A DNA stretch of 64,000 bases from an uncultured delta proteobacterium (lineage in GTDB: Bacteria > Desulfobacterota > Binatia > Binatales > Binataceae), in contig CAVZDJ010000050.1 of NCBI GenBank assembly GCA_963773975.1, positions 6,176 through 70,175 on the forward strand, given 5' to 3'. The first letter of the stretch is position 1. Each line of letters starts with the position of its first letter. Below are positions 1-64,000 of the stretch, in pieces. Below the pieces are notes generated by a model, which was not told the origin of the DNA, made no database searches, and saw nothing but the letters and a program-made list of their open reading frames with translations. Both the position numbers and the translations under genes were made by a program.

Positions 1-1396
1 AGATCGCAAGGCCGCCGCCCAGCGTGATCGCGAGCGCGCGAAAGAACAGTCCCGTGATGTCCGAGACGAAGACCAGCGGCATGAAGACCGCGATCACCGT
101 GAGCGTCGAGGCGATGAGCGGGCGGCTGAGTTCGCCCAGCGCGCTCCCGACCGCGGCGTTGGTCGCGGCGCCGCTCGCATGGCCGCGATGGATCGCTTCG
201 ATCATGACGATCGCGTCGTCGATGAACAGCCCGATGCCGGCCGCGATCCCGCCGAGCGTCATCATGTTGAACGACATCCCGCAGAGCGCCATCACCACCA
301 GCGTGATCGCGATAGTGCAGGGCACCACGGCCGCCGCCACCAGCGCGCTCAGCACGCTCATCGTGAACATCCATACGACCGCGACCGACAGCGCCAGCCC
401 AAGCAGGATCGCGTCGCGCACGCTGGCGACCGACTCCGCCACCAGCGCCGCCTGGTCGTAAGAAATCGAGAACGTGACGTCCGGGTAGCGGCGTCGGAAC
501 TCGGCGACGATCGCGCGGGCCTGCTCGGCGATGAGCTCGGTGTCGCCGTCGGGCGTGCGCGATATTCCCACCAGCACCGACGGGCCGTTCTCGCTGGTGG
601 TGCGGATGTAATCCTCCGTGACGCCGGGATCGACCGAGGCCACGTCGCGCACGTAGATCGGCTGGTTGTTGACGGTGGTGATCGGCACCGCCAGCAGTTG
701 ATCGCTCTGATGCAGGCCGCCGGTGACGACCGTAAGCAGCATCCGATGCTGATCGAGCAGGCGGCCCGCGGACGCGATCACGTTGGCCTGCTTGAGCCCG
801 GTCACCACCTGGTCTGGCGTGAGTCCGTGCGCGAGCATCCGCGCCGGGTCCAGCCGCACCACGTATTCGCGGTACTTCGCGCCGACCATTTCGACCCGAA
901 AGACGCCGGCGACGCGATGGAGGCTCGGGACGAGATCGTAAAAAGCGACGTCGGTCAGCTCGGTCAGGTTGCGCACGCGCGAGCTCAGGCTGAGATCGAG
1001 AATCGGAAAAGTTCCGGTGCTCAGCAGGCGAGTGTCGATATGAGTGCCGGACGGCAGATGGGAGCGGGCCTCCGACAGAGCGGCGCCGAGCAGCTCGAAG
1101 CTCGTGATGGGGTCGCTGTTTTGGGCGAAGTTGATGTCGATCTCGGCGCTGCCACGCGTGGTGGTTGAGCGCACCAGCGTGGTGCCGGGGACGCTATAGG
1201 CCGCCTCCTCCAGCGGGCGCGTCACGGCAGCCAGCATCTGCTCGGCCGGAAGTTCGGCGCTGTCGGCGAGGATGATTGCGCGATGGAAAACGAACTCGGG
1301 GAAGACCGCGTTGGGAATCGATTGCGCCAGAATCAGGCCGAGCACGCTAAGCGCGATCACGGCGAACAGCGACAGGATGGTGGTGCGGCGGCTCAT
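1..1396 (-). CDS. RND efflux inner-membrane transporter (AcrB/CusA/CzcA family), N-terminal part; runs off the left edge
   Basis: Not in the ORF track because it has no stop in the window. Manual translation from ATG 1396 gives MSRRTTILSLFAVIALSVLGLILAQSIPNAVFPE...AVTRPLEEA...SYDQAALVAESVASVRDAILLG...FNMMTLGGIAAGIGLFIDDAIVMIEAI...PLIASTLTVIAVFMPLVF, with the typical RND TM4 DDAIV motif. It lies downstream of MFP and TolC genes. Confidence 0.93.
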   Translation of the reverse strand, partial: MSRRTTILSLFAVIALSVLGLILAQSIPNAVFPEFVFHRAIILADSAELPAEQMLAAVTRPLEEAAYSVPGTTLVRSTTTRGSAEIDINFAQNSDPITSFELLGAALSEARSHLPSGTHIDTRLLSTGTFPILDLSLSSRVRNLTELTDVAFYDLVPSLHRVAGVFRVEMVGAKYREYVVRLDPARMLAHGLTPDQVVTGLKQANVIASAGRLLDQHRMLLTVVTGGLHQSDQLLAVPITTVNNQPIYVRDVASVDPGVTEDYIRTTSENGPSVLVGISRTPDGDTELIAEQARAIVAEFRRRYPDVTFSISYDQAALVAESVASVRDAILLGLALSVAVVWMFTMSVLSALVAAAVVPCTIAITLVVMALCGMSFNMMTLGGIAAGIGLFIDDAIVMIEAIHRGHASGAATNAAVGSALGELSRPLIASTLTVIAVFMPLVFVSDITGLFFRALAITLGGGLAI

Positions 1397-1417
1397 AAGT
1401 CGTCAATCAGGCGTCAA

Positions 1418-2467
1418 TCACGGCGCTTGCGGCGCAGGTTCCACGACCGGCGTGGCGGCCGCGACGGGCGTCACGCTCGCGCGTACTTCGAGTCCGTCGG
1501 AGAGCGCGTAGCCGCCCGAGGTGATGACGAGGTCGCCGGGCTTGAGCCCGTGCGTCACCTGGACCTCGGAGGGATTGCGAACGCCGGTCGCGACGACGCT
1601 GCGGTGCGCGCGGCCGTCGGCGCTGACGGTGAAGACATAGGAGTTGTGGCGTTCGGCGTCCTCGAACAATGCGGCCGCCGGTATGACAACCGCTTCCGGG
1701 ACGGACCTCGTCGTGACATGGACCTCGACCGCGGCGCCGATTTCGCTGATCCGGTCGGAGCCTGTGAACCGCACCCACACCGGCGCGGTGGTTCCGCCGG
1801 CAGAGAAACTGGGAGAGAGCGACCAGACGCGCGCGGGGTAGACGACGCCCGGTTTGAGCGCGGAGACGACCGTCGCGTCCATCCCGGGCTTGAGCGCGCC
1901 GAGCCGGTTGATTGGCGCCTGGGCGTCGACATAAACGCTCGCGGGGTCGACGAGCTCGACCAGCGGATCGAATTCGTTGACGATCTGGCCGGGACTTACG
2001 ACGCGCTGGGTGACCAGCGCGCTCTCGGGCACGCGCACCGCGATGCCGGGGCCGCCGGAGTAGCGCTTGACCGAGCGCGCCAACGAGGCAGCCTCGTCGG
2101 GATCGATCTTTTGCGCGGCCTCGACGCCGGCCTCCGCCGCGTCCTCCTCGCGATTGACGATATGACCGATCACCTCTCCGCGATGAACGGAATCGCCGGT
2201 GGTGACCTCGAGTCCCACGACGCGCCCGGCCGCCGGGGCGCGCAACGTGAGCGTGCGCAACGCGGCGGTGACACCGGCCAACGCAAGCTCCTGGCGCATC
2301 GGCTTGACGGCGACGCGCGCCGCGCTTACCGCAAGCACCACCCTGGGCGCGGTCTCGGTTGCCGCGTCCTCGTCGGTGGCCGGTTTGCGGCATGCGCTCG
2401 CATTCAGGGTGGCAAACAGCATCAGGGCCGCAAGAAGAAAAAAACCGCGAGGGCTGCGCGATCTCAT
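1418..2467 (-). CDS. Efflux RND periplasmic adaptor (membrane fusion protein)
   Basis: C-terminal part of ORF 1418..3028. The ATG at 2467 overlaps the TolC stop (ATGA). Signal/lipoprotein-like N-terminus (LNASAC), lipoyl-like LRAPAAGRVVGLEVTTGDSVHRGEVI, and MFP tail AVVIPAAAL...GLKPGDLVITSG. Confidence 0.92.
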   Translation of the reverse strand: MRSRSPRGFFLLAALMLFATLNASACRKPATDEDAATETAPRVVLAVSAARVAVKPMRQELALAGVTAALRTLTLRAPAAGRVVGLEVTTGDSVHRGEVIGHIVNREEDAAEAGVEAAQKIDPDEAASLARSVKRYSGGPGIAVRVPESALVTQRVVSPGQIVNEFDPLVELVDPASVYVDAQAPINRLGALKPGMDATVVSALKPGVVYPARVWSLSPSFSAGGTTAPVWVRFTGSDRISEIGAAVEVHVTTRSVPEAVVIPAAALFEDAERHNSYVFTVSADGRAHRSVVATGVRNPSEVQVTHGLKPGDLVITSGGYALSDGLEVRASVTPVAAATPVVEPAPQAP

Positions 2468-3750
2468 TGGTCGAGTCCGAGCACCAGCGCGCCCTGGGCG
2501 GCCGCCTGGCGCGCGGCGAACGTCTGGTCGGGTCGCGCCAGGCGCAACTGCTCGACCTGCTGGAAAGCGTCGAGCACCTCGAGCAGCGTGACGTTGCCGC
2601 CGCCGAGAAAGCGCGTCCAGGTGAGCGCGAAGTTGTCCTGCGCGGTGGGCTCCGCGTCGGCAAGCAGTGCGAGCTGATCGCGCGCCTGCCGGTAACGCGG
2701 CTCCGCATCGGCCAGTTGCTTGCGCAATTCGAATTCGACCTGGCGCGCCTGGGCCTGGGCCGCCGCCACCTTGGCGCGGGCCTCGTCGATATGCGCGGAA
2801 ATTAGCCCACCGTCGAAAATCGGCATCGAAACCAATCCGTCGTACGACGCGCCGGCGTTGTGCGCGAAGGTGTGCGGCGGATTGATGCCCTGCCATCCGG
2901 CGGTCAGCGCCAGCTTCACGGTCGGATAGCGCTCGCGCTCCGCCGCCTGGACGGCGGCCTTGGCTGAGGCGACGCTCCTCTGCGCCGCCTCGAGCATCGG
3001 ATTGCGCGAAAGGTCCTGACCCGGCCACGTGGGCAGGCCGCTGACCTCGGCGACGGTGATATCCGATGGTCCGAACCGACCTGTCAGGGCGCCCAGCACG
3101 GCGGTGGTGCGCTCGACCTCGTGATGCGCGTTCGAGAGCGACAGGCCGGCGCTGTTGCTTGCGGTCTGGACCTTGAGCACGTCGTTGGCGATCGAACGTC
3201 CGCTCGTGCGGAGCGCCTTGACCACGGCCACGTAGCGTTTGAGGCGCGCGTCGTCGGCGACGAACTCGCGTTCGATCTCCTTCGCACGCACGACGTCATA
3301 GTACGCAAGCGTGGTATCGAAAATTATCCGGGCCCGCGCGGCGCGTACGCCGTATCTATCGGCCTCGCTCTGATAGAGCGCCGCGCGGGCCTCGGCCAGA
3401 CGGCGGCCGAAGTCGTAGGCGGTATAGTTGAGCGTGAGCATCGCGTCGGAGAGGCCGCCGTTGGTCACCGCGATGCTGTAGCCGGGCGCCTGCATGTATT
3501 CGGAGCCGGCAGAGAGCGAAGGATAGAGCGGCGCCCGCGCCTCGCGCACCATCGCGCTGCTGAGGTTGCTCTGCGCGCTCGCCGAAGCAACCGTCGGCGC
3601 GAACGCGAGCGCGCGCTGAACGGCCTGCTCGAGCGTGAGCGTTTCGCCGTGTGCGGGAGCGCAAAGCGCCGCAATTGGGAGCGTCGCGGTCAGGACTATC
3701 AGGGCTGTCTGGACCGTCTGGAAATGCCGCAGTAACGCTAGGGGCCGCAT
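2464..3750 (-). CDS. TolC-family outer membrane efflux protein
   Basis: Signal peptide, LTLEQAVQRALAFAP, two OEP repeats (YPSLS...; YPTVKL...VSMPIFDGG), and GGGNVTLLEVLDA. Confidence 0.93.
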   Translation of the reverse strand: MRPLALLRHFQTVQTALIVLTATLPIAALCAPAHGETLTLEQAVQRALAFAPTVASASAQSNLSSAMVREARAPLYPSLSAGSEYMQAPGYSIAVTNGGLSDAMLTLNYTAYDFGRRLAEARAALYQSEADRYGVRAARARIIFDTTLAYYDVVRAKEIEREFVADDARLKRYVAVVKALRTSGRSIANDVLKVQTASNSAGLSLSNAHHEVERTTAVLGALTGRFGPSDITVAEVSGLPTWPGQDLSRNPMLEAAQRSVASAKAAVQAAERERYPTVKLALTAGWQGINPPHTFAHNAGASYDGLVSMPIFDGGLISAHIDEARAKVAAAQAQARQVEFELRKQLADAEPRYRQARDQLALLADAEPTAQDNFALTWTRFLGGGNVTLLEVLDAFQQVEQLRLARPDQTFAARQAAAQGALVLGLDQ

Positions 3751-3831
3751 GGTCCTGCAAACTCCGTCCCGCCAAGGAATGCGTGCGCGAAATTCCTGAT
3801 CAGATCTAACAAGCGGCCCCCGCTGTGACCA

Positions 3832-3847
3832 ATTAACAAACGTTAAT
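3832..3847. promoter_or_regulatory. Palindromic operator candidate ATTAAC-AAAC-GTTAAT upstream of the efflux operon
   Basis: Perfect 6-bp inverted repeat forming an AT-rich island in GC-rich DNA, about 80 bp upstream of the TolC start. Confidence 0.55.
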
Positions 3848-3884
3848 GTTGGGGTTCGCTGGACGCGGGCCCATCGCGCGTCCG

Positions 3885-4409
3885 TCAGCGGCGCATCATC
3901 AGTTCGAAATACGACGCCTCGATTAGCTCGCCTGCGCCGACGCCGAGCCCGGCGAGCAGTTGGTCGACCCGCGCGCGTGCGGAACCTGCGCCGTCGATTG
4001 CGCCTTCCTCGCTCCGCTCGCCCAGTATCGCTTCGATCTCACCGAAGCTGCCGAGGGTCTCGACGCGATCGAGATGGAGGCGAACATTACACCGGGCGAG
4101 CAGCGTGCGATGCTTGCGCACCTCGGCAAGGACGCCGAGCGCGCGTGTGAGCATCTCGCGCGTGCGTGCGGGATCGGCAACCGGCACAATCTCGTAGCGG
4201 CTGAGCATCAGCCCGCTGGCGCGATCGCGCTCATACTGAATCAGCCAGGCCGCGGGCGGTTGCTCGCGCAACTTGAGCTTGCCGCGCGCGACGACAAAGA
4301 ACGTATCGCGCTGATTGAAGTCGGCGTCTGGCGTGTAGCCCAGCGCCAGCGCGGCGGCGCGCGCCGCGTCGAGATCGCTCAGGCGGAATTTAGCCTCCAG
4401 GTTGCGCAT
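3885..4409 (-). CDS. CYTH-domain protein (class IV adenylate cyclase-like triphosphate tunnel enzyme)
   Basis: N-terminal ExK motif (NLEAKFR), QRDTFF, KLKLRE, VRKHR, RLHLDRVETLGSFGEIE and C-terminal SYFEL. Confidence 0.9.
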   Translation of the reverse strand: MRNLEAKFRLSDLDAARAAALALGYTPDADFNQRDTFFVVARGKLKLREQPPAAWLIQYERDRASGLMLSRYEIVPVADPARTREMLTRALGVLAEVRKHRTLLARCNVRLHLDRVETLGSFGEIEAILGERSEEGAIDGAGSARARVDQLLAGLGVGAGELIEASYFELMMRR

Positions 4410-4544
4410 CTAGCGAGCTGTTTGCCGTCTTTTTCGCCTGGTTCCTTTTTACCGGTCCCGGTTACCACGTCCGCTTGATGAACCCGCGGCGGTGGAACAA
4501 TATCAGGCGCGCCCAACCATGTCCCCGAGCAGGAGAGAAACGCG

Positions 4545-4736
4545 ATGGACCAAAAGATTCCCTGCCAGCGGTCCGACTGCGACCAGCCGGGAAAGCTGCG
4601 CACGCTGACGGACCCCGCGAGCAGAAAAAAAGTAAAGGTGAGCCTGTGCGATAAGGATTACAAGGAGGCTCGTGCGAAGGAACAGCCGCCGTTGTGGCTG
4701 ACCGAACTGCTGACGCATATCGGGCTGGTCGGTTAG
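4545..4736 (+). CDS. Small hypothetical protein (63 aa), possible metal-binding (CxxxxC...CxxD)
   Basis: AGGAG RBS upstream, Lys/Asp-rich composition unlike shadow ORFs, and it fills an intergenic gap. Confidence 0.65.
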   Translation: MDQKIPCQRSDCDQPGKLRTLTDPASRKKVKVSLCDKDYKEARAKEQPPLWLTELLTHIGLVG

Positions 4737-4788
4737 CCGCGCGGGCCAAATTGGCGTTCATCCTCATCCATTTCCTGATCGATTTATC

Positions 4789-4818
4789 TTGACATCGTGC
4801 AAAGCCGCCGCATACGCT
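4789..4818 (+). promoter_or_regulatory. Sigma70-like promoter TTGACA-N18-TACGCT
   Basis: Consensus -35 and a 4/6 -10 box about 70 bp upstream of the ATG at 4888. Confidence 0.5.
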
Positions 4819-4887
4819 CGCACCGCCGCCGCGAATCCGCATATTCTTTGATCGTCAAGTAATGCTTCACCCAACGACTTGCTCACG

Positions 4888-6066
4888 ATGACTCACAGCG
4901 ACGTCGAGCGCGAAGACGCAAATCTCCGCGCGGCCGGTTTCGACCCGGCCGCGCCGCCCGCCGAGGCGCTCGCGCGCCTGGGCGAGCTGCGCGCCGCGCC
5001 TGGCGTGAGTCCCGCGGCGATCGCGCGCGCGCTCGGCGCGATCGCGAGCGCGGAAGCGGCTGCGATGCTCGCCGCGATGGAAGCGGGGGCGCGCGGCGCG
5101 CTGCGCCGCGAAGTCCGCCGCGCGCTCTTCCGGCTGGGCCAGCGCGGAATCGCGCCGGCCGCGGTCGCGGCAGCCCCGGCGCGGCCGGCGGCGTCGCCGC
5201 CGGCCGCGCCGGGGCTCAGTGCGCTGTTCTCGCCCGTCGACGCCGACGGCGCGCGCGTCGTGTGGCTCGTGAAGGAGCGCCGGGGCGGCGGACTCGCGCG
5301 CCTTTGGGGGCTGCTCGCGGACAGCGAGGGCCTGATCAACGTCGCACTGAGCGAGCTTTCGCGCCGCGAGTTGCGCACCGAGCGCGCCGAAATGGAGCGG
5401 CGCGCGGGCGTCACCATGGTCGAGGGCGACGCCGGCCTCGCCGACTACATCCTATGCGAGGCGTTTCGCCGCACGCCCGCCGACAGGCGCTCGCAGGTCG
5501 GAAATTTCCTAACCTTGCGCACCGAAATCGTCGGCTCGCCGCCGCCCACGGAAATCGTCCATCCGATTTATGCCGAGATGGCCTCCGCGCTGGAACATGA
5601 GCCGGCCGCCGATCTGCTCAAGGAGCCCGAGATCGGCGCGTGGAAATTTCCTCCCGCCGCGATCAAGCCGTACGTCGACGAGATCAAATCGATTCGGGAA
5701 AGCGTGCTGGTGCTGAACCGCGTCCAGCAGGAAGAACGCATCAATGTGATCGTCGAGCGCGCGGTTGGCGAGTTGCTCGGCGGCGAGCGCGCGGACGGGG
5801 TGCGGCGGCGGCTCGAGGACATCGCCTACTACATGGCGCGAAGCGGGCGGCGCGAGAGCGCGGGATGGGCCGCGGCGGCCGCCGCGCGTTTGCGCGACGG
5901 CGCCGACCCGGGCCGCATCGCGTTCTTCCAGGCGCTGATTCGCGCGCAACTGGGGGCGGTCTTCGCCGAAGAGCAGGAGCGCGCGCGCGAAGAGCCGCGC
6001 CTCATCATGACGCCGGCCGAAGCGATGCGCGCGCAGCAGCAACAGGCGCCTCCGCGGCGGCGCTGA
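4888..6066 (+). CDS. Hypothetical protein, helical (HEAT-like N-terminus)
   Basis: Long ORF with GC3-biased codons. The N-terminus ARALGAIASAEAAAMLAAM...LRREVRRALFRL resembles a HEAT repeat. No family recognised for the rest. Confidence 0.75.
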   Translation: MTHSDVEREDANLRAAGFDPAAPPAEALARLGELRAAPGVSPAAIARALGAIASAEAAAMLAAMEAGARGALRREVRRALFRLGQRGIAPAAVAAAPARPAASPPAAPGLSALFSPVDADGARVVWLVKERRGGGLARLWGLLADSEGLINVALSELSRRELRTERAEMERRAGVTMVEGDAGLADYILCEAFRRTPADRRSQVGNFLTLRTEIVGSPPPTEIVHPIYAEMASALEHEPAADLLKEPEIGAWKFPPAAIKPYVDEIKSIRESVLVLNRVQQEERINVIVERAVGELLGGERADGVRRRLEDIAYYMARSGRRESAGWAAAAAARLRDGADPGRIAFFQALIRAQLGAVFAEEQERAREEPRLIMTPAEAMRAQQQQAPPRRR

Positions 6067-6087
6067 TTTTGATGGGGCAGGAATTCC

Positions 6088-7287
6088 ATGCTCGATGAGA
6101 GACCGCTTGCCGGCATCCGCGTGCTCGACTTGAGCCGCGTGCTGGCGGGGCCGTTTTGCGCGATGAATCTCGCCGACCTCGGCGCCGAAGTGATCAAGAT
6201 TGAACTGCCAGGGCGCGGCGACGACTCGCGCGGCTACGCCCCGCGTATCCCCAACTCCAACGACTCGGGCTACTATTACAGCGTCAATCGCGGCAAGCTG
6301 AGCGCGACGCTCGATCTGCGCCAGCCCGCCGGCGTGACGGTCGCGCTCGACCTGGTGCGCCATTGCGACGTGGTGCTGGAGAATTTCGCGCCGGGCACGA
6401 TGGAACGTTTCGGCCTGGGCTACATGCAACTGGCCGCCGCCAACCCGCGCATCATCCTGTGCTCGATTTCGGGCTTCGGGCAGAGCGGCCCGATGACTTC
6501 CGCGCCCGCCTACGACATTGTGGCGCAAGCGCTCGGCGGCACGATGAGCATCACCGGGCCCGCGGGTGGCGACCCGACGCGATGCGGCGTGTCGATCGGC
6601 GATTTGGCCGCGGCGCTCTATGGTGTGATCGCGATCCTGTCGGCGCTGCGGTTGCGCGAGCGCACTGGCGTTGGACGCCATCTGGATATCGCGATGCTCG
6701 ATTGCCAGGTCGCGCTGCTCGAGGACGCGCTGGCGCGCTATTCGGCGACCGGCATCGTGCCGGGTCCGTTGGGCTCGCGCCATCCCTCGATCACGCCCTT
6801 CCAGCAGTTCCGCGCGGCCGACGGATATTTCGTCGCGGGCGCCGGCAATGAATCGCTATGGGCGCGCTTTTGCGACGCGATCGGCACGCCGGAGCTGAAA
6901 AGCGACGTTCGCTTTAAGCTCAACGCCGAACGCACCGCGAATCACGCCGAACTCGAACCGATTCTGAACCGCCATTTCGCCGCGCAGCCGCGCGGCCATT
7001 GGCTCAAGCTGCTTGGTGAGGCCGGGGTGCCGTGCGCGCCGATCGCCAACGTCGCCGAGGTCAGCCGCAATCCGCACCTCGAAGCGCGCCAGATGATCCT
7101 GCATGCCGAGCATCCCAGTTTCGACGGACTTATCGTTCCCGGCTCGCCGTTCAAGACCGCCGGCAAAGCCGAGGCGCCCAACACTCGCGCGCCCGCGCTT
7201 GGCGAAGATACAGAACGCCTGTTGCGCGAAGTCGCGGGCTATGACGCGGAGAAGATCGCCGCGCTGCGCGCCGCCGGCGTCATCTGA
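6088..7287 (+). CDS. CoA-transferase family III (CaiB/BaiF)
   Basis: PLAGIRVLDLSRVLAGPFCAMNLADLGAEVIKIE, NRGKLS, ENFAPG, SISGFGQSGP, AYD catalytic Asp, and APALGEDT. Confidence 0.95.
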   Translation: MLDERPLAGIRVLDLSRVLAGPFCAMNLADLGAEVIKIELPGRGDDSRGYAPRIPNSNDSGYYYSVNRGKLSATLDLRQPAGVTVALDLVRHCDVVLENFAPGTMERFGLGYMQLAAANPRIILCSISGFGQSGPMTSAPAYDIVAQALGGTMSITGPAGGDPTRCGVSIGDLAAALYGVIAILSALRLRERTGVGRHLDIAMLDCQVALLEDALARYSATGIVPGPLGSRHPSITPFQQFRAADGYFVAGAGNESLWARFCDAIGTPELKSDVRFKLNAERTANHAELEPILNRHFAAQPRGHWLKLLGEAGVPCAPIANVAEVSRNPHLEARQMILHAEHPSFDGLIVPGSPFKTAGKAEAPNTRAPALGEDTERLLREVAGYDAEKIAALRAAGVI

Positions 7288-7307
7288 GCCGCCTGAAACT
7301 CCTTTCC

Positions 7308-8792
7308 CTATGCGACGGCAGCTTCGCCGGCGCGCCCGCTGGCCGCCGGCGCAAGCATCGGGGGCATCGGCGAAATCGCAATCGGCTCGGGACGCGCGAC
7401 CAATGCGGCCAGTGCGCGAAGCGCGCTGGCCGCGGCCGCGATGCCGACGCGTCCTGCCACGGCCGGCGCGAAAAGATCGGAGAGCGGCCGGATGAGTTGA
7501 GCAACTTCGACCAGGCGCTGGCGCACGATCGGGTCCTTTGCCGCCAATCCGATGCCGTCGAGATAAGCGTTGAATAACTTCATCGAGAACGGCCGCTCGC
7601 CGAGCGTAAATGGAAAGCGCAGGTCCACGCCGGCCGACAATTTCCACGGGTCGCGCTGGATCCGCGCCTCGGCGTCGAAAAACTCGCGCGCGAACTCCGG
7701 CGCCGCCGGTGCGTATTTCTCCAGGCACGCGCGCAGCGTCGTGGCCGAGAGCGCCAGCGCCGTCATTCCCTGCGCATACACCGGATTGTAGTGGCAGAAC
7801 GCGTCGCCGATTGCGATAAAGCCGTCCAGCCGCTCGTTCCAGCGCTCGTAGTGACGCCAGTGATTGCGCATCGCGCGATTGGCGTACACCGGCGAGATCG
7901 GTTCCATCAGCCGCGTCATCTCGTCGATGATCGGCGAGCGCATCCGCTTGAGCGCCTCCATGAACTCGGCCTCGTGCGTCGGCGGATAGCGGCGGTTGAA
8001 GCCGGAGAGCGTGAGATGCCAGCGATTGTGCTCCTTGAGCTGAAAGTTGGCTTCGGTCAGATCGTCGGGGCGGCGCCGGATGTAAGCGCCCGCCCACCAC
8101 CACCATTGCTCGGGCCATTGGCCGGGTGGCGGCCCCTTGAACCAGCGCGAGGAATAGCCGGCCAGCGGATCGACCACGCTCTCGCGCGGCGGTTTGAGTC
8201 CGGCCGCTTCGAGCCATGCCGGCGCGCGCGAGACCGCACCGCTCGCGTCGACGATCAGATCGGCTTCGATCACCGAAGCCTTCCCGTCTTTGATGATCGC
8301 GGCGTTGCCATGCTGGCCCGCCGGAACCGTCACGCCGACGCATCGCGGCCGGCCGCCGTCGCGCGAAACTTTAAGCCCCGTCACCGCGACGCGTTCGCGC
8401 AGTTCGACCTTGGGCAGCTTGCGGAAAAGATCGCGCACGCACGATTCGATAAGCTCGCGGCTGGCGCTGAGAAATTTGAGGTCCGAGCGGTAACGCGGCT
8501 GCCATCCCTGCGGCCGCAGCACGACGAAATCCCAGGTATGGTCGTGAAACGTCGCGCCCTTCTCGACCGCGAGGCGCTCGAAATCGGGAAACGCGCGCTC
8601 GTACTCCCAAAGCCCGCGCACCAGCAGACCGTGCACGTGGCGCGCCTGCGGGACGCCGGCGCGATCCTCGACGCCTGCGGGAAAGCTGTCGCGGTCGAGC
8701 ACGGTGACGCGGTCGAAGAAGTCGCTCAGCACGCGGCCGGCGAACAGGCCCGAGAAGCTTCCGCCGATTACGACTGCGTGCGTGTTGGCCAT
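7308..8792 (-). CDS. FAD-dependent monooxygenase/oxidoreductase (LasC-epoxidase-like subfamily)
   Basis: HAVVIGGSFSGL Rossmann motif, RAGVPQARHVHGLL, ADLIVDASG, and IGDAFCHYNPVYAQGMT. Confidence 0.88.
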   Translation of the reverse strand: MANTHAVVIGGSFSGLFAGRVLSDFFDRVTVLDRDSFPAGVEDRAGVPQARHVHGLLVRGLWEYERAFPDFERLAVEKGATFHDHTWDFVVLRPQGWQPRYRSDLKFLSASRELIESCVRDLFRKLPKVELRERVAVTGLKVSRDGGRPRCVGVTVPAGQHGNAAIIKDGKASVIEADLIVDASGAVSRAPAWLEAAGLKPPRESVVDPLAGYSSRWFKGPPPGQWPEQWWWWAGAYIRRRPDDLTEANFQLKEHNRWHLTLSGFNRRYPPTHEAEFMEALKRMRSPIIDEMTRLMEPISPVYANRAMRNHWRHYERWNERLDGFIAIGDAFCHYNPVYAQGMTALALSATTLRACLEKYAPAAPEFAREFFDAEARIQRDPWKLSAGVDLRFPFTLGERPFSMKLFNAYLDGIGLAAKDPIVRQRLVEVAQLIRPLSDLFAPAVAGRVGIAAAASALRALAALVARPEPIAISPMPPMLAPAASGRAGEAAVA

Positions 8793-8798
8793 GGCCGC

Positions 8799-9860
8799 TC
8801 AACTCGCGACGAAGCGCTCGGCATAGATTCGCTCGGGGCGCACGCCCAATTCCGCCAGGCGCCGGCGCGCCCCTTCGATCATCGGCGGCGGACCGCATAG
8901 ATAGGCCGCCGCCTCGCGATCGCTTATTGCCTCCACGCCGAGCGCGTCGACCGGCGTGCCCTGGATGAGCCCCGAAGCAGGGTCCTCGACCCGATCGGCC
9001 GAGAGCCGCACGCTTAGCTGCGGGACCCACCACTGACGCAACTCGATTTCGTCGCGGTAAAAGAAGGTCTTGTCACTCGCGCATCCGAAGCTCAGCAGCA
9101 TTTTTGGTTTCGGGCCGCTCGCGCGCCGAATCTCGTCGATCATCGCGAGAATCGGCGCGAGCCCGGTGCCGCCGGCCACGAAAACGTGCAGCCCCTTGCC
9201 TGGATGCAGGATGAATGCGCCGAGCGGGCCTTCGACTTCGAGCCGCTCGCCGGCGCGCGCCGTCCGCAGATATTCCGACATGACGCCGCCGGGAATTATT
9301 CGCACCAGGAATTCCATCTTCGGCAGATCGCGCGGCGTCGAGCACATCGAGTACGAGCGCCATTCCTCGGTGCCGGGCACCTTGATTCGGACGTACTGGC
9401 CAGCGTGGAACGAAACGCCGGCGCGGCGGTCGAGCGCGATCGCGAGTTTCGCGACCGAGGGCGCCGGCCATTCGACGCCTGCCACGCGCGCTTCGAAATT
9501 GCGGCGCTCCTCCGCGTAGATCAGCGAACTGGGGTAGTGCAGCCGAACCACGCTCGGCGCGAGCGCGTGCGCGCTGCAGAGCAGGCGCTTGCCGTCGGCG
9601 ATTTCCGCCGCGATGAGCGAAAGCGCGCGGTCGCGCACCATCTCGAGATTTCCGCTCACCATCTGTCCCACGCAGGTCGAGCAACTTCCCGAGCGGCACT
9701 GGTGGACCAACGGCACACCCTGGCGCAGCGCCGCGTCGAGCACGAACTCGTCCGCCCCGGCTTCGATCTCTTTTTCGACCCCGTCCTCGAAACGCAGCGT
9801 CACGCGCTGAGGATTCGTGGCGGCGGCGGGCGGCGGCGTGGAACTTACTTCTGCGGGCAT
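8799..9860 (-). CDS. Rieske-oxygenase reductase (plant-type 2Fe-2S + FAD + NAD domains), OxoR-like
   Basis: CRSGSCSTC...C ferredoxin motif, WRSYSM FAD motif, VAGGTGLAP, YLCGPPPMI and ERFVAS. Start taken at ATG 9860 (MPAEV) so it does not overlap the oxygenase. Confidence 0.92.
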   Translation of the reverse strand: MPAEVSSTPPPAAATNPQRVTLRFEDGVEKEIEAGADEFVLDAALRQGVPLVHQCRSGSCSTCVGQMVSGNLEMVRDRALSLIAAEIADGKRLLCSAHALAPSVVRLHYPSSLIYAEERRNFEARVAGVEWPAPSVAKLAIALDRRAGVSFHAGQYVRIKVPGTEEWRSYSMCSTPRDLPKMEFLVRIIPGGVMSEYLRTARAGERLEVEGPLGAFILHPGKGLHVFVAGGTGLAPILAMIDEIRRASGPKPKMLLSFGCASDKTFFYRDEIELRQWWVPQLSVRLSADRVEDPASGLIQGTPVDALGVEAISDREAAAYLCGPPPMIEGARRRLAELGVRPERIYAERFVAS

Positions 9861-9901
9861 CGAGGCGAGCGTTTGGGCATTATCATCTGTTGTGCGGTCC
9901 G

Positions 9902-11089
9902 TCAGGGCCCGTTGGGCGATTCGGGCGGCTCCTGGATACCGCGATTGAAGCGCGCCGCGACTTTGCGCCAGGTGATGGTCGCGGCGTCGAAGGCGCACAG
10001 CAACTCGCGATTCCATCCGTCGCCCCGCTCGTAGAAATTCTGCATCGCCTCGCGCGCGAACAGGTCGTTGTCGTTGAAGTCGCGCAATCCCAGCGGCTCG
10101 AGGAAATTATCGTACAGGTAATCCGCTTCGCGCCGCTCCTCCTCGTTGCGGCAGCGGCCGACCAGGATTTCCCAGTACTCGTGATGCTTGTCGTCGGTCG
10201 GCACGTACCATTCGTATTGCGCCCAGCCCGGAATCGGCCAATGCTCGACCAGCAGGATGCCCGGCAGCACCATCGAGGTGCGCGCGTAGTAGGAGTTTTT
10301 GCCGCGCGCGCGCATGTTCACCGCCTTATTCTCCATGATGAATTTGTACGCGCGCGTGTTGTACATGTTCATGATGCCCTTGGGGCCGTCGGGCTCGTCG
10401 ATGATCTTGATCGCCCCCTCGCCGATCGGTTCTACCCCAAGGCCGAGCTTGCGATCGGTTGCCGCGACGATCTGATTGTCCCAGTGGATCAAAAGATGGC
10501 CGGGGTCGAAGCCGTTCTCGACCGCGAGGCGCCAGTTGGAGTTCCCGGTGCGATGGATTCCGCGGACGTAAACGTGCTCATCGAGGATGTGCGCGACGGC
10601 GTTGGCGTCATCGGTGATCCGGATCGGCATGTCGGCTTCCAGAGCGGGCAGCGGCGCGAAATCCTGGTCGCCGACGAAGACGAAGATTAGGCCGGCGCGC
10701 TCCACCACCGGATAGGTGCGGATGCGCACCTTGCCGATCAGCGGATCGTCGGGCGAAGCGACGATCGTCTTCAGCACGCCGTCGTCGAGGCCGTAGGTGA
10801 AGCCGTGGTACCAGCAGGAGAGCGTCTCGGCGGTCAGACACATCGGGCGCAGCGACATTTTGACCCCGCGATGCGCGCAGCGGTCGCGGAGCGCGTAAAC
10901 TTTTCCGCCCGAGCGGCGGAGCACGATATCGTGACCGGCCATCGTCACGCCCTTGACGCCATTCTCCGCCAGCTCGTGGCTGAACAGCGCCGGGTACCAC
11001 GTGTTCTTGAAGCCCCAGTCCGCCTCGACGTAGGGCGCGTACTGCCGGCTGGCCGAAATCGCACTGGAGCTTCGCTCGCTACCGGCCAT
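9902..11089 (-). CDS. oxoO: Rieske non-heme iron oxygenase, 2-oxo-1,2-dihydroquinoline 8-monooxygenase (OxoO)/CarAa family
   Basis: Rieske motif CAHRG...CWYHG and mononuclear Fe motif ENGFDPGHLLIH. WGFKNTWYPALFSHEL, QYEWYVP, HEYWEILV, FNDNDLFAREAMQNFY and ITWRK match OxoO as I recall it. GGAGAG RBS before ATG 11089. Substrate not established. Confidence 0.88.
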   Translation of the reverse strand: MAGSERSSSAISASRQYAPYVEADWGFKNTWYPALFSHELAENGVKGVTMAGHDIVLRRSGGKVYALRDRCAHRGVKMSLRPMCLTAETLSCWYHGFTYGLDDGVLKTIVASPDDPLIGKVRIRTYPVVERAGLIFVFVGDQDFAPLPALEADMPIRITDDANAVAHILDEHVYVRGIHRTGNSNWRLAVENGFDPGHLLIHWDNQIVAATDRKLGLGVEPIGEGAIKIIDEPDGPKGIMNMYNTRAYKFIMENKAVNMRARGKNSYYARTSMVLPGILLVEHWPIPGWAQYEWYVPTDDKHHEYWEILVGRCRNEEERREADYLYDNFLEPLGLRDFNDNDLFAREAMQNFYERGDGWNRELLCAFDAATITWRKVAARFNRGIQEPPESPNGP

Positions 11090-11244
11090 GATCAGCTCTC
11101 CTCGCTCGCCGTTCACGCCCGCGGCGCTGTCCTGGGCTCGCCTGTGGGACCTTTGCCGGGCACGACGCGGCGCATGTTAGACTCATGGACCGCTGCTCGG
11201 CCCGATGTCAACTACGTCCGAATTCAAACCCGGAGACGTAAGTC

Positions 11245-12381
11245 ATGCACGAAGTGGTAATCGTTGACGGAGTTCGCACGCCAATCGGCCGCTCCAACAA
11301 GGACGGCTATTACAAAGATATCCGCGCCGACGACCTTGCCGTCATGTGCGTGCGCCGCCTGCTCGAGCGCAACCGCAAACTCGACCCGGCCGAAATCGAG
11401 GACGTGGTATGGGGATGTGCCAATCAGTCGGGCGAGCAGGGGCTGAATATCGGCCGCATGATCGCGCTCTTGGCGGGGCTACCGGTCGAGGTCGCGGGCA
11501 CCACGGTCGATCGCCAATGCGGATCGGGCTTGCAGGCGGTCAACTTCGCCGCGTACGAAATCATGACCGGCGCGGGCGAGGTCGTGATCGCGGGCGGCGT
11601 CGAGCAGATGAGCCATGTGCCGATGGGCTCCGGGCTGTTGCCCAATCCCAAGCTGCTCGACCTGTTTCCGCAGGACATGTTCGTGATGGGGCTGACGGCG
11701 GAGCGGCTGGCCGCGACCTACGGAATTACGCGCGAGCAGGCCGACGCGTTCTCGCTGCGCTCGCATCAGCGCGCGATCGCGGCGCGCGAGCGCTTCAAGG
11801 AAGAGATCGTGCCGGTGCGCCTGGCGAGCGGGCTGGTCGACGTCGACCAGGGTCCGCGCCCGGACACCAGCATGGAACGGCTCGCGGCGCTGAAGCCGTC
11901 GTTCAAACCCGACGGCGGCCAGGTCACGGCAGGCAACTCCTCGCAGGTATGCGACGGCGCGGCCGCGTTGCTGCTGATGAGCGCCGAGCGGGCGCGCGCG
12001 CTGGGGCTTAAGCCGATGGCGCGGATTCGCGCCACCGCGGTCGCCGGCGTAAGGCCGGAAATCATGGGATGGGGCCCGGTGCCGGCGACGCACAAGGTGC
12101 TCGGCCGCGCGGCACTCAAGATGGGCGATATCGACCTGGTCGAAATCAACGAGGCGTTCGCGGCGCAGGTGCTCGCCTGCAACACCGATCTCGCGATCGA
12201 CGAGAACCGGCTCAACGTCAACGGCGGCGCGGTCGCGCTGGGGCATCCGCTGGGATGCTCGGGGGCGCGGCTGATGGTGACGCTGACGCATGAGATGCGC
12301 CGGCGCGGCGCGCAACTGGGGCTGGTGACGATGTGCATCGGGATCGGCCAGGGCATCGCGACCGTGGTGGAACAGATTTAG
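11245..12381 (+). CDS. Thiolase (acetyl-CoA C-acyltransferase)
   Basis: RTPIG, DRQCGSGLQA (catalytic Cys), NEAFA, GHPLGCSG and MCIGIGQG. Confidence 0.96.
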   Translation: MHEVVIVDGVRTPIGRSNKDGYYKDIRADDLAVMCVRRLLERNRKLDPAEIEDVVWGCANQSGEQGLNIGRMIALLAGLPVEVAGTTVDRQCGSGLQAVNFAAYEIMTGAGEVVIAGGVEQMSHVPMGSGLLPNPKLLDLFPQDMFVMGLTAERLAATYGITREQADAFSLRSHQRAIAARERFKEEIVPVRLASGLVDVDQGPRPDTSMERLAALKPSFKPDGGQVTAGNSSQVCDGAAALLLMSAERARALGLKPMARIRATAVAGVRPEIMGWGPVPATHKVLGRAALKMGDIDLVEINEAFAAQVLACNTDLAIDENRLNVNGGAVALGHPLGCSGARLMVTLTHEMRRRGAQLGLVTMCIGIGQGIATVVEQI

Positions 12382-12408
12382 GGATAGCTGCCAAACGCGG
12401 GATCTCGC

Positions 12409-13374
12409 GTGAATCAGGACTTCAACAGCAAAAGGCTGGACTACAAGGCCCGCGATAGGATCGGCCGGGTCACGTCGGGCGGGCCGGCGCAGCCGCCGGT
12501 CAGCGACCTCTACTTCTATCTGACCACGGTTTCGTGGCCGGCACTGCTGCTCATAATCGTGGGCCTCTTCGTATTCATCAACTGCCTGTTCGCGCTCGGC
12601 TACATGATCGACGGCGGTGTGGACAACGCCCGCCCGGGCTCGTTCGCCGACGCCTTCTTTTTCAGCGTGCAGACGATGGCGACGATCGGGTACGGCACGA
12701 TGGCGCCGCGCTCGCTGGGCTCCAACATACTGGTGAGTATCGAGGCTCTTAGCGGGCTGGTCGCGCTCGCGGTAGTGACCGGGCTGGTCTTCGCCCGCTT
12801 CTCGCGGCCGACCGCGCGCGTGCGCTTCAGCCAGGCCGTAGTGGTCTCGCCACGCGACGGAGTGCCCTCGCTGATGTTTCGGGCGGTGAACCAGCGCTCC
12901 AACCGCATCGTCGAGGCGCAAATCCACGCCGTCTTCTCGCGCTGGGAGACGACCCGCGAGGGCGAAAGCATGCGCCGCTTCTACGACCTCCATCTTTCGC
13001 GCGCGCGCAACGCGCTGTTCTCATTGAGCTGGACCGTGATCCATCCGATCGTGGAAGGTAGTCCGCTGGTCGGCGAGACCGCGGCGTCGCTCAAGGCCTC
13101 GCGCGCGTTGATCATCGCCTCGCTGGTCGGGATGGACGAATCGTTTCTGCAAAACGTCCATGTGCGCTACGTGTGGACCGCGGACGAGATCGCCTGGGGT
13201 ATGCGCTTCGTTGACGTTTTGCAGGAACTGCCCGACGGCAGCTTTTCGATCGATTACTCGCGCTTCGACGATATCGTTCCCGCGCCGCCAGCGCCGCTCG
13301 ACGGCGCCGCCGCTGAAACGCGGGATGCGGCCGCGGGAGCAGCGGAAAAGGGCGAATTGGAACAGGGTGAATGA
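12409..13374 (+). CDS. Inward-rectifier potassium channel (KirBac family)
   Basis: AFFFSVQTMATIGYG filter, FARFSRP, GVPSLMFR, WTVIHPI and IDYSRF. Confidence 0.95.
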   Translation: MNQDFNSKRLDYKARDRIGRVTSGGPAQPPVSDLYFYLTTVSWPALLLIIVGLFVFINCLFALGYMIDGGVDNARPGSFADAFFFSVQTMATIGYGTMAPRSLGSNILVSIEALSGLVALAVVTGLVFARFSRPTARVRFSQAVVVSPRDGVPSLMFRAVNQRSNRIVEAQIHAVFSRWETTREGESMRRFYDLHLSRARNALFSLSWTVIHPIVEGSPLVGETAASLKASRALIIASLVGMDESFLQNVHVRYVWTADEIAWGMRFVDVLQELPDGSFSIDYSRFDDIVPAPPAPLDGAAAETRDAAAGAAEKGELEQGE

Positions 13375-13506
13375 GGGTCGCGCGCGAAGCCCGCGCACGC
13401 TGCCACCTTGCAAACACCCGCTTTTCGGGCCAGATTGCGATCGCGCTAATGAGCGCCGCCGGGCTGGTGGAATTCGCCGACCGCTGCGCGCTAAGATGAG
13501 GGATTG

Positions 13507-13752
13507 ATGGAAGCGCAGGAGATCAAGGAAATGATCGAACGCGGGTTGCCGGGTGCCTTGGTCGAGGTGCGCGACTTTACCGGCGGCGGCGACCATTTCG
13601 AAGCGCTGGTGGTCAGCGAGAGTTTCGAGGGCAAGGGCCTGGTCGAGCGCCATCAGGCGGTTTATGGCGCGTTGGGCGACGCCATGAAGGCCCGCATCCA
13701 CGCGCTGACGCTTAAAGTGATGACCCCCAACCAGTATCAGAACCGGAGGTAA
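13507..13752 (+). CDS. bolA: BolA/IbaG family protein
   Basis: GGDHFEALVVSESFEGKGLVERHQAVY...IHALTL. Confidence 0.95.
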   Translation: MEAQEIKEMIERGLPGALVEVRDFTGGGDHFEALVVSESFEGKGLVERHQAVYGALGDAMKARIHALTLKVMTPNQYQNRR

Positions 13753-13760
13753 GAGTTCAG

Positions 13761-14093
13761 ATGGCCGATCCAATCGAGCGAATCCGTACGGCGATCAACA
13801 GCGACAAGATCGTCATTTTCATGAAGGGCAACCGCAATTTTCCGCAATGCGGATTCTCGGCCGCGACGGTCGAGGTGTTCGAAGAATTGGGCGCGCGCTA
13901 CAGCACGGTCGACGTGCTCGCCGACCAGGAAGTGCGCGACGCGATCAAAGGCTACAGCAACTGGCCGACCATCCCGCAGGTGTTTATCAACGGCAAATTC
14001 GTCGGCGGATGCGACATCGTGCGCGAGTTGCACTCAAGCGGCGAGCTGCAGACGCTGGTGAAAGCCGCGCTGGGCGAGAGCGCGCATCAGTAG
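13761..14093 (+). CDS. grxD: Monothiol glutaredoxin Grx4
   Basis: FMKG...PQCGFS, SNWPTIPQVFINGKFVGGCD; adjacent to bolA. Confidence 0.96.
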   Translation: MADPIERIRTAINSDKIVIFMKGNRNFPQCGFSAATVEVFEELGARYSTVDVLADQEVRDAIKGYSNWPTIPQVFINGKFVGGCDIVRELHSSGELQTLVKAALGESAHQ

Positions 14094-14196
14094 CAAATAG
14101 CGAGCGCTTTTCCGTGGGTGCGCGCGAGCGCGGCGTGGCGTCTGGCCGGTGTCGGCGAGCTCCCGCATCGCGCTCGTTCTATTTTCGCTAACCGCG

Positions 14197-14340
14197 TCAG
14201 GCGTCCGGCCTTGCGCCGCGCGCGAGGCTGAATCCCCCGGGCCCATACACCGCGACCATCAACACTCCGCCCATGATGCCGAGATTTTTTTCCCACTCGA
14301 TCGTCTCGCCCGTTCGCAACGTGGAAGATCAGGCGGGGGG
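14197..14340 (-). pseudogene. C-terminal remnant of a DoxX-family membrane protein
   Basis: The minus strand reads LIFHVANG / (1-bp shift) ETIEWEKNLGIMGGVLMVAVYGPGGFSLARGARPDA*, matching the DoxX C-terminal pattern FH...KNLxIxGGLL...GPGxFSL. No N-terminal part found. Confidence 0.6.
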
Positions 14341-14458
14341 TGAAGCTAAGCGATGGACTCACCGCGCAAAAAAATCGCCGGCGTCGTGAGGCTTGAATCA
14401 GGCGTGCGCGCTATCTAAGGTCGAAGCTCACAATCCAAGCCGGAAGGGGCACACCTCA

Positions 14459-15853
14459 ATGCTGTGGAAACCCGACCAGACCTTTTATCCTTCGCCGCGC
14501 ATGGCGATCGAGGGGCCGCGCGAGCGCCTGGGTTACGTCGCGACCTTCAGTCTCGATCCCAAGCACGGCAAACGTGACGCGATTAACGTGCTCGACCTCG
14601 ATCCCGGCTCGCCGAGCTTCGCGAGCGTGGTCGGGCGGCTCGAGATGCCCGACGCCGGCAACGAACTGCATCACTTCGGATGGAACGCGTGCAGCTCGGC
14701 GCTGTGTCCCTACTCGCCGCATCCGCACGTCGAGCGCCGCTACCTGCTGGTGCCGGGCCTGCGCTCCTCGCGGATCCATGTGATCGATACCAAGCCCGAC
14801 CCGCGCGCGCCGAAGATCGTGAAGGTGATCGAGGCCGAAGAGATCGCGTCGCGCGCCGGCTACAGCCGTCCGCATACGTTCCATTGTGGCCCCGACGCGA
14901 TCTACGTGAGCGCCATGGGCGGCGCGCACGGCGGCGGCCCCGGCGGAGTCTTCCTGCTCGATCACGAAAGCTTCGACGTGCTCGGCCAGTGGGAGGTCGA
15001 CCGCGGCCCGCAGTTTCTCGCTTACGACTTCTGGTGGCACATCGGCTACGACGTCGGAATCAGCAGCGAATGGGGCACGCCCGACATGTTCGAGAACGGG
15101 CTCAGCCTCGAGCGTCTGGTCAAAGGCGACTACGGCCATCGGCTGCACATGTGGGACCTCCGCAAACGCCGCCATCTGCAGGAAATCGACCTCGGCGCGG
15201 AGAATCAGATGGCGCTCGAGCTGCGGCCGGCGCACGATCCGACCAAGGCCTACGGCTTCGTCTGCACCGTGATCTCGACCAAGGACCTCAGCGCCGCAAT
15301 CTGGCTGTGGCATCGCGAGGACGGCAACGGCAAATGGGCGGCGCGCAAGGTGATCGAGATTCCCGCCGAACCTGCCGACCCGGCCTTGCTGCCGCCGCCG
15401 CTCAAACAGTTCAAGGCCGCGCCGCCGCTGGTCCCCGAAATTGCGCTCAGCCTCGACGACAAGTTTCTCTACGCTTCATGCTGGGGCACGGGCGAGATCA
15501 AGCAGTTCGACGTGAGCGATCCGTTCCATCCGCGCCAGACCGGGTCGGTGCGAATCGGCGGGATGGCCTCGCGCACGCCGCATCCCAAGGCCGGCAAGGT
15601 CAACGGCGCGCCGCAGATGCTCGAGATCAGCCGCGATGGCCGCCGGATCTACGTGACCAATTCGCTCTACTCGGCGCTCGACGAGCAGTTCTATCCCGAC
15701 GGCATTCGCGGATGGATCGCCAAGGTCGACGTCAACCCGGCCGGCGGCATCGCGCTCGACCCGAATTTTTTCATTCCCTTCGAGGGCGAACGTCCGCATC
15801 AGATCCACCTGGAGGGCGGCGACTGCTCGTCTGATTCGTTCTGCTACCCGTGA
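14459..15853 (+). CDS. Selenium-binding protein SBP56 family (SELENBP1/methanethiol-oxidase-like), no signal peptide
   Basis: ELHHFGWNACSS, LLVPGLRSSRIHVID, SRPHTFHC, AYDFWW, SSEWG, ALELR, PQMLEISRDGRRIYVTNSLY, QFYP and GGDCSSD. ATG 14459 follows an AAGGGG RBS-like sequence. Confidence 0.93.
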   Translation: MLWKPDQTFYPSPRMAIEGPRERLGYVATFSLDPKHGKRDAINVLDLDPGSPSFASVVGRLEMPDAGNELHHFGWNACSSALCPYSPHPHVERRYLLVPGLRSSRIHVIDTKPDPRAPKIVKVIEAEEIASRAGYSRPHTFHCGPDAIYVSAMGGAHGGGPGGVFLLDHESFDVLGQWEVDRGPQFLAYDFWWHIGYDVGISSEWGTPDMFENGLSLERLVKGDYGHRLHMWDLRKRRHLQEIDLGAENQMALELRPAHDPTKAYGFVCTVISTKDLSAAIWLWHREDGNGKWAARKVIEIPAEPADPALLPPPLKQFKAAPPLVPEIALSLDDKFLYASCWGTGEIKQFDVSDPFHPRQTGSVRIGGMASRTPHPKAGKVNGAPQMLEISRDGRRIYVTNSLYSALDEQFYPDGIRGWIAKVDVNPAGGIALDPNFFIPFEGERPHQIHLEGGDCSSDSFCYP

Positions 15854-16524
15854 CCGCGGCCTGGCCGTGGATCGCGATCGCCTTGCTGGGCGCCTATCAC
15901 GGCCTCGACCCGTCGATGGGCTGGTTGTTCGCGGTGGCGCTCGGGCTCCAGGAGCGCCGCCGCGCCAAGGTCTTCGCCGCGCTCGGTCCGATCGCATTCG
16001 GGCACCTGGTCTCGATCGCCACCGTGGTCGCATTGATCGGTTGGGCGCGATTCACGGCGGCGTCTCCACTGTTGCGCCCGGCCGGCGCCGCAATCCTGAT
16101 ATCGTTCGGCATCTTTCGCTATCTCTGGCCGCGCGCGCATCCGCGATGGGTCGCGATGCGCGTCAAATGGTATGAGCTTGCGCTGTGGTCGTTCCTGATG
16201 GCCTCGGCGCATGGCGCAGGCCTGATGCTGTTTCCGATCCTGATGGACATGCCGGGCGGCGCGGCGATGCATCGTCAGATGATGCAGGGCATGCATGGCC
16301 GTTTGATGCATCAATCGATGGCCGCGATGGGCTCGCTCTCGCTCGCGCAGGATGTGGCGGTCGTGCTCTTGCATACGGCCGCGATGCTGCTCGTGATGGG
16401 CACGATCGCCGTCGTGGTCTACGACCGCGTGGGACTGGCATTTCTGCGCGGCGCCTGGATCAATCTCGACGCGGTTTGGGCGGGCGCCCTCATCGCCGCC
16501 GGCCTGCTCTCGCTGCTGATCTGA
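15850..16524 (+). CDS. Integral membrane protein with Met/His-rich loop (NiCoT/UreH-like signature)
   Basis: The GTG start overlaps the SBP56 stop (GTGA). About six hydrophobic segments, LGAYHGLDPSMGW motif, and the loop MDMPGGAAMHRQMMQGMHGRLMHQSMAAM. Confidence 0.85.
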   Translation: MTAAWPWIAIALLGAYHGLDPSMGWLFAVALGLQERRRAKVFAALGPIAFGHLVSIATVVALIGWARFTAASPLLRPAGAAILISFGIFRYLWPRAHPRWVAMRVKWYELALWSFLMASAHGAGLMLFPILMDMPGGAAMHRQMMQGMHGRLMHQSMAAMGSLSLAQDVAVVLLHTAAMLLVMGTIAVVVYDRVGLAFLRGAWINLDAVWAGALIAAGLLSLLI

Positions 16525-16604
16525 ACGCTATCGCGCAGGGACCGTCCGCGTTGTACGCTCGTAACGGCTACTGATGGCCGGATCGCCAACGCCCGAGGCC
16601 CACG

Positions 16605-17321
16605 ATGCCCACCGCGCGTCTGCTGATAGTTGAAGACGAAGCAAAGCTGGCCGCCAACTTAGGGCGCGGACTCGCGGAGGCGGGCTTCGCCGTCCAGGTC
16701 GCGCCGAGCGCCGAGGCGGCGCGCGCGGCGCTGGCGCGGAATGGATACGACCTGATGCTGCTCGACTTGCGCCTGCCCGGTCAGGACGGCCTGGAATTTC
16801 TCGCCGATCTGCGCGCGGCCGGCGCGGCACTCCCGGTGCTCATCCTGACCGCGCGCGATTCCACCGACGAACGCGTGCGCGGCCTGGACGGCGGCGGCGA
16901 CGACTACCTGACCAAGCCGTTTGCTTTCGGTGAGCTGCTCGCGCGCGTGCGCGCGCTGCTTCGGCGGGGGGTAGCGGCTGACAGCCCCGTGCTCGAAGCG
17001 GACGATATAGTAATCGACACTTCGCGGCGCGCCGCGACGCGCGGGGGCCGCACGCTCGATCTGTCGCCCAAGGAATTGATGGTCCTTGAATACCTGGTGC
17101 GCCACGCCGGCCTGGCGGTCACCCGGGACATGATCGGCGAGGCGGTATGGGGCAAGGACTACAACGCGATGTCGAATATCGTCGAGGTCTTCATCAACCG
17201 CCTGCGTCAGAAAATCGAGCTGGTAAATCAGCCCCCGCTGATCGTAACGATCCGTGGCGCGGGCTACATGCTTCGCCTCGATTTGCCCGTGCGCAATAGC
17301 AAGAGCAGAGGCTCCGATTGA
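16605..17321 (+). CDS. OmpR-family response regulator (CusR/CzcR-like)
   Basis: LLIVEDE, LLDLRLPGQDG, LTARD, DDYLTKPFAFGELLARVRALLRR, NIVEVFINRLRQKI and TIRGAGY. Confidence 0.94.
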   Translation: MPTARLLIVEDEAKLAANLGRGLAEAGFAVQVAPSAEAARAALARNGYDLMLLDLRLPGQDGLEFLADLRAAGAALPVLILTARDSTDERVRGLDGGGDDYLTKPFAFGELLARVRALLRRGVAADSPVLEADDIVIDTSRRAATRGGRTLDLSPKELMVLEYLVRHAGLAVTRDMIGEAVWGKDYNAMSNIVEVFINRLRQKIELVNQPPLIVTIRGAGYMLRLDLPVRNSKSRGSD

Positions 17322-18706
17322 GTATTCGGCTGCGACTCACTATCTACTGGACCGCGATCACCGCCGTCATCCTGTTGGCGGCGGGATTGCTCATCATGGT
17401 CATGTTCGGACGCGCGATGTGGAGCACGCTCGACGCGGCGCTGATGGAAGAAGCCGACACGACCGCGGCCGCCATTCCCCATTCCAGCGCCGCCGACACA
17501 AGGCTGATTCTTCAACGCCTCAGCCAGGAAAAGGATTTGGGACCAGGACGGCGGGTGCGTTTGATCGTGGGCGGCCATGTCGCGTTCGACGCCGGCGACA
17601 TCGGCGCGGACCTGCCCGACTTTCAGACGACGACAGGTTCGGTCGTCGACGGCGGGCAACATCGTTATCGCTTCGCGATCGTTTCGCTGCGCGTGAACGG
17701 AGAGCCCGGGTCGCTACAGGATGGTGCCGACGCGGTGCCGGCGCGGCGCGCTATCGCGCATCTGCGAAACGCGCTGCTGCTGGTCATCCCGATTATCCTC
17801 GCGCTCTGCGTTGGCGGCGGTTACTGGATGGCAGGATGGGCGCTCGCTCCGGTTAACCAGGTCACGGACGCACTGGCCCGTATCGGTCCGCGCGATCTGC
17901 GCCAGCGCCTTCCGCTCCCGCGAGTTGACGACGAGGCGGGGCAACTCATCGCCGCCATTAACCGCTTGCTCGAGCGCCTGGAACTCGCGTCCGCCGCACA
18001 ACAACGTTTTATCTCCGAAGCCGCTCATGAATTGCGCACCCCGCTGGCCGTCTTGCGCAGCGGGCTGGAGGTTACGCTGCAACAGCCGCGCGAGGCCGAG
18101 GAAAGCCGCGCGGCGCTGGAGCAGGCGATGGGCGAAGTCGAGCGCCTATGCGCGATCGCGGAAGACCTGCTCGCCCTCGCGCGGCTGGATGCCGAGCCCG
18201 CGGTCGAACGCACACGGGTGGACTTGAGTCAGATCGCGGCCGAAGCGTCCGCGATGGCGCAGACGTTGGCCGAGGCGAAGCATCAGGAATTCGCCCGGAA
18301 TTTCGCCCAGGACTTTGCAGTCGATGCGCACAAGCGAATCGTCGTGCATGGCAGCGCTGGCGATCTGCGCCGAGTCGTGCTGAATCTGCTCGACAACGCG
18401 GTCAAGTTTACTCCCGAGGGCGGCAGAATCGAAATCGGCGTTAGCACCAATGGAGCGACGGCGCTGGTCTCGGTGCGCGACAGCGGTCCCGGTATCGACG
18501 CGCGCGACATCGATCACATCTTCGATCCGTTCTATCGCAGCCGCGGCGCCAATGGCCGAGGTAGCGGTCTCGGACTCGCGCTGAGCCGCGAAATCGTACG
18601 CCGCCACGGCGGCCTCATCCAGGCCGCCAACCGCGCCGCCGGAGGCTGCGAGGTAGCGGTGCGCCTGCCGCTCGCGTCCCGAACGGTCGACCGAGAATCC
18701 ATCTAA
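17318..18706 (+). CDS. Sensor histidine kinase with HAMP domain (CusS/CzcS-like)
   Basis: Two TM helices, HAMP, H-box EAAHELRTPL, N-box NLLDNAVKF, DSGPGI, FDPFYR and GSGLGL; overlaps the regulator stop. Confidence 0.94.
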   Translation: MSIRLRLTIYWTAITAVILLAAGLLIMVMFGRAMWSTLDAALMEEADTTAAAIPHSSAADTRLILQRLSQEKDLGPGRRVRLIVGGHVAFDAGDIGADLPDFQTTTGSVVDGGQHRYRFAIVSLRVNGEPGSLQDGADAVPARRAIAHLRNALLLVIPIILALCVGGGYWMAGWALAPVNQVTDALARIGPRDLRQRLPLPRVDDEAGQLIAAINRLLERLELASAAQQRFISEAAHELRTPLAVLRSGLEVTLQQPREAEESRAALEQAMGEVERLCAIAEDLLALARLDAEPAVERTRVDLSQIAAEASAMAQTLAEAKHQEFARNFAQDFAVDAHKRIVVHGSAGDLRRVVLNLLDNAVKFTPEGGRIEIGVSTNGATALVSVRDSGPGIDARDIDHIFDPFYRSRGANGRGSGLGLALSREIVRRHGGLIQAANRAAGGCEVAVRLPLASRTVDRESI

Positions 18707-18726
18707 CGAATTGGAGACGCGACAAA

Positions 18727-19212
18727 TCAGAAGCCGAGAAGTTTCTCGAAGGCTTCCTCGAAGTTCTCTTTCGCAAGCGCCTGGGCCCGCTCACGCTGAA
18801 GGATGTCGTCGGCCACTGGAGCGATCCTCCAGTTATGCACCAGAGTTCCCGCGCCGTCCCACAACAATGCGTAGGCCAAAGACTGGTTGGACAGGTCCGC
18901 GCGGAACGGGATGCCGAAGACGGGGCCGACGGGCTTCAGGGTAATCTCGACGCTGCGCGCGACGATCGCGAGGTACGGAAAGAACACGCCCTTCAGCGCC
19001 GGGTTTTCCACCTTCATCGTCAGCGGCCGGATCGTCGCCAGGCGCTCCTTTTCGTACTCGCCCAGGAAGTCGTTGGCGACCAGATGGCAGAGCGAGCGCA
19101 TCGCTTCCACCATCTTGTGCAGTACGCTGTGCGAGCGCTCTTCGACTTCCTGGCGCTCGCGTGCGTCGCGTTCCTGACGCGTCTCGTTCAGCAGTTTGTC
19201 CCTGAGACTCAT
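18727..19212 (-). CDS. Hypothetical protein
   Basis: 161-aa ORF with normal composition, a charged helical N-terminus and a GAGG RBS-like sequence. Confidence 0.75.
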   Translation of the reverse strand: MSLRDKLLNETRQERDARERQEVEERSHSVLHKMVEAMRSLCHLVANDFLGEYEKERLATIRPLTMKVENPALKGVFFPYLAIVARSVEITLKPVGPVFGIPFRADLSNQSLAYALLWDGAGTLVHNWRIAPVADDILQRERAQALAKENFEEAFEKLLGF

Positions 19213-19287
19213 CGATTGCCTCGCCGATCCACGGGCTACGATTATGACTTCACTTTCGGCGGCTGAAAAGACACGCCCGCAGAGGGT

Positions 19288-20205
19288 TCAGCGGCTCGCG
19301 AGCGGGGCTCGGCGCCGGAGCAGACGGCCCCACCAGTAGCCGAAAAAGTTCGCGCACTCCAGCTCGTGGTAAAGCGCGCGCTCGCGGTCGCGGCGCGCCG
19401 CCGCCATCCGTAGCGCGTTGCGCACAAGCTTGTCGAGGTGATTGTGGCTTCGCCCGCCTGCCTGCGCCGTGCCGACGCCAAAAGCGAAGGCCTTGCGTAG
19501 CAGGTACTTGCGGTTCATCCGCGTGGCCGGCACCAGGTGAAAGACCCGCGCCTCGGCGGCGAAGCCCATCGCGCCGCCACCCGCGATGATTCGCGCGAAC
19601 AACTCGGTGTCCTCGCCTGAAATCGGATTGCCGCCGACCACGCCCAGGTCCTCGCGGAAGCGGCCAAAGCGCGTGAAGCACTCGCGGCGAAAGCCGGTAT
19701 TGGCGCTGAAGTAGTTGCGCAGGACTTCCGCATCCTCAAGCGGCGCGGCCGCGATCGCATGCTGGTCGTGCACTGCGAAGCGCACGTATAACGACGGTCC
19801 CAGCCATGGCGGCGGGGTGACCTCCCATCGCGGCAGCACCATCCCGCACGCCGCGTCGAGGCCGCGCCGCTCGATCTCGGTGATCATCAGCGCGACCCAG
19901 TCGGAATCGGCCACCGCGTCGTCGTCGATGAAGAGGATAAAGTCCCCGGCCGCCTCGTCGACCGCGCGGTTGCGCGCAAAGCTCGACCCCGGACGCGCTT
20001 CGAACACGCGGCGTATCGCAAACGGCGCGCGCGCGGCGGCCTCCTCGACCACTGCGGGAGTGCGGTCGGTCGAGTTGTTGTCGATCACGATACATTCCGT
20101 CTCGACCGATGCGGGCAGGCGCTGCGCCGCGAGGCTTGCCAAGGTCTCGCCGAGCGTGGCCGCGCGATTGTGAGTAGGAACCGCGAGCGTGATGCGAATA
20201 GCCAA
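19288..20205 (-). CDS. Glycosyltransferase family 2
   Basis: LAVPTHNRA, IVIDNNSTD, SFARN, FIDDD, GEDTEL and VFH. Likely TTG start at 20205, just after the upstream stop. Confidence 0.92.
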   Translation of the reverse strand: MAIRITLAVPTHNRAATLGETLASLAAQRLPASVETECIVIDNNSTDRTPAVVEEAAARAPFAIRRVFEARPGSSFARNRAVDEAAGDFILFIDDDAVADSDWVALMITEIERRGLDAACGMVLPRWEVTPPPWLGPSLYVRFAVHDQHAIAAAPLEDAEVLRNYFSANTGFRRECFTRFGRFREDLGVVGGNPISGEDTELFARIIAGGGAMGFAAEARVFHLVPATRMNRKYLLRKAFAFGVGTAQAGGRSHNHLDKLVRNALRMAAARRDRERALYHELECANFFGYWWGRLLRRRAPLASR

Positions 20206-20209
20206 TTGC

Positions 20210-21424
20210 CTAGTGAAAATCCGGTGTCGCACGCGGCCGAGGGCGCGCCGCGGCAGGCGAGGGCGAAGCACGCAGAGGTGTAGACGGCGGCGTCGCCGAG
20301 GGTTGAGGCGCTGGCGCGAGGTTTTCAATCGCCAGGGTTGGCAGCGGCGCCTTGGATTGGGTGAAGACCATTGAACCCACGGTCAGGCTCGGCTCGGCCT
20401 GCTGCTGGATTTGCGCCGGCGCGATCAGCTCGAAACCGAAGTCACGGGTCTCGCCAGGGACGAACGGCAGCACGGGGCGGATGAAGCCGGTGAATTCGAT
20501 CGGCGTTACGATCACGCTATGACTCTCCTGGTAAAGGAGCTTTTGCTCGGCGCCGCGCCCGGCGTGGTAGGTCACCGTCAGCCGCACCTCGTCGACGGCG
20601 CGGGCCCCGGCGTTGGTGATGCGGCCAAAGATTGCGGGCACGCGCGCCTCCGACATTTTCACCGCGACGTCGCTCAGCACCAGCCTGGGGATGTAGGCCC
20701 GAACCGCCGGGAGCTCAGCCTGGATGTCTTCGATCGCCTTGAGTCTGCGTTTGAAGAAAAACTTCAGGCCGCGGCTGCCACTGAATTCCTGCTGGTCGAG
20801 CTGAGCGATCAATGCCTGGTAGGCCGCCGCCGCTCTGGGGTAGTCCAGTTTATGGTAGATGCCGACGGCCTCGCGATTGCCGTCGCGAATCAGGTCGCGG
20901 CGCGCGAAGTCCGCCACCACGCGCCATTGATGTTGCTGCTTGACCATCACCAGTGCGTCCTCGAACCTGAGCTTGGGATAGGAGTCGCTTTCGAGCGATT
21001 TGTCGGCGGCGGCGTTGAGCGAATCCTGCGGGCCGGCCTTGGCGTCGATCATCCGCTCCCACAGCGTGAGATCGGGCGTCGTGACCTTGACCGGCACCAC
21101 CGCGCGCTCACCGTTGACTTGCGGCTGGCCGACTTGGTAACGCGTGCTGAACAGGATCGCGCGGAACCAGATCGGATCGACGTCGGGCGCCAGCGGAATC
21201 TCGGTTATGAACTGCTTGAGCGGGCGCGCCGCGCGATCCTCGTCGGTGAGTGTCGCGTAGCAGGCCGGGTAGTTAAACTCTTGCAAGTCGGCCAGATAGC
21301 GGGTGGCCAGGCTTTGCGGCGACTGGCCGCATCCGGCGAGCAGAGCCGCGGCAAGCAACGCAAGTGCGAGCAGCCGGTCACCTCCACGGCGGCCTCTCGC
21401 GCAAACCGTCCTCTCCTTCATCAC
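20210..21424 (-). CDS. Lipoprotein, NTF2-like N-domain and FxLYD-like C-domain
   Basis: Lipobox LLAGC, YLADLQEFNYPACYATL, GRITNAGARAVDEVRLTVTY...PGETRDF, and a Pro-rich tail. Domain calls are tentative. Confidence 0.75.
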   Translation of the reverse strand: MMKERTVCARGRRGGDRLLALALLAAALLAGCGQSPQSLATRYLADLQEFNYPACYATLTDEDRAARPLKQFITEIPLAPDVDPIWFRAILFSTRYQVGQPQVNGERAVVPVKVTTPDLTLWERMIDAKAGPQDSLNAAADKSLESDSYPKLRFEDALVMVKQQHQWRVVADFARRDLIRDGNREAVGIYHKLDYPRAAAAYQALIAQLDQQEFSGSRGLKFFFKRRLKAIEDIQAELPAVRAYIPRLVLSDVAVKMSEARVPAIFGRITNAGARAVDEVRLTVTYHAGRGAEQKLLYQESHSVIVTPIEFTGFIRPVLPFVPGETRDFGFELIAPAQIQQQAEPSLTVGSMVFTQSKAPLPTLAIENLAPAPQPSATPPSTPLRASPSPAAARPRPRATPDFH

Positions 21425-21470
21425 GATGCCTGGTTGACGCCTTCGACCCCTGACTGGCGCTTCGGCGCGT

Positions 21471-22512
21471 CTAGCGCTCGACCGGCAGGCGCGCGTCGTT
21501 CCAGTCGAGCATCCCGCCCTTCATGCTGCAGACGTTTTCGAAACCGAGGCCGGTCAGGATCGCCGCCGCAGTCACGCTGCGCACACCCGCGCGGCAGATC
21601 ACCACTATGTCCTTGTCCTTGAAGGATCTGAGTTCGGCCTCGGCGCGTTCGGGCAGCTCACGCAGTGGGATGAGCCGCGCGCCCGCGATATGGCCGAGTT
21701 CGCCCACATATTCCTCGCGCTCGCGCACGTCGAGCAGCAGCGGCGCGGCCGCACTGTCGATGCGCCCGGCGATCTCGTCCGGCGAAAGCTGACGCACCGA
21801 GTTGAGCTGGGCGAGCGTCGGAAAATGGATCGCGGCGGCTTCGATCTCGGTCTGGTTGGGCTGCAGCGCCTCCTGGATTCCCTCGGGCAGCGGCAGTCCG
21901 AGATTGTTCATCAGATCGACGTAGGCCTCGCGCGAGCGTCCGGCCACGCGGGGATTCGAGGCTTTCTCTTCGCCGATCGTGGAACAGATATGGCCGCGGT
22001 AGTCGTGCGCCGGATAGACCAGGGTGGAGTCGGGCAGCGTGAACAGCTTGCGCGTGATCGAGTCGTACTGCTCACCCGCGTCGCCGCCGGCGAAATCGGC
22101 GCGCCCCGTGCCGTGAATCAGCAGGCAATCGCCGGTGAAGACGCGGTCCTCAGCGTAGAGGCTTAACGAGTCGGGAGTATGGCCGGGCGTGTAGAGCACC
22201 TTGAGGTCAAAGTCGCCGACGATCAGCCGCTGGCCGTCCTCCAAATGCATCGTGACGTGCGGCGCCGGAGCCCGCCGATGCATCGCGACCGGCGTGTCGG
22301 TGAGCTGGCGACAGCTCGTGCGCGCCGCTGCGATGGTCGGCGTGAGTATGCGTATCGACAATGAGATCGAGCTTGAGCCGGTGGTATGCCAGCACGCCGA
22401 GATAGCGCTCGACCCGGTCCTTGACCGGATCGATTATCACCGCGCGCTCCATGCCTTCGGAAGCGAGCAGGTAGGTCTTGCACTTGGAGTTGTTCAACTC
22501 GCGAAAGATCAT
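21471..22512 (-). pseudogene. Persulfide dioxygenase (ETHE1-like MBL fold)-rhodanese fusion, split by one extra base at about 22311
   Basis: Frame 1 gives MIFRELNNSKCKTYLL...IIDPV...DTHTHADHRSGAHEL. Frame 2 continues RQLTDTPVAMH...TPGHT...FTGDCLLIHGTGRADF...YPAHDY...TIGEEKASNPR and a rhodanese domain LLDVRE...ICRAGVRS...KGGMLDW. The junction reads CTG-T-CGC and the span is 1042 bp (3n+1). May be a sequencing error. Confidence 0.88.
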
Positions 22513-22688
22513 GTCCCCCTCCTGGCTGACACCTACGCCCCGATTATTAACACAATCCGATTGTCGTCCGCTCGCGCCTCGCCGGCTTCGGCCGCCAGAG
22601 ACTATAGCGCCGCGCGCGCTCAAGTGTGAACGGCTTTCATGGATGAATGATAGCGGGCAGCGGCTTGACCGGGGGCGAACGCCGCCCG

Positions 22689-23933
22689 ATGATGCCAGCA
22701 GTGGAACTACGCCTCGCCGTGCCGCTAGCGATCTTCGGGTTCACCTACTTCGTGTTCGCGGTCGGCAATTTTCCCGGACTCAAGCTCGACCGCACTGGAG
22801 CGGCGCTCGCCGGCGCGTTGTTGATGGTGGTGACGGGGTCGCTCAGCGAATCCAAGGCGCTGGCCGCGATCGACTTTCACACGCTCCTGCTGCTGCTCGG
22901 GATGATGATCATCGTCGCCAACCTGCGCGTCTCGGGCGCCTTTGCGTTGGTCGCGCGATGGCTCCTGGAGCGGGCACACTCCGGCTACGGGCTGCTGGCG
23001 ATGACGGTGCTCGCATCGGGAGTGCTGGCGGCGTTTTTCATTAATGACGTGGTATGCCTGTCGCTGGCGGGACCGCTCATCGAGGTCGCCCGCATCCTCG
23101 AGATCGACGCCGCGCCGCTGCTGCTCGCGCTCGCCACCGGCAGCAACATCGGCAGCGTCGCGACCATCACCGGCAATCCGCAGAACATGATCGTCGCAGG
23201 CTTCGCCGGTATCGGCTATTCGGCCTTCGCGATCCGCCTGGCGCCGGCCGCGCTGGCCGGTCTGCTGGTCGACTACGCCGTGATCGCCTGGTTCTACCGC
23301 GGCCATCTGAGCCACGTGCGGCCGCGCGAGGACCATGAATTGCCCGCGCCGTTGCGGGAACACCGCTACCATCTGATCAAGTCCTCGATAGTCGCGGGAA
23401 TGGTGTTGATACTGTTCGCGATGGGCTATCCGACACACCTGGTGGCGCTGGGTGGCGGCGCCGCGCTGCTGTTCACGCGGCGCACCGAGCCGCGGTCGAT
23501 TTACGAGCAGATCGACTGGACGCTGCTGGTAATGTTCGCGGGACTGTTCATCGTGGTCAGAGGCGCCGAGACGACCCATTTGCTGAAGGATTTGGTGCAA
23601 GCAGCGGGGCCCGAGCGGCTGAAGAACGTCGCGGTGCTGTCAGTGGTCGCCGCGGTGCTCTCCAACCTGGTCAGCAACGTTCCCGCAATGTTGCTGTTCA
23701 AGCCGATCTATCCGCAGATCAGCCACGGCATGAGCACCGGCCTGGTGCTCGCAAGCGCCAGCACGTTCGCCGGAAATCTCACTCTGCTCGGATCGATCGC
23801 GAACCTGATCGTAGTCGAGCAGGCGCGCCGCGAAGGAATCGAGATCGGTTTCGTCGACTATCTCAAGGTCGGCGTGCCGGTGACGATCTTCACGCTCGTC
23901 ATCGACATTGTCTGGCTGCAGTTCTTCCGCTAG
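22689..23933 (+). CDS. Anion permease (ArsB/NhaD/CitMHS ion-transporter superfamily)
   Basis: LDRTGAALAGA, IDFHTLLLLLGMM, AFFINDVVCL, SNIGSVATITGNPQN, IDWTLL, LSNLVSNVPA and AGNLTLLGSIANLIV. Start uncertain. Confidence 0.92.
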   Translation: MMPAVELRLAVPLAIFGFTYFVFAVGNFPGLKLDRTGAALAGALLMVVTGSLSESKALAAIDFHTLLLLLGMMIIVANLRVSGAFALVARWLLERAHSGYGLLAMTVLASGVLAAFFINDVVCLSLAGPLIEVARILEIDAAPLLLALATGSNIGSVATITGNPQNMIVAGFAGIGYSAFAIRLAPAALAGLLVDYAVIAWFYRGHLSHVRPREDHELPAPLREHRYHLIKSSIVAGMVLILFAMGYPTHLVALGGGAALLFTRRTEPRSIYEQIDWTLLVMFAGLFIVVRGAETTHLLKDLVQAAGPERLKNVAVLSVVAAVLSNLVSNVPAMLLFKPIYPQISHGMSTGLVLASASTFAGNLTLLGSIANLIVVEQARREGIEIGFVDYLKVGVPVTIFTLVIDIVWLQFFR

Positions 23934-23951
23934 CGCCCGGCCCATCCACCG

Positions 23952-25130
23952 CTACGGAAACTTGAGGCGGACGATCTCCGCCTTGCGCACGGCGTCGGCC
24001 ACCATCCTCTCGACCTCGAGCACGGCCTCGGCGGCGCGCACTTCATCGAGGTTGGCGTGGGTTTCGGGATGGGGTGGCACGAACAACGAGCAGCAGTCCT
24101 GGTCCGGCTGAATCGAGGTCTCGAAAGTGCCAAGCGCGCGCGCCTGATCGACAATCTCGTTCTTGTCCATCCCGACCAGCGGACGCACCATCGGCAGCGC
24201 GGCGGCCTCCTCGATGACCGTCATGTTCTCCAGCGTCTGCGAGGCGACCTGGCCGAGACTCTCGCCTGTCACCAGCACTCGCGCGCCCGCGCGCCGGGCG
24301 AGCGCCTCCGCAATCCGCACCATGAAGCGGCGGTAGAGCACCACTCGCAGCGGGCGCGGTCCGCGCGCCACGATCTCGCGCTGGATGTCGGCGAACGCTA
24401 CCAGCATGAGCGTCGATCGCGCCTCGTATCGAGTGAGATGCTCGGCCAACTCGGTCGCTTTCTCGCGGCTCGCCGCCGAGACCAGCGGATGGCTGTGGAA
24501 GTGGACGAAATCGAGCCTAAGGCCGCGGCGCATCATGCGGTGCGCGGCGACCGGCGAGTCGATTCCGCCCGAGAGCAGCGCCACCCCGTGTCCCGTGATA
24601 CCCACGGGCAGGCCGCCCGCGCCCGGCCGTTTGCCGGGAGCAAGATAGGCGGCGTCGGGGAGAATCTCGATCGTGATGACCAACGCAGGATTCTCAAGAC
24701 TTACTTTAAGTTGCACATCGTCCCGTGCCGCGTCGTCTTTGACCGCAGCGCCGACCGCCTGGTCGATTTCCATCGAGTTGAAGGCAAAGCGCTTGTCGGC
24801 GCGCGTTGCGCGCACGCGAAAGCTACTGGCGCTCCGATGCGCGCGCGCGATCGCGATCGCCTCGCGCTTTATTGCTTCGATATCGCGCGCAACCGCGCGG
24901 CTCAGCGAAAAATTCTGCAGTCCGAAGAGCAGCGCGGCGCGCTCGGCCGCCACCTCCTCGCCGATCTCCTCGGGAAGCTCGACGATAAGCCGCGGACCCT
25001 CGCCACGCATCGCGCCTAGCTTGAAGTCGGCGAAGACCGCGCGCAGGTTGCTCTTCAACTGATCGACGAAGCGCCACTGGTTGCGCCCCTTGAGCGCGAT
25101 TTCGTGGTATCTTCCAATCAGGTAACGCAT
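23952..25130 (-). CDS. thiI: tRNA 4-thiouridine(8) synthase ThiI, without C-terminal rhodanese domain
   Basis: RYHEIALKGRN, THUMP domain, GAGGLPVG, PP-loop LLSGGIDSPVA, TGESLGQVASQT and DCCSLF; 392 aa. Confidence 0.96.
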   Translation of the reverse strand: MRYLIGRYHEIALKGRNQWRFVDQLKSNLRAVFADFKLGAMRGEGPRLIVELPEEIGEEVAAERAALLFGLQNFSLSRAVARDIEAIKREAIAIARAHRSASSFRVRATRADKRFAFNSMEIDQAVGAAVKDDAARDDVQLKVSLENPALVITIEILPDAAYLAPGKRPGAGGLPVGITGHGVALLSGGIDSPVAAHRMMRRGLRLDFVHFHSHPLVSAASREKATELAEHLTRYEARSTLMLVAFADIQREIVARGPRPLRVVLYRRFMVRIAEALARRAGARVLVTGESLGQVASQTLENMTVIEEAAALPMVRPLVGMDKNEIVDQARALGTFETSIQPDQDCCSLFVPPHPETHANLDEVRAAEAVLEVERMVADAVRKAEIVRLKFP

Positions 25131-25194
25131 CGTGATCGCTTACACCCGCAAGGCTCTCGTCCGCATCATATTTGCGGCGAGCCGGAACTGATAC

Positions 25195-25797
25195 ATGACC
25201 GCACCGACACCAATCAATCAGCGCCTCGCCCGTCTGCGCAGGGGTCTCGAGCCCGCCGAGCGGCTCGCGCGTCATCGTATCGGGGCAGGGCGCGGCGCGG
25301 CGGTGCTGATGCCGATCTTCGAGCTCGACGGCGACCTGCACGTGGTCTATATCCGGCGCTCAGACCATGTCGAAAGCCATCGCGGTCAGGTCGCATTTCC
25401 GGGCGGCCGAGTCGATCCGACCGACGAGACTCTGCTTCACACGGCGCTGCGCGAGGCGCAGGAAGAGGTCGGGATCGACCCCGCGAGGGTCGACGTGCTG
25501 GGCGGCTTCGAGGGCACGGTGGCGCGCACGAGCGAGATCCACGTGACGCCATTTATCGGGGTCATCCCGGCCGCTGCGGGGCTGCGCGCCGACCCGAAAG
25601 AGGTCGCCGCGATCTTCTTCGTTCCGATGAGCGCGCTGGAGGACTCGAGCTACCGCGGCACTTATCGCTTCCGGCGCGACACCGGCCAGGTGACCGAGCA
25701 TCCGGCGATCTTCTACAACGACCAGGTTATTTGGGGACTCACGCTGCGCTTCACCGAGGAAGTGTTGCGCCGGATGAACGGCGCAGCCCCGGGTTAA
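25195..25797 (+). CDS. Nudix CoA pyrophosphatase (NudL-like)
   Basis: AAVL, HRGQVAFPGGRVD...ALREAQEEVG and IWGLT. Confidence 0.93.
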   Translation: MTAPTPINQRLARLRRGLEPAERLARHRIGAGRGAAVLMPIFELDGDLHVVYIRRSDHVESHRGQVAFPGGRVDPTDETLLHTALREAQEEVGIDPARVDVLGGFEGTVARTSEIHVTPFIGVIPAAAGLRADPKEVAAIFFVPMSALEDSSYRGTYRFRRDTGQVTEHPAIFYNDQVIWGLTLRFTEEVLRRMNGAAPG

Positions 25798-25837
25798 TGC
25801 GACGGGGTTTTGGATTTTCCCCAACGCAGTCTAAAGA

Positions 25838-25903
25838 GGACCGTTAACGAACGGCCCCTACAAAAATCGATCATCTCGGTGTAGACGCCGTTCGTGAATG
25901 GCC
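25838..25903. repeat. Inverted doublet of GTAG-type REP-like palindromes
   Basis: Left copy (reverse complement) TGTAGGGGCCGTTCGTTAACGGTCC; right copy TGTAGACGCCGTTCGTGAATGGCC; 17-bp spacer; between convergent genes. Confidence 0.7.
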
Positions 25904-25924
25904 GTCGGTGACCGGGTCGGATTT

Positions 25925-26341
25925 CTACTTCAGATAATCCAGCATCCCGTGCCGCAGCATCCCTTCTAGGTAAGGAATCACATCGCTCATACGCGCCAGT
26001 TCCTCGACCGTGACCCATCGGCCCTCGACATGCTCACCGGGCATCAGGACGAACTCGCGGCGCGCATCTGCCGGACGGCACGCGAAGAGCGCCTGCACGT
26101 ACGGGTCCGGCGGCGCCTTGTAGAGTCCGAGCGCGCGCTCGATCTCGATCGCGAGTCCGGTCTCCTCGCCGACTTCGCGCGCCAGGCACTCCTCGAAGCT
26201 CTCGCCGAGCGTTAGATGGCCGCCGGGAAGGTCCCAATGGCCCGGCCGATACGGCATTCGCGCCGCCCGTCGCAGCACCACGAGGCGTCCGCGGTCGGCG
26301 ATTATACCGTGCACTCCGATCCAGAACTGCGACTCCGCCAC
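25925..26341 (-). CDS. Nudix hydrolase (MutT-like)
   Basis: WDLPGGHLTLGESFEECLAREVGEETGL Nudix box. Likely GTG start at 26341 (VAESQFWIGVHG). Confidence 0.9.
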   Translation of the reverse strand: MAESQFWIGVHGIIADRGRLVVLRRAARMPYRPGHWDLPGGHLTLGESFEECLAREVGEETGLAIEIERALGLYKAPPDPYVQALFACRPADARREFVLMPGEHVEGRWVTVEELARMSDVIPYLEGMLRHGMLDYLK

Positions 26342-26552
26342 TTGCTCTCTCGCCGTAGTGCTCTCTTCAGTCCGTAGGGAAAAGCCCACGCCCAGAGTAA
26401 CCGCGCGATATGGCCTGCGCCAGCGCGCGCGTTTGTGATTGCCGCTGGATACGGTGCCGGCGCGCGATCCCCTGGTGATCGAGCGCGAGATGCTGCGGCC
26501 CGCGGCGGCGCCACGCGCGCACCAGCGCGTGCGGTGAATCGGGACGTCGCTC

Positions 26553-26597
26553 CGCGGGCAGGCGGACGCCGGCGTGGCCGTCGTCCCGCCTGCCGCG
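26553..26597. terminator. GC-rich hairpin just downstream of the hydantoinase B stop
   Basis: GCGGGCAGGCGGACG...CGTCCCGCCTGCCGC imperfect inverted repeat; no U-tract. Confidence 0.3.
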
Positions 26598-26606
26598 CAG
26601 ACGGCG

Positions 26607-28232
26607 TCAGCGGGGGCGGATGGGACCGCGCCGCGCGCGGCCCCATCCGCCCCCGCCGGGGGTCTCGATTCGCACGCGCTCGCCCGCCAGCAGCCGCTCG
26701 TTGGCCTTGCCGGGCAGTTTGATTCGACGCCCGTCGCGCACCAGGTAGTTCGCGCCGGGCTTGCCGGCGGCGCCGCCGGCAAGCCCCCACGGCTCAGTGA
26801 TACGCCGGTCGGTCAGCAGGCTCAGTGTTGCGGGCACCAGGCACTCGAGTTCGCGAATCAGTCCGTCGCCGCCCGGGGCCCCGCCGCGGCCGCCGGAGCC
26901 GCGACGAATGCGGTACTCGGTGATGCGCATCGGGTAGTAAGCCTCCAGCGCCTCGATCGGCGTGTTGAGCGTGTTGGTCATGTGCGTATGGAGGCCGGCG
27001 GCGCCGGGATGGCCGGGGGCCGCGCCGGCGCCGCCGGCGATCGTTTCGTAGTACGAGAAGTGCCGCGCGCGGATCGAGTCGTAGCCGCCCAGCGTCATGT
27101 TCGACATCGAGCCTGAGCTTGCGGCCGGGATGCGGTCGGGCGCGGCGGCGGCGAGCGCGCGCAGCAGCACGTCGACGATCCGCTGCGAGGTCTCGACGTT
27201 GCCGCCCGCCACGGCGGCCGGCGCCAGCGCGTTGACGATCGAGCCCGGCGGTGCGATCACCCGAATCGGCCGCATCAGCCCCTCGTTGGCCGGCACCGCT
27301 TCCGCCGCCAGGCACTTCATCACGTAAAAGGTCGCGGACAAAGTGATCGCATAGTTGGCGTTCACCGAGCCGCGCACCTGCGGCGCGGAGCCGGTAAAAT
27401 CGACGATCGCGCGTCCGCCGCCGATCCGGATCGCCACCCGGATTTCGATCGGCCCGGTGCCGACGCCGTCGTCGTCAAGGTAATCGACCGCGCGGTACAA
27501 ACCTGGCCGCAAACGGCGCAGCGTCGCGCGCATCAGGCGGTCCGCGTAATCCTTGAGCGCCGCCATCGCCGTGGCCACCTGCGCCCGCCCACTCGCCGCC
27601 ACCAGCCCGCGCAAGCGCTCGGCGCCGACATTCAGCGCCGCGATTTGCGCACGCAAGTCGCCCTCGCGCTCCTCGCGCACCCGCGTATTGGCGAAGAACA
27701 GCTCCAGCACGTCGCGCGCCGGCTTGCCGGCGCGCATCAGATGGACCGGCGGCAGGCGAAAACCCTCCTGGTAAATCTCGGTCGAGAGCGCCATCGAGCC
27801 CGGCGCCATCCCGCCGATATCGGCGTGATGGGCGCGGTTGGCGGCGAACGCGAACGGGCGGCGCTCGTTGCCGAGGAAGATCGGAGCGACCAGGGTGAGG
27901 TCCGGCAGATGCGTTCCGCCGGCAAATGGATCGTTGACCGCGGCGACGTCGCCTGGGCCAAGCTCCAGCCGTTCGATCGCGGCGCGCACGGAAAGCGGCG
28001 TCGAGCCGAGATGGACCGGGATATGGGCGGCCTGCGCGACCAGTTCGCCGCCGCCGTCGAACAGCGCGCACGAAAAATCGTGGCGCTCCTTGATGTTGGG
28101 CGAGAAGCCGGTCTGGCCCAGCACGACGCCCATCTCCTCGGCGATCGCAGCGAGGCGGTTGTTCATCACCGCAAGCGTCACCGGGTCGAGCTTTATCGCA
28201 GGCCGCTGGTTGGCGCGCTTCATATTGCTCAC
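26607..28232 (-). CDS. Hydantoinase B/5-oxoprolinase family subunit
   Basis: DPVTLAV, SPNIKERHDFSCA, HIPVHLGS, NDPFAGGTHLPD, AHHADIGG, GNVETSQR, YETIAGG, HTHMTNT and TPGGGGWG. Confidence 0.95.
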   Translation of the reverse strand: MSNMKRANQRPAIKLDPVTLAVMNNRLAAIAEEMGVVLGQTGFSPNIKERHDFSCALFDGGGELVAQAAHIPVHLGSTPLSVRAAIERLELGPGDVAAVNDPFAGGTHLPDLTLVAPIFLGNERRPFAFAANRAHHADIGGMAPGSMALSTEIYQEGFRLPPVHLMRAGKPARDVLELFFANTRVREEREGDLRAQIAALNVGAERLRGLVAASGRAQVATAMAALKDYADRLMRATLRRLRPGLYRAVDYLDDDGVGTGPIEIRVAIRIGGGRAIVDFTGSAPQVRGSVNANYAITLSATFYVMKCLAAEAVPANEGLMRPIRVIAPPGSIVNALAPAAVAGGNVETSQRIVDVLLRALAAAAPDRIPAASSGSMSNMTLGGYDSIRARHFSYYETIAGGAGAAPGHPGAAGLHTHMTNTLNTPIEALEAYYPMRITEYRIRRGSGGRGGAPGGDGLIRELECLVPATLSLLTDRRITEPWGLAGGAAGKPGANYLVRDGRRIKLPGKANERLLAGERVRIETPGGGGWGRARRGPIRPR

Positions 28233-30250
28233 ATCTCCAGGTGGAGGTTGCCGAAGCCATCGGCGCGCAACGTGAACTCGGGGGCGACGTAGGCGGTGGC
28301 GCTGAGTTCGACCACGATCGCCGGTCCGCGAATTCTCGCGCCCGCGCCAATCGCGTCACGCACGTAAACCGGTACGATGCGCGTGCGCCGGCCGGCCGCG
28401 CGTCCACTTGGCGCGCGGCCTCCGGTGACGACCTGGATACGACGCACGGGCGACGGCGAGGTCCCATGCGCGCGGGCAAGACGCTCGGGCGCGGCGACCG
28501 CGCCGGGCGCAGTCGCGCGCAGGCGCAAGTTGACGACTTCGACCGCGGCCTCGGGCGCGGCGTGGCCGAAGATACGGCGATGGGCCGCGTGGAAGTCGGC
28601 AGCGAAGTGCGGAGTAAGCGGCACCTCGATTTCGTAGGATTGGCCGCGGTAGCGTACGTCGGCAAAAAGCTCGACACGGATTTGTGGGCGGCGCGCGCCT
28701 TCGGCGGCGAGTTCGCGCCGCGCGCGCGCGACCATCGGGGCCGCGCGCGCGATGAGGCGGCGGTAATTGGACGAGGTTTCGCGCACGGTGAGCGAGTATT
28801 CGCGTCCCAGCGGCGCCTGCAGCGCGCCCCACGCGCACAGCAATCCCGGATTGCGCGGCAGCACGATATGCCGGATGCCAAGGTCGAGAGCCAGTTCGCA
28901 GGCGTGCATCGGACCCGCCCCGCCAAACGCCATTAGCGCAAAATCGCGCGGATCGAAGCCGCGCTCGACCGTGATGACGCGTACCGCGCGCTCCATGTTG
29001 GCATTGACGACTCGGATAACGCCGCCGGCCGCGCCGATCGCGTCGGTGCGCATCGCACGGCCGAGCGCGGCGATCGCTTTTGCGGCGCGCGCGGGATAAA
29101 GGCGCATCGCGCCGCCCAAAAAACTCTCGGCCACCAGCCGCCCGGCGACCAGGTTGGCGTCGGTCACGGTCGGCGCCGCGCCGCGTCCGTAGCAGGCCGG
29201 CCCTGGATCGGCGCCCGCGCTTTCCGGACCGACCTTGAGCGAGCCGCCGGCGTCGACCGCGGCAATCGAACCGCCGCCCGCCCCGACGGTATGGATATCG
29301 ATCACCGGAGTACGGACGGCGTAGCCGCCGGGGTAGCTGAGGGTGCGGATGGCGGCGCGGCCGTCGAACAGGGACACGTCGGTCGAGGTGCCACCCATGT
29401 CGAACGTGATGAAGCGATCGACGCCGGTTGCGCGCACCAGCGCGGCCGCGCCGATCACGCCGGCGGCGGGGCCGGAAAGGATCGTGCGGACCGGCTCGTC
29501 GCGCGCCAGACGCGCGCCGATCGCGCTGCCGTTGGATTGCATCACGCGCAGGCGTGCCGCCCGCAGATCGCGCTCCAGCCGCCCGAGATGGGAAGACATG
29601 CGCGGCGCCACGTACGCATTGACCACCGTGGTCGAGAGCCGCTCGAACTCACGGTACTCGGCGAGAATTCGATGCGACACCGAGAGCGGCATGCCAAGCG
29701 GGGTGAGCGCGCGCGCAAGCCGCTGCTCGCTTGCCGGGTTGGCATAGGAATGAAGCAGACAGATCGCAATCGAGTCGGCACGCCTTGAGGCGGCGGCGCG
29801 GCGTACGCGGCTTAGCTCGGCGGCGGTGAGGCCGAGCGCCACCTTGCCGTCAAAGTAGGTCCGCTCGACGACGCCCAGGCGCATCGTGCGCGCGACGAGC
29901 GGTTCCGGGCGCTCGGGCGCGAGCGCGTAGAGATCGCGGCGGTTCTGGCGGCCGATCTCGACCACGTCCTCGAAGCCCGCGTTGGTCAGGAGCAGGACGC
30001 GCGCGCCCTTGCGCTCGAGCAGCGCGTTGGTTGCCACGGTCGAGCTGTAAGTGACCAGATCGGGGAGCAGGTCCTGGTTCGGGCCGTGGAGCGCGTCTTC
30101 AAGCATCGCTTTAAGTCCGATGATAACCGCGCGCGCCGGGTCGTCGGGCGTCGAGAGCACCTTATGCACGAGCAGGCGCCCTTCGGCGATCGCGACCAGA
30201 TCGGTAAACGTGCCGCCGGTATCGATTCCGATGATGACGGTCGTGGCCAT
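28229..30250 (-). CDS. Hydantoinase A/5-oxoprolinase family ATP-binding subunit
   Basis: GIDTGGTFTD, STTVATNALLE, LSGPAAG, DMGGTSTD, GAGGGS, SAGADPGPACYG and FGGAGPMH. ATG 30250 overlaps the upstream stop. Confidence 0.95.
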   Translation of the reverse strand: MATTVIIGIDTGGTFTDLVAIAEGRLLVHKVLSTPDDPARAVIIGLKAMLEDALHGPNQDLLPDLVTYSSTVATNALLERKGARVLLLTNAGFEDVVEIGRQNRRDLYALAPERPEPLVARTMRLGVVERTYFDGKVALGLTAAELSRVRRAAASRRADSIAICLLHSYANPASEQRLARALTPLGMPLSVSHRILAEYREFERLSTTVVNAYVAPRMSSHLGRLERDLRAARLRVMQSNGSAIGARLARDEPVRTILSGPAAGVIGAAALVRATGVDRFITFDMGGTSTDVSLFDGRAAIRTLSYPGGYAVRTPVIDIHTVGAGGGSIAAVDAGGSLKVGPESAGADPGPACYGRGAAPTVTDANLVAGRLVAESFLGGAMRLYPARAAKAIAALGRAMRTDAIGAAGGVIRVVNANMERAVRVITVERGFDPRDFALMAFGGAGPMHACELALDLGIRHIVLPRNPGLLCAWGALQAPLGREYSLTVRETSSNYRRLIARAAPMVARARRELAAEGARRPQIRVELFADVRYRGQSYEIEVPLTPHFAADFHAAHRRIFGHAAPEAAVEVVNLRLRATAPGAVAAPERLARAHGTSPSPVRRIQVVTGGRAPSGRAAGRRTRIVPVYVRDAIGAGARIRGPAIVVELSATAYVAPEFTLRADGFGNLHLEM

Positions 30251-31197
30251 CAGGGTTTGAGCAATACCTTGAAGTTTGGCGAGCGGGCGGCGGCGGCGAA
30301 CCCGGCAGGCGCCTCGCCGAGCGGGAAGATGCTCGAGACCAGCGGGCGCGGATCGACCTTTGCCGAGGCGAGCGCCGCGATCGCCGGCGCGAACCGGCCG
30401 CATCGCGAGCCCACGATCGTGATTTCGTTGACCACCGCCTGGGCCAGGTTAAGCGCTGCGCCCGCTGCCGCCGTGCTCTTGAGAATGACCTTGCCGCGCG
30501 GACGCACCAGCGCGAGCGCCCGGTTGAGCCCGGCGCTGTTGCCCGTGCAATCGATCACGACGTCGAAATCGGAATCGAGCTGCTCTTCAAGTTTTACTTC
30601 TAGTCCGAGCGCGGCCAGGCGATCGAGCTTCTCGCGATGGTGTCCGGCGAGCACCGGAGCGTAGTCCTCGGCGCGGAGCACGATCGCGGCGAGCGCGCCG
30701 AGCCGTCCGTCGCCGAGCACCGCGATTTTATTGTCGCGCCGCAATTTGGTTTGCTCGAAGATTTCATATATTGCCGCGACCGGTTCGACAAAGACGCCAA
30801 GCTCGTCGGATATCGAGTCGGGCAGAGCGATCAGATTTTCGTCGGGCAGGCGCAGGAACTCGGCGAACGCGCCGTCGCGGCCTACGATCCCGAGCACGGT
30901 GCGGTTGGAGCAATGGCGTCCCAAGCCATCGAGACACCGGGCGCATTGACCGCACGCCGCATTGATTTCGCCCACCACGCGCCGCCCGGCGAGCGCGCCA
31001 TCTTTTGTGTCGACGACTTCGCCGACGAACTCGTGGCCCGGCACGCCGCGATAAGACATGTACCCGCGCGCCAACTCGAGGTCGGTGCCGCAGATCCCAG
31101 CCATCCGCACGCGCACGATACTCTCGCCCGGGGCGGGCGCCGGATCGGGGTAGTCATCGCGCACAATCAGTTTGGGATCGAGCACCAAGGCGCGCAT
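30250..31197 (-). CDS. Zn-dependent medium-chain alcohol dehydrogenase
   Basis: GICGTD, GHEFVG, structural Zn CxxCxxC...C, EP, GDGRLG and GSRCG. Confidence 0.93.
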   Translation of the reverse strand: MRALVLDPKLIVRDDYPDPAPAPGESIVRVRMAGICGTDLELARGYMSYRGVPGHEFVGEVVDTKDGALAGRRVVGEINAACGQCARCLDGLGRHCSNRTVLGIVGRDGAFAEFLRLPDENLIALPDSISDELGVFVEPVAAIYEIFEQTKLRRDNKIAVLGDGRLGALAAIVLRAEDYAPVLAGHHREKLDRLAALGLEVKLEEQLDSDFDVVIDCTGNSAGLNRALALVRPRGKVILKSTAAAGAALNLAQAVVNEITIVGSRCGRFAPAIAALASAKVDPRPLVSSIFPLGEAPAGFAAAARSPNFKVLLKP

Positions 31198-31286
31198 CGG
31201 TCCGATTCAAACAGAAAAAACCTCGGATGCGCTACTGGAGAGGACGAGGTATTTGCGGCGCGGGAGCTTTAATTTGCTGCCGGAAC

Positions 31287-31433
31287 TTATTTGTGCCGTG
31301 AATCTGACCGGCGCGAGGCCGGCCTGAGCAGCCCGTCAACGAACCATAACGCGACCACGCTCAGAAGGACCGCGAGCCACAGCCGGATTGAAGCGCGCGC
31401 GGTGCGGCGAGGGGATTCTTTTTCGTCGTCCAC
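31287..31433 (-). CDS. Possible small single-pass membrane protein (48 aa)
   Basis: GTG start giving MDDEKESPRRTARASIRLWLAVLLSVVALWFVDGLLRPASRRSDSRHK, one TM segment; no clear RBS. Confidence 0.35.
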   Translation of the reverse strand: MDDEKESPRRTARASIRLWLAVLLSVVALWFVDGLLRPASRRSDSRHK

Positions 31434-31659
31434 AGAAATAACAAACCCGCCCTGGGCGGACGCGAGCCCATCTACAAGGAGCATAACGCGTACCAGCAAG
31501 CTAATAAGTCAAAGAGCCGATTTTTTTAGCGCGCCCATCGTTAGGCGTTGCGGAAGTGCAACCACCATCCACGGGTCGCGAACGCATCTCGCGGTCATGC
31601 ACTCGCCGGCAGTTCGGTCCGCGAGTTTCCTAAACGTGTTCGGAGGTCAGAGGCGAGAA

Positions 31660-32031
31660 TCAGTCGGAAGATTTACTTTTCGTGCTCTTTTCCGAGGAGG
31701 ATGAGCCGCTGCTCTTGTCCGACGAGCCGCCCTTCTCCGACGAGGCCGATGTCGCAGCCGCGCTCGACGAGCCATTGGTGCCGTTGCTCGCGGATTCGGC
31801 GGCAGGCTTGCTGTCGGATTTTTCGCTCGAACCGTCAGTGGCTTTGGCGCTGCCCGAGCGGGCGTAATCGGTCGCATACCATCCCGAGCCCTTGAGCACG
31901 AAGGAGGTGGCCGAGATCATCCGCTCGACCTTACTCTTGCAGGTCGGGCAGCGCTTGAGCGCCGGCTCGGTGATGCGCTGCGTCGTCTCGAACGTTCCGC
32001 ATTTGGGGCAATGATACTCGTAGATGGGCAT
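31660..32031 (-). CDS. FmdB-family zinc-ribbon protein
   Basis: MPIYEYHCPKCG...CPTCK...FVLKGSGWYATDY followed by a Ser/Lys-rich tail. Confidence 0.95.
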   Translation of the reverse strand: MPIYEYHCPKCGTFETTQRITEPALKRCPTCKSKVERMISATSFVLKGSGWYATDYARSGSAKATDGSSEKSDSKPAAESASNGTNGSSSAAATSASSEKGGSSDKSSGSSSSEKSTKSKSSD

Positions 32032-32069
32032 TTCAGTAGATGGAATCGGCTTGTGGCGCCTCTGAAGTT

Positions 32070-32098
32070 TAGATAAGCACGCCAGGCCACCTTGTCAA
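32070..32098 (-). promoter_or_regulatory. Sigma70-like promoter TTGACA-N17-TATCTA for the FmdB gene
   Basis: Consensus -35 and 17-bp spacer about 40 bp upstream of the ATG; the -10 box is weak. Confidence 0.45.
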
Positions 32099-32214
32099 TT
32101 GGATGTTCCCGGGGATGTTGGTATTCCCCCAAAGGTTCTCCAGGCAGAATGTTTCTCCAAGCGTCACCGGTCCGCGATTTGCTGGCACTGGCCGCATTTC
32201 CTATCTTCCCAGAA

Positions 32215-32487
32215 TCAGGCTCGCGACGCCATCGCGGTCAGTCTCAGGGCTATGGCGACGGGATCGCCGCAGGTTATCCTGAGCGACTTCTGCCGCGCCG
32301 CCGCGCCCGCGATTACTTCCACTGCCGAGCGCGCGACGCCCGCCATCCGTGCGACCGTCCCGATAAGCTCGGCGTTGGCCTTGCCGCGCTCGGGCTGCGC
32401 CGCGATACCGATCACCAGGCCGCGCGGGTCGACCCGCAGTATCCCGACGCGCGAGGCGCCGGGCCGCGCCATCACCCTGAGCGTCAC
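32215..32487 (-). CDS. yggU: DUF167 (YggU) family protein; true N-terminus probably further upstream
   Basis: LRVMARPGASR...AQPERGKANAELI...IAGAAARQK; conserved position after yggT. Confidence 0.88.
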   Translation of the reverse strand: MTLRVMARPGASRVGILRVDPRGLVIGIAAQPERGKANAELIGTVARMAGVARSAVEVIAGAAARQKSLRITCGDPVAIALRLTAMASRA

Positions 32488-32572
32488 CGAGCCGGCACCG
32501 GCACTCAGCCAAGCGGGTAGTGCGCCGAGGCCTTCACGTTCGGCGGCACCCTGGCGCGATTGCGGGGGGACC

Positions 32573-32890
32573 TTACGAGCCGTAGATCGCCGCCGGCGAC
32601 ATCAAAGCCTGCAGAAGCGACATGATCAGCACGCGCTGAACGAATTGAATTGCGATGATGACGACTATCGGCGAAAGATCGAGGCCGCCGAAATAGACCG
32701 GCAGATGCTCCCGAACCCAATCGAAAACCGGCTCGGTCATCGCATAGAGCGTGCGCACGATGGGGTTATACGGGTCGGGCTGAACCCAGCTCAGCAGCAC
32801 CGCGATGACGACGATCCAGAAATAGATTTGAAGCAGACCGGATAGCGTCTGGGCTGCAAACACGATCGTGTTTACCAGGATAGCGGGCAT
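32573..32890 (-). CDS. yggT: YggT family membrane protein
   Basis: LLSWVQPDPYNPIVRTLYAMTEPV...GGLDLSPIV. Confidence 0.95.
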   Translation of the reverse strand: MPAILVNTIVFAAQTLSGLLQIYFWIVVIAVLLSWVQPDPYNPIVRTLYAMTEPVFDWVREHLPVYFGGLDLSPIVVIIAIQFVQRVLIMSLLQALMSPAAIYGS

Positions 32891-32913
32891 GGTCGATGAC
32901 TCTCCGGGGCGGC

Positions 32914-33777
32914 CTAGCTCACGCGTCCGAGTTGGCGCGAGCGCTCGGCCGCTGCATGTATGGCACGCGCCACGATATCAGAAAAGCCGTCGGCGCCTAA
33001 TTGTTTCAGCGCGGCTTCGGTGGTGCCGCCGGGCGACGCGACGATCCGAATCAATTCCGCGGCCGACATCGGCGAGCGGCGCATGTTCTCCTCCGCGCCG
33101 CGTATCGTCTTGAGCGCCATCCGAAGCGCAAGCTCCGCCGGCAAGCCCAGAGACGCGGCGGCGTCCGCGAGCGCCTTGGCGAACAGGTAGACATACGCCG
33201 GCCCGCTGCCCGAAAGCGCGGTCACCGTGTCGAGCAACGCTTCGTCCTTCAGCGCCACCGCGTCACCGACGGCGCGGAAAATCCTGAGCGCGAACGCCTC
33301 GTCGGCGCCAGTCGCATTGCGTCCCCGTACCAGCGCCGCCATCCCCTGACCAACCATCGCGGGCGCGTTCGGCATCACGCGAATCACTCGCGCGCGGCCG
33401 CCCAGCGCGTCCTCCAGGCGGCCCAGGGTGACCCCGGCCGCAATCGACACGAAGAGCTTCGAGCCGAGCCCGCCTTTGCGCGACTCGCCGTTGCCCTTGC
33501 CGCCGTCGCCGCCAGCGCGGGCAAGCTCGGTCAGCACCGCGTCGATCGTTTGCGGCTTCACGGCGAAGAGCACGGCGCGCGAGGAATCCAGGACCTTGAG
33601 ATTGTCGGTCGTAACCTCGATCTTGAGCGCGCCCTTGAACTTGCGCCGCCGCGCGGCATCCACGTCGGAGGCGATCAGCTCCGATGCTCTGAAAACCTTG
33701 TTTTCGACCAGCCCGCGCGCCAGCGCCTCGGCCATGTTGCCCGCGCCGATAAAACCCAGCTTCTTTTTCACGCTCAT
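32914..33777 (-). CDS. proC: Pyrroline-5-carboxylate reductase
   Basis: GFIGAGNMA, AVKPQ, SIAAG, RVMPN, LSGSGPAY and SPGGTT. Confidence 0.97.
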   Translation of the reverse strand: MSVKKKLGFIGAGNMAEALARGLVENKVFRASELIASDVDAARRRKFKGALKIEVTTDNLKVLDSSRAVLFAVKPQTIDAVLTELARAGGDGGKGNGESRKGGLGSKLFVSIAAGVTLGRLEDALGGRARVIRVMPNAPAMVGQGMAALVRGRNATGADEAFALRIFRAVGDAVALKDEALLDTVTALSGSGPAYVYLFAKALADAAASLGLPAELALRMALKTIRGAEENMRRSPMSAAELIRIVASPGGTTEAALKQLGADGFSDIVARAIHAAAERSRQLGRVS

Positions 33778-34463
33778 CACGCACGCTCGCCGAAAATCGC
33801 GCGGCCCACCCGCACGATCGTCGCGCCTTCTTCGATCGCCACGTCGAAATCGTCGGTCATTCCCATGGAAAGCTCGCTTAGCGCAAGGCCGGTCGCCGTC
33901 GCAAGCCGATCACGCATCGCACGCAGCCCGGCGAAGTGGGTGCGCGAGCGCTCCGGGTCAGCCGCCGGCGGTGGAATCGTCATCAGGCCGAGGATTTCGA
34001 CCGTCGCGCGCGCGGCCTCTATCAGCCGCTCGACTTCAGCGGGCGCCACGCCGCTCTTGGACGCTTCGCCCGCGGCGTTGACCTCGATCAGCACCGGCAC
34101 GCGCGGCGCGCGACGCGCGCGGCCGAGCGCAGCGGCCAGGCGCGCGGAGTCTACGCTATGGATCAGCGCGAAGCGGTCCGCGGCCTCCCGCGCCTTGTTG
34201 GTCTGCAGATGGCCGATCAGATGCCAGCGGAGATCTTTCAGATCGGCTAGCGCATCCTGTTTCTTCGCCGCCTCCTGCACGTAATTCTCGCCGAACTCGC
34301 GCTCGCCGGCGATATAGGCGGCGCGAATCGCCTCGGGCGGTTGCGTCTTGCTCGCGAGCACGAGCCTGACCGTGGCCGGATCGCGCTTTGCGCGGCCCGC
34401 GGCGCGCGCGATCCGCTCGCGCGCGGCCGTCAGCCGCACGGCGATTTCATCGCGTGTGAGCAT
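33777..34463 (-). CDS. yggS: PLP homeostasis protein YggS/PLPBP
   Basis: LASKT, FGENYVQE, WHLIGHLQTNK, HSVDS and LSMGMTDDF...VRVGRAIFG; ATG at 34463. Confidence 0.97.
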   Translation of the reverse strand: MLTRDEIAVRLTAARERIARAAGRAKRDPATVRLVLASKTQPPEAIRAAYIAGEREFGENYVQEAAKKQDALADLKDLRWHLIGHLQTNKAREAADRFALIHSVDSARLAAALGRARRAPRVPVLIEVNAAGEASKSGVAPAEVERLIEAARATVEILGLMTIPPPAADPERSRTHFAGLRAMRDRLATATGLALSELSMGMTDDFDVAIEEGATIVRVGRAIFGERA

Positions 34464-34495
34464 CAGCCTCGGGTCGCGGCATCCCGGCTGGCAAA

Positions 34496-35086
34496 TCAGC
34501 CCCCGCCGTCGTGCGAAACGCCCCCATGGCGCCGCAGCGCCGCCAGCACCTCGCCAACCGGCAGGCCCATCACGTTGTCGCGCTCGCCCTCGACCTCCAC
34601 CACCAGGCCCGCGCCCTCGGCCTGAATACCATACGCGCCCGCCTTGTCCATCGGCTCGCCGGTATGGATGTAGGCGTCGATTTCGTCGTCGCCAAGCTCG
34701 CGGAAACGGACGCGGCTGATGACGGCGCGGCTTTCGGCCACGCGCCCGTCGCGGGCCAGCGCAAAGGCGGTCACCACGACGTGGAAGCGGCCGGAGAGCG
34801 TGCGCAGCATGCGATGAGCGTCGGCGTGGTCGCGCGGCTTGCCGAGAATTTCGCCGCCGCATTCGACGATCGTGTCCGCGCCCAGCACCAGTGCGCCGTC
34901 GGCGCGCCGCGATACCGCGAGCGCCTTCTCCTCGGCCATCCGGAGCGCGAACTCCGCCGCCGGTTCGCCGGCGTGGAGCTTTTCCTCGACGCCGCTTTCG
35001 CCAAGCTCGAACTCGACTCCGGCAGCCGCGAGCAATGCTCTGCGCCGCGGCGAGGTCGAGGCGAGAATCAATCTGGGAGCGGCCAT
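34496..35086 (-). CDS. maf: Maf nucleoside triphosphate pyrophosphatase
   Basis: LILASTSPRR, GADTIV, LGKP, DKAGAYGIQ and NVMGLP. Confidence 0.96.
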   Translation of the reverse strand: MAAPRLILASTSPRRRALLAAAGVEFELGESGVEEKLHAGEPAAEFALRMAEEKALAVSRRADGALVLGADTIVECGGEILGKPRDHADAHRMLRTLSGRFHVVVTAFALARDGRVAESRAVISRVRFRELGDDEIDAYIHTGEPMDKAGAYGIQAEGAGLVVEVEGERDNVMGLPVGEVLAALRRHGGVSHDGGG

Positions 35087-35232
35087 CGATGCAAACCGTT
35101 GGCAAAAAGTCCGTTGGCAAAAGGTTGCTTGAGCGCCCCGCGCCGCGCAAGCGCGGCCATGCGCCGCGCTGTTGGTCGGGCGATACCAGTTGTGCTTAGA
35201 CTCGCGCTAGATGCGTGCGAGGGCAGAATCCG

Positions 35233-36252
35233 ATGAGCGAACTCGTCCATAAATTCGTCAATACCAACGGTATCAGGATGCACGTGGTCGAGGCCGGCAA
35301 GGGCTTTCCGGTGGTTTTTTGCCACGGCTTTCCCGAGCTCTGGTACTCGTGGCGCCATCAACTCCGCGCGCTCTCCGAGGCCGGCTTTCGCGCGATCGCG
35401 CCCGACCAGCGCGGCTATGGCGAAACCGATTGTCCGCAACCGGTGGAGGCTTACCAGGTGCGCGAGCTGGTAAAGGACATCGTCGGGATGCTCGACGCGC
35501 TCGAGATCGACCAGTGCGTAATCGTCGGCCATGACTGGGGCGGCTTCGTCAGTTGGCAGAGCGCGATGCGCGCGCCCGGACGCTGCGCGCGCGTGATCAA
35601 TCTCAATACCCCATTCATGCCGCGATGGCTTCCGTCGACGCCGGGCAGCCCCGAGCATCCGAAAATAATCTGGGTGACCAGTCCGCAACCCGCGCCGACC
35701 AAACCGACCGAGATGGCGCGGAAGAACGCCGCCGGCGATTTTCATTATGTGTTGCACTTCCAGCAGCCCGGCGTTGCCGAGGCCGAACTCGAACGCGACG
35801 TGCGGCGCACGCTGCGTGGTCTCTATCGCGACCCGATGCCGCTTGCGCCGCTCGCGGAGCGGCCCGCGCCGGGCGTGTTCGGTCCGGCGGGCGGCGGTCT
35901 GTTGGATCGTCTGCCTGACGGACCGCTCGGCAAATACATGAGCGAGGCCGACCTCGACGTCTATGTAAAAGCGTTCGAGAAGACCGGCTTTCGCGGCGGA
36001 CTCAACTGGTACCGCAACATCGACCGCAATTGGGAGGAGTCGGCAAACCTGCCCGACCGGGTCGATCAGCCGGCGTTGATGATCACCGCCGAACTCGATT
36101 TCGTGCTGTGGCCCGAGCAGACGCTGGGGATGGAGCGATGGGTTCCCAATCTCAAGCGCGCGAACATCAAGGGCTCAGGCCATTGGACACAGCAGGAGAA
36201 GCCTGAGGAGGTGAACGCCGCGATACTGGAGTTCCTGTCGGACCTTCGATGA
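35233..36252 (+). CDS. Alpha/beta hydrolase, soluble epoxide hydrolase family
   Basis: HGFPELWYSWRHQ, PDQRGYG, GHDWGG nucleophile, LNWYRN and GHWTQQE. Confidence 0.93.
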   Translation: MSELVHKFVNTNGIRMHVVEAGKGFPVVFCHGFPELWYSWRHQLRALSEAGFRAIAPDQRGYGETDCPQPVEAYQVRELVKDIVGMLDALEIDQCVIVGHDWGGFVSWQSAMRAPGRCARVINLNTPFMPRWLPSTPGSPEHPKIIWVTSPQPAPTKPTEMARKNAAGDFHYVLHFQQPGVAEAELERDVRRTLRGLYRDPMPLAPLAERPAPGVFGPAGGGLLDRLPDGPLGKYMSEADLDVYVKAFEKTGFRGGLNWYRNIDRNWEESANLPDRVDQPALMITAELDFVLWPEQTLGMERWVPNLKRANIKGSGHWTQQEKPEEVNAAILEFLSDLR

Positions 36253-36400
36253 CGGCAGCTTCGCGTCGTCCATGACCGGCGGCTTCGCGCGATGGTGCAG
36301 CTTCGCGACTCGGCAAGTGCTTCGGAGTAGTCTGTATTCCAGGTTGCGCTGTCGCCGGAGGCGGATTGAATCGGCCCCGGCGTCACGTTACTCTATGGTC

Positions 36401-38569
36401 ATGTTTGTGAAGCCAAGTAGTGGGCTATTGGGTTTGGTTGTGGTGGTGGGATTGGCCGCGCTTTTGGCTACCCCGGCGCGGGGGTTCGGCCCCGTCAATT
36501 CGGCGGCCGCTCCTTCGATTCGCGGCGACGCACGTTCCATCCTCGGCCAGTTCGGCATCCTCACCGTCGTTCCGATCAACCCCGAGCAGGCCTTCATCGA
36601 GGGCTACGAAGCCTACCGCGCGCATGACCTGATGAAGACGATCGAGCGGATGACGCTCGCGGCCGACAAGTACCCGGCGCTTGCCGATTACGCGCTGTTC
36701 TATCTCGGGTCGGCCCAGCGCGACAGTGGCGACAACCAGAGCGCCGCTGCGGCCTTTCGCCGGCTAAGCTACGGCTATCCGCAAAGCGTCTTCGCCGACG
36801 AGGCGTCGCTCCAGTACGCGGAGATCCAATTCAAGCTGGGACGTCTCGGCGATGCGCAGGCCGCCGCCGCGGCGCTGACGGCGCGCAATCCGGCGCCGGA
36901 TGTTGACCAGCAGGCGCGGCTGGTCGAGGCGCGCGCCGCGTTAGCCTTGGGCGATGCGGAGCGCGCTTTCAGCCAACTGCAGGCGCTGCGCGAAAAATAT
37001 CCGCAGGGCGAGTCCGACGCCGAGGCGCGCACGCTCGCCTACTCGACCGCCGCGGCCCGTCCCGATCTGATCGACACCCACTCGCTCGACTACCATCGCC
37101 GCGAGGCCGCTTTGCTCCTGCACGAGGGTCAGTCCTCGATGGCGCTTGTCCAGTGCGACGAAGCGCTTGCGCTCGAGCCTCCGGCGAGCGTGCATGCGGA
37201 GATGCTGTGGCTCAAAGCGCGCGCGCTGCGGGCCGATTCCGACCGCGAGATGGTCGCGCTCAATGGTTATCTGAAGTACGCGCCGCATGGCGAGATGGCT
37301 CCGGAGGCGCTCTATCGGCTGGGGCACTTGCAGTGGCGGACCGGCGACACGCAAGCCGCGCGCGCCACGTTGAGCAAGCTCGTGCAGGGATTTCCGGCAA
37401 GCGAGCTCGCGCCGTCCGCGATGTTCGATATCGGGCGCGCCTATGAGGATGACACTCAGTGGGACCTCGCCCGCGCCGCGTATCTGCGCCTGGTCCGCAG
37501 CTATCCGCATAGCCCAGAGGCCGCCGACGGGCGCTTCCGCGCGCCGTTTGCGCTCTACATGATGGGGCAATTCGACCCGGCGGCGCGCGAATTCGCCTCG
37601 ATGCAGCCAATGGCTGCGTCGGCCTCCGAACGCGACGCGCTTTCGTACTGGCATGCGCGCTCGATGGAACGCTCCGGCCAGAGCGCCGCGGCCACCGCGA
37701 TTTATCAAGGCCTCGCGCAAAGCACCGCGAGCAACTACTACCCCGAACTGGCGGCGCGCCGCATCGGCGCGCCTACCTTACAGGCGGCCGCCGCCGACGC
37801 CTCCCAGCTCGACGCGGCCATGCCTTCCGTCGCGCCCGGCAGCCTCGCCGCGTTTCATCTGGACCACGTCACCACGTTGAAGCGCCTTGGCCTGAGCTAT
37901 CTCGAAGCGCCCGAGTTGCGCGCGCTCGCCGCCGAGGACTCGACCGACCCGCGCGTGCGCGATTTCGTGCTCGCCGAATTGCAGCGCACGGGCGAATGGT
38001 ACGCGGCGATCGAAATCGCGGTGCGGCTGGAGAAGACCGGGAGCCTCGACTCCTCGGCCACCGAACGGCTGCGCTATCCGCGCGCCTACTGGGACATGAT
38101 TGCGCAGGCCGCCAGCGGCGACGCGCTCGATCCTTACCTGGTGCTCGCGCTGATGCGCCAGGAGAGCCTGTTCAATCCGCAGGCGCGCTCGGTGAGCGAC
38201 GCGCGCGGCCTGATGCAGTTGATGCCAGCCACGGCCGATCGGGTAGGGCCGTCGGCGGGGGTCGAGCAAGCCTCGCTCAATCTCTATGATCCTTCGCTGA
38301 GCGTGCGCGTGGGCACCGCCTATTTAAAGAACCTGTTCGAGATGTTTGGCGGCGATCCATTCAAGGCGGTCGCGGCTTACAATGCGGGCGAGCACGCGGT
38401 CCAGCAGTGGAACGCCAAGTATCCCGGCGACGACGATCAATGGGTCGAGAATATCGGCTTTCACGAAACCCGCGATTACGTAAAGCGGGTGATCGGCGGC
38501 TTGCGGGAGTACCGGTTACTCTATCCCGAGCACACGGTCTCGAGTGCAGTGGCCAAGCCGCCAGGGTAG
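36401..38569 (+). CDS. Soluble lytic transglycosylase (Slt70-like) with TPR repeats
   Basis: Signal peptide, TPR-like helical repeats, and SLT domain ALMRQESLF...ARGLMQLMP...AAYNAG...ETRDYVKRV. Confidence 0.93.
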   Translation: MFVKPSSGLLGLVVVVGLAALLATPARGFGPVNSAAAPSIRGDARSILGQFGILTVVPINPEQAFIEGYEAYRAHDLMKTIERMTLAADKYPALADYALFYLGSAQRDSGDNQSAAAAFRRLSYGYPQSVFADEASLQYAEIQFKLGRLGDAQAAAAALTARNPAPDVDQQARLVEARAALALGDAERAFSQLQALREKYPQGESDAEARTLAYSTAAARPDLIDTHSLDYHRREAALLLHEGQSSMALVQCDEALALEPPASVHAEMLWLKARALRADSDREMVALNGYLKYAPHGEMAPEALYRLGHLQWRTGDTQAARATLSKLVQGFPASELAPSAMFDIGRAYEDDTQWDLARAAYLRLVRSYPHSPEAADGRFRAPFALYMMGQFDPAAREFASMQPMAASASERDALSYWHARSMERSGQSAAATAIYQGLAQSTASNYYPELAARRIGAPTLQAAAADASQLDAAMPSVAPGSLAAFHLDHVTTLKRLGLSYLEAPELRALAAEDSTDPRVRDFVLAELQRTGEWYAAIEIAVRLEKTGSLDSSATERLRYPRAYWDMIAQAASGDALDPYLVLALMRQESLFNPQARSVSDARGLMQLMPATADRVGPSAGVEQASLNLYDPSLSVRVGTAYLKNLFEMFGGDPFKAVAAYNAGEHAVQQWNAKYPGDDDQWVENIGFHETRDYVKRVIGGLREYRLLYPEHTVSSAVAKPPG

Positions 38570-38656
38570 GGCGATTGCCGGACCGGCGAGCCGCGCACCC
38601 CGACCTACAGCCGATATGCCGCTGACAAAGCCCGGCAAAAAAACCTCAAACAAATC

Positions 38657-39589
38657 ATGACCGCAGCCGGCAAGCCGCTGCCTGGACCATTGCGCGGCTC
38701 AATCGCCGGTATCGACGTCGGCGAGAATTTTCTTGATCTCGCGATCGTCGGCTCGCCGCCGCGCACGCTGGTTTTCAAACGCGTCGCGCTTGACGGGCTG
38801 AATGGCACCGCGTGCAGCACTCTCGCCCGGAGGATTAAGGACGCTGCGCCGGAACTCGATTCGCGCGCGACCGCGTTGGTCGACTCGCCGCGCTGGCCGC
38901 GCGATCTCGATTGGTCGCGCGGGACGCAGAGACGCGCTCCTGCGCCGCGCGGGCGCGAGGTCGACGCGGTCCTGCGGCAAATCTTCCGCACCTTGGTGGC
39001 CCCTTCCGCCGCCAAAGCGGTTCCCGCAGTAAAACTTCGGAGGCCGGGGCTCTCGATGTTCCCGACGCCGCCGTACGACTACTTCGCGCGATGCGCACGC
39101 GATCCGCGATGCAAGCCCCATCTGAGCGCGATCGCGGCGGAACTGTTTGGCGCGCTCTCGCCGGACGAGCTTGGTGGCGACGGAGAAGCGCGCAGGTCCG
39201 CGCCGAGCGGCGGCGCGATCTTCACCCGCTTCATGCTGGCTGGGTTTGCAACCTATCGCGCGCTGGAGCGGCTTGGCGTGCAGGCCTTCGAGTCCTATCC
39301 CGACCTCCAATTGCGCCTTTCGTCTCCGTCGACCGAGCTTCCGCCCAAAGACCGGCGCGCCGAGGCGCTGGCCGCGCGCCGTCGTATCGTCGCGTCGCTC
39401 GCGGCAGCGCTGAGGCTTCGCGATACGCCCGTGCCGGCGAATCTCGATCAGGCTGACGCTGCGGCGCTGGCGCTCGCGGTTGCGGTATGCGCTCGCCGCG
39501 GCGCGCTATGGGTCATCGGCAATCCGTGCGAGGGACGCTTCATGCTCGCGCTCGACGCTCGCCAGGCACGCCACGTCGCGCTTTCGTAA
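38657..39589 (+). CDS. DUF429-like protein (predicted RNase H-like fold)
   Basis: AGIDVG, LVDSP, REVD, ESYP and DQADAAALA follow the DUF429 pattern (GID...IDAP...RxxD...ExYP...DxxDA). Confidence 0.7.
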   Translation: MTAAGKPLPGPLRGSIAGIDVGENFLDLAIVGSPPRTLVFKRVALDGLNGTACSTLARRIKDAAPELDSRATALVDSPRWPRDLDWSRGTQRRAPAPRGREVDAVLRQIFRTLVAPSAAKAVPAVKLRRPGLSMFPTPPYDYFARCARDPRCKPHLSAIAAELFGALSPDELGGDGEARRSAPSGGAIFTRFMLAGFATYRALERLGVQAFESYPDLQLRLSSPSTELPPKDRRAEALAARRRIVASLAAALRLRDTPVPANLDQADAAALALAVAVCARRGALWVIGNPCEGRFMLALDARQARHVALS

Positions 39590-39624
39590 TGGTTGGGAGG
39601 GGAGGGGTCAGACGTCTTCCCACG

Positions 39625-39846
39625 CCTCTCCCGTGTCTGGGGAGGGCCGACGGCCGTTTGCGGCCGTCGAAAGAGGGTCGATTCCGGCGCGCTCGTTTCG
39701 AGCGCGCGGCTCCAAAAGTTTCAGAATTTTGATTTGAGCAACTGCACCATGGACTCGGGATGCCGGGCACGTACAAATGCGGTGTCCGCGCGCCCGTGAA
39801 AAACACTCCCACCCCGACCAACCCTTCCCGAAGACACGGGAGGGAG
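39625..39846. repeat. Inverted pair of REP-like palindromes (CCTCTCCC...GGGAGGG type)
   Basis: CCTCTCCCGTGTCTGGGGAGGG at 39625 and, on the opposite strand, CTCCCTCCCGTGTCTTCGGGAAGGG ending at 39846; further hairpins lie between them. Confidence 0.7.
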
Positions 39847-40018
39847 TCAGCACGGCACGGACTGCAACCTACCGGGTTCTCCCAACGACAGTTGGGGGAA
39901 AAAAAGCAGCTATCGAATCACTTGGATTCAAGACTACCCAGCTAGGCCGCTTGACAAGCGCCGGGCCGCCACGCATCAAAGTTGCTTGGCTGGCCCGCGC
40001 GCGCCACTTTGCATACTG

Positions 40019-40705
40019 ATGTCATCGCAGCGCGAATTCAAAGCGGTTTTTTTCGATCTCGACGGCACCCTGGTCGATATCCACGGGCCGCGCTATATCG
40101 CCGCGCGCCGTGCGCTCGACGACCTCGGCCACGCGCCGCCGCTGACCCGCGAGAGCTACCATCAGGCGCTCGAACAGGACGACCCGTTTCTCGGCCTGCC
40201 CGAAGACAAGCGCGCCGAGTATACCAAGCTCGCGTTCGCCTATTTTCTCGCCGAGATCGACCGTACCGAGCGGCTCGAACTGCTGCCCTATGTGCAGGAA
40301 ACGCTGGCCGAGCTCAAGCGGCGCGGCTACGCCACCGCCCTCATCACCAGCCGTCCCGGCGACTCGCAGCGGCTGGTCGAGAAACTTGCGATGGTCGGGC
40401 TCGCGTCTTACTTCGACCAGGTGATCACGCAAACCGGCACCACCATGCGGATCCTCGACAAGACGCAGAGCCTCAAGCAGGCCGCGATGCGCGCCGCGAT
40501 GCTGCCGCAGGCTTGCATGTACGTCGGGGACGAGCCGCGCGACGTGATGGCGGCGATGAACGCGGGCTATGGCGCGTCGGTAGCGGTCGCCACCGGACCT
40601 GCCAGCTACCGCATGCTCACCAACCATCCGCAATATCGCGCGGAATTCGTCATGCGCTCGATGAGCGAACTGATCGGATTGCTGGAACGGCTGAAGGGCG
40701 TTTAG
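40019..40705 (+). CDS. HAD-family phosphatase (Gph/MupP-like)
   Basis: FDLDGTLVD motif I, ITSR, K, and YVGDEPRD. Confidence 0.92.
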   Translation: MSSQREFKAVFFDLDGTLVDIHGPRYIAARRALDDLGHAPPLTRESYHQALEQDDPFLGLPEDKRAEYTKLAFAYFLAEIDRTERLELLPYVQETLAELKRRGYATALITSRPGDSQRLVEKLAMVGLASYFDQVITQTGTTMRILDKTQSLKQAAMRAAMLPQACMYVGDEPRDVMAAMNAGYGASVAVATGPASYRMLTNHPQYRAEFVMRSMSELIGLLERLKGV

Positions 40706-40776
40706 AGGATCGCGTTCCGCCGGTCGACCGCGGCATAAGTATCGACGGGGTGGCGATGTAGGACGCTGGCGTGTGC

Positions 40777-41574
40777 TCACAGGAATGGCAGGCGCGGCGG
40801 GGCCGTCGCGAATTCGGCACGCAGCGCTTGAAGGCTCTTCAGATCGTCGACCGTGCGAAACAGGCCGCGATGCACGTAACCGAACATCGCCTGCCCCCGT
40901 GCCAATAACGGCGCGAACAGATCCCCCATCAGGCTGAACGGCGGCGCCTTGGGCGGCATCAACTCGAAAACCGCCGGCTCGCACAGCATCACGCCGCAAT
41001 ACATATAGGCCACCAGGAGCGCCGCGCCGGCCACGTCGAGCCCGGGCCCATAGTCATCGAATTCCGCCTGCGATCGGAATTCGTTGGACGTGCGGCGCTT
41101 AAGCAAACGCATCCGGCGCACGCGCGCATCGGCGTCGATTTCGATTCGGCTATAAGCCTCGGGCGTGGCGTTTTCGCGCAGCACCAGGGTCGCGAGGCCG
41201 CCGCGGCGACGATGGAATTCCGCCAGCGCATGCAGGTCGAGATCGATTATCGTGTCGCAGTTGAGGATCGCGAAGGTCTCGTTACCGAAGAACTCGCGCA
41301 GTCCGACCAGTGGCCCGCCGGTGCCCAACAGCGACGCCTCGGGCGCGTACGTTATTCGCACGCCTATTGCGTCGCCGCTTCCGAGCTTGGTCTGGACTGC
41401 GGCGGCCAGGTGATGGACGTTGATCGCGACCTCGGTCACGCCTGCGCGCGCGAGCATCCGGAGCGGATAATGAATCAGCGGACACCCGCCGACTTCGACG
41501 ATCGGTTTGGGCAAGGTCGCTGTCAGCGGCAGCAGCCGCTCGCCCTTGCCCGCCGACAGCACCAGCGCTTTCAT
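40777..41574 (-). CDS. murU: Sugar-1-phosphate nucleotidyltransferase, MurU-like
   Basis: MKALVLSAGKGERLLPLT...PKP, INVHHL, LLGTGG and NCD; short single-domain form directly downstream of an AmgK-like kinase. Confidence 0.8.
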   Translation of the reverse strand: MKALVLSAGKGERLLPLTATLPKPIVEVGGCPLIHYPLRMLARAGVTEVAINVHHLAAAVQTKLGSGDAIGVRITYAPEASLLGTGGPLVGLREFFGNETFAILNCDTIIDLDLHALAEFHRRRGGLATLVLRENATPEAYSRIEIDADARVRRMRLLKRRTSNEFRSQAEFDDYGPGLDVAGAALLVAYMYCGVMLCEPAVFELMPPKAPPFSLMGDLFAPLLARGQAMFGYVHRGLFRTVDDLKSLQALRAEFATAPPRLPFL

Positions 41575-41613
41575 CGACTCGTCATTGCCTCGCGCATCAC
41601 TTCGGTGGCCGCG

Positions 41614-42747
41614 TTAGCGCACGTCGAAGGCCGCACGCAATTGCGGAAAATCATTTTTCTCCGGATGGGTCGACAGTATCGCGAGCATCCTGCGCGCCTG
41701 GGCCGCCGCATGCGGAATAAACGCCGCGTAACCCGGCTTGCCCTGGCGCTCGAGCGCGTTGAAACGTCCGATCACCTTGAGCGCGTGTTGAAGCACGCAC
41801 AAATAATAGCTGTTGACGAATTCGCCGGCATCGGGGCACGGGACACCGCGGCGCGCGAGGCCCGCGACATAGTAGTCGAGCAGTCTGCGCTCCGCGTCGG
41901 GGGCGATTACGCGGCCGGTGTCGCGCGTGGTGAGCAGCACCGCCAGGTCCTGAGCGGCGGGTGCGAGCAACGCGTCCTGAAAATCGATTACCCGGATGCG
42001 CAATCCCGTACGATCATTTTGCACGAAGAGGTTGTGGCCGTGGTAGTCGCGATGCGACAGCACGCGCGCAACGCCGCCGAGCCGCGCCGCGAGATCGCCA
42101 AGCTCCGGCGCGAGCGAGTTCATGTCGGTGCCGGGCGCGACGCTCGCCGCTCCCATCGCTAGAAAATCTTCCATCTCCCATCGAAACAGCCGCTCGTCGT
42201 ATACGATCGACGCGGCGATGCATCCAGGGCCGAGCCGGCGCGTGCCTTCCACGTGAATCAGCAGCAGTTCGTCGATCGCGCCCCGATAGAGCGTTGCCGG
42301 TTTAGCGACGGCGTCCAGCGCGGCCTGGAATAACGAAGTCTCGCCGACGTCCTCGACCAGTAACATTCGATGGGCCGGGTCCGCGACGTAAATTTCGGGC
42401 ACGGCCGTGCCGATCGATTTTAGAAAACGCTGCACGTTGAGGAAAGGCGGTTCGGCCGGCGGACTGGACACCAGGTTCAGGGCGCGCACGTAAGCGGGCA
42501 AGTCGTCGGGGCCTAGGTCGATGGCGATCGCGGAGATTGGTGGGGTCGTCGCCGATGCGGGCGATGTCGCGTTTGACGCGCCGCAGGGAACCGGCGGCGT
42601 GTCAAGTGCGACCCGCCAGAAGCGGCGGTTAGACGCGTCGCCTTTGAGCATCGTGACGCCGCTGGCGCGCGCGCCGGGCCATCGGCCGGCGAGCGCGCCG
42701 TCGAGCCATCGCGTGAGCGCTGGCGATTGGGCCTGGGTGGACGACAC
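41614..42747 (-). CDS. amgK: APH-fold anomeric MurNAc/GlcNAc kinase, AmgK-like
   Basis: GDASNRRFWR, PFL, VPEIY, EDVG, HRDYHGHNL, IDFQDA and LKVIGRF. Confidence 0.85.
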   Translation of the reverse strand: MSSTQAQSPALTRWLDGALAGRWPGARASGVTMLKGDASNRRFWRVALDTPPVPCGASNATSPASATTPPISAIAIDLGPDDLPAYVRALNLVSSPPAEPPFLNVQRFLKSIGTAVPEIYVADPAHRMLLVEDVGETSLFQAALDAVAKPATLYRGAIDELLLIHVEGTRRLGPGCIAASIVYDERLFRWEMEDFLAMGAASVAPGTDMNSLAPELGDLAARLGGVARVLSHRDYHGHNLFVQNDRTGLRIRVIDFQDALLAPAAQDLAVLLTTRDTGRVIAPDAERRLLDYYVAGLARRGVPCPDAGEFVNSYYLCVLQHALKVIGRFNALERQGKPGYAAFIPHAAAQARRMLAILSTHPEKNDFPQLRAAFDVR

Positions 42748-42938
42748 GACGCGATCTTAGCCCCTGCACGCGGCGACGGCCATGCGTGCGGGCCGTCGGC
42801 CCGCATGCATGGCCGTCGCCGCCGGGGCGCCGCGGGGAGGCCGCACTGCACGCGAGCCACGACGCCGGCGCGAATACGTGCCGCGCGCGCGAGTGCCACG
42901 CCGCGCAAGGCGCGCTCGGCGCGGCTCCCGCGCCTGCG

Positions 42939-45038
42939 CTACGAGCCCGACGTCGCCGCGCCGCCGTCGAGGCTCATCAGCTCTTCGTACAGCCGCTCGA
43001 TTTCGCCGCCGAGACGCTCGTAGGCGGCGATGAGTTCCCGGGCGTCGGTGCGTTGCAGATAGAAGTTGGGGTCGTTCATCTGCTCGCCGAGCGCGGCGCG
43101 CTCGGTCTCCTTGCGCCCGATATCGCCCTCGAGCGTTTGGCGCCGGCGGGCGCGCCGTTCGCGCTCGCGGCGCTGCTTTACTTCGTTGACGTTGGCGGAC
43201 GGCGGCGCCGCCGCGTGCTGGGCGCCCGCGGGGCGTCCGCCGGTATCGGCGGACGCCCCGCGGGCGGTGCGAGCGCCGTTAACGCTGCGCGCGGCGTTGG
43301 TGCGAGCGCCGTTGCCGGGCGCACCGGAGTCCGGGCCGCCGGCGGCGGCGCGGACTCCGGCGGTCCGCTCGGCGACGGCCGCCGCCGCTGCGGTGCGGAC
43401 GGCGGCGCCGTTGGCGGCCAGCGCGGCGGAATCGGCCGCCGCTTTCTTGGCCAGGTAGTAATCGTAGTTACCGAGATAGCGTGTCGCGTGGCCCTGGCCG
43501 ACCTCGATAACCTCGGTCGCCAGTTCGTTAAGCAGGTAGCGGTCGTGACTGACGATCACCACGGTGCCGGGAAAACGGCGGAGCGCTTCGAGCAGCGTGT
43601 CTTTGGCCACGATGTCGAGGTTGTTGGTCGGCTCGTCGAGCAGCAGACAGTTGTTACGATGCGCCAGCACTTTGGCGAGCGCGAGCCGCGCGCGCTCGCC
43701 ACCCGAGAGCACGCCGGCGGGCTTCAGGGCGTCGTCGCCCGAAAAAAGCATCGCGCCCAACAGCCCGCGAATTTCGCCGGTCGTCATCCCTTCCGCCGCG
43801 TCGCTCAACTCGTTGAGCGCGGTCTTGCCGTAGTCGAGCGATTCGGCGAGGTTCTGAGCGAAGTAGCCGATCTCGACTCCGGCGCCGACAGTGCGCTGAC
43901 CGGCGGTCATCGGTTCAATCCCCGCGAGCAGTTTCATCATCGTGGATTTGCCCGCGCCGTTCGGACCCACCAGCGCAATTCGCGCACCGCGCTCGATGGT
44001 CAGGTCGACGCCGTCGTAAACCGTGATATCGCCGTAACGCTTGACCGCGCCGCGCAGCTCGAAGACCCGGCGCCCGCCGCGCTCGCACTGAGGAAAATGG
44101 ATCGCGGGCGACTTTTCGCTGCCGGCCGGCGGCTCCAGCCGGTCGATTTTTTCGAGCTGTTTTATCCGGCTCTGGACCAGCTTGGCCTTGCTCGCCTGGT
44201 AGCGAAAGCGGCTGATGAAGGCCTCCATGTGCTCGATCTCGGCGCGCTGATTCTCATAAGCGGCCTGCTCCAGCTCGTGGCGGCGCTCGCGTTCGACCAG
44301 GTAGGCGGAGTAGCCGCCCTGGTATTCGACCAGCCGTCCGCGCGCGACCTCGACCGTGCGGTCGGTCACGCGGTCGAGAAAGTAGCGGTCGTGCGAGACC
44401 AGGATGATCCCGCCCGGATAGTTCGCCAGGTAATCCTCGAGCCAGTTGCGCGCCTCGAGGTCGAGATGGTTGGTGGGCTCGTCGAGCATCAGGAATTCCG
44501 GACGGCGCACGAGCAATTTCGCCAGCGCGATACGCATCCGGATGCCGCCGGAGAACTCGGCCACGTCGCGCGCGAGGTCGGCCTCGCTGAAGCCCAGCCC
44601 GAACAGCACCGCTTTGGCGCGGCTGTCGGCCTCGTAGAAGCCGTGACGCTCCAGTTCGCTCAGGACGTCGCCGAGCTCGGTGAGCGCCGCGTCGTGCTCG
44701 GGGCCGCTATGATGGGTCGCGAGGATCTCTTCGAGCTCGACACGGCGGCGGTCGTGCGCCTGCATCTCGCTCAGCGCGGAGAGCGTCTCCTCCAGAACCG
44801 GCCGCCCACCCATCTCGGGCGCGTCCTGCGGCAGATAGCCGACCGACGAGCGCTGCGGGCGCGCGATACGGCCTGCGTCGGGCGCGATAACCTCGGCGAT
44901 CATGCGCAACAAAGTGGTCTTGCCGGCGCCGTTGAGGCCGACCAGGCCGACCCGCGCGTCGTCGGCCATCGCCCAACTCACGTTCTCGAAGATCGTGTGG
45001 CCGCCGTAGAACTTTGAGACTTTATCGAGCGCCAGCAT
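42939..45038 (-). CDS. ABC-F family ATPase
   Basis: Two NBDs (GLNGAGKT/FSGG/LDEPTNHLD and GPNGAGKST/LSGGE/LDEPTNNLD), no TM domain, C-terminal coiled coil; ATG at 45038. Confidence 0.96.
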   Translation of the reverse strand: MLALDKVSKFYGGHTIFENVSWAMADDARVGLVGLNGAGKTTLLRMIAEVIAPDAGRIARPQRSSVGYLPQDAPEMGGRPVLEETLSALSEMQAHDRRRVELEEILATHHSGPEHDAALTELGDVLSELERHGFYEADSRAKAVLFGLGFSEADLARDVAEFSGGIRMRIALAKLLVRRPEFLMLDEPTNHLDLEARNWLEDYLANYPGGIILVSHDRYFLDRVTDRTVEVARGRLVEYQGGYSAYLVERERRHELEQAAYENQRAEIEHMEAFISRFRYQASKAKLVQSRIKQLEKIDRLEPPAGSEKSPAIHFPQCERGGRRVFELRGAVKRYGDITVYDGVDLTIERGARIALVGPNGAGKSTMMKLLAGIEPMTAGQRTVGAGVEIGYFAQNLAESLDYGKTALNELSDAAEGMTTGEIRGLLGAMLFSGDDALKPAGVLSGGERARLALAKVLAHRNNCLLLDEPTNNLDIVAKDTLLEALRRFPGTVVIVSHDRYLLNELATEVIEVGQGHATRYLGNYDYYLAKKAAADSAALAANGAAVRTAAAAAVAERTAGVRAAAGGPDSGAPGNGARTNAARSVNGARTARGASADTGGRPAGAQHAAAPPSANVNEVKQRRERERRARRRQTLEGDIGRKETERAALGEQMNDPNFYLQRTDARELIAAYERLGGEIERLYEELMSLDGGAATSGS

Positions 45039-45366
45039 CAGGCAGCTTCCGGTAAATCCAGGAGATTCGGGAAATTCCGAGTAATTGGCGCAAAAACGCG
45101 CAGCACGCATCTCGAAACGCCGCGCCGCGCGCCTTTCGATCTGGCGGCATCACCGCTCGACGCCGCGCGCGCCGCTTAATCCCGCCATTGTAGCTGCATC
45201 GGAGGGCGTGCAAAAGCCGGGCGCTGCCGACTGGACAATTCGTTTGGGCAGACTCGTGTAAGGGAGCGGCATTGGGAGCCCGGGTATGGACGGGGCGTGG
45301 CGCAATCCGTTTAATGGTGGGGTAAGCTCGCCCGGCGCGGCCGGCCGGCGACAACGGAGGAACGAC

Positions 45367-45711
45367 ATGCCAGCAATCCGGGACGGCGACCACATCCTTG
45401 TGATCGATCGCAAGCTTTTCCACGACGACAATACGCGCTTCTTCGTTGGCGTGGTCGAGGAGTACGACGACCGAGTCATCCGCCTGCGCGGCTTCCCGTT
45501 CCATCTGAGTCCATATGAGGTCACCGGCGTGGAGCGCCATGGCGAGCAGCGGATAAGAGTGCTCTCGATGTCGGGCGATATTTTGCTCTACATGCTGCCG
45601 CGCGAAACCGAACTGGACAAAATGCAACTCCGCCGCTCGCCCAAATCGCTGCAGATGACCGACGGGGGCGCGGTGATGATCGATCTAAGCGAATGGCTGA
45701 TGCGCGCCTGA
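45367..45711 (+). CDS. Hypothetical protein (114 aa)
   Basis: GGAGG RBS before ATG 45367; beta-rich sequence ILVIDRKLF...RFFVGVVEEYD. Confidence 0.8.
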   Translation: MPAIRDGDHILVIDRKLFHDDNTRFFVGVVEEYDDRVIRLRGFPFHLSPYEVTGVERHGEQRIRVLSMSGDILLYMLPRETELDKMQLRRSPKSLQMTDGGAVMIDLSEWLMRA

Positions 45712-46220
45712 CATCGGCGGCGGCCGTCGCTGCCGCGCTCGGCGTACTCCTGTTGATTGCGCTACGGCCGGTGCCGGCGTTCACCCAGGAACAGAGTCAG
45801 GATTCGCAGGAGCAGCAGATGTCGGCGCCGGGGCCAGCGGCGCCGGGATCGATGCCCGGAGCGATGCCGGGACCGATGTCCGGATCATCAATGCCCTCGA
45901 TGCCCGGCTCAACGATGAGCGGGCGCGGCGTCGAGTTGCCGCAGCCGCCGCTGATCACGATGACCGCCGTGCCGGGCTACGGCCCCGCGCCGCTCACCGT
46001 TGGTTTCTTCGTCAACACGGTCGACCCGGAGGGCAAGGGCTTCGTCTCGTACGTATGGAATTTCGGCGACGGGCAGGTCTCGATGGATCCGCCGCTGACT
46101 TTTTTTCACACCTACGCGAACGCCGGCACCTATGTTGCCACGGTGAATGCGACTACCTCGGACGGCCGCACCGCGACCTCGTATGTCGGAGTCACCGTGC
46201 GCCCGAGCATCACAAATTAG
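45693..46220 (+). CDS. Secreted PKD-domain protein with Met/Pro-rich linker
   Basis: Signal peptide, then APLTVGF...SYVWNFGDG...HTYANAGTYVATV PKD motif. Confidence 0.88.
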   Translation: MADARLTSAAAVAAALGVLLLIALRPVPAFTQEQSQDSQEQQMSAPGPAAPGSMPGAMPGPMSGSSMPSMPGSTMSGRGVELPQPPLITMTAVPGYGPAPLTVGFFVNTVDPEGKGFVSYVWNFGDGQVSMDPPLTFFHTYANAGTYVATVNATTSDGRTATSYVGVTVRPSITN

Positions 46221-46279
46221 ATGGCGCAAATTGGATGGCCAGATGAGCAAATGCTGCCGAAGGCAAAAAGGTACGTGAC

Positions 46280-46712
46280 TTAAGACACGGGCCAGGCGTC
46301 GGTAATCAGTTTCAAGTCGAGCCGGAGCGCGGCCTCGTTAAGAGCATTGTCGAAACAGGCGAACGCGACCGGAGCGCGGATGGCAGCCTGCAACAAATCA
46401 GCGGTCGCCAAGTGTACTGCGTCGTAGGCTCTCAAGCGATGCCGTTCAGCCAGCTCCGCGGCCCGGCGCACTGTGGTCACATCCATAGGCAGGCGGTAGA
46501 GTTGGGCCCAATCGCGCTCGAACTCGCGCTTGTGCCATTGCAGCGCCGCGTCGTCAACCTGATCCAGCCGGTACTTTCTGGCTAGCGCGGACCGAGTTTC
46601 GACATAGGCGAGCGATTTGCTCTGCGTTAGGGACAGTCCGTTGGACTTCTGTCGCGCCAGCCTCTTTAGCGTACAGCTTTACCCGTGCGGAAGTGTCGAT
46701 ATAAAGGATCAC
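46280..46712 (-). pseudogene. vapC: VapC/PIN toxin, frameshifted at about 46611
   Basis: GTG 46712 gives MILYIDTSARVKLYAKEAG...EQIA, then a shift to LAYVETRSALARK...LRAYDAVHLATA...FACFDNAL. The PIN acidic residues are split across two frames. Confidence 0.85.
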
Positions 46713-46997
46713 CTGCGATTCTCGAGCACAAGCTCTGCCATCGTCTTCTGACCTTTGCCGATCGCGATTGGCCGTGCAGATCCGCGCGGCTTGCCGCCTG
46801 CGCCCGCGACCAAACCGGGTATCAACCGGAGGCGGCGCTTCAATTCCGCAGGCCGCAGTTCGCCGTCTCCCGTTTCGGAGATGGCCAACAGGCGGGCGAC
46901 AGGACGGCCGCGCGACGTGATGACTACGTCTTCCGGCGCTGACGCGCTCCAGGTATCGAGAGAGCCGTGCCTTTAAATCGCGTACGGATCCCTCCAT
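46709..46997 (-). pseudogene. Phd/YefM antitoxin, frameshifted at about 46933
   Basis: MEGSVRDLKARLSRYLERVSAG, then a shift to EDVVITSRGRPVARLLAI...MAELVLENRR*. The stop overlaps the toxin GTG (GTGA). Confidence 0.85.
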
Positions 46998-47058
46998 GCG
47001 ACCACCCTCTACTCCATGTGGTCACAATCGTCGAGTCCGTCGCATTCTCCCCCATACG

Positions 47059-47775
47059 TCAATCGCCGGACTTGATGATTTCGACCTTGCCGCTCTCCAG
47101 GTTGTAGCGGGCGCCGACGATTTTCAGACTGCCGTCTGCGACGGCTTTTTGAAACAATGGCGAGCGCTCGAGTAACTTCACCTGGTCGGTGACGTTCAAA
47201 TCGATCGCGCGGGATTCGAGATTGTCGCCGCCCTTGCGCCGTGCCTGGTCGACCGCCGGGCAGATGTTGGCGAAGATTTCGGGCAGTTCTGCCGCGGGCT
47301 TGCCCACGCACTCGGTGAGCGCGCCTTTGACCGCCCCGCAGCTCTCGTGACCCAGCACCATGATCAGATTGGTGCCAAGATGACCGACCGCGTAATCGAT
47401 ACTCTCGAGGCCCGCGCGAGTGACCGTATTGCCCGCCACGCGCACCACGAAAAGGCCGCCGAGCCCCTGGTCGAAGATCAATTCCGGGGGCACGCGCGAG
47501 TCCGAACACGACAGGATGACCGCGAATGGGGATTGGCCGCCGGCAAGCTCCGAGCGCCGTTTGGCGTGCAGGTGCGGATGACCGTTTGCGTCGTGCTGAA
47601 AGCGCCGGTTGCCTTCGACCAGTTGCGCGAGGGCTTGAGCGGGAGTCATCGCCGGAGCGCCCGCGTCCGCGGCCGCGTAGACCGCTGAGAGGTGCGTGGT
47701 TCCACAGGTAAAAAGCGTGGCGATCATGACTGCAAACGTCAACTGGATGGCGCGGACGGTGTGCATTGTGCGCAT
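47059..47775 (-). CDS. Beta-carbonic anhydrase with N-terminal signal peptide
   Basis: LVEGNRRF, SCSDSRVPPELIFD, RVAGN and LGHESCGAV. Confidence 0.95.
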   Translation of the reverse strand: MRTMHTVRAIQLTFAVMIATLFTCGTTHLSAVYAAADAGAPAMTPAQALAQLVEGNRRFQHDANGHPHLHAKRRSELAGGQSPFAVILSCSDSRVPPELIFDQGLGGLFVVRVAGNTVTRAGLESIDYAVGHLGTNLIMVLGHESCGAVKGALTECVGKPAAELPEIFANICPAVDQARRKGGDNLESRAIDLNVTDQVKLLERSPLFQKAVADGSLKIVGARYNLESGKVEIIKSGD

Positions 47776-47910
47776 CGGACTTCCCCTCCTTACTTTGGCG
47801 CGCGCAAGTTTATCATCATCGTTGGCCGATTAAAGCCGCCGGCCGCGCGCGCCGCATACGCCGGCCTGATCCGCATTGACAGCAGCGTATCGCTTGGCAA
47901 CTAAGTAGAT

Positions 47911-48402
47911 ATGCGTCGCGCGTGGATTTTTGCTTCGGCAGGATTGGCGATCGTGATGGTTCTTGGCGCCGCCGGATGTCTCTCCGACGCGATCAAGCAG
48001 AACCAGCAGCAACTCGATCAGCAAAAGGCCGAACTGGATCAGCTCAAGCAGCAGGTCGCGGATTTAAAGGCCGCCCAGCAGCCGTCGTACCCGACCGCCG
48101 CGCCCCCGCCGGGCTCGTGCGACAGGGACGTGATGCAGGTGGCGACCAGGCACGGTGGCGAGCGCTTTGCGGCGAGCGAATTCACCAAGGCGCTCGGCTA
48201 TTATCAGGATGCGGTCACCGCGTGCCCGACCAGCGCGCAGGCCCAGCTAAACGTCGCTCGCACGTACGAGGCGCTGGGCGATCGCGAGCAGGCGATGGAC
48301 TACTACAAGCGAACGATCCGGTCCGCGCCATCCGACCACGACGCCGCTCCCGGCGTTTCCGAGCAGGCGCAAGAGGCGCTGACGCGGCTGACCGCGAAGT
48401 AG
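47911..48402 (+). CDS. Lipoprotein with coiled coil and TPR
   Basis: Lipobox AAGC, Gln-rich heptads, and TPR-like KALGYYQDAV...AQLNVARTYEALGDREQAMDYY. Confidence 0.85.
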   Translation: MRRAWIFASAGLAIVMVLGAAGCLSDAIKQNQQQLDQQKAELDQLKQQVADLKAAQQPSYPTAAPPPGSCDRDVMQVATRHGGERFAASEFTKALGYYQDAVTACPTSAQAQLNVARTYEALGDREQAMDYYKRTIRSAPSDHDAAPGVSEQAQEALTRLTAK

Positions 48403-48461
48403 CGGCGGAGGCGATTGAACCGGCTGGCACAACCGAATGCGGGTTAAGGACGGAGGCTCCC

Positions 48462-49256
48462 TTGAAGGACGTATTCAGCGTCGAAGGCAAGGTCACAATC
48501 GTAACCGGCGGCGGCACCGGAATCGGCGCCGTGATCGCGCGCGAGTTCGCGCTGCGCGGAGCGCCGGTGCTGGTCGCGAGCCGCAACGCCGGGCACCTCG
48601 AGCCGGTGCGCGACGGCATCCGCAAGGCCGGCGGCAAGTGCGAGATGGCGGTGTGCGACGTGCGCAACGCCGAGTCGTGCGACGCGCTGGTGGCCGAGGC
48701 GGTCAAGCACTACGGCCGGCTCGACGTGATGATCAACAACCACGGCGCGAGCATCGCCGCGCCCAGCCTCAAGCTCTCGCCCAACGGCTGGCGCGCGGTG
48801 GTCTCGATCAACCTCGACGGCGTGTTCTTCTGCTCCAAGGCGGCCGCCCGCCAGTTTGTCGAGCAAAAGAGCCCCGGCGCGATCATCAACCTGTCCTCGA
48901 CCGCCGGGGTTCATGGCTCGGCCACGATGCTGCCCTACGCGGCGTCCAAGGCCGGCGTGATCAAGCTCACCGAGTCGCAGGCCGCCGAGTGGGGCCATCT
49001 GGGCATCCGCGTCAACTGTATCGCGCCCGGCCCGGTCACCACCGAGGGCGCCGCCGAGCGTATCTGGCCCAATGAGAAGGTCAAAGCGGCGATGCTGCTG
49101 TCGCGCGCGCTGCAGCGCTTCGGCACCTGCGAGGAAATCGCCTACCCGTGCATCTTTCTGGCCTCCGACGCGGCGAGCTTCATCACCGGCGCCCTGCTAG
49201 TCGCCGATGGCGGCAATCTGCGTTACGGCGACGCGCTCCAGGTTCTGCCCGAGTAA
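48462..49256 (+). CDS. Short-chain dehydrogenase/reductase (2,4-dienoyl-CoA reductase-like)
   Basis: TTG start after GGAGG; TGGGTGIG, NNHG, LSPNGWRAVVSINLDG, YAASK and RVNCIAPG. Confidence 0.92.
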   Translation: MKDVFSVEGKVTIVTGGGTGIGAVIAREFALRGAPVLVASRNAGHLEPVRDGIRKAGGKCEMAVCDVRNAESCDALVAEAVKHYGRLDVMINNHGASIAAPSLKLSPNGWRAVVSINLDGVFFCSKAAARQFVEQKSPGAIINLSSTAGVHGSATMLPYAASKAGVIKLTESQAAEWGHLGIRVNCIAPGPVTTEGAAERIWPNEKVKAAMLLSRALQRFGTCEEIAYPCIFLASDAASFITGALLVADGGNLRYGDALQVLPE

Positions 49257-49372
49257 CGGCAAGGCGCGCGGCGGGACGGATGAGGCGCCGCGCGGCGCTT
49301 GTCGCAGCGTGGCGCGCATGGTATCCGAAATCGCGCGGGCGGATTCGGACTGCCGCCGAGGGATAGAAAAAC

Positions 49373-50503
49373 TTGGATTTCGGATTCAGCGAAGAGCAGG
49401 AGATGCTGCGCCAGAGCGCGCGCTCGCTGCTCGAGCGCGAGTGTCCCTCGGCGCACGTGCGCCAGATGATGGACGACGAGCGCGGATACTCATCGGAACT
49501 GTGGCGCAAGATGGCCGGCCTCGGATGGCTCGGCCTGGTGCTGCCCGAGGAGCATGGCGGTGCCGGACTCAACTACGTCGATTTGGTGGTGGTGGCCGAG
49601 GAGATGGGCCGCGTCCTGCTGCCGTCGCCATTCATCTGGACGCTGATGTTTGCCGAGGCGGTGAGCCGCGCCGGCTCCGAGGAGCACAAGCGTCGTTTCC
49701 TTCCGGCGATCGCGCGCGGCGAACTGGTAGCCACGGCCGCCTACCTGGAGGCGAACGGAAGCTGGGAAAAGCGCGGTATCGCGATGGCCGCGCGCAAAAG
49801 CGGCGCTGGCTTCGTGCTCGAAGGCGATAAATTGTTCGTCAACGACGCGCATATCGCGGACTTTTTCCTGGTCGCGGCGCGCACCGGCGGCAAGCGTGGC
49901 GGCGACGTTACGCTGTTTGCGATCGACGCGAAGCGCCCCGGTATCACCGTGACGCCGCTCAAAACGATGGATCAGACGCGCAAGCTCGGCGCGGTCGCGA
50001 TGCGCGGCGTAAAGGCGTCGGCGGCCGACGTCGTGGGCGAGGTCAACCATGGATGGCCAGTGCTGGAGGCCGCGATCGATCGCGCCAAGGTGGCGCTCGC
50101 GGCCGAGATGATGGGCGGGGCGCAAAAGGTGCTCGAGACCACGGTCGAGTACACCAAGGTGCGCGAGCAATTCGGCCGCCCGATCGGCAGCTTCCAGGCT
50201 GTCCAGCACAAGTGCGCAAACATGATGGTCGACGTCGAAGGCGCGAAATCCGCCGTCTACTACGCGGCGTGGGCGGTCAGCAACGACGCGCCTGACGCCA
50301 GGACCGCCGCGGCCGTTGCCAAGGCCGCCGCCGCCGACGCTTTTCGGCGCACCGCCGCCGACGGTATCCAGGTTCACGGCGGGATCGGGTTCACCTGGGA
50401 GCACGATATGCATCTTTATTTCAAGCGCGCCAAGTCCTCGGAGTTCACCTTCGGCGACGCCAATTTCAACCGCGAGATCGTGGCGCAATTGATCGGCTTA
50501 TAA
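49373..50503 (+). CDS. Acyl-CoA dehydrogenase family protein
   Basis: MDFGFSEEQEMLR, GWLGL, REQFGRPIGSFQAVQH and IQVHGGIGFTWEH. Confidence 0.95.
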   Translation: MDFGFSEEQEMLRQSARSLLERECPSAHVRQMMDDERGYSSELWRKMAGLGWLGLVLPEEHGGAGLNYVDLVVVAEEMGRVLLPSPFIWTLMFAEAVSRAGSEEHKRRFLPAIARGELVATAAYLEANGSWEKRGIAMAARKSGAGFVLEGDKLFVNDAHIADFFLVAARTGGKRGGDVTLFAIDAKRPGITVTPLKTMDQTRKLGAVAMRGVKASAADVVGEVNHGWPVLEAAIDRAKVALAAEMMGGAQKVLETTVEYTKVREQFGRPIGSFQAVQHKCANMMVDVEGAKSAVYYAAWAVSNDAPDARTAAAVAKAAAADAFRRTAADGIQVHGGIGFTWEHDMHLYFKRAKSSEFTFGDANFNREIVAQLIGL

Positions 50504-50575
50504 AATTGAGCGGCTTATAAATCGATCGCGACGGCGGCGCGCCCGCGCGGGCCGCTCGAGGAGAGTGTTTCGGCG

Positions 50576-51034
50576 ATGGTGGACAAAAGCATAGTTGGCA
50601 AAACCGGCAAACCGTTCTCGATGCCGATCGAATGGAGCAAGGTGCGCGAGTTTGCCCGCGCGGTTCGCGATCCCAATCCGGTTTATTTCGATCCCGAGCT
50701 GGCTAAAAAAGAATGCGGCGGGATTCCAATACCGGTCACTTTTCTCCAGACCAGCGCGTTCTGGCAGACCGCCGAGTCGACGCCGCCGCTCGACATGTTC
50801 GATATGCGGCGTATTCTGCACGGCGAGCAGGAGTTCGAGTTCTTCAAGCCGATCCTCGTGGGCGACACCTTAACCGGCGTCGCGCGCGTTGCCGACATCT
50901 ACGAAAAGGAAGGCGGGCGCGGCGGCAAGATGACTTTCCTGGCGGTCGAGACGACCTACACCAATCAGAAAAACGAGAAAGTCGCGCTCTCGCGCTTCGT
51001 GCTGGTCGAGACCGGCCAGGCAGTCGGCGGATGA
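50576..51034 (+). CDS. MaoC/FAS1-like hot-dog dehydratase, N-terminal-type subunit
   Basis: IEWSKVREFARAVRDPNPVY...PVTF...LHGEQEFEFFKPILVGD. Confidence 0.9.
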   Translation: MVDKSIVGKTGKPFSMPIEWSKVREFARAVRDPNPVYFDPELAKKECGGIPIPVTFLQTSAFWQTAESTPPLDMFDMRRILHGEQEFEFFKPILVGDTLTGVARVADIYEKEGGRGGKMTFLAVETTYTNQKNEKVALSRFVLVETGQAVGG

Positions 51035-51095
51035 GCCGAGCGGCCAGGCGACCGGAAGTGCGCACGAAAAAATTCACATCAAGATGAGGCGGCAC

Positions 51096-51518
51096 ATGGC
51101 ATCGAAACTGAAATACGACACGGTAAAAGTCGGCGATTCGATTCCGACGGTCAAGATCGACAACGTCTCGCGGCCCGACTTCGTCCGCTATGCCGGCGCC
51201 TCGGGCGACTTCGTACCGCTGCACTACGATCAGACTTTCGTCGAGGCGGCCGGTATCCCGACCGTGTTCGCGCAGGGGATGTGGACGGCGGGATGTCTTT
51301 CGCGATGCCTGACGGATTTTGCCGGCGCCGGCCAGGTCCGCCACTTCAAGGTGCGCTTCGCGCGGCAGGTGTGGCCGGGCGATACGCTGACCTGCCGCGG
51401 CACAGTGACCGCCAAAAACGAAGCCAACGGCGAAAAACTGGTCGAAGGCGAGCTCGAAGTGGTTAATCAGAAGGGCGAGGCCACGGTCAAAGGCGCCTTT
51501 CGCGTCGCTGCGGCGTAG
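51096..51518 (+). CDS. MaoC-like dehydratase subunit
   Basis: YAGASGDFVPLHYD hydratase motif and VRFARQVWPGD. Confidence 0.92.
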   Translation: MASKLKYDTVKVGDSIPTVKIDNVSRPDFVRYAGASGDFVPLHYDQTFVEAAGIPTVFAQGMWTAGCLSRCLTDFAGAGQVRHFKVRFARQVWPGDTLTCRGTVTAKNEANGEKLVEGELEVVNQKGEATVKGAFRVAAA

Positions 51519-51575
51519 CCATCGCTCGATCCCACTGTGGCGCGTGGGGCGCCCCGAACCTAGACTTGGAATGCG

Positions 51576-53033
51576 ATGCCCGAACCGCGTTACGTCATCA
51601 TCCACGGCCATTTTTACCAGCCGCCGCGTGAAAGCCCATGGACCGGTCTCATCAGTCCCGAGCCCGGCGCCGCGCCGTTCCCGAACTGGAACGAGAAGAT
51701 TCTGAGCGAGTGTTATATCGCCAACGGTCGCGCGCACATCATGGAAGGGCGCGTGGCCCATATCCGCAACAATTACGCCGCGCTCAACTTTGACTTCGGC
51801 CCGACGCTGATTAGCTGGCTGGAGCGCCATGGCGCGCATGCCTACCGCGCGATCCGCCACGGCGACCAGCACAGCGTCGCGGAGCACAGCGGATGTGGCA
51901 ACGCGATCGCGCAATCCTACAACCATTCGATCCTGCCGCTGCTGCGCCCGCGCGACCGCGCGTTGCAAATCGCCTGGGGGATCGAGGATTTCGTCGCGCG
52001 CTTCAAACGCCGGCCCCAAGGGATGTGGCTGCCGGAATGCGCCGCCGATCACGACACGCTGCGCGACGTCGCGGCGGCCGGAATGAAATTCATCATCCTG
52101 GCGCCCGAGCAGGGCGCGTTTCGCGGCGCGGCGGCGGAGCGCCGCGGCGCGGGTCCGTTCATCTGGCGCTCGGAAGCACTGAGCCTCGCGGTCTTTCGTT
52201 TCGACCGCGACCTTTCGCGCACGGTTTCTTTCGACAACGGTCTGAAAGACGGCCGTGAACTGGCGAATTCGATCGCCGAAGCGGCGGCGCAGATCGAGCC
52301 CGGCGAGGTCGTGATGATCGCGACCGACGGCGAGACCTTCGGCCATCACAAGCGGCACGGCGACGCCGAACTGGCCCGCGCGATCGACGCGCTGGAGATG
52401 CGCGACGACGTGCGGCCCACCAACTGCGCCGAGTACCTTGCGCACTTTCCGGCGGGCGCGGGCAGTTTCGAGATCGACGCGCCGAGTTCATGGAGCTGTC
52501 CACACGGGGTCGAACGATGGCGCGCGGCGTGCGGCTGCCGGATGGACGCGGCGACCAATCAGGATTGGCGCGAACCGCTGCGCGAGGCGATGGACTTCGT
52601 AAACAATCATGCCTCGGCGGTTTACGAGCGTTTCGCGCCGCCGCTGGCCGACGACGCCGCGGCCGCGCTCCTCGAATCGATCCGGCTCGCGATCGACGCC
52701 AACCCGGCGCTGGCCGAGGAATTCTTCGTCCGTCATCGCGTAACGAACGAGGCCAACCGGGAGAGCCTGATGCGCCTGTTCGAGATGGAGCGCGCGGCGC
52801 AGGCGGCGCTGACCAGTTGCGCGTGGTTCTTCGACGACTTTGGCGGGCCCGAGGGGCGCGTAGTGTTGCGATGGGCCGCGCGCGCGGTCGAGCTGGCGGC
52901 GGAGTTCGCACTCGGCGTCGAGCCCGAGCTGCTCGAGCGGCTGCGCCAGATTCGCTCCAACCGCCGCGAGATCGGCGACGCCGCCACGCTATACTTGAGT
53001 CTCAAGACACGAGAAGCACGCGGGAGGGTATGA
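51576..53033 (+). CDS. Glycoside hydrolase family 57 / DUF3536 protein
   Basis: [51 protein letters not shown] and TSCAWFFDD. Confidence 0.92.
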
Positions 53034-53038
53034 TTGCC

Positions 53039-54997
53039 ATGGCAGAAACCCACCACGACGATATCGAATCGATCCTTCGCGAGGGCCGCAAGTTTTCTCC
53101 GGCGCCCGAATTCAGCCGCGCGGCCCACGTCAAGAGCATGGCCGAGTACGAAGCGCTCTACCGACGCGCCGAGCAGGACCCCGAAGCATTCTGGGGCGAA
53201 TGTGCGAAGGAGCTGAGCTGGTTCAAGCCCTTCAATAAAGTCCTGGAATGGAATTTCCCGTTCGCCAAGTGGTTCCTCAACGGCAAGCTCAACGCGTCGT
53301 ACAACTGCCTCGACCGCCATCTGAATACCGCGCGGCGCAACAAGGCGGCGCTCATCTGGGAGGGCGAGCCGGGCGACGTTCGCGTGCTGACCTACCAGAT
53401 GCTGGCGAGCGAGGTTGCGCGCGCGGCCAACGCGCTCAAGAGCCTCGGCGTGAAGGAGGGCGACCGCGTCGCGATCTACATGCCGCTGGTGCCCGAGGCG
53501 ATGATCGCGATGCTCGCGTGCGCGCGTATCGGCGCGATCCATTCGGTTATCTTCGGCGGCTTTTCGGCCGAGGCGCTGGTCGATCGGATCAATGATGCCG
53601 AGGCCAAGGTCTGCATCACCGCCGACGGCGGATGGCGCCGCGGACAGCAGATTCCGCTCAAGCCTAACGTCGACGAGGCGCTCAAACGATGCCCCTCGGT
53701 GGTGCATTGCGTAGTGCTGCGGCGCACCGGCGCCAAGGTCGAGATGCGCAAGGGGCGCGACGTCTGGTGGGACGAGCTGGTCGCGCAACAAAGCTCCTTA
53801 TGCGCGCCGGCCGAGCTCGACGCCGAGCATCCGCTTTACACGCTCTACACCTCGGGCACCACCGGCAAGCCCAAGGGCGTCGTGCACGCGACCGGCGGCT
53901 ACCTCGTGCACACGCTGATGACGATGAAGTGGGTGTTCGATCTCAAGGAGGATGACATCTACTGGTGCACTGCCGACATCGGCTGGGTCACTGGTCACAG
54001 CTACACCGTGTACGGTCCGCTCGCGGCCGGGGCGACGGTGGTGATGTACGAGGGGGCGCCGAATTTTCCCGAGAACGATCGCTTCTGGCGGATAATCGAG
54101 AAATACCGCGTCAATATTCTCTATACCGCGCCGACCGCGATCCGCACTTTCATCAAGTGGGGCGATTCGTGGGTCAAGAAACATGATCTCTCGAGCCTCA
54201 GGCTACTTGGCACGGTCGGCGAGCCGATCAATCCCGAGGCCTGGATCTGGTACCACAAGGTGATCGGCGGCGAACGCTGTCCGATCGTCGATACCTGGTG
54301 GCAGACGGAGACCGGCGGGATCATGATCGCGCCGATGCCCGGCGCGATTCCGACCAAGCCGGGATCGGCGACGCGTCCGATTCCAGGCGTCGCCGCCGAG
54401 GTCGTCACGCGCGAGGGCAAACCCGTCGGCGCCAATCAGGGCGGGCTGCTGATAATCCGCCGCCCGTGGCCCGGGATGCTGCGCACGATCTTTCGCGACC
54501 CCGAGCGCTACAAACAGCAGTACTTCAGTCAAATCGAGGGCGCGTACTTCACCGGCGACGGCGCGCGGCGCGACCAGGACGGCTACTTCTGGATCATGGG
54601 GCGCGTCGACGACGTGATTAACGTCTCGGGCCATCGGTTGGGCACGATGGAGATCGAGAGCGCGCTGGTTTCGCATCCGACGGTCGCCGAGGCGGCGGTG
54701 GTCGGCAGGCCCGACGAAATGAAGGGCCAGGCGGTGGTCGCGTTCGTGACGTTGGAGGGCGCGCGCCACGGCGACGCGAAGCTGCGCGATGAACTGCGCC
54801 AGCACGTGGTCAAGGAGATCGGCGCGCTCGCGCGTCCCGACGACCTGCGCTTCACTGACGCGCTGCCGAAAACGCGGAGCGGCAAGATCATGCGCCGCCT
54901 GCTGCGCCAAATCGCGTCGGGCGACGAGAAGCTGGGCGACACCACCACGCTCGAGGATCTATCGGTGCTGGCCCGCCTGCGCGAAGACGACGAGTAG
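53039..54997 (+). CDS. acs: Acetyl-CoA synthetase
   Basis: [41 protein letters not shown] and [12 protein letters not shown]. Confidence 0.97.
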
Positions 54998-55137
54998 CGG
55001 GTGATAACCGGCACGTACGCCGAAGGGCGGATTCCGCACCTGCGCCGAAGGGCGTGCGCCCCGTCTTCTTCCTTACCGCTTTAGACTCGGCGCCGGCGCG
55101 GCGGCTCGCGGCCGCAGGTTTGCCTCGGCAAGTCCGC

Positions 55138-55365
55138 TTAGCGGATCCAGCGCCAGTGGCCGCCAATCAGCCGCCAGTGCCCTACGGGGCGATACGCGTA
55201 GCCCGGACCATATCCATAGGCCGGACGGTAGGGGTACGCCGGGCGATGGATGCTCCACCAGTGGGCGTCGTGATGGTAGTAATGATCCTGCGCGGACGCC
55301 GACCCGGCGAATAATGCGCCAGCCATCGCGACAGTTACCACCAAGGTTGCGATCTTTTTTTTCAC
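55138..55365 (-). CDS. Small secreted His/Tyr/Trp-rich protein (75 aa)
   Basis: GGAGG RBS, GTG start, signal peptide MKKKIATLVV...ASA, and mature part DHYYHHDAHWW...GHWRLIGGHWRWIR. Confidence 0.8.
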   Translation of the reverse strand: MKKKIATLVVTVAMAGALFAGSASAQDHYYHHDAHWWSIHRPAYPYRPAYGYGPGYAYRPVGHWRLIGGHWRWIR

Positions 55366-55550
55366 GTTTCCTACCTCCGTGCCATCGGGGAAGCGAAAAG
55401 GCGAAACCGTCGGATTTCAGCAAGCGTCGCGGTTTCGGCCGTGTTGCGTCGCTCGAGCGTCAGGCGGTTCATTTTCCACGCCCTCTTCCTTCTGCTCTTT
55501 AAGACGCTGGCCATTGATGGAGGTTACGGGCGAGGTTATAGGGGACCGCC

Positions 55551-55612
55551 TTGCCAGTCGGGTCGCGCTGATGATAATCTGTTTTTCGTGTGGGCTTTCG
55601 CCCACTTTTTTG
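55551..55612 (+). promoter_or_regulatory. rimP promoter and leader hairpin (attenuator-like)
   Basis: TTGCCA-N16-GATAAT followed by GTGGGC-TTTC-GCCCAC-TTTTTT at 55590-55612, like the terminator hairpin commonly found upstream of rimP-nusA-infB. Confidence 0.75.
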
Positions 55613-55794
55613 TTTGGCCGGTTCGCCCGATGGTTGCGGCGCTCGGGCGCAGAAACCTCCTGAGACAGAGTCGGACTGCGGTGGGGCGCTGCGAGAGCCC
55701 TCGTTCGGGCGTGGTGCGCAGGGGGTAGCGCGGTGTGGGAGTATCTCTGGTGACAGACGCAGGCGCAACGGGAAGTCACAGGCAAGGCCACGGG

Positions 55795-56289
55795 ATGGTG
55801 GTGCAACTCCATCCGGTGGCGATGCGCGTGGCGGAGCTGCTCGCGCCGCACGTCGAGCGCCAGGGTTTCGAGCTGGTGTCGGTGGAGTATCACAAGGGCA
55901 CGCGCAGCTCGCTCTTGCGGCTGTTGGTGGATCGGCCGGGCGGCGGCATCGCGCTCAGCGATCTCGAGCGGCTGAGCCCGGTGCTCGGCGACCTGCTCGA
56001 CGTTTACGATCCGATCGAGGGGCGCTACACGCTGGAGGTCGCATCGCCCGGAGTGAACCGGCCGCTGACGCGGATCGCGGACTTCGAGGCGTTTGTCGGC
56101 CAGCGGGTCAGGATCAAGACGCATCGCGCGATGGACGGTCAGAAATCGTTCACCGGCGTGCTCGCGTCGGTGAATGCGGAAGGAGTTGAAATCGACGACG
56201 AACCGAGCCGACGCCGTTTGAAAATCGGCTTCGGCGAAATGAAGGGAGCAAATCACGAATACGATTTTGACGGAGCTGGGCGCCGATGA
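55795..56289 (+). CDS. rimP: Ribosome maturation factor RimP
   Basis: GFELVSVEY, LRLLVDRPGG, YTLEVASPGVNRPL; first gene of the nusA operon. Start uncertain. Confidence 0.95.
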   Translation: MVVQLHPVAMRVAELLAPHVERQGFELVSVEYHKGTRSSLLRLLVDRPGGGIALSDLERLSPVLGDLLDVYDPIEGRYTLEVASPGVNRPLTRIADFEAFVGQRVRIKTHRAMDGQKSFTGVLASVNAEGVEIDDEPSRRRLKIGFGEMKGANHEYDFDGAGRR

Positions 56290-56400
56290 GACCGCGGAGC
56301 GCGTTATGCGCGCGGCTCCCTCGCGCCGGTTCAGGATTCTTGGCCGATAGATTATTTTGCCGAGGGCGCATGCTGAGCCATCGCGCCCCGTGGAGGCCGT

Positions 56401-57819
56401 ATGACCGGAGAGCTTAACCGGGTGATCGAGCAGGTTTCCAAGGAAAAAGGGATCGACAAGACGATCGTGATAAGCGCGATCGAGGAGATGATGCATTCGG
56501 CGGCGCGGCGCACGTTCGGCGAGCGCAATATCGAGTCGCGCTACAACTCCGAGCTCGGCGAGGTCGAGCTGTTCGAGATCAAAACCGTGGTCGACCAGGT
56601 CGCCAACCCGCAGGTCGAAGCCACCCGCGACGAAGCGCGCGCCAAGTACGATCCCGAGGCCGAGGTCGGCGACGAAATCCTGATCAAGCTCGATACCGCC
56701 ACCATGGGCCGGATCGCGGCGCAGGCGGCCAAGCAGAACCTCATCCAGCACATCCGCGACGCCGAGCGCAAACAGATCTTCAACGAATTCAAGGATCGCA
56801 AGAGCGAAGTCGTCTCGGGTATCGTGCAGCGCTTCGAGCGCAAGAACATGATCGTCAACCTCGGCCGCACCGAGGCGATCCTGCCCGAGAAAGAGCAGAT
56901 CCCGCACGAGCGCTATCGCCAGGGCGATCGTATCCGCGCGCTGATCCTCGACGTCGACCTGTCCGAGAAGGGGCTCTCGATCGTGCTCTCGCGCACCGCC
57001 AACGAGTTCCTGTGCAAGCTGTTCGAGCAGGAGGTGCCCGAGATTTACGAGGGCATCGTCGAGATTCGCCAGTGCGCGCGCGAGCCCGGCGGACGCGCCA
57101 AGGTCGCGGTCTACTCCAAGGACTCCGACGTCGACCCGGTCGGCGCCTGCGTCGGGATGAAGGGGACGCGCGTGCAGGCGGTGGTGCAGGAGTTGCGCGG
57201 CGAAAAAATCGACATCGTGCCGTGGACCGACGACCAGGCCGAGCTGGTGTGCCGCGCGCTCGCCCCGGCCAAGGTCTCCAAGGTGATCATCGACGAGGAC
57301 GAGCATGCGATGGAGGTGGTGGTGCCCGACGACCAGCTTTCGCTGGCGATCGGCAAGCGCGGCCAGAACGTGCGCCTGGCGCATCGGCTCTCGGGATGGA
57401 AAATCGACTTGCGCAGCGACTCGGAGGCGGAAGAAGAGGCGCGCGCCGCGCGGGCCTCGCTCAACGCGATTCCCGGCATCGGCGACATCAACGCCGAACT
57501 GCTTTACCAGTGGGGTTTCCGCACTGCCGAACAGCTCGCCGAGACCGCCGAGGAATCGTTCGAAGTCGAAGGCATCTCGCCCGAACGCGCCCGCCAGTTG
57601 ATCCTCGCCGCGCGCGAATGGGTCGCCAAGAAGCATGCGGATGAACAGGCGGCCGCGGTCGCGGCGGCTCAAGCCGCCGCCGAGAAGGCCGAGGCGGACG
57701 CGGCCGCGGCGGCCTCCGCTGGCGATGAAGAAGCGGCGGCGGAAGGCGGCGTCGAAGACGGCGCGGGCACAGACGGCGTGAGTGTCAACGAAGAGGAAGA
57801 TGCGGCGGCGAAATCATAG
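56401..57819 (+). CDS. nusA: Transcription termination factor NusA
   Basis: EKGID, GRIAAQAAKQ, AREPGGRAKVAV, DPVGACVGMKG and AIGKRGQNVRLA. Confidence 0.98.
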   Translation: MTGELNRVIEQVSKEKGIDKTIVISAIEEMMHSAARRTFGERNIESRYNSELGEVELFEIKTVVDQVANPQVEATRDEARAKYDPEAEVGDEILIKLDTATMGRIAAQAAKQNLIQHIRDAERKQIFNEFKDRKSEVVSGIVQRFERKNMIVNLGRTEAILPEKEQIPHERYRQGDRIRALILDVDLSEKGLSIVLSRTANEFLCKLFEQEVPEIYEGIVEIRQCAREPGGRAKVAVYSKDSDVDPVGACVGMKGTRVQAVVQELRGEKIDIVPWTDDQAELVCRALAPAKVSKVIIDEDEHAMEVVVPDDQLSLAIGKRGQNVRLAHRLSGWKIDLRSDSEAEEEARAARASLNAIPGIGDINAELLYQWGFRTAEQLAETAEESFEVEGISPERARQLILAAREWVAKKHADEQAAAVAAAQAAAEKAEADAAAAASAGDEEAAAEGGVEDGAGTDGVSVNEEEDAAAKS

Positions 57820-58090
57820 GCCCGAGCGCACCTGTCTGGGATGTCTGACGCGCGACGCGCAGGCCGCGATGGTGCGGCTGGCGGCGGTTGATGGAGTGGT
57901 GCGCGCCGACCAGCGCCGGCGCCTTGGCGGACGCGGCGGTTATCTGCATCCGCGCCGCGAATGCCTGGATCGTTTCGCGCGCGCCCGCACGCGCGAGTCC
58001 CGTTCGCTGCGAGTTGCGCTCGACCGCGGCGCGCGGGAATTGATTGCGCAAATGTTACAAGGGCGGCTGGATAGCGGAAGCGCTCTCTAA
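57800..58090 (+). CDS. ylxR: YlxR/RnpM (DUF448) RNA-binding protein
   Basis: PERTCLGC...GRGGYLHP...C; between nusA and infB. Confidence 0.92.
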
Positions 58091-58103
58091 TAGAGTAGGC
58101 AAA

Positions 58104-61274
<3,171 letters not shown>

Positions 61275-61399
61275 GCGCTTGAACAGGCTGCCGCGCCTTT
61301 GACGCGCGCGCGGCGGCATATCGCGCGCGTCCGCTCCAGGAGGCCGCGTGAGTGCAAAGCAGGGCCGGCGCGAGCGCGGGCGGGGCGAAGGGCTGATCG

Positions 61400-61687
61400 A
61401 TGGTCGTAGGGGTCTTGCAGCTCACGCTCTTTTTGCCGGAGAACCACTCGCTCAAGGGCAAGCGCCAAGTGCTGCGCGCGATCAAGGATCGCGTGCGCTC
61501 CAAGTTTAACGTCTCGATCGCCGAGTCCGACGGCCACGATCTGTGGCAGCGCGCCGAACTGGGGATTTGTCAGGTCGGCAGCGACCGCGCGTTCGTCGAC
61601 TCGGCGCTGCGCGAGGTCGTCAACTTCATCGATTCGCTCGGCTTGGCCCCGCTCGGCGAAGAGCGGCTCGAAATAATCAACTACTGA
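61400..61687 (+). CDS. DUF503 (YlxP) protein
   Basis: MVVGVL...HSLKGKR...KFNVSIAE...DLWQRAELG; position after infB. Confidence 0.94.
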   Translation: MVVGVLQLTLFLPENHSLKGKRQVLRAIKDRVRSKFNVSIAESDGHDLWQRAELGICQVGSDRAFVDSALREVVNFIDSLGLAPLGEERLEIINY

Positions 61688-61719
61688 ACGCCAACTTCCC
61701 GCGTTCATGATATCCAGAA

Positions 61720-62315
61720 ATGAACGCGCACTTGCCAAACGGTAGGTTCAGGTTGCGCAACCTGGTCAGGCCGCTGACAGCGGTCGAGAAGGTTACCCTC
61801 GCGCTGGCGATGACGTGGGCGGCAGGCTTTGTCGATCTCGTCGGCTACGTGTCGCTCTACGGGCTCTATACCTCGCACATGACCGGAAACACGATCGCGA
61901 TGGCATATATCGGAGTCTCCAATGGAGTGGCGTCGTGCGTCGCGGATGGCCAATCTTGACCTTCGTCTTCGGCCTGATGCTCGGTGCTTTCATCTACGAG
62001 GCGGAGAAGCCGCGTAGGATCCAGATTCCATTCCCGCCCGCTATCGCGCTGGAGCGCCTCGCCGCGCAACTTCCCGCCGCGCAAAGCCGCGTGATTATCG
62101 TGAGGTTCGGCAATCCCGCGCGCGAGATCGCGGCGCTCGCACGCCGGGTCGGCGCCGACCTGATCGTGATGGGCACGCATGGGCGCTCGATGATGGCGCG
62201 TCTGTTCCAGGGCAGTATCGCCGAGAAAGTGATCGCTAACGCACCCTGCCCGGTGTTCACACTGCCGCCCGACACGATGGCCGAAGCGCCGGACATCGCC
62301 TCGCAGGCTGCCTGA
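61720..62315 (+). pseudogene. Chimeric remnant: DUF1275/YoaK N-terminal half (frameshifted) fused to a universal stress protein C-terminal half
   Basis: AAGFVDLVGYVSLYGLYTSHMTGNT (DUF1275), a shift at about 61910 to WPILTFVFGLMLGA...ALE, then GNPAREIAALARRVGADLIVMGTHGRS...GSIAEKVIANAPCPV (USP). Confidence 0.78.
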
Positions 62316-62422
62316 ACCGCGGTTGCGCCGAATTTTCAGCGGCATTTTCCGACGAGCGCGAGCGCGTGCGACTCTCGCGCCGGCGTTTATGCGCGATGGC
62401 GCACGCGCTAACATCAACGTCG

Positions 62423-62773
62423 ATGGCTTCCGAACCACGCCGGCCCGAGCGCGTCGCCGAGATGGTGCTGCGCGAACTCTCGTTGATGCTTATCCGCGAC
62501 CTGAAAGATCCGCGCCTGCGCGGGATCACGTTCACCGGGGTCAGGATGACCGACGATCTCCGTCATGGGCGGGTGTTCTTTTCGCACCTCGAAGGACAAG
62601 CGCGCGCCGCCGAGGCGATCGCGGGCTTCAAGAGCGCCGGTGGATTTATCCGCCGCCAGGTGGGCCGCGTCCTGGGCCTGCGTTACGCGCCCGAGTTCGA
62701 GTTCGAATTCGATCCCGGACCCGAGCGCGCCGCCCGTATCGACGTTCTGCTGCGAAGCGCGCGTAAGGACTAG
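62423..62773 (+). CDS. rbfA: Ribosome-binding factor A
   Basis: RPERVAE...LKDPRL...TDDLRHGRVF...AGGFIR...LRYAPEFEFEFD. Confidence 0.96.
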   Translation: MASEPRRPERVAEMVLRELSLMLIRDLKDPRLRGITFTGVRMTDDLRHGRVFFSHLEGQARAAEAIAGFKSAGGFIRRQVGRVLGLRYAPEFEFEFDPGPERAARIDVLLRSARKD

Positions 62774-62840
62774 GGTTTTCTGCGCGCCCCGGCGCCGCTT
62801 ACGCTGCGCCGCCATATCGGCTATCGTCGGCGCACCGCCC

Positions 62841-63749
62841 ATGGATGGAGTTTTGCTTGTCGACAAGCCGGCCGGAATCACTTCGGCCGAAGCCGTGCGC
62901 CAGATCAAGGCGCGCGTGCGGCCCGCACGCGTAGGCCATCTGGGCACGCTCGATCCGTTCGCGACCGGATTGCTGCCGATCCTGATCGGCGAGGCGACCA
63001 AGCTCGCGCCGTTTCTGCAGGATGGTGAAAAAGAGTACGAAGGCGTGATCCGGCTCGGGGTCGAGACCGACACGCTCGACCGCACTGGCGCCGAGATTCA
63101 AACCGCCGAGGTCCCGCCGCTCACCGCCGCGATGCTGGCGGAGGCCGCCGCGCGCTACACGGGCAGGATCGTGCAGCAGCCGCCAATCTTCTCAGCGATC
63201 AAGCGCGACGGCGTGCCGCTTTACCGGCTCGCGCGCCGCGGCGTCGAGGTCGAGCCGCCGCCGCCGCGCGAGGTCGAGATTTCGCGCCTGCGGCTCGACG
63301 CGGCGGACGCGACGTCGATCCATTTCGTCGCCGCGTGCTCGACCGGCACCTACATGCGCTCGCTCGCACGCGACCTCGGGATCGCGTTTGGCACGGTCGC
63401 CCATCTGGCTGAACTGCGCCGGCTGCGCAACGGATCGTTTACGCTGGCAAAGGCGCGTCCGCTCGCGGCGGTACTCGAAGCGCTCGCCGATTCCCGAAGC
63501 GGCGGTCGCGCCAGTCAAAGCGCCCCCGGGCTAATCGGGATGCGCGAGGCGCTCGTTACGATGGCCGAGGCCGAGGCGGACATGATCCAGGTGCGGCGGC
63601 TTCGCAACGGCGACTCGCGCGCGCTCGATGGCCTCGTGCCGGCGGGCGCGAAGCTGTTCAAGGTGGTGAACGCGGGCGATCTGATCGCGGTGGCCGAGGC
63701 GACCTCGCGCGTGACGGCCCGCGTGGTGCGAGTGTTTGGGGTGGAGTAG
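62841..63749 (+). CDS. truB: tRNA pseudouridine(55) synthase
   Basis: MDGVLLVDKPAGITS, GHLGTLDPFATG, PPIFSAIK and CSTGTYMRSL. Confidence 0.97.
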   Translation: MDGVLLVDKPAGITSAEAVRQIKARVRPARVGHLGTLDPFATGLLPILIGEATKLAPFLQDGEKEYEGVIRLGVETDTLDRTGAEIQTAEVPPLTAAMLAEAAARYTGRIVQQPPIFSAIKRDGVPLYRLARRGVEVEPPPPREVEISRLRLDAADATSIHFVAACSTGTYMRSLARDLGIAFGTVAHLAELRRLRNGSFTLAKARPLAAVLEALADSRSGGRASQSAPGLIGMREALVTMAEAEADMIQVRRLRNGDSRALDGLVPAGAKLFKVVNAGDLIAVAEATSRVTARVVRVFGVE

Positions 63750-63846
63750 GTCGCCGCTGTCTCCGGATGCCTTCGATTTCCCTCTCCTTGTCCGTACCCT
63801 CGCTCGCTCGCGCTGTAGTAACCTGCGTCCATCACAGGAGGCAGCT

Positions 63847-64000
63847 ATGGCAGAGCGCGAACGGCAGGGATCGGCGCACAGTTTCGAGGTCGCGATCGAG
63901 CGCGACGTGATGGTCACGATGCGCGACGGCGCGCGCCTCGCAACCGACATCTACCGGCCCGCGCGCAGGGGCGCAGCCGTGCCCGGCCGCTTTCCGGTGC
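63847..64000 (+). CDS. CocE/NonD family hydrolase, N-terminal fragment at the window edge
   Basis: AGGAGG RBS; MAERERQG...ERDVMVTMRDGARLATDIYRP...RFPV. Confidence 0.85.
   Translation, partial: MAERERQGSAHSFEVAIERDVMVTMRDGARLATDIYRPARRGAAVPGRFPV

Follow-up and report, generated by a model that had tools for sequence, protein, structure and literature searches.

A conserved gene pair of an SBP56-family protein and a six-helix membrane protein: a candidate thiol oxidase with a probable metal supplier of its own

Of the four closest described systems three are built around enzymes, the fourth being the NicO/NiCoT-RcnA transporters discussed further below. The mtoX-SCO1/senC-mauG operon of Hyphomicrobium sp. 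VS and Ruegeria pomeroyi produces a periplasmic Cu-dependent methanethiol oxidase of the SBP56 family, exported by means of a signal peptide; it also encodes SCO1, which may serve that enzyme as its own metal-maturation factor, and the genes form an operon-like unit (PMC5739008). Human SELENBP1, SEMO-1 of C. elegans and RdMTO, the enzyme of Roseobacter denitrificans, are cytoplasmic Cu-dependent thiol oxidases of the same Pfam family, and the available portions of the two papers mention no membrane partner for them (PMC13603461, PMC10362175). Cytoplasmic SBP56 methanethiol oxidases are already known from bacteria, namely RdMTO and a putative Methylacidiphilum SolV enzyme (PMC13603461 and PMC9003020), and the weight given to a cytoplasmic thiol oxidase in the initial annotation of our locus is to that extent overstated. 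Finally, the tyrosinase operon of Marinomonas mediterranea carries as its second gene, beside that of the enzyme PpoB1, the gene for PpoB2, a metal-binding transmembrane protein that transfers copper specifically to PpoB1 (PMC2855505).

In the 64,000-nucleotide stretch of DNA analysed here (the window) an SBP56-family gene is followed by that of a membrane protein, which we call the partner (Table 1). The initial annotation had described an SBP56 gene, a GTGA junction, a membrane protein with a GxxHGLDP-type motif and a Met/His loop, and a response regulator and histidine kinase 80 bp further on, and each of these lies where it was placed. At a probability of roughly 0.55, we favour the reading that SBP56 and its partner form an obligate module, a thiol oxidase together with its dedicated supplier of metal, most likely Cu(I).

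Table 1. Coordinates of the features discussed, numbered from the first nucleotide of the window.
Feature	Position	Strand	Remarks
Glutaredoxin gene, upstream of SBP56	13761..14093	+	Pfam PF00462, 76.8 bits
SBP56-family protein	14459..15853	+	464 aa, predicted cytoplasmic, S. tokodaii-type clade (CSSALC motif)
GTGA start/stop overlap SBP56/partner	15850..15853	+	sequence
Six-helix membrane partner	15850..16524	+	224 aa, unnamed family, without Pfam/NCBIfam match
GAYHGLDP motif of partner	15889..15912	+	residues 14-21, at TM1 break
Variable TM4-TM5 loop of partner	16240..16344	+	residues 131-165; composition, K+R counts
OmpR-type response regulator	16605..17321	+	Pfam Response_reg + Trans_reg_C; lineage-specific neighbour
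HAMP-HisKA-HATPase sensor kinase	17318..18706	+	Pfam; lineage-specific neighbour

The SBP56 reading frame, running from ATG at 14459 to TGA at 15853, matches PF05694 with 616.3 bits against a gathering threshold of 34 (model positions 2-453 of 453), and scores 96.9 bits with the MtoX equivalog model NF052453, for which the curated cut-off is 650. The S. tokodaii protein 2ECE matches it at E 9e-194. Residue 3 of its N-terminus (MLWKPDQTFYPSP) aligns with residue 6 of the leaderless 2ECE, and neither this alignment nor a check for a hydrophobic N-terminal segment revealed a signal peptide; an in-frame upstream extension from a TTG at 14393 is also non-hydrophobic. The window protein is therefore predicted to be cytoplasmic, in contrast to the exported MtoX. 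Of the initial description as cytoplasmic and eukaryote-like the first half stands and the second does not, since in place of the CSSC of SELENBP1, SEMO-1 and RdMTO the protein carries CSSALC, then PHPH, and belongs with 2ECE to a separate clade of S. tokodaii/Acidobacteria type. A modified CSSC is reported from Acidobacteria, Fungi and Archaea in the available text of PMC10277263, and the portions of the SBP56 enzyme literature at hand describe no assayed member of the clade to which partner-linked sequences belong.

In the 35 linked SBP56 sequences of alignment A2 the residues H71/H72, H139/H142, D190 and E254 are invariant, and correspond, by motif (HH, HxxHC) and position rather than by direct alignment with the human sequence, to His73/74, His137/140, Asp189 and Glu252 of SELENBP1. 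These counterparts are required for Cu-dependent activity and Cu binding in human SELENBP1 and RdMTO (PMC13603461, PMC10362175), and their invariance at the proposed Cu-site and catalytic positions agrees with the thiol oxidase assignment first made from the window.

The GTG start of the partner at 15850 overlaps the SBP56 stop codon (TGA, 15851-15853), which suggests translational coupling of the two genes, and most related loci likewise show them closely apposed or overlapping. Among the best 80 partner loci, drawn from many phyla, SBP56 is adjacent in 79: directly upstream in 77, directly downstream in one (L064), and in another (L056) as a 66-aa remnant adjoining a TnpB-like ORF, the remaining locus (L016) being truncated where its contig ends. 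All genomes of the window's class with a strong partner match (9/9) have an adjoining high-scoring SBP56, a tenth match (G262) being weak (E 3.9e-4) and lying on a different contig; the partner was never found beside an MtoX-like SBP56 in 27 genomes of this class, the only match there being weak and on a different contig. Adjacency likewise holds in 6/6 Actinomycetota (one carrier, G318, is an unpublished genome), 13/13 Acidobacteriota and 16/16 assessable Chloroflexota loci (L099, cut by a contig end, is not counted), and genome G467 holds an additional pair with large internal deletions in both genes. Because it recurs in every assessable locus with a strong partner homologue, this adjacency is far beyond chance. 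The proposal that the membrane family is tied to SBP56 is borne out, in that no strong match without SBP56 was seen among those examined; the annotation's own refuting case, a partner that occurs independently of SBP56, thus did not arise among them. No other conserved gene was found around the pair outside the Binataceae; the unit that is conserved consists of these two genes.

The dependence is one-way, in that the partner is tied to SBP56 and many SBP56 genes lack a partner. In Actinomycetota 27 genomes encode a high-scoring SBP56 of full length, and approximately 21 of these have no partner (two unpublished genomes, G474 and G420, are among the 21); SBP56 enzymes can therefore be metallated without one. 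Recombinant SELENBP1 and RdMTO, moreover, become loaded with Cu either in vitro or in E. coli (PMC10362175, PMC13603461); both observations count against reading the partner as a supplier. The linked SBP56s fall into a single clade with an SH-like support of 96, four unlinked sequences being nested within it, and by tree and motif this clade groups with 2ECE, apart from the CSSC-type enzymes. The CSSC motif is present in the unlinked Actinomycetota clade, and all CSSC-type Actinomycetota SBP56s examined are unlinked. Pairwise distances of SBP56 and partner are correlated (r 0.70, a value reached by 0/500 permutations).

The search for partner homologues gave 1983 clusters at 50% identity (E <= 1e-3), and we found no paper on this family. 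Alignment A1 shows conservation of H17-G-x-N/D-P-x-M-G-W (TM1), G51-H52 (TM2), H97 (in a predicted cytoplasmic loop), H121-G-A-G-L-M (TM4) and H175 (TM5), and in an AF2 model (pLDDT 89, pTM 0.85) TM1 and TM4 are broken at the motifs. The conserved His and Met in the membrane helices and the confidence of this model count in favour of a supplier, as do, by analogy, the PpoB2 and MtoX/SCO1 precedents, although the partner belongs to a family unrelated to PpoB2 (COG5486/PF09948) and the enzyme also differs (PpoB1 is a tyrosinase); PF09948 was absent for 53 partner homologues from the 25 families listed out of 31 at E <= 10. For the window partner no Pfam match was obtained at E <= 0.01, nor any NCBIfam match, all 53 members of the alignment stay below the Pfam thresholds, and fold searches gave no informative match; the last two results count against the supplier reading.

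The initial annotation had called the partner's motif NiCoT/UreH-like, and profile comparison supports such a kinship, placing it as a probable remote relative of the NicO/NiCoT-RcnA superfamily (PF03824) of nickel/cobalt transporters, through a bridging member and over TM1-3. NicO itself is not matched by the window partner (gathering threshold 27.7 bits), nor does it appear for the 53 members among the 25 families listed out of 31 at E <= 10. Two 230-aa proteins (L116 and L117), however, pass that threshold at 36.3 and 32.8 bits, and hhalign aligned the partner profile with the former at 96% and E 2.9e-9, over TM1-3 only (83 columns). The alignment includes the HG..P..GW motif and the GH of TM2, the partner's GAYHGLDP being the counterpart of HGFEPGHGW, and the nearest atlas clusters of the partner point to NicO/DsbD_2-type families. 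In both families the proteins have the size of six helices and a variable loop rich in ligands. In the partner, in contrast, this loop follows TM4 rather than TM3 and its ligands include Met and Cys, where NicO has His/Asp/Glu only; and the coupling to SBP56 is strict for the partner, while no SBP56 accompanies the NicO bridge proteins, which stand beside ArsR-type regulators (as in L116).

Four transmembrane His (H17, H52, H121, H175) are nearly invariant, and together with the strict dependence of the membrane protein on SBP56 they could also be taken as ligands of haem b or as a docking site for a quinone. The partner would then anchor SBP56 and accept its electrons, so that the enzyme would work at the membrane as a thiol dehydrogenase and would not release H2O2. 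We consider this quite improbable: the remote homology is to a metal-transporter family and not to cytochromes b, the His sit in Gly/Pro-rich helix breaks as in transporters, no haem-protein family turns up among the weak Pfam matches of the 53 homologues, the variable Met/His/Cys loop would go unexplained, and the weak resemblance to CcdA, an electron transporter, in Foldseek (TM 0.39, E 0.71) is a hint at most. The least probable reading is that the partner moves a small sulfur compound, either thiol inward or sulfide, sulfite or persulfide outward. Strict gene coupling would suit such a carrier, as would the sulfur genes near the pair in some loci (the tandem rhodanese of L058, and a metallo-beta-lactamase-rhodanese gene in the window, 5 kb away) and the varied cargo of the DsbD_2-type families among the nearest atlas clusters. 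Membranes, however, are freely permeable to methanethiol and H2S, the partner conserves His and Met, as is usual in metal sites, and the homologue that can be demonstrated is a NicO metal transporter.

Loop composition and K+R counts were compared across the window's locus and as many as 111 related ones. Mean K+R is 2.6, 3.8 and 1.7 in loops 1-2, 3-4 and 5-6, and 0.04, 0.17 and 0.53 in the N-terminus and loops 2-3 and 4-5, so that by the positive-inside rule the Met/His/Cys-rich TM4-TM5 loop is predicted to be extracytoplasmic. In the window 9 of its 35 residues are Met and 3 are His. The initial annotation's Met/His-rich loop is not a general feature, however: the length of the loop varies between 8 and 92 residues across the family, in two genomes (L114 and L115/L119) its 8 residues include neither Met nor His, and about ten further loci lack His. 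This composition is lineage-specific, and that it is not universally Met/His-rich counts against a supplier.

RcnA, the best-known small NicO relative, is an exporter, which also counts against supply and invites the opposite reading, in which SBP56 is a cytoplasmic binder that sequesters soft metals (Cu, Cd, Se, Ag) and hands the ion to an RcnA-like exporter, the module being controlled in Binataceae by a heavy-metal-type two-component system. Such detoxification would accord with the remote NicO/RcnA kinship, with the ORF near the bridging NicO gene that resembles the N-terminus of a metal P-type ATPase (without a Pfam hit) alongside the ArsR-type regulator, and with the history of SBP56 proteins, first known as selenium and metal binders (PMC10362175, PMC10277263). 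Since the conserved 'catalytic' residues of SBP56 double as metal ligands, their conservation does not discriminate between the two readings. We nevertheless regard detoxification as unlikely: the soft-ligand loop is predicted to lie outside, the His-rich stretch of the bridging NicO falls between TM3 and TM4 (the opposite face if topologies agree), a 464-residue stoichiometric binder with a fully conserved active-site cavity would make a costly metal chaperone, and in other phyla the neighbours of the pair include tandem rhodanese and alcohol dehydrogenase, not metal-resistance genes.

The two-component system bears on the same question. It begins 80 bp after the partner, regulator and kinase overlapping by 4 bases, and the sensor kinase spans the membrane twice, with a periplasmic domain of some 120 aa. 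Heavy-metal subfamilies are the best NCBIfam models for both proteins, as the detoxification reading would have it, although both fall below the cut-offs (regulator, TIGR01387, 206.4 against 279.2 bits; kinase, TIGR01386, 207.2 against 292.55). The system occurs near the pair in 11/24 Binataceae-type loci, and outside these only a lone regulator hit (L051) was seen; this restriction and the sub-threshold scores also speak against detoxification. It is not part of the conserved core, contrary to its inclusion in the system as first proposed, and in Binataceae the OmpR/HK pair may regulate or be co-transcribed with the two genes. A heavy-metal-like two-component system beside an importer would be unexpected if it senses metal excess, and this counts against the supplier reading. 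Glutaredoxin is similarly confined, being near the pair in 13/24 Binataceae-type loci (L005-L028) and in none of L029-L084 by tblastn. The locus has neither SCO1 nor MauG, as first noted: profile matches across the genome's contigs placed SCO1-like (PF02630) and MauG-like (PF03150) genes on other contigs (C36, C37, C42; C46, C49) and none on the window's contig C50. The window partner differs from these two MtoX partners in its family and in being integral to the membrane.

The partner most likely supplies metal to SBP56, and the metal is probably copper; we infer both copper and import as the direction. In the scheme that we favour, the extracytoplasmic Met/His/Cys-rich loop would capture an ion of a soft metal, Cu(I) being the likeliest. 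The ion would pass through an intramembrane site formed by conserved His and Met of TM2, TM5 and the two broken helices, TM1 and TM4, and would be released at the cytoplasmic face to SBP56 newly translated off the same mRNA. SBP56 would then act as a cytoplasmic metal-dependent thiol oxidase, with methanethiol or small thiols of this kind as substrate and with an aldehyde, H2O2 and either H2S or sulfane sulfur as products.

The unit conserved at this locus is a gene pair, formed by SBP56 and the gene that overlaps its stop codon, whose product is a six-helix membrane protein referred to here as the partner. The initial annotation placed this pair and the regulator and kinase genes that follow it correctly, and their positions are collected in the table below with those of other features. 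Residue 3 of the SBP56 product pairs with residue 6 of 2ECE, an S. tokodaii SBP56-family protein deposited as a hypothetical selenium-binding protein (E 9e-194; approximately 60% identity, judged by eye, across 462 residues). With its N-terminus matching the start of 2ECE and no hydrophobic leader, the enzyme appears to lack a signal peptide, as had been proposed. The earlier observation that SCO1 and MauG are missing from the locus also holds, since the source genome (a 3.2-Mb MAG, 87% complete) carries its SCO1-like and MauG-like genes solely on other contigs. Among public sequences, those nearest to the locus carry the labels Candidatus Binataceae or 'delta proteobacterium'.

Positions of the genes and loci discussed (window coordinates unless a locus handle is given)
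Feature	Position	Strand	Attributes
SBP56 gene	14459-15853		ATG to TGA; 464 aa; Pfam PF05694, 616.3 bits, whole model covered
Partner gene	15850-16524		GTG start, GTGA overlap with SBP56 stop; 224 residues
OmpR-type regulator	16605-17321		begins 80 bp after partner gene
HAMP/HisKA/HATPase kinase	17318-18706		
ORF with metallo-beta-lactamase and rhodanese domains	21471-22361	-	5 kb from the SBP56 pair
Prokaryotic inward-rectifier-type potassium channel	12409-13374	+	IRK_C and Ion_trans_2; about 1 kb upstream of the pair
Rieske/homotrimeric ring-hydroxylase oxygenase adjoining ferredoxin-FAD/NAD reductase	8799-11116	-	
Partner locus with SBP56 remnant	L056:3565-4989		Proteobacteria MAG; partner gene intact
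Partner with family-extreme loop 4-5	L074:5001-5843		Abditibacteriaceae
Decayed actinobacterial pair	L140:1581-2349		genome and contig G467:C3; large internal deletions in both genes
NicO-family locus	L116:1-1785		Chloroflexota

Two of the other window features deserve comment. The metallo-beta-lactamase/rhodanese ORF looks, by its predicted domains, like a persulfide-dioxygenase/rhodanese fusion, and its product could process sulfide or sulfane sulfur from a thiol oxidase. The oxygenase and reductase genes look like a system for the demethylation or hydroxylation of aromatics and bear no relation to the SBP56 finding.

To follow the pair across taxa we took the 80 best of at least 596 confirmed partner loci and sought SBP56 around them by tblastn. 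These loci come from Binataceae, Chloroflexota, Acidobacteriota, Actinomycetota, Poribacteria, Verrucomicrobiota, Myxococcota, Gemmatimonadota, Dormiibacterota, Abditibacteriaceae and Proteobacteria. SBP56 was found immediately upstream of the partner gene and on the same strand in 77 of the 80 (split over several frames in four of these: L019, L054, L073 and L076), and immediately downstream of it at L064. At L056 a 405-aa ORF, whose TnpB-like C-terminus reads like that of an IS200/IS605 element, precedes an SBP56 remnant consisting of the last 66 codons, and at L016 the contig begins 9 bases ahead of the partner gene, so that the neighbourhood is not assessable.

Evenly drawn genome samples were added to escape the bias of best hits. 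Ten of 101 genomes from the window's class have a partner match; nine of these are strong (E <= 6e-75), every one lying within about 12 bases of an SBP56 that scores 518-638 bits, and the tenth (G262) is weak (E 3.9e-4) and on a different contig from the SBP56 of its genome. All six strong matches among 201 Actinomycetota genomes adjoin SBP56, one of them in an unpublished genome (G318), as do all 13 strong matches in 201 Acidobacteriota genomes and all 16 assessable strong matches in 201 Chloroflexota genomes, where one further locus (L099) is cut by the contig start. Chance adjacency is ruled out by the locus counts. The co-occurrence check suggested in the initial annotation has thus been run: the strong partner matches examined stay with SBP56, and independent occurrence was not found among them. 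Even where the pair has decayed to fragments, as in the actinobacterial genome G467, the order is kept (SBP56 residues 2-84 and 422-464, then partner residues 168-224), and this genome retains an intact SBP56 of the CSSC type, without a partner, on another contig. Cultured carriers of the pair include Sorangium, Micromonospora and Thermalbibacter longus.

The dependence is one-way, in that strong partner matches lie beside SBP56 and SBP56 often occurs without the partner (hereafter unlinked, as opposed to linked). SBP56 exceeds the Pfam cut-off in 36 of the 101 genomes of the window's class, and the 27 whose SBP56 is low-scoring (about 105-170 bits) and resembles MtoX, the exported methanethiol oxidase type, have no partner. 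Among approximately 27 Actinomycetota genomes with a near full-length, high-scoring SBP56, about 21 give no partner match at E <= 0.01, including the unpublished G474 and G420. We found no alternative metal partner among the neighbours of unlinked SBP56 genes; the products of these neighbours include proteins without a known family as well as an arginase-family protein, an amidohydrolase, an integrase and a methyltransferase.

A quick FastTree phylogeny of 118 SBP56 sequences, 98 of them linked, was built from bacterial sequences without bootstraps or eukaryotic and archaeal references and rooted on four MtoX-like rows; linked loci with a best HSP below 440 aa or containing stops were left out, and L134 and L135, whose very long branches probably reflect mis-framed translations, were disregarded. 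All linked sequences fall within one clade (SH-like support 96), the sister of which consists of ten unlinked Actinomycetota rows. Four further unlinked Actinomycetota rows nest inside the linked clade beside a linked Micromonospora pair, most simply explained by partner loss. Pairwise distances of SBP56 and partner correlate over 98 pairs (r 0.70; none of 500 permutations reached this value, the maximum being 0.126), a pattern that shows co-inheritance of the pair as a unit and not contact between its products.

At the site of the canonical CSSC of the unlinked clade, linked sequences carry CSSALC with PHPH after it, and the description of the window enzyme as eukaryote-like must accordingly be dropped. 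Its motif agrees instead with the modified CSSC of the basal 'Acidobacteria/Fungi/S. tokodaii' group, as that group is set out in the accessible portion of PMC10277263. Invariant among 35 linked SBP56s are H71/H72, H139/H142/C143, D190, E254 and C462. By motif and position these are the C-terminal cysteine plus the six residues of human SELENBP1 whose mutation abolishes Cu-dependent methanethiol oxidase activity and which are conserved in RdMTO, according to the available parts of PMC13603461 and PMC10362175. Cytoplasmic bacterial SBP56 oxidases are already known from the same portion of PMC13603461, RdMTO being one example, and the text available from PMC9003020 describes soluble activity and a cytoplasmic prediction for Methylacidiphilum SolV. 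The portions of the SBP56 literature covered contained no assay of a linked-clade enzyme.

The partner itself has no Pfam or NCBIfam family match, and a Pfam scan of 53 aligned members (alignment A1) at E <= 10 gave no recurrent family. Exhaustive HMMER searching nevertheless returned 1983 homologous clusters (50% identity) at E <= 1e-3, of which 812 reach E <= 1e-10, and a word-indexed search returned more than 7800 partner-like proteins, the best 120 of which are listed as unnamed or 'hypothetical protein'. AlphaFold2, with A1 as input, gave a confident six-helix model (pLDDT 89, pTM 0.85) in which TM1 is predicted to be broken at HG.NP.MGW and TM4 at AHGAGLM. Residues near-invariant in A1 are H17, G18, N20, P21, M23, G24, W25, G51, H52, H97, W113, S114, H121-M126, P129 and H175; the window partner reads GAYHGLDP at residues 14-21. 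Comparison with known structures gave no phmmer match among PDB sequences at E <= 10, an uninformative Foldseek result against the PDB (best E 0.19; CcdA at TM 0.39) and a best Z of 6.7 in a wide VIA-align fold search, inside the noise range of helical bundles.

A bridge to the NicO family came from two weak Chloroflexota matches confined to the N-terminal half (L116 and L117; E about 1e-12 and 3e-11). Each is a 230-aa protein from a small genome of about 1.4-1.5 Mb, has no SBP56 nearby, passes the Pfam NicO threshold of 27.7 bits (36.3 and 32.8, respectively) and possesses HGFEPGHGW in TM1 and a His-rich, HEHEHEH-type stretch after TM3. Alignment of A1 to the single L116 protein by hhalign gave a probability of 96% (E 2.9e-9) over 83 columns covering TM1-3, and protein-atlas leads for the partner, NicO and DsbD_2 (0.87-0.89), agree with this link. 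The NiCoT/UreH-like motif of the initial annotation therefore probably reflects a real but remote homology, and does not amount to membership by curated thresholds. L116 is a compact metal-homeostasis locus, the NicO-family gene adjoining an ArsR-type regulator and an ORF that has no Pfam hit but resembles the N-terminal part of a metal P-type ATPase.

Topology was predicted from the window partner together with as many as 111 related loci. Loops 1-2, 3-4 and 5-6 (named by the flanking helices) have on average 2.6, 3.8 and 1.7 K+R residues, against 0.04, 0.17 and 0.53 for the N-terminus, loop 2-3 and loop 4-5; by the positive-inside rule both termini and loop 4-5 are predicted to lie outside, and loop 3-4, with its conserved RHPRW, in the cytoplasm. 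The variation is in loop 4-5, whose length ranges from 8 to 92 residues. This loop contains 9 Met and 3 His in the window partner (residues 131-165), is Met- and His-rich in close relatives of the window and some Acidobacteriota, His-rich in many other loci, of CHG..CH type in Myxococcota, and free of both Met and His in L114 and L115/L119. The family extreme is L074, with 92 residues, 17 Met and 14 His. Such an outer-face mixture of Met, His and Cys would suit an importer that captures Cu(I) better than an exporter of Ni/Co, and we regard it as unlikely that the pair is a metal-detoxification module.

The two-component system, which had been proposed as a component of the system, turned out to be lineage-specific. 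Of the 24 Binataceae-type loci (L005-L028, several cut short), 11 have homologues of the regulator and kinase after the pair, and of the remaining 56 loci only L051 shows a regulator, which stands alone on the opposite strand. The best NCBIfam models are heavy-metal subfamilies, matched below their cut-offs (206.4 versus 279.2 and 207.2 versus 292.55). No terminator-like site was found between the partner and regulator genes, in promoter and terminator scans that performed no better than on shuffled sequence. Transcript evidence is weak: two soil metatranscriptome runs from two studies yielded only short contigs, which match parts of the SBP56 and regulator genes at 90-96%, and none on the partner gene; as the runs used consist of contigs, they give no reading of expression level or co-transcription. 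An upstream glutaredoxin gene near the pair is likewise Binataceae-specific, and when the ORFs flanking the pair at the 80 loci were clustered (the clusters being inflated by the shadow ORFs of high-GC DNA), no third conserved gene emerged outside Binataceae. Neighbours elsewhere vary: those in Thermalbibacter include a tandem rhodanese and an alcohol dehydrogenase, those in an Acidobacteriaceae MAG a TetR regulator and a nitroreductase.

The best-supported reading, to which we assign a probability of roughly 0.55, is that the partner is a dedicated metal supplier of SBP56. Its outer loop would capture a metal ion, an intramembrane His/Met site would pass the ion through, and the ion would be released to SBP56 made from the same mRNA. 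Functional precedents for a dedicated supplier, in the parts of the sources at hand, are PpoB2, a protein that hands copper specifically to the tyrosinase encoded in its own operon (PMC2855505), and SCO1, which adjoins mtoX (PMC5739008). Complex prediction for SBP56 and partner, with both given as alignments and run without controls, scored 0.00 and 0.22, the mark being 0.32, which speaks neither for nor against binding. Two rival readings, a role of the partner as redox partner or membrane anchor and a role as carrier of sulfur compounds, both seem very improbable to us. More tentatively, the metal supplier might be a Cu(I) importer forming a new branch of the NicO superfamily and solely loading one cytoplasmic enzyme, its Met/His/Cys loop catching outside copper for direct insertion into nascent SBP56 at the membrane. 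The accessible text of the literature, including PMC5739008, PMC10277263, PMC9003020, PMC10362175 and PMC13603461 and exclusive of supplementary tables, holds no description of the partner; contexts or motifs relevant to the present claims may be given in Table S7 of PMC5739008 and in Table S2 of PMC10277263.

The partner family is unnamed, comprises about 2000 clusters at 50% identity and spans many soil phyla. Few copper enzymes of the bacterial cytoplasm, and few dedicated importers of copper in bacteria, are known. If the importer reading is true, the pair would give a cuproenzyme of the bacterial cytoplasm its own dedicated route of copper import and insertion, and the whole S. tokodaii-type SBP56 clade, found in many bacterial phyla, would consist of copper enzymes of reduced-sulfur metabolism. 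The pairing also shows this uncharacterised clade to differ in its maturation or working context from both the MtoX and the SELENBP1/RdMTO types. Because its strong matches never occur without SBP56 among the loci examined, the partner is a concrete and testable candidate for a missing step, the supply of copper to the cytoplasmic thiol oxidases of the SBP56 family, to which human SELENBP1 belongs, and the presence of the pair in cultured bacteria makes the genetics and biochemistry feasible.
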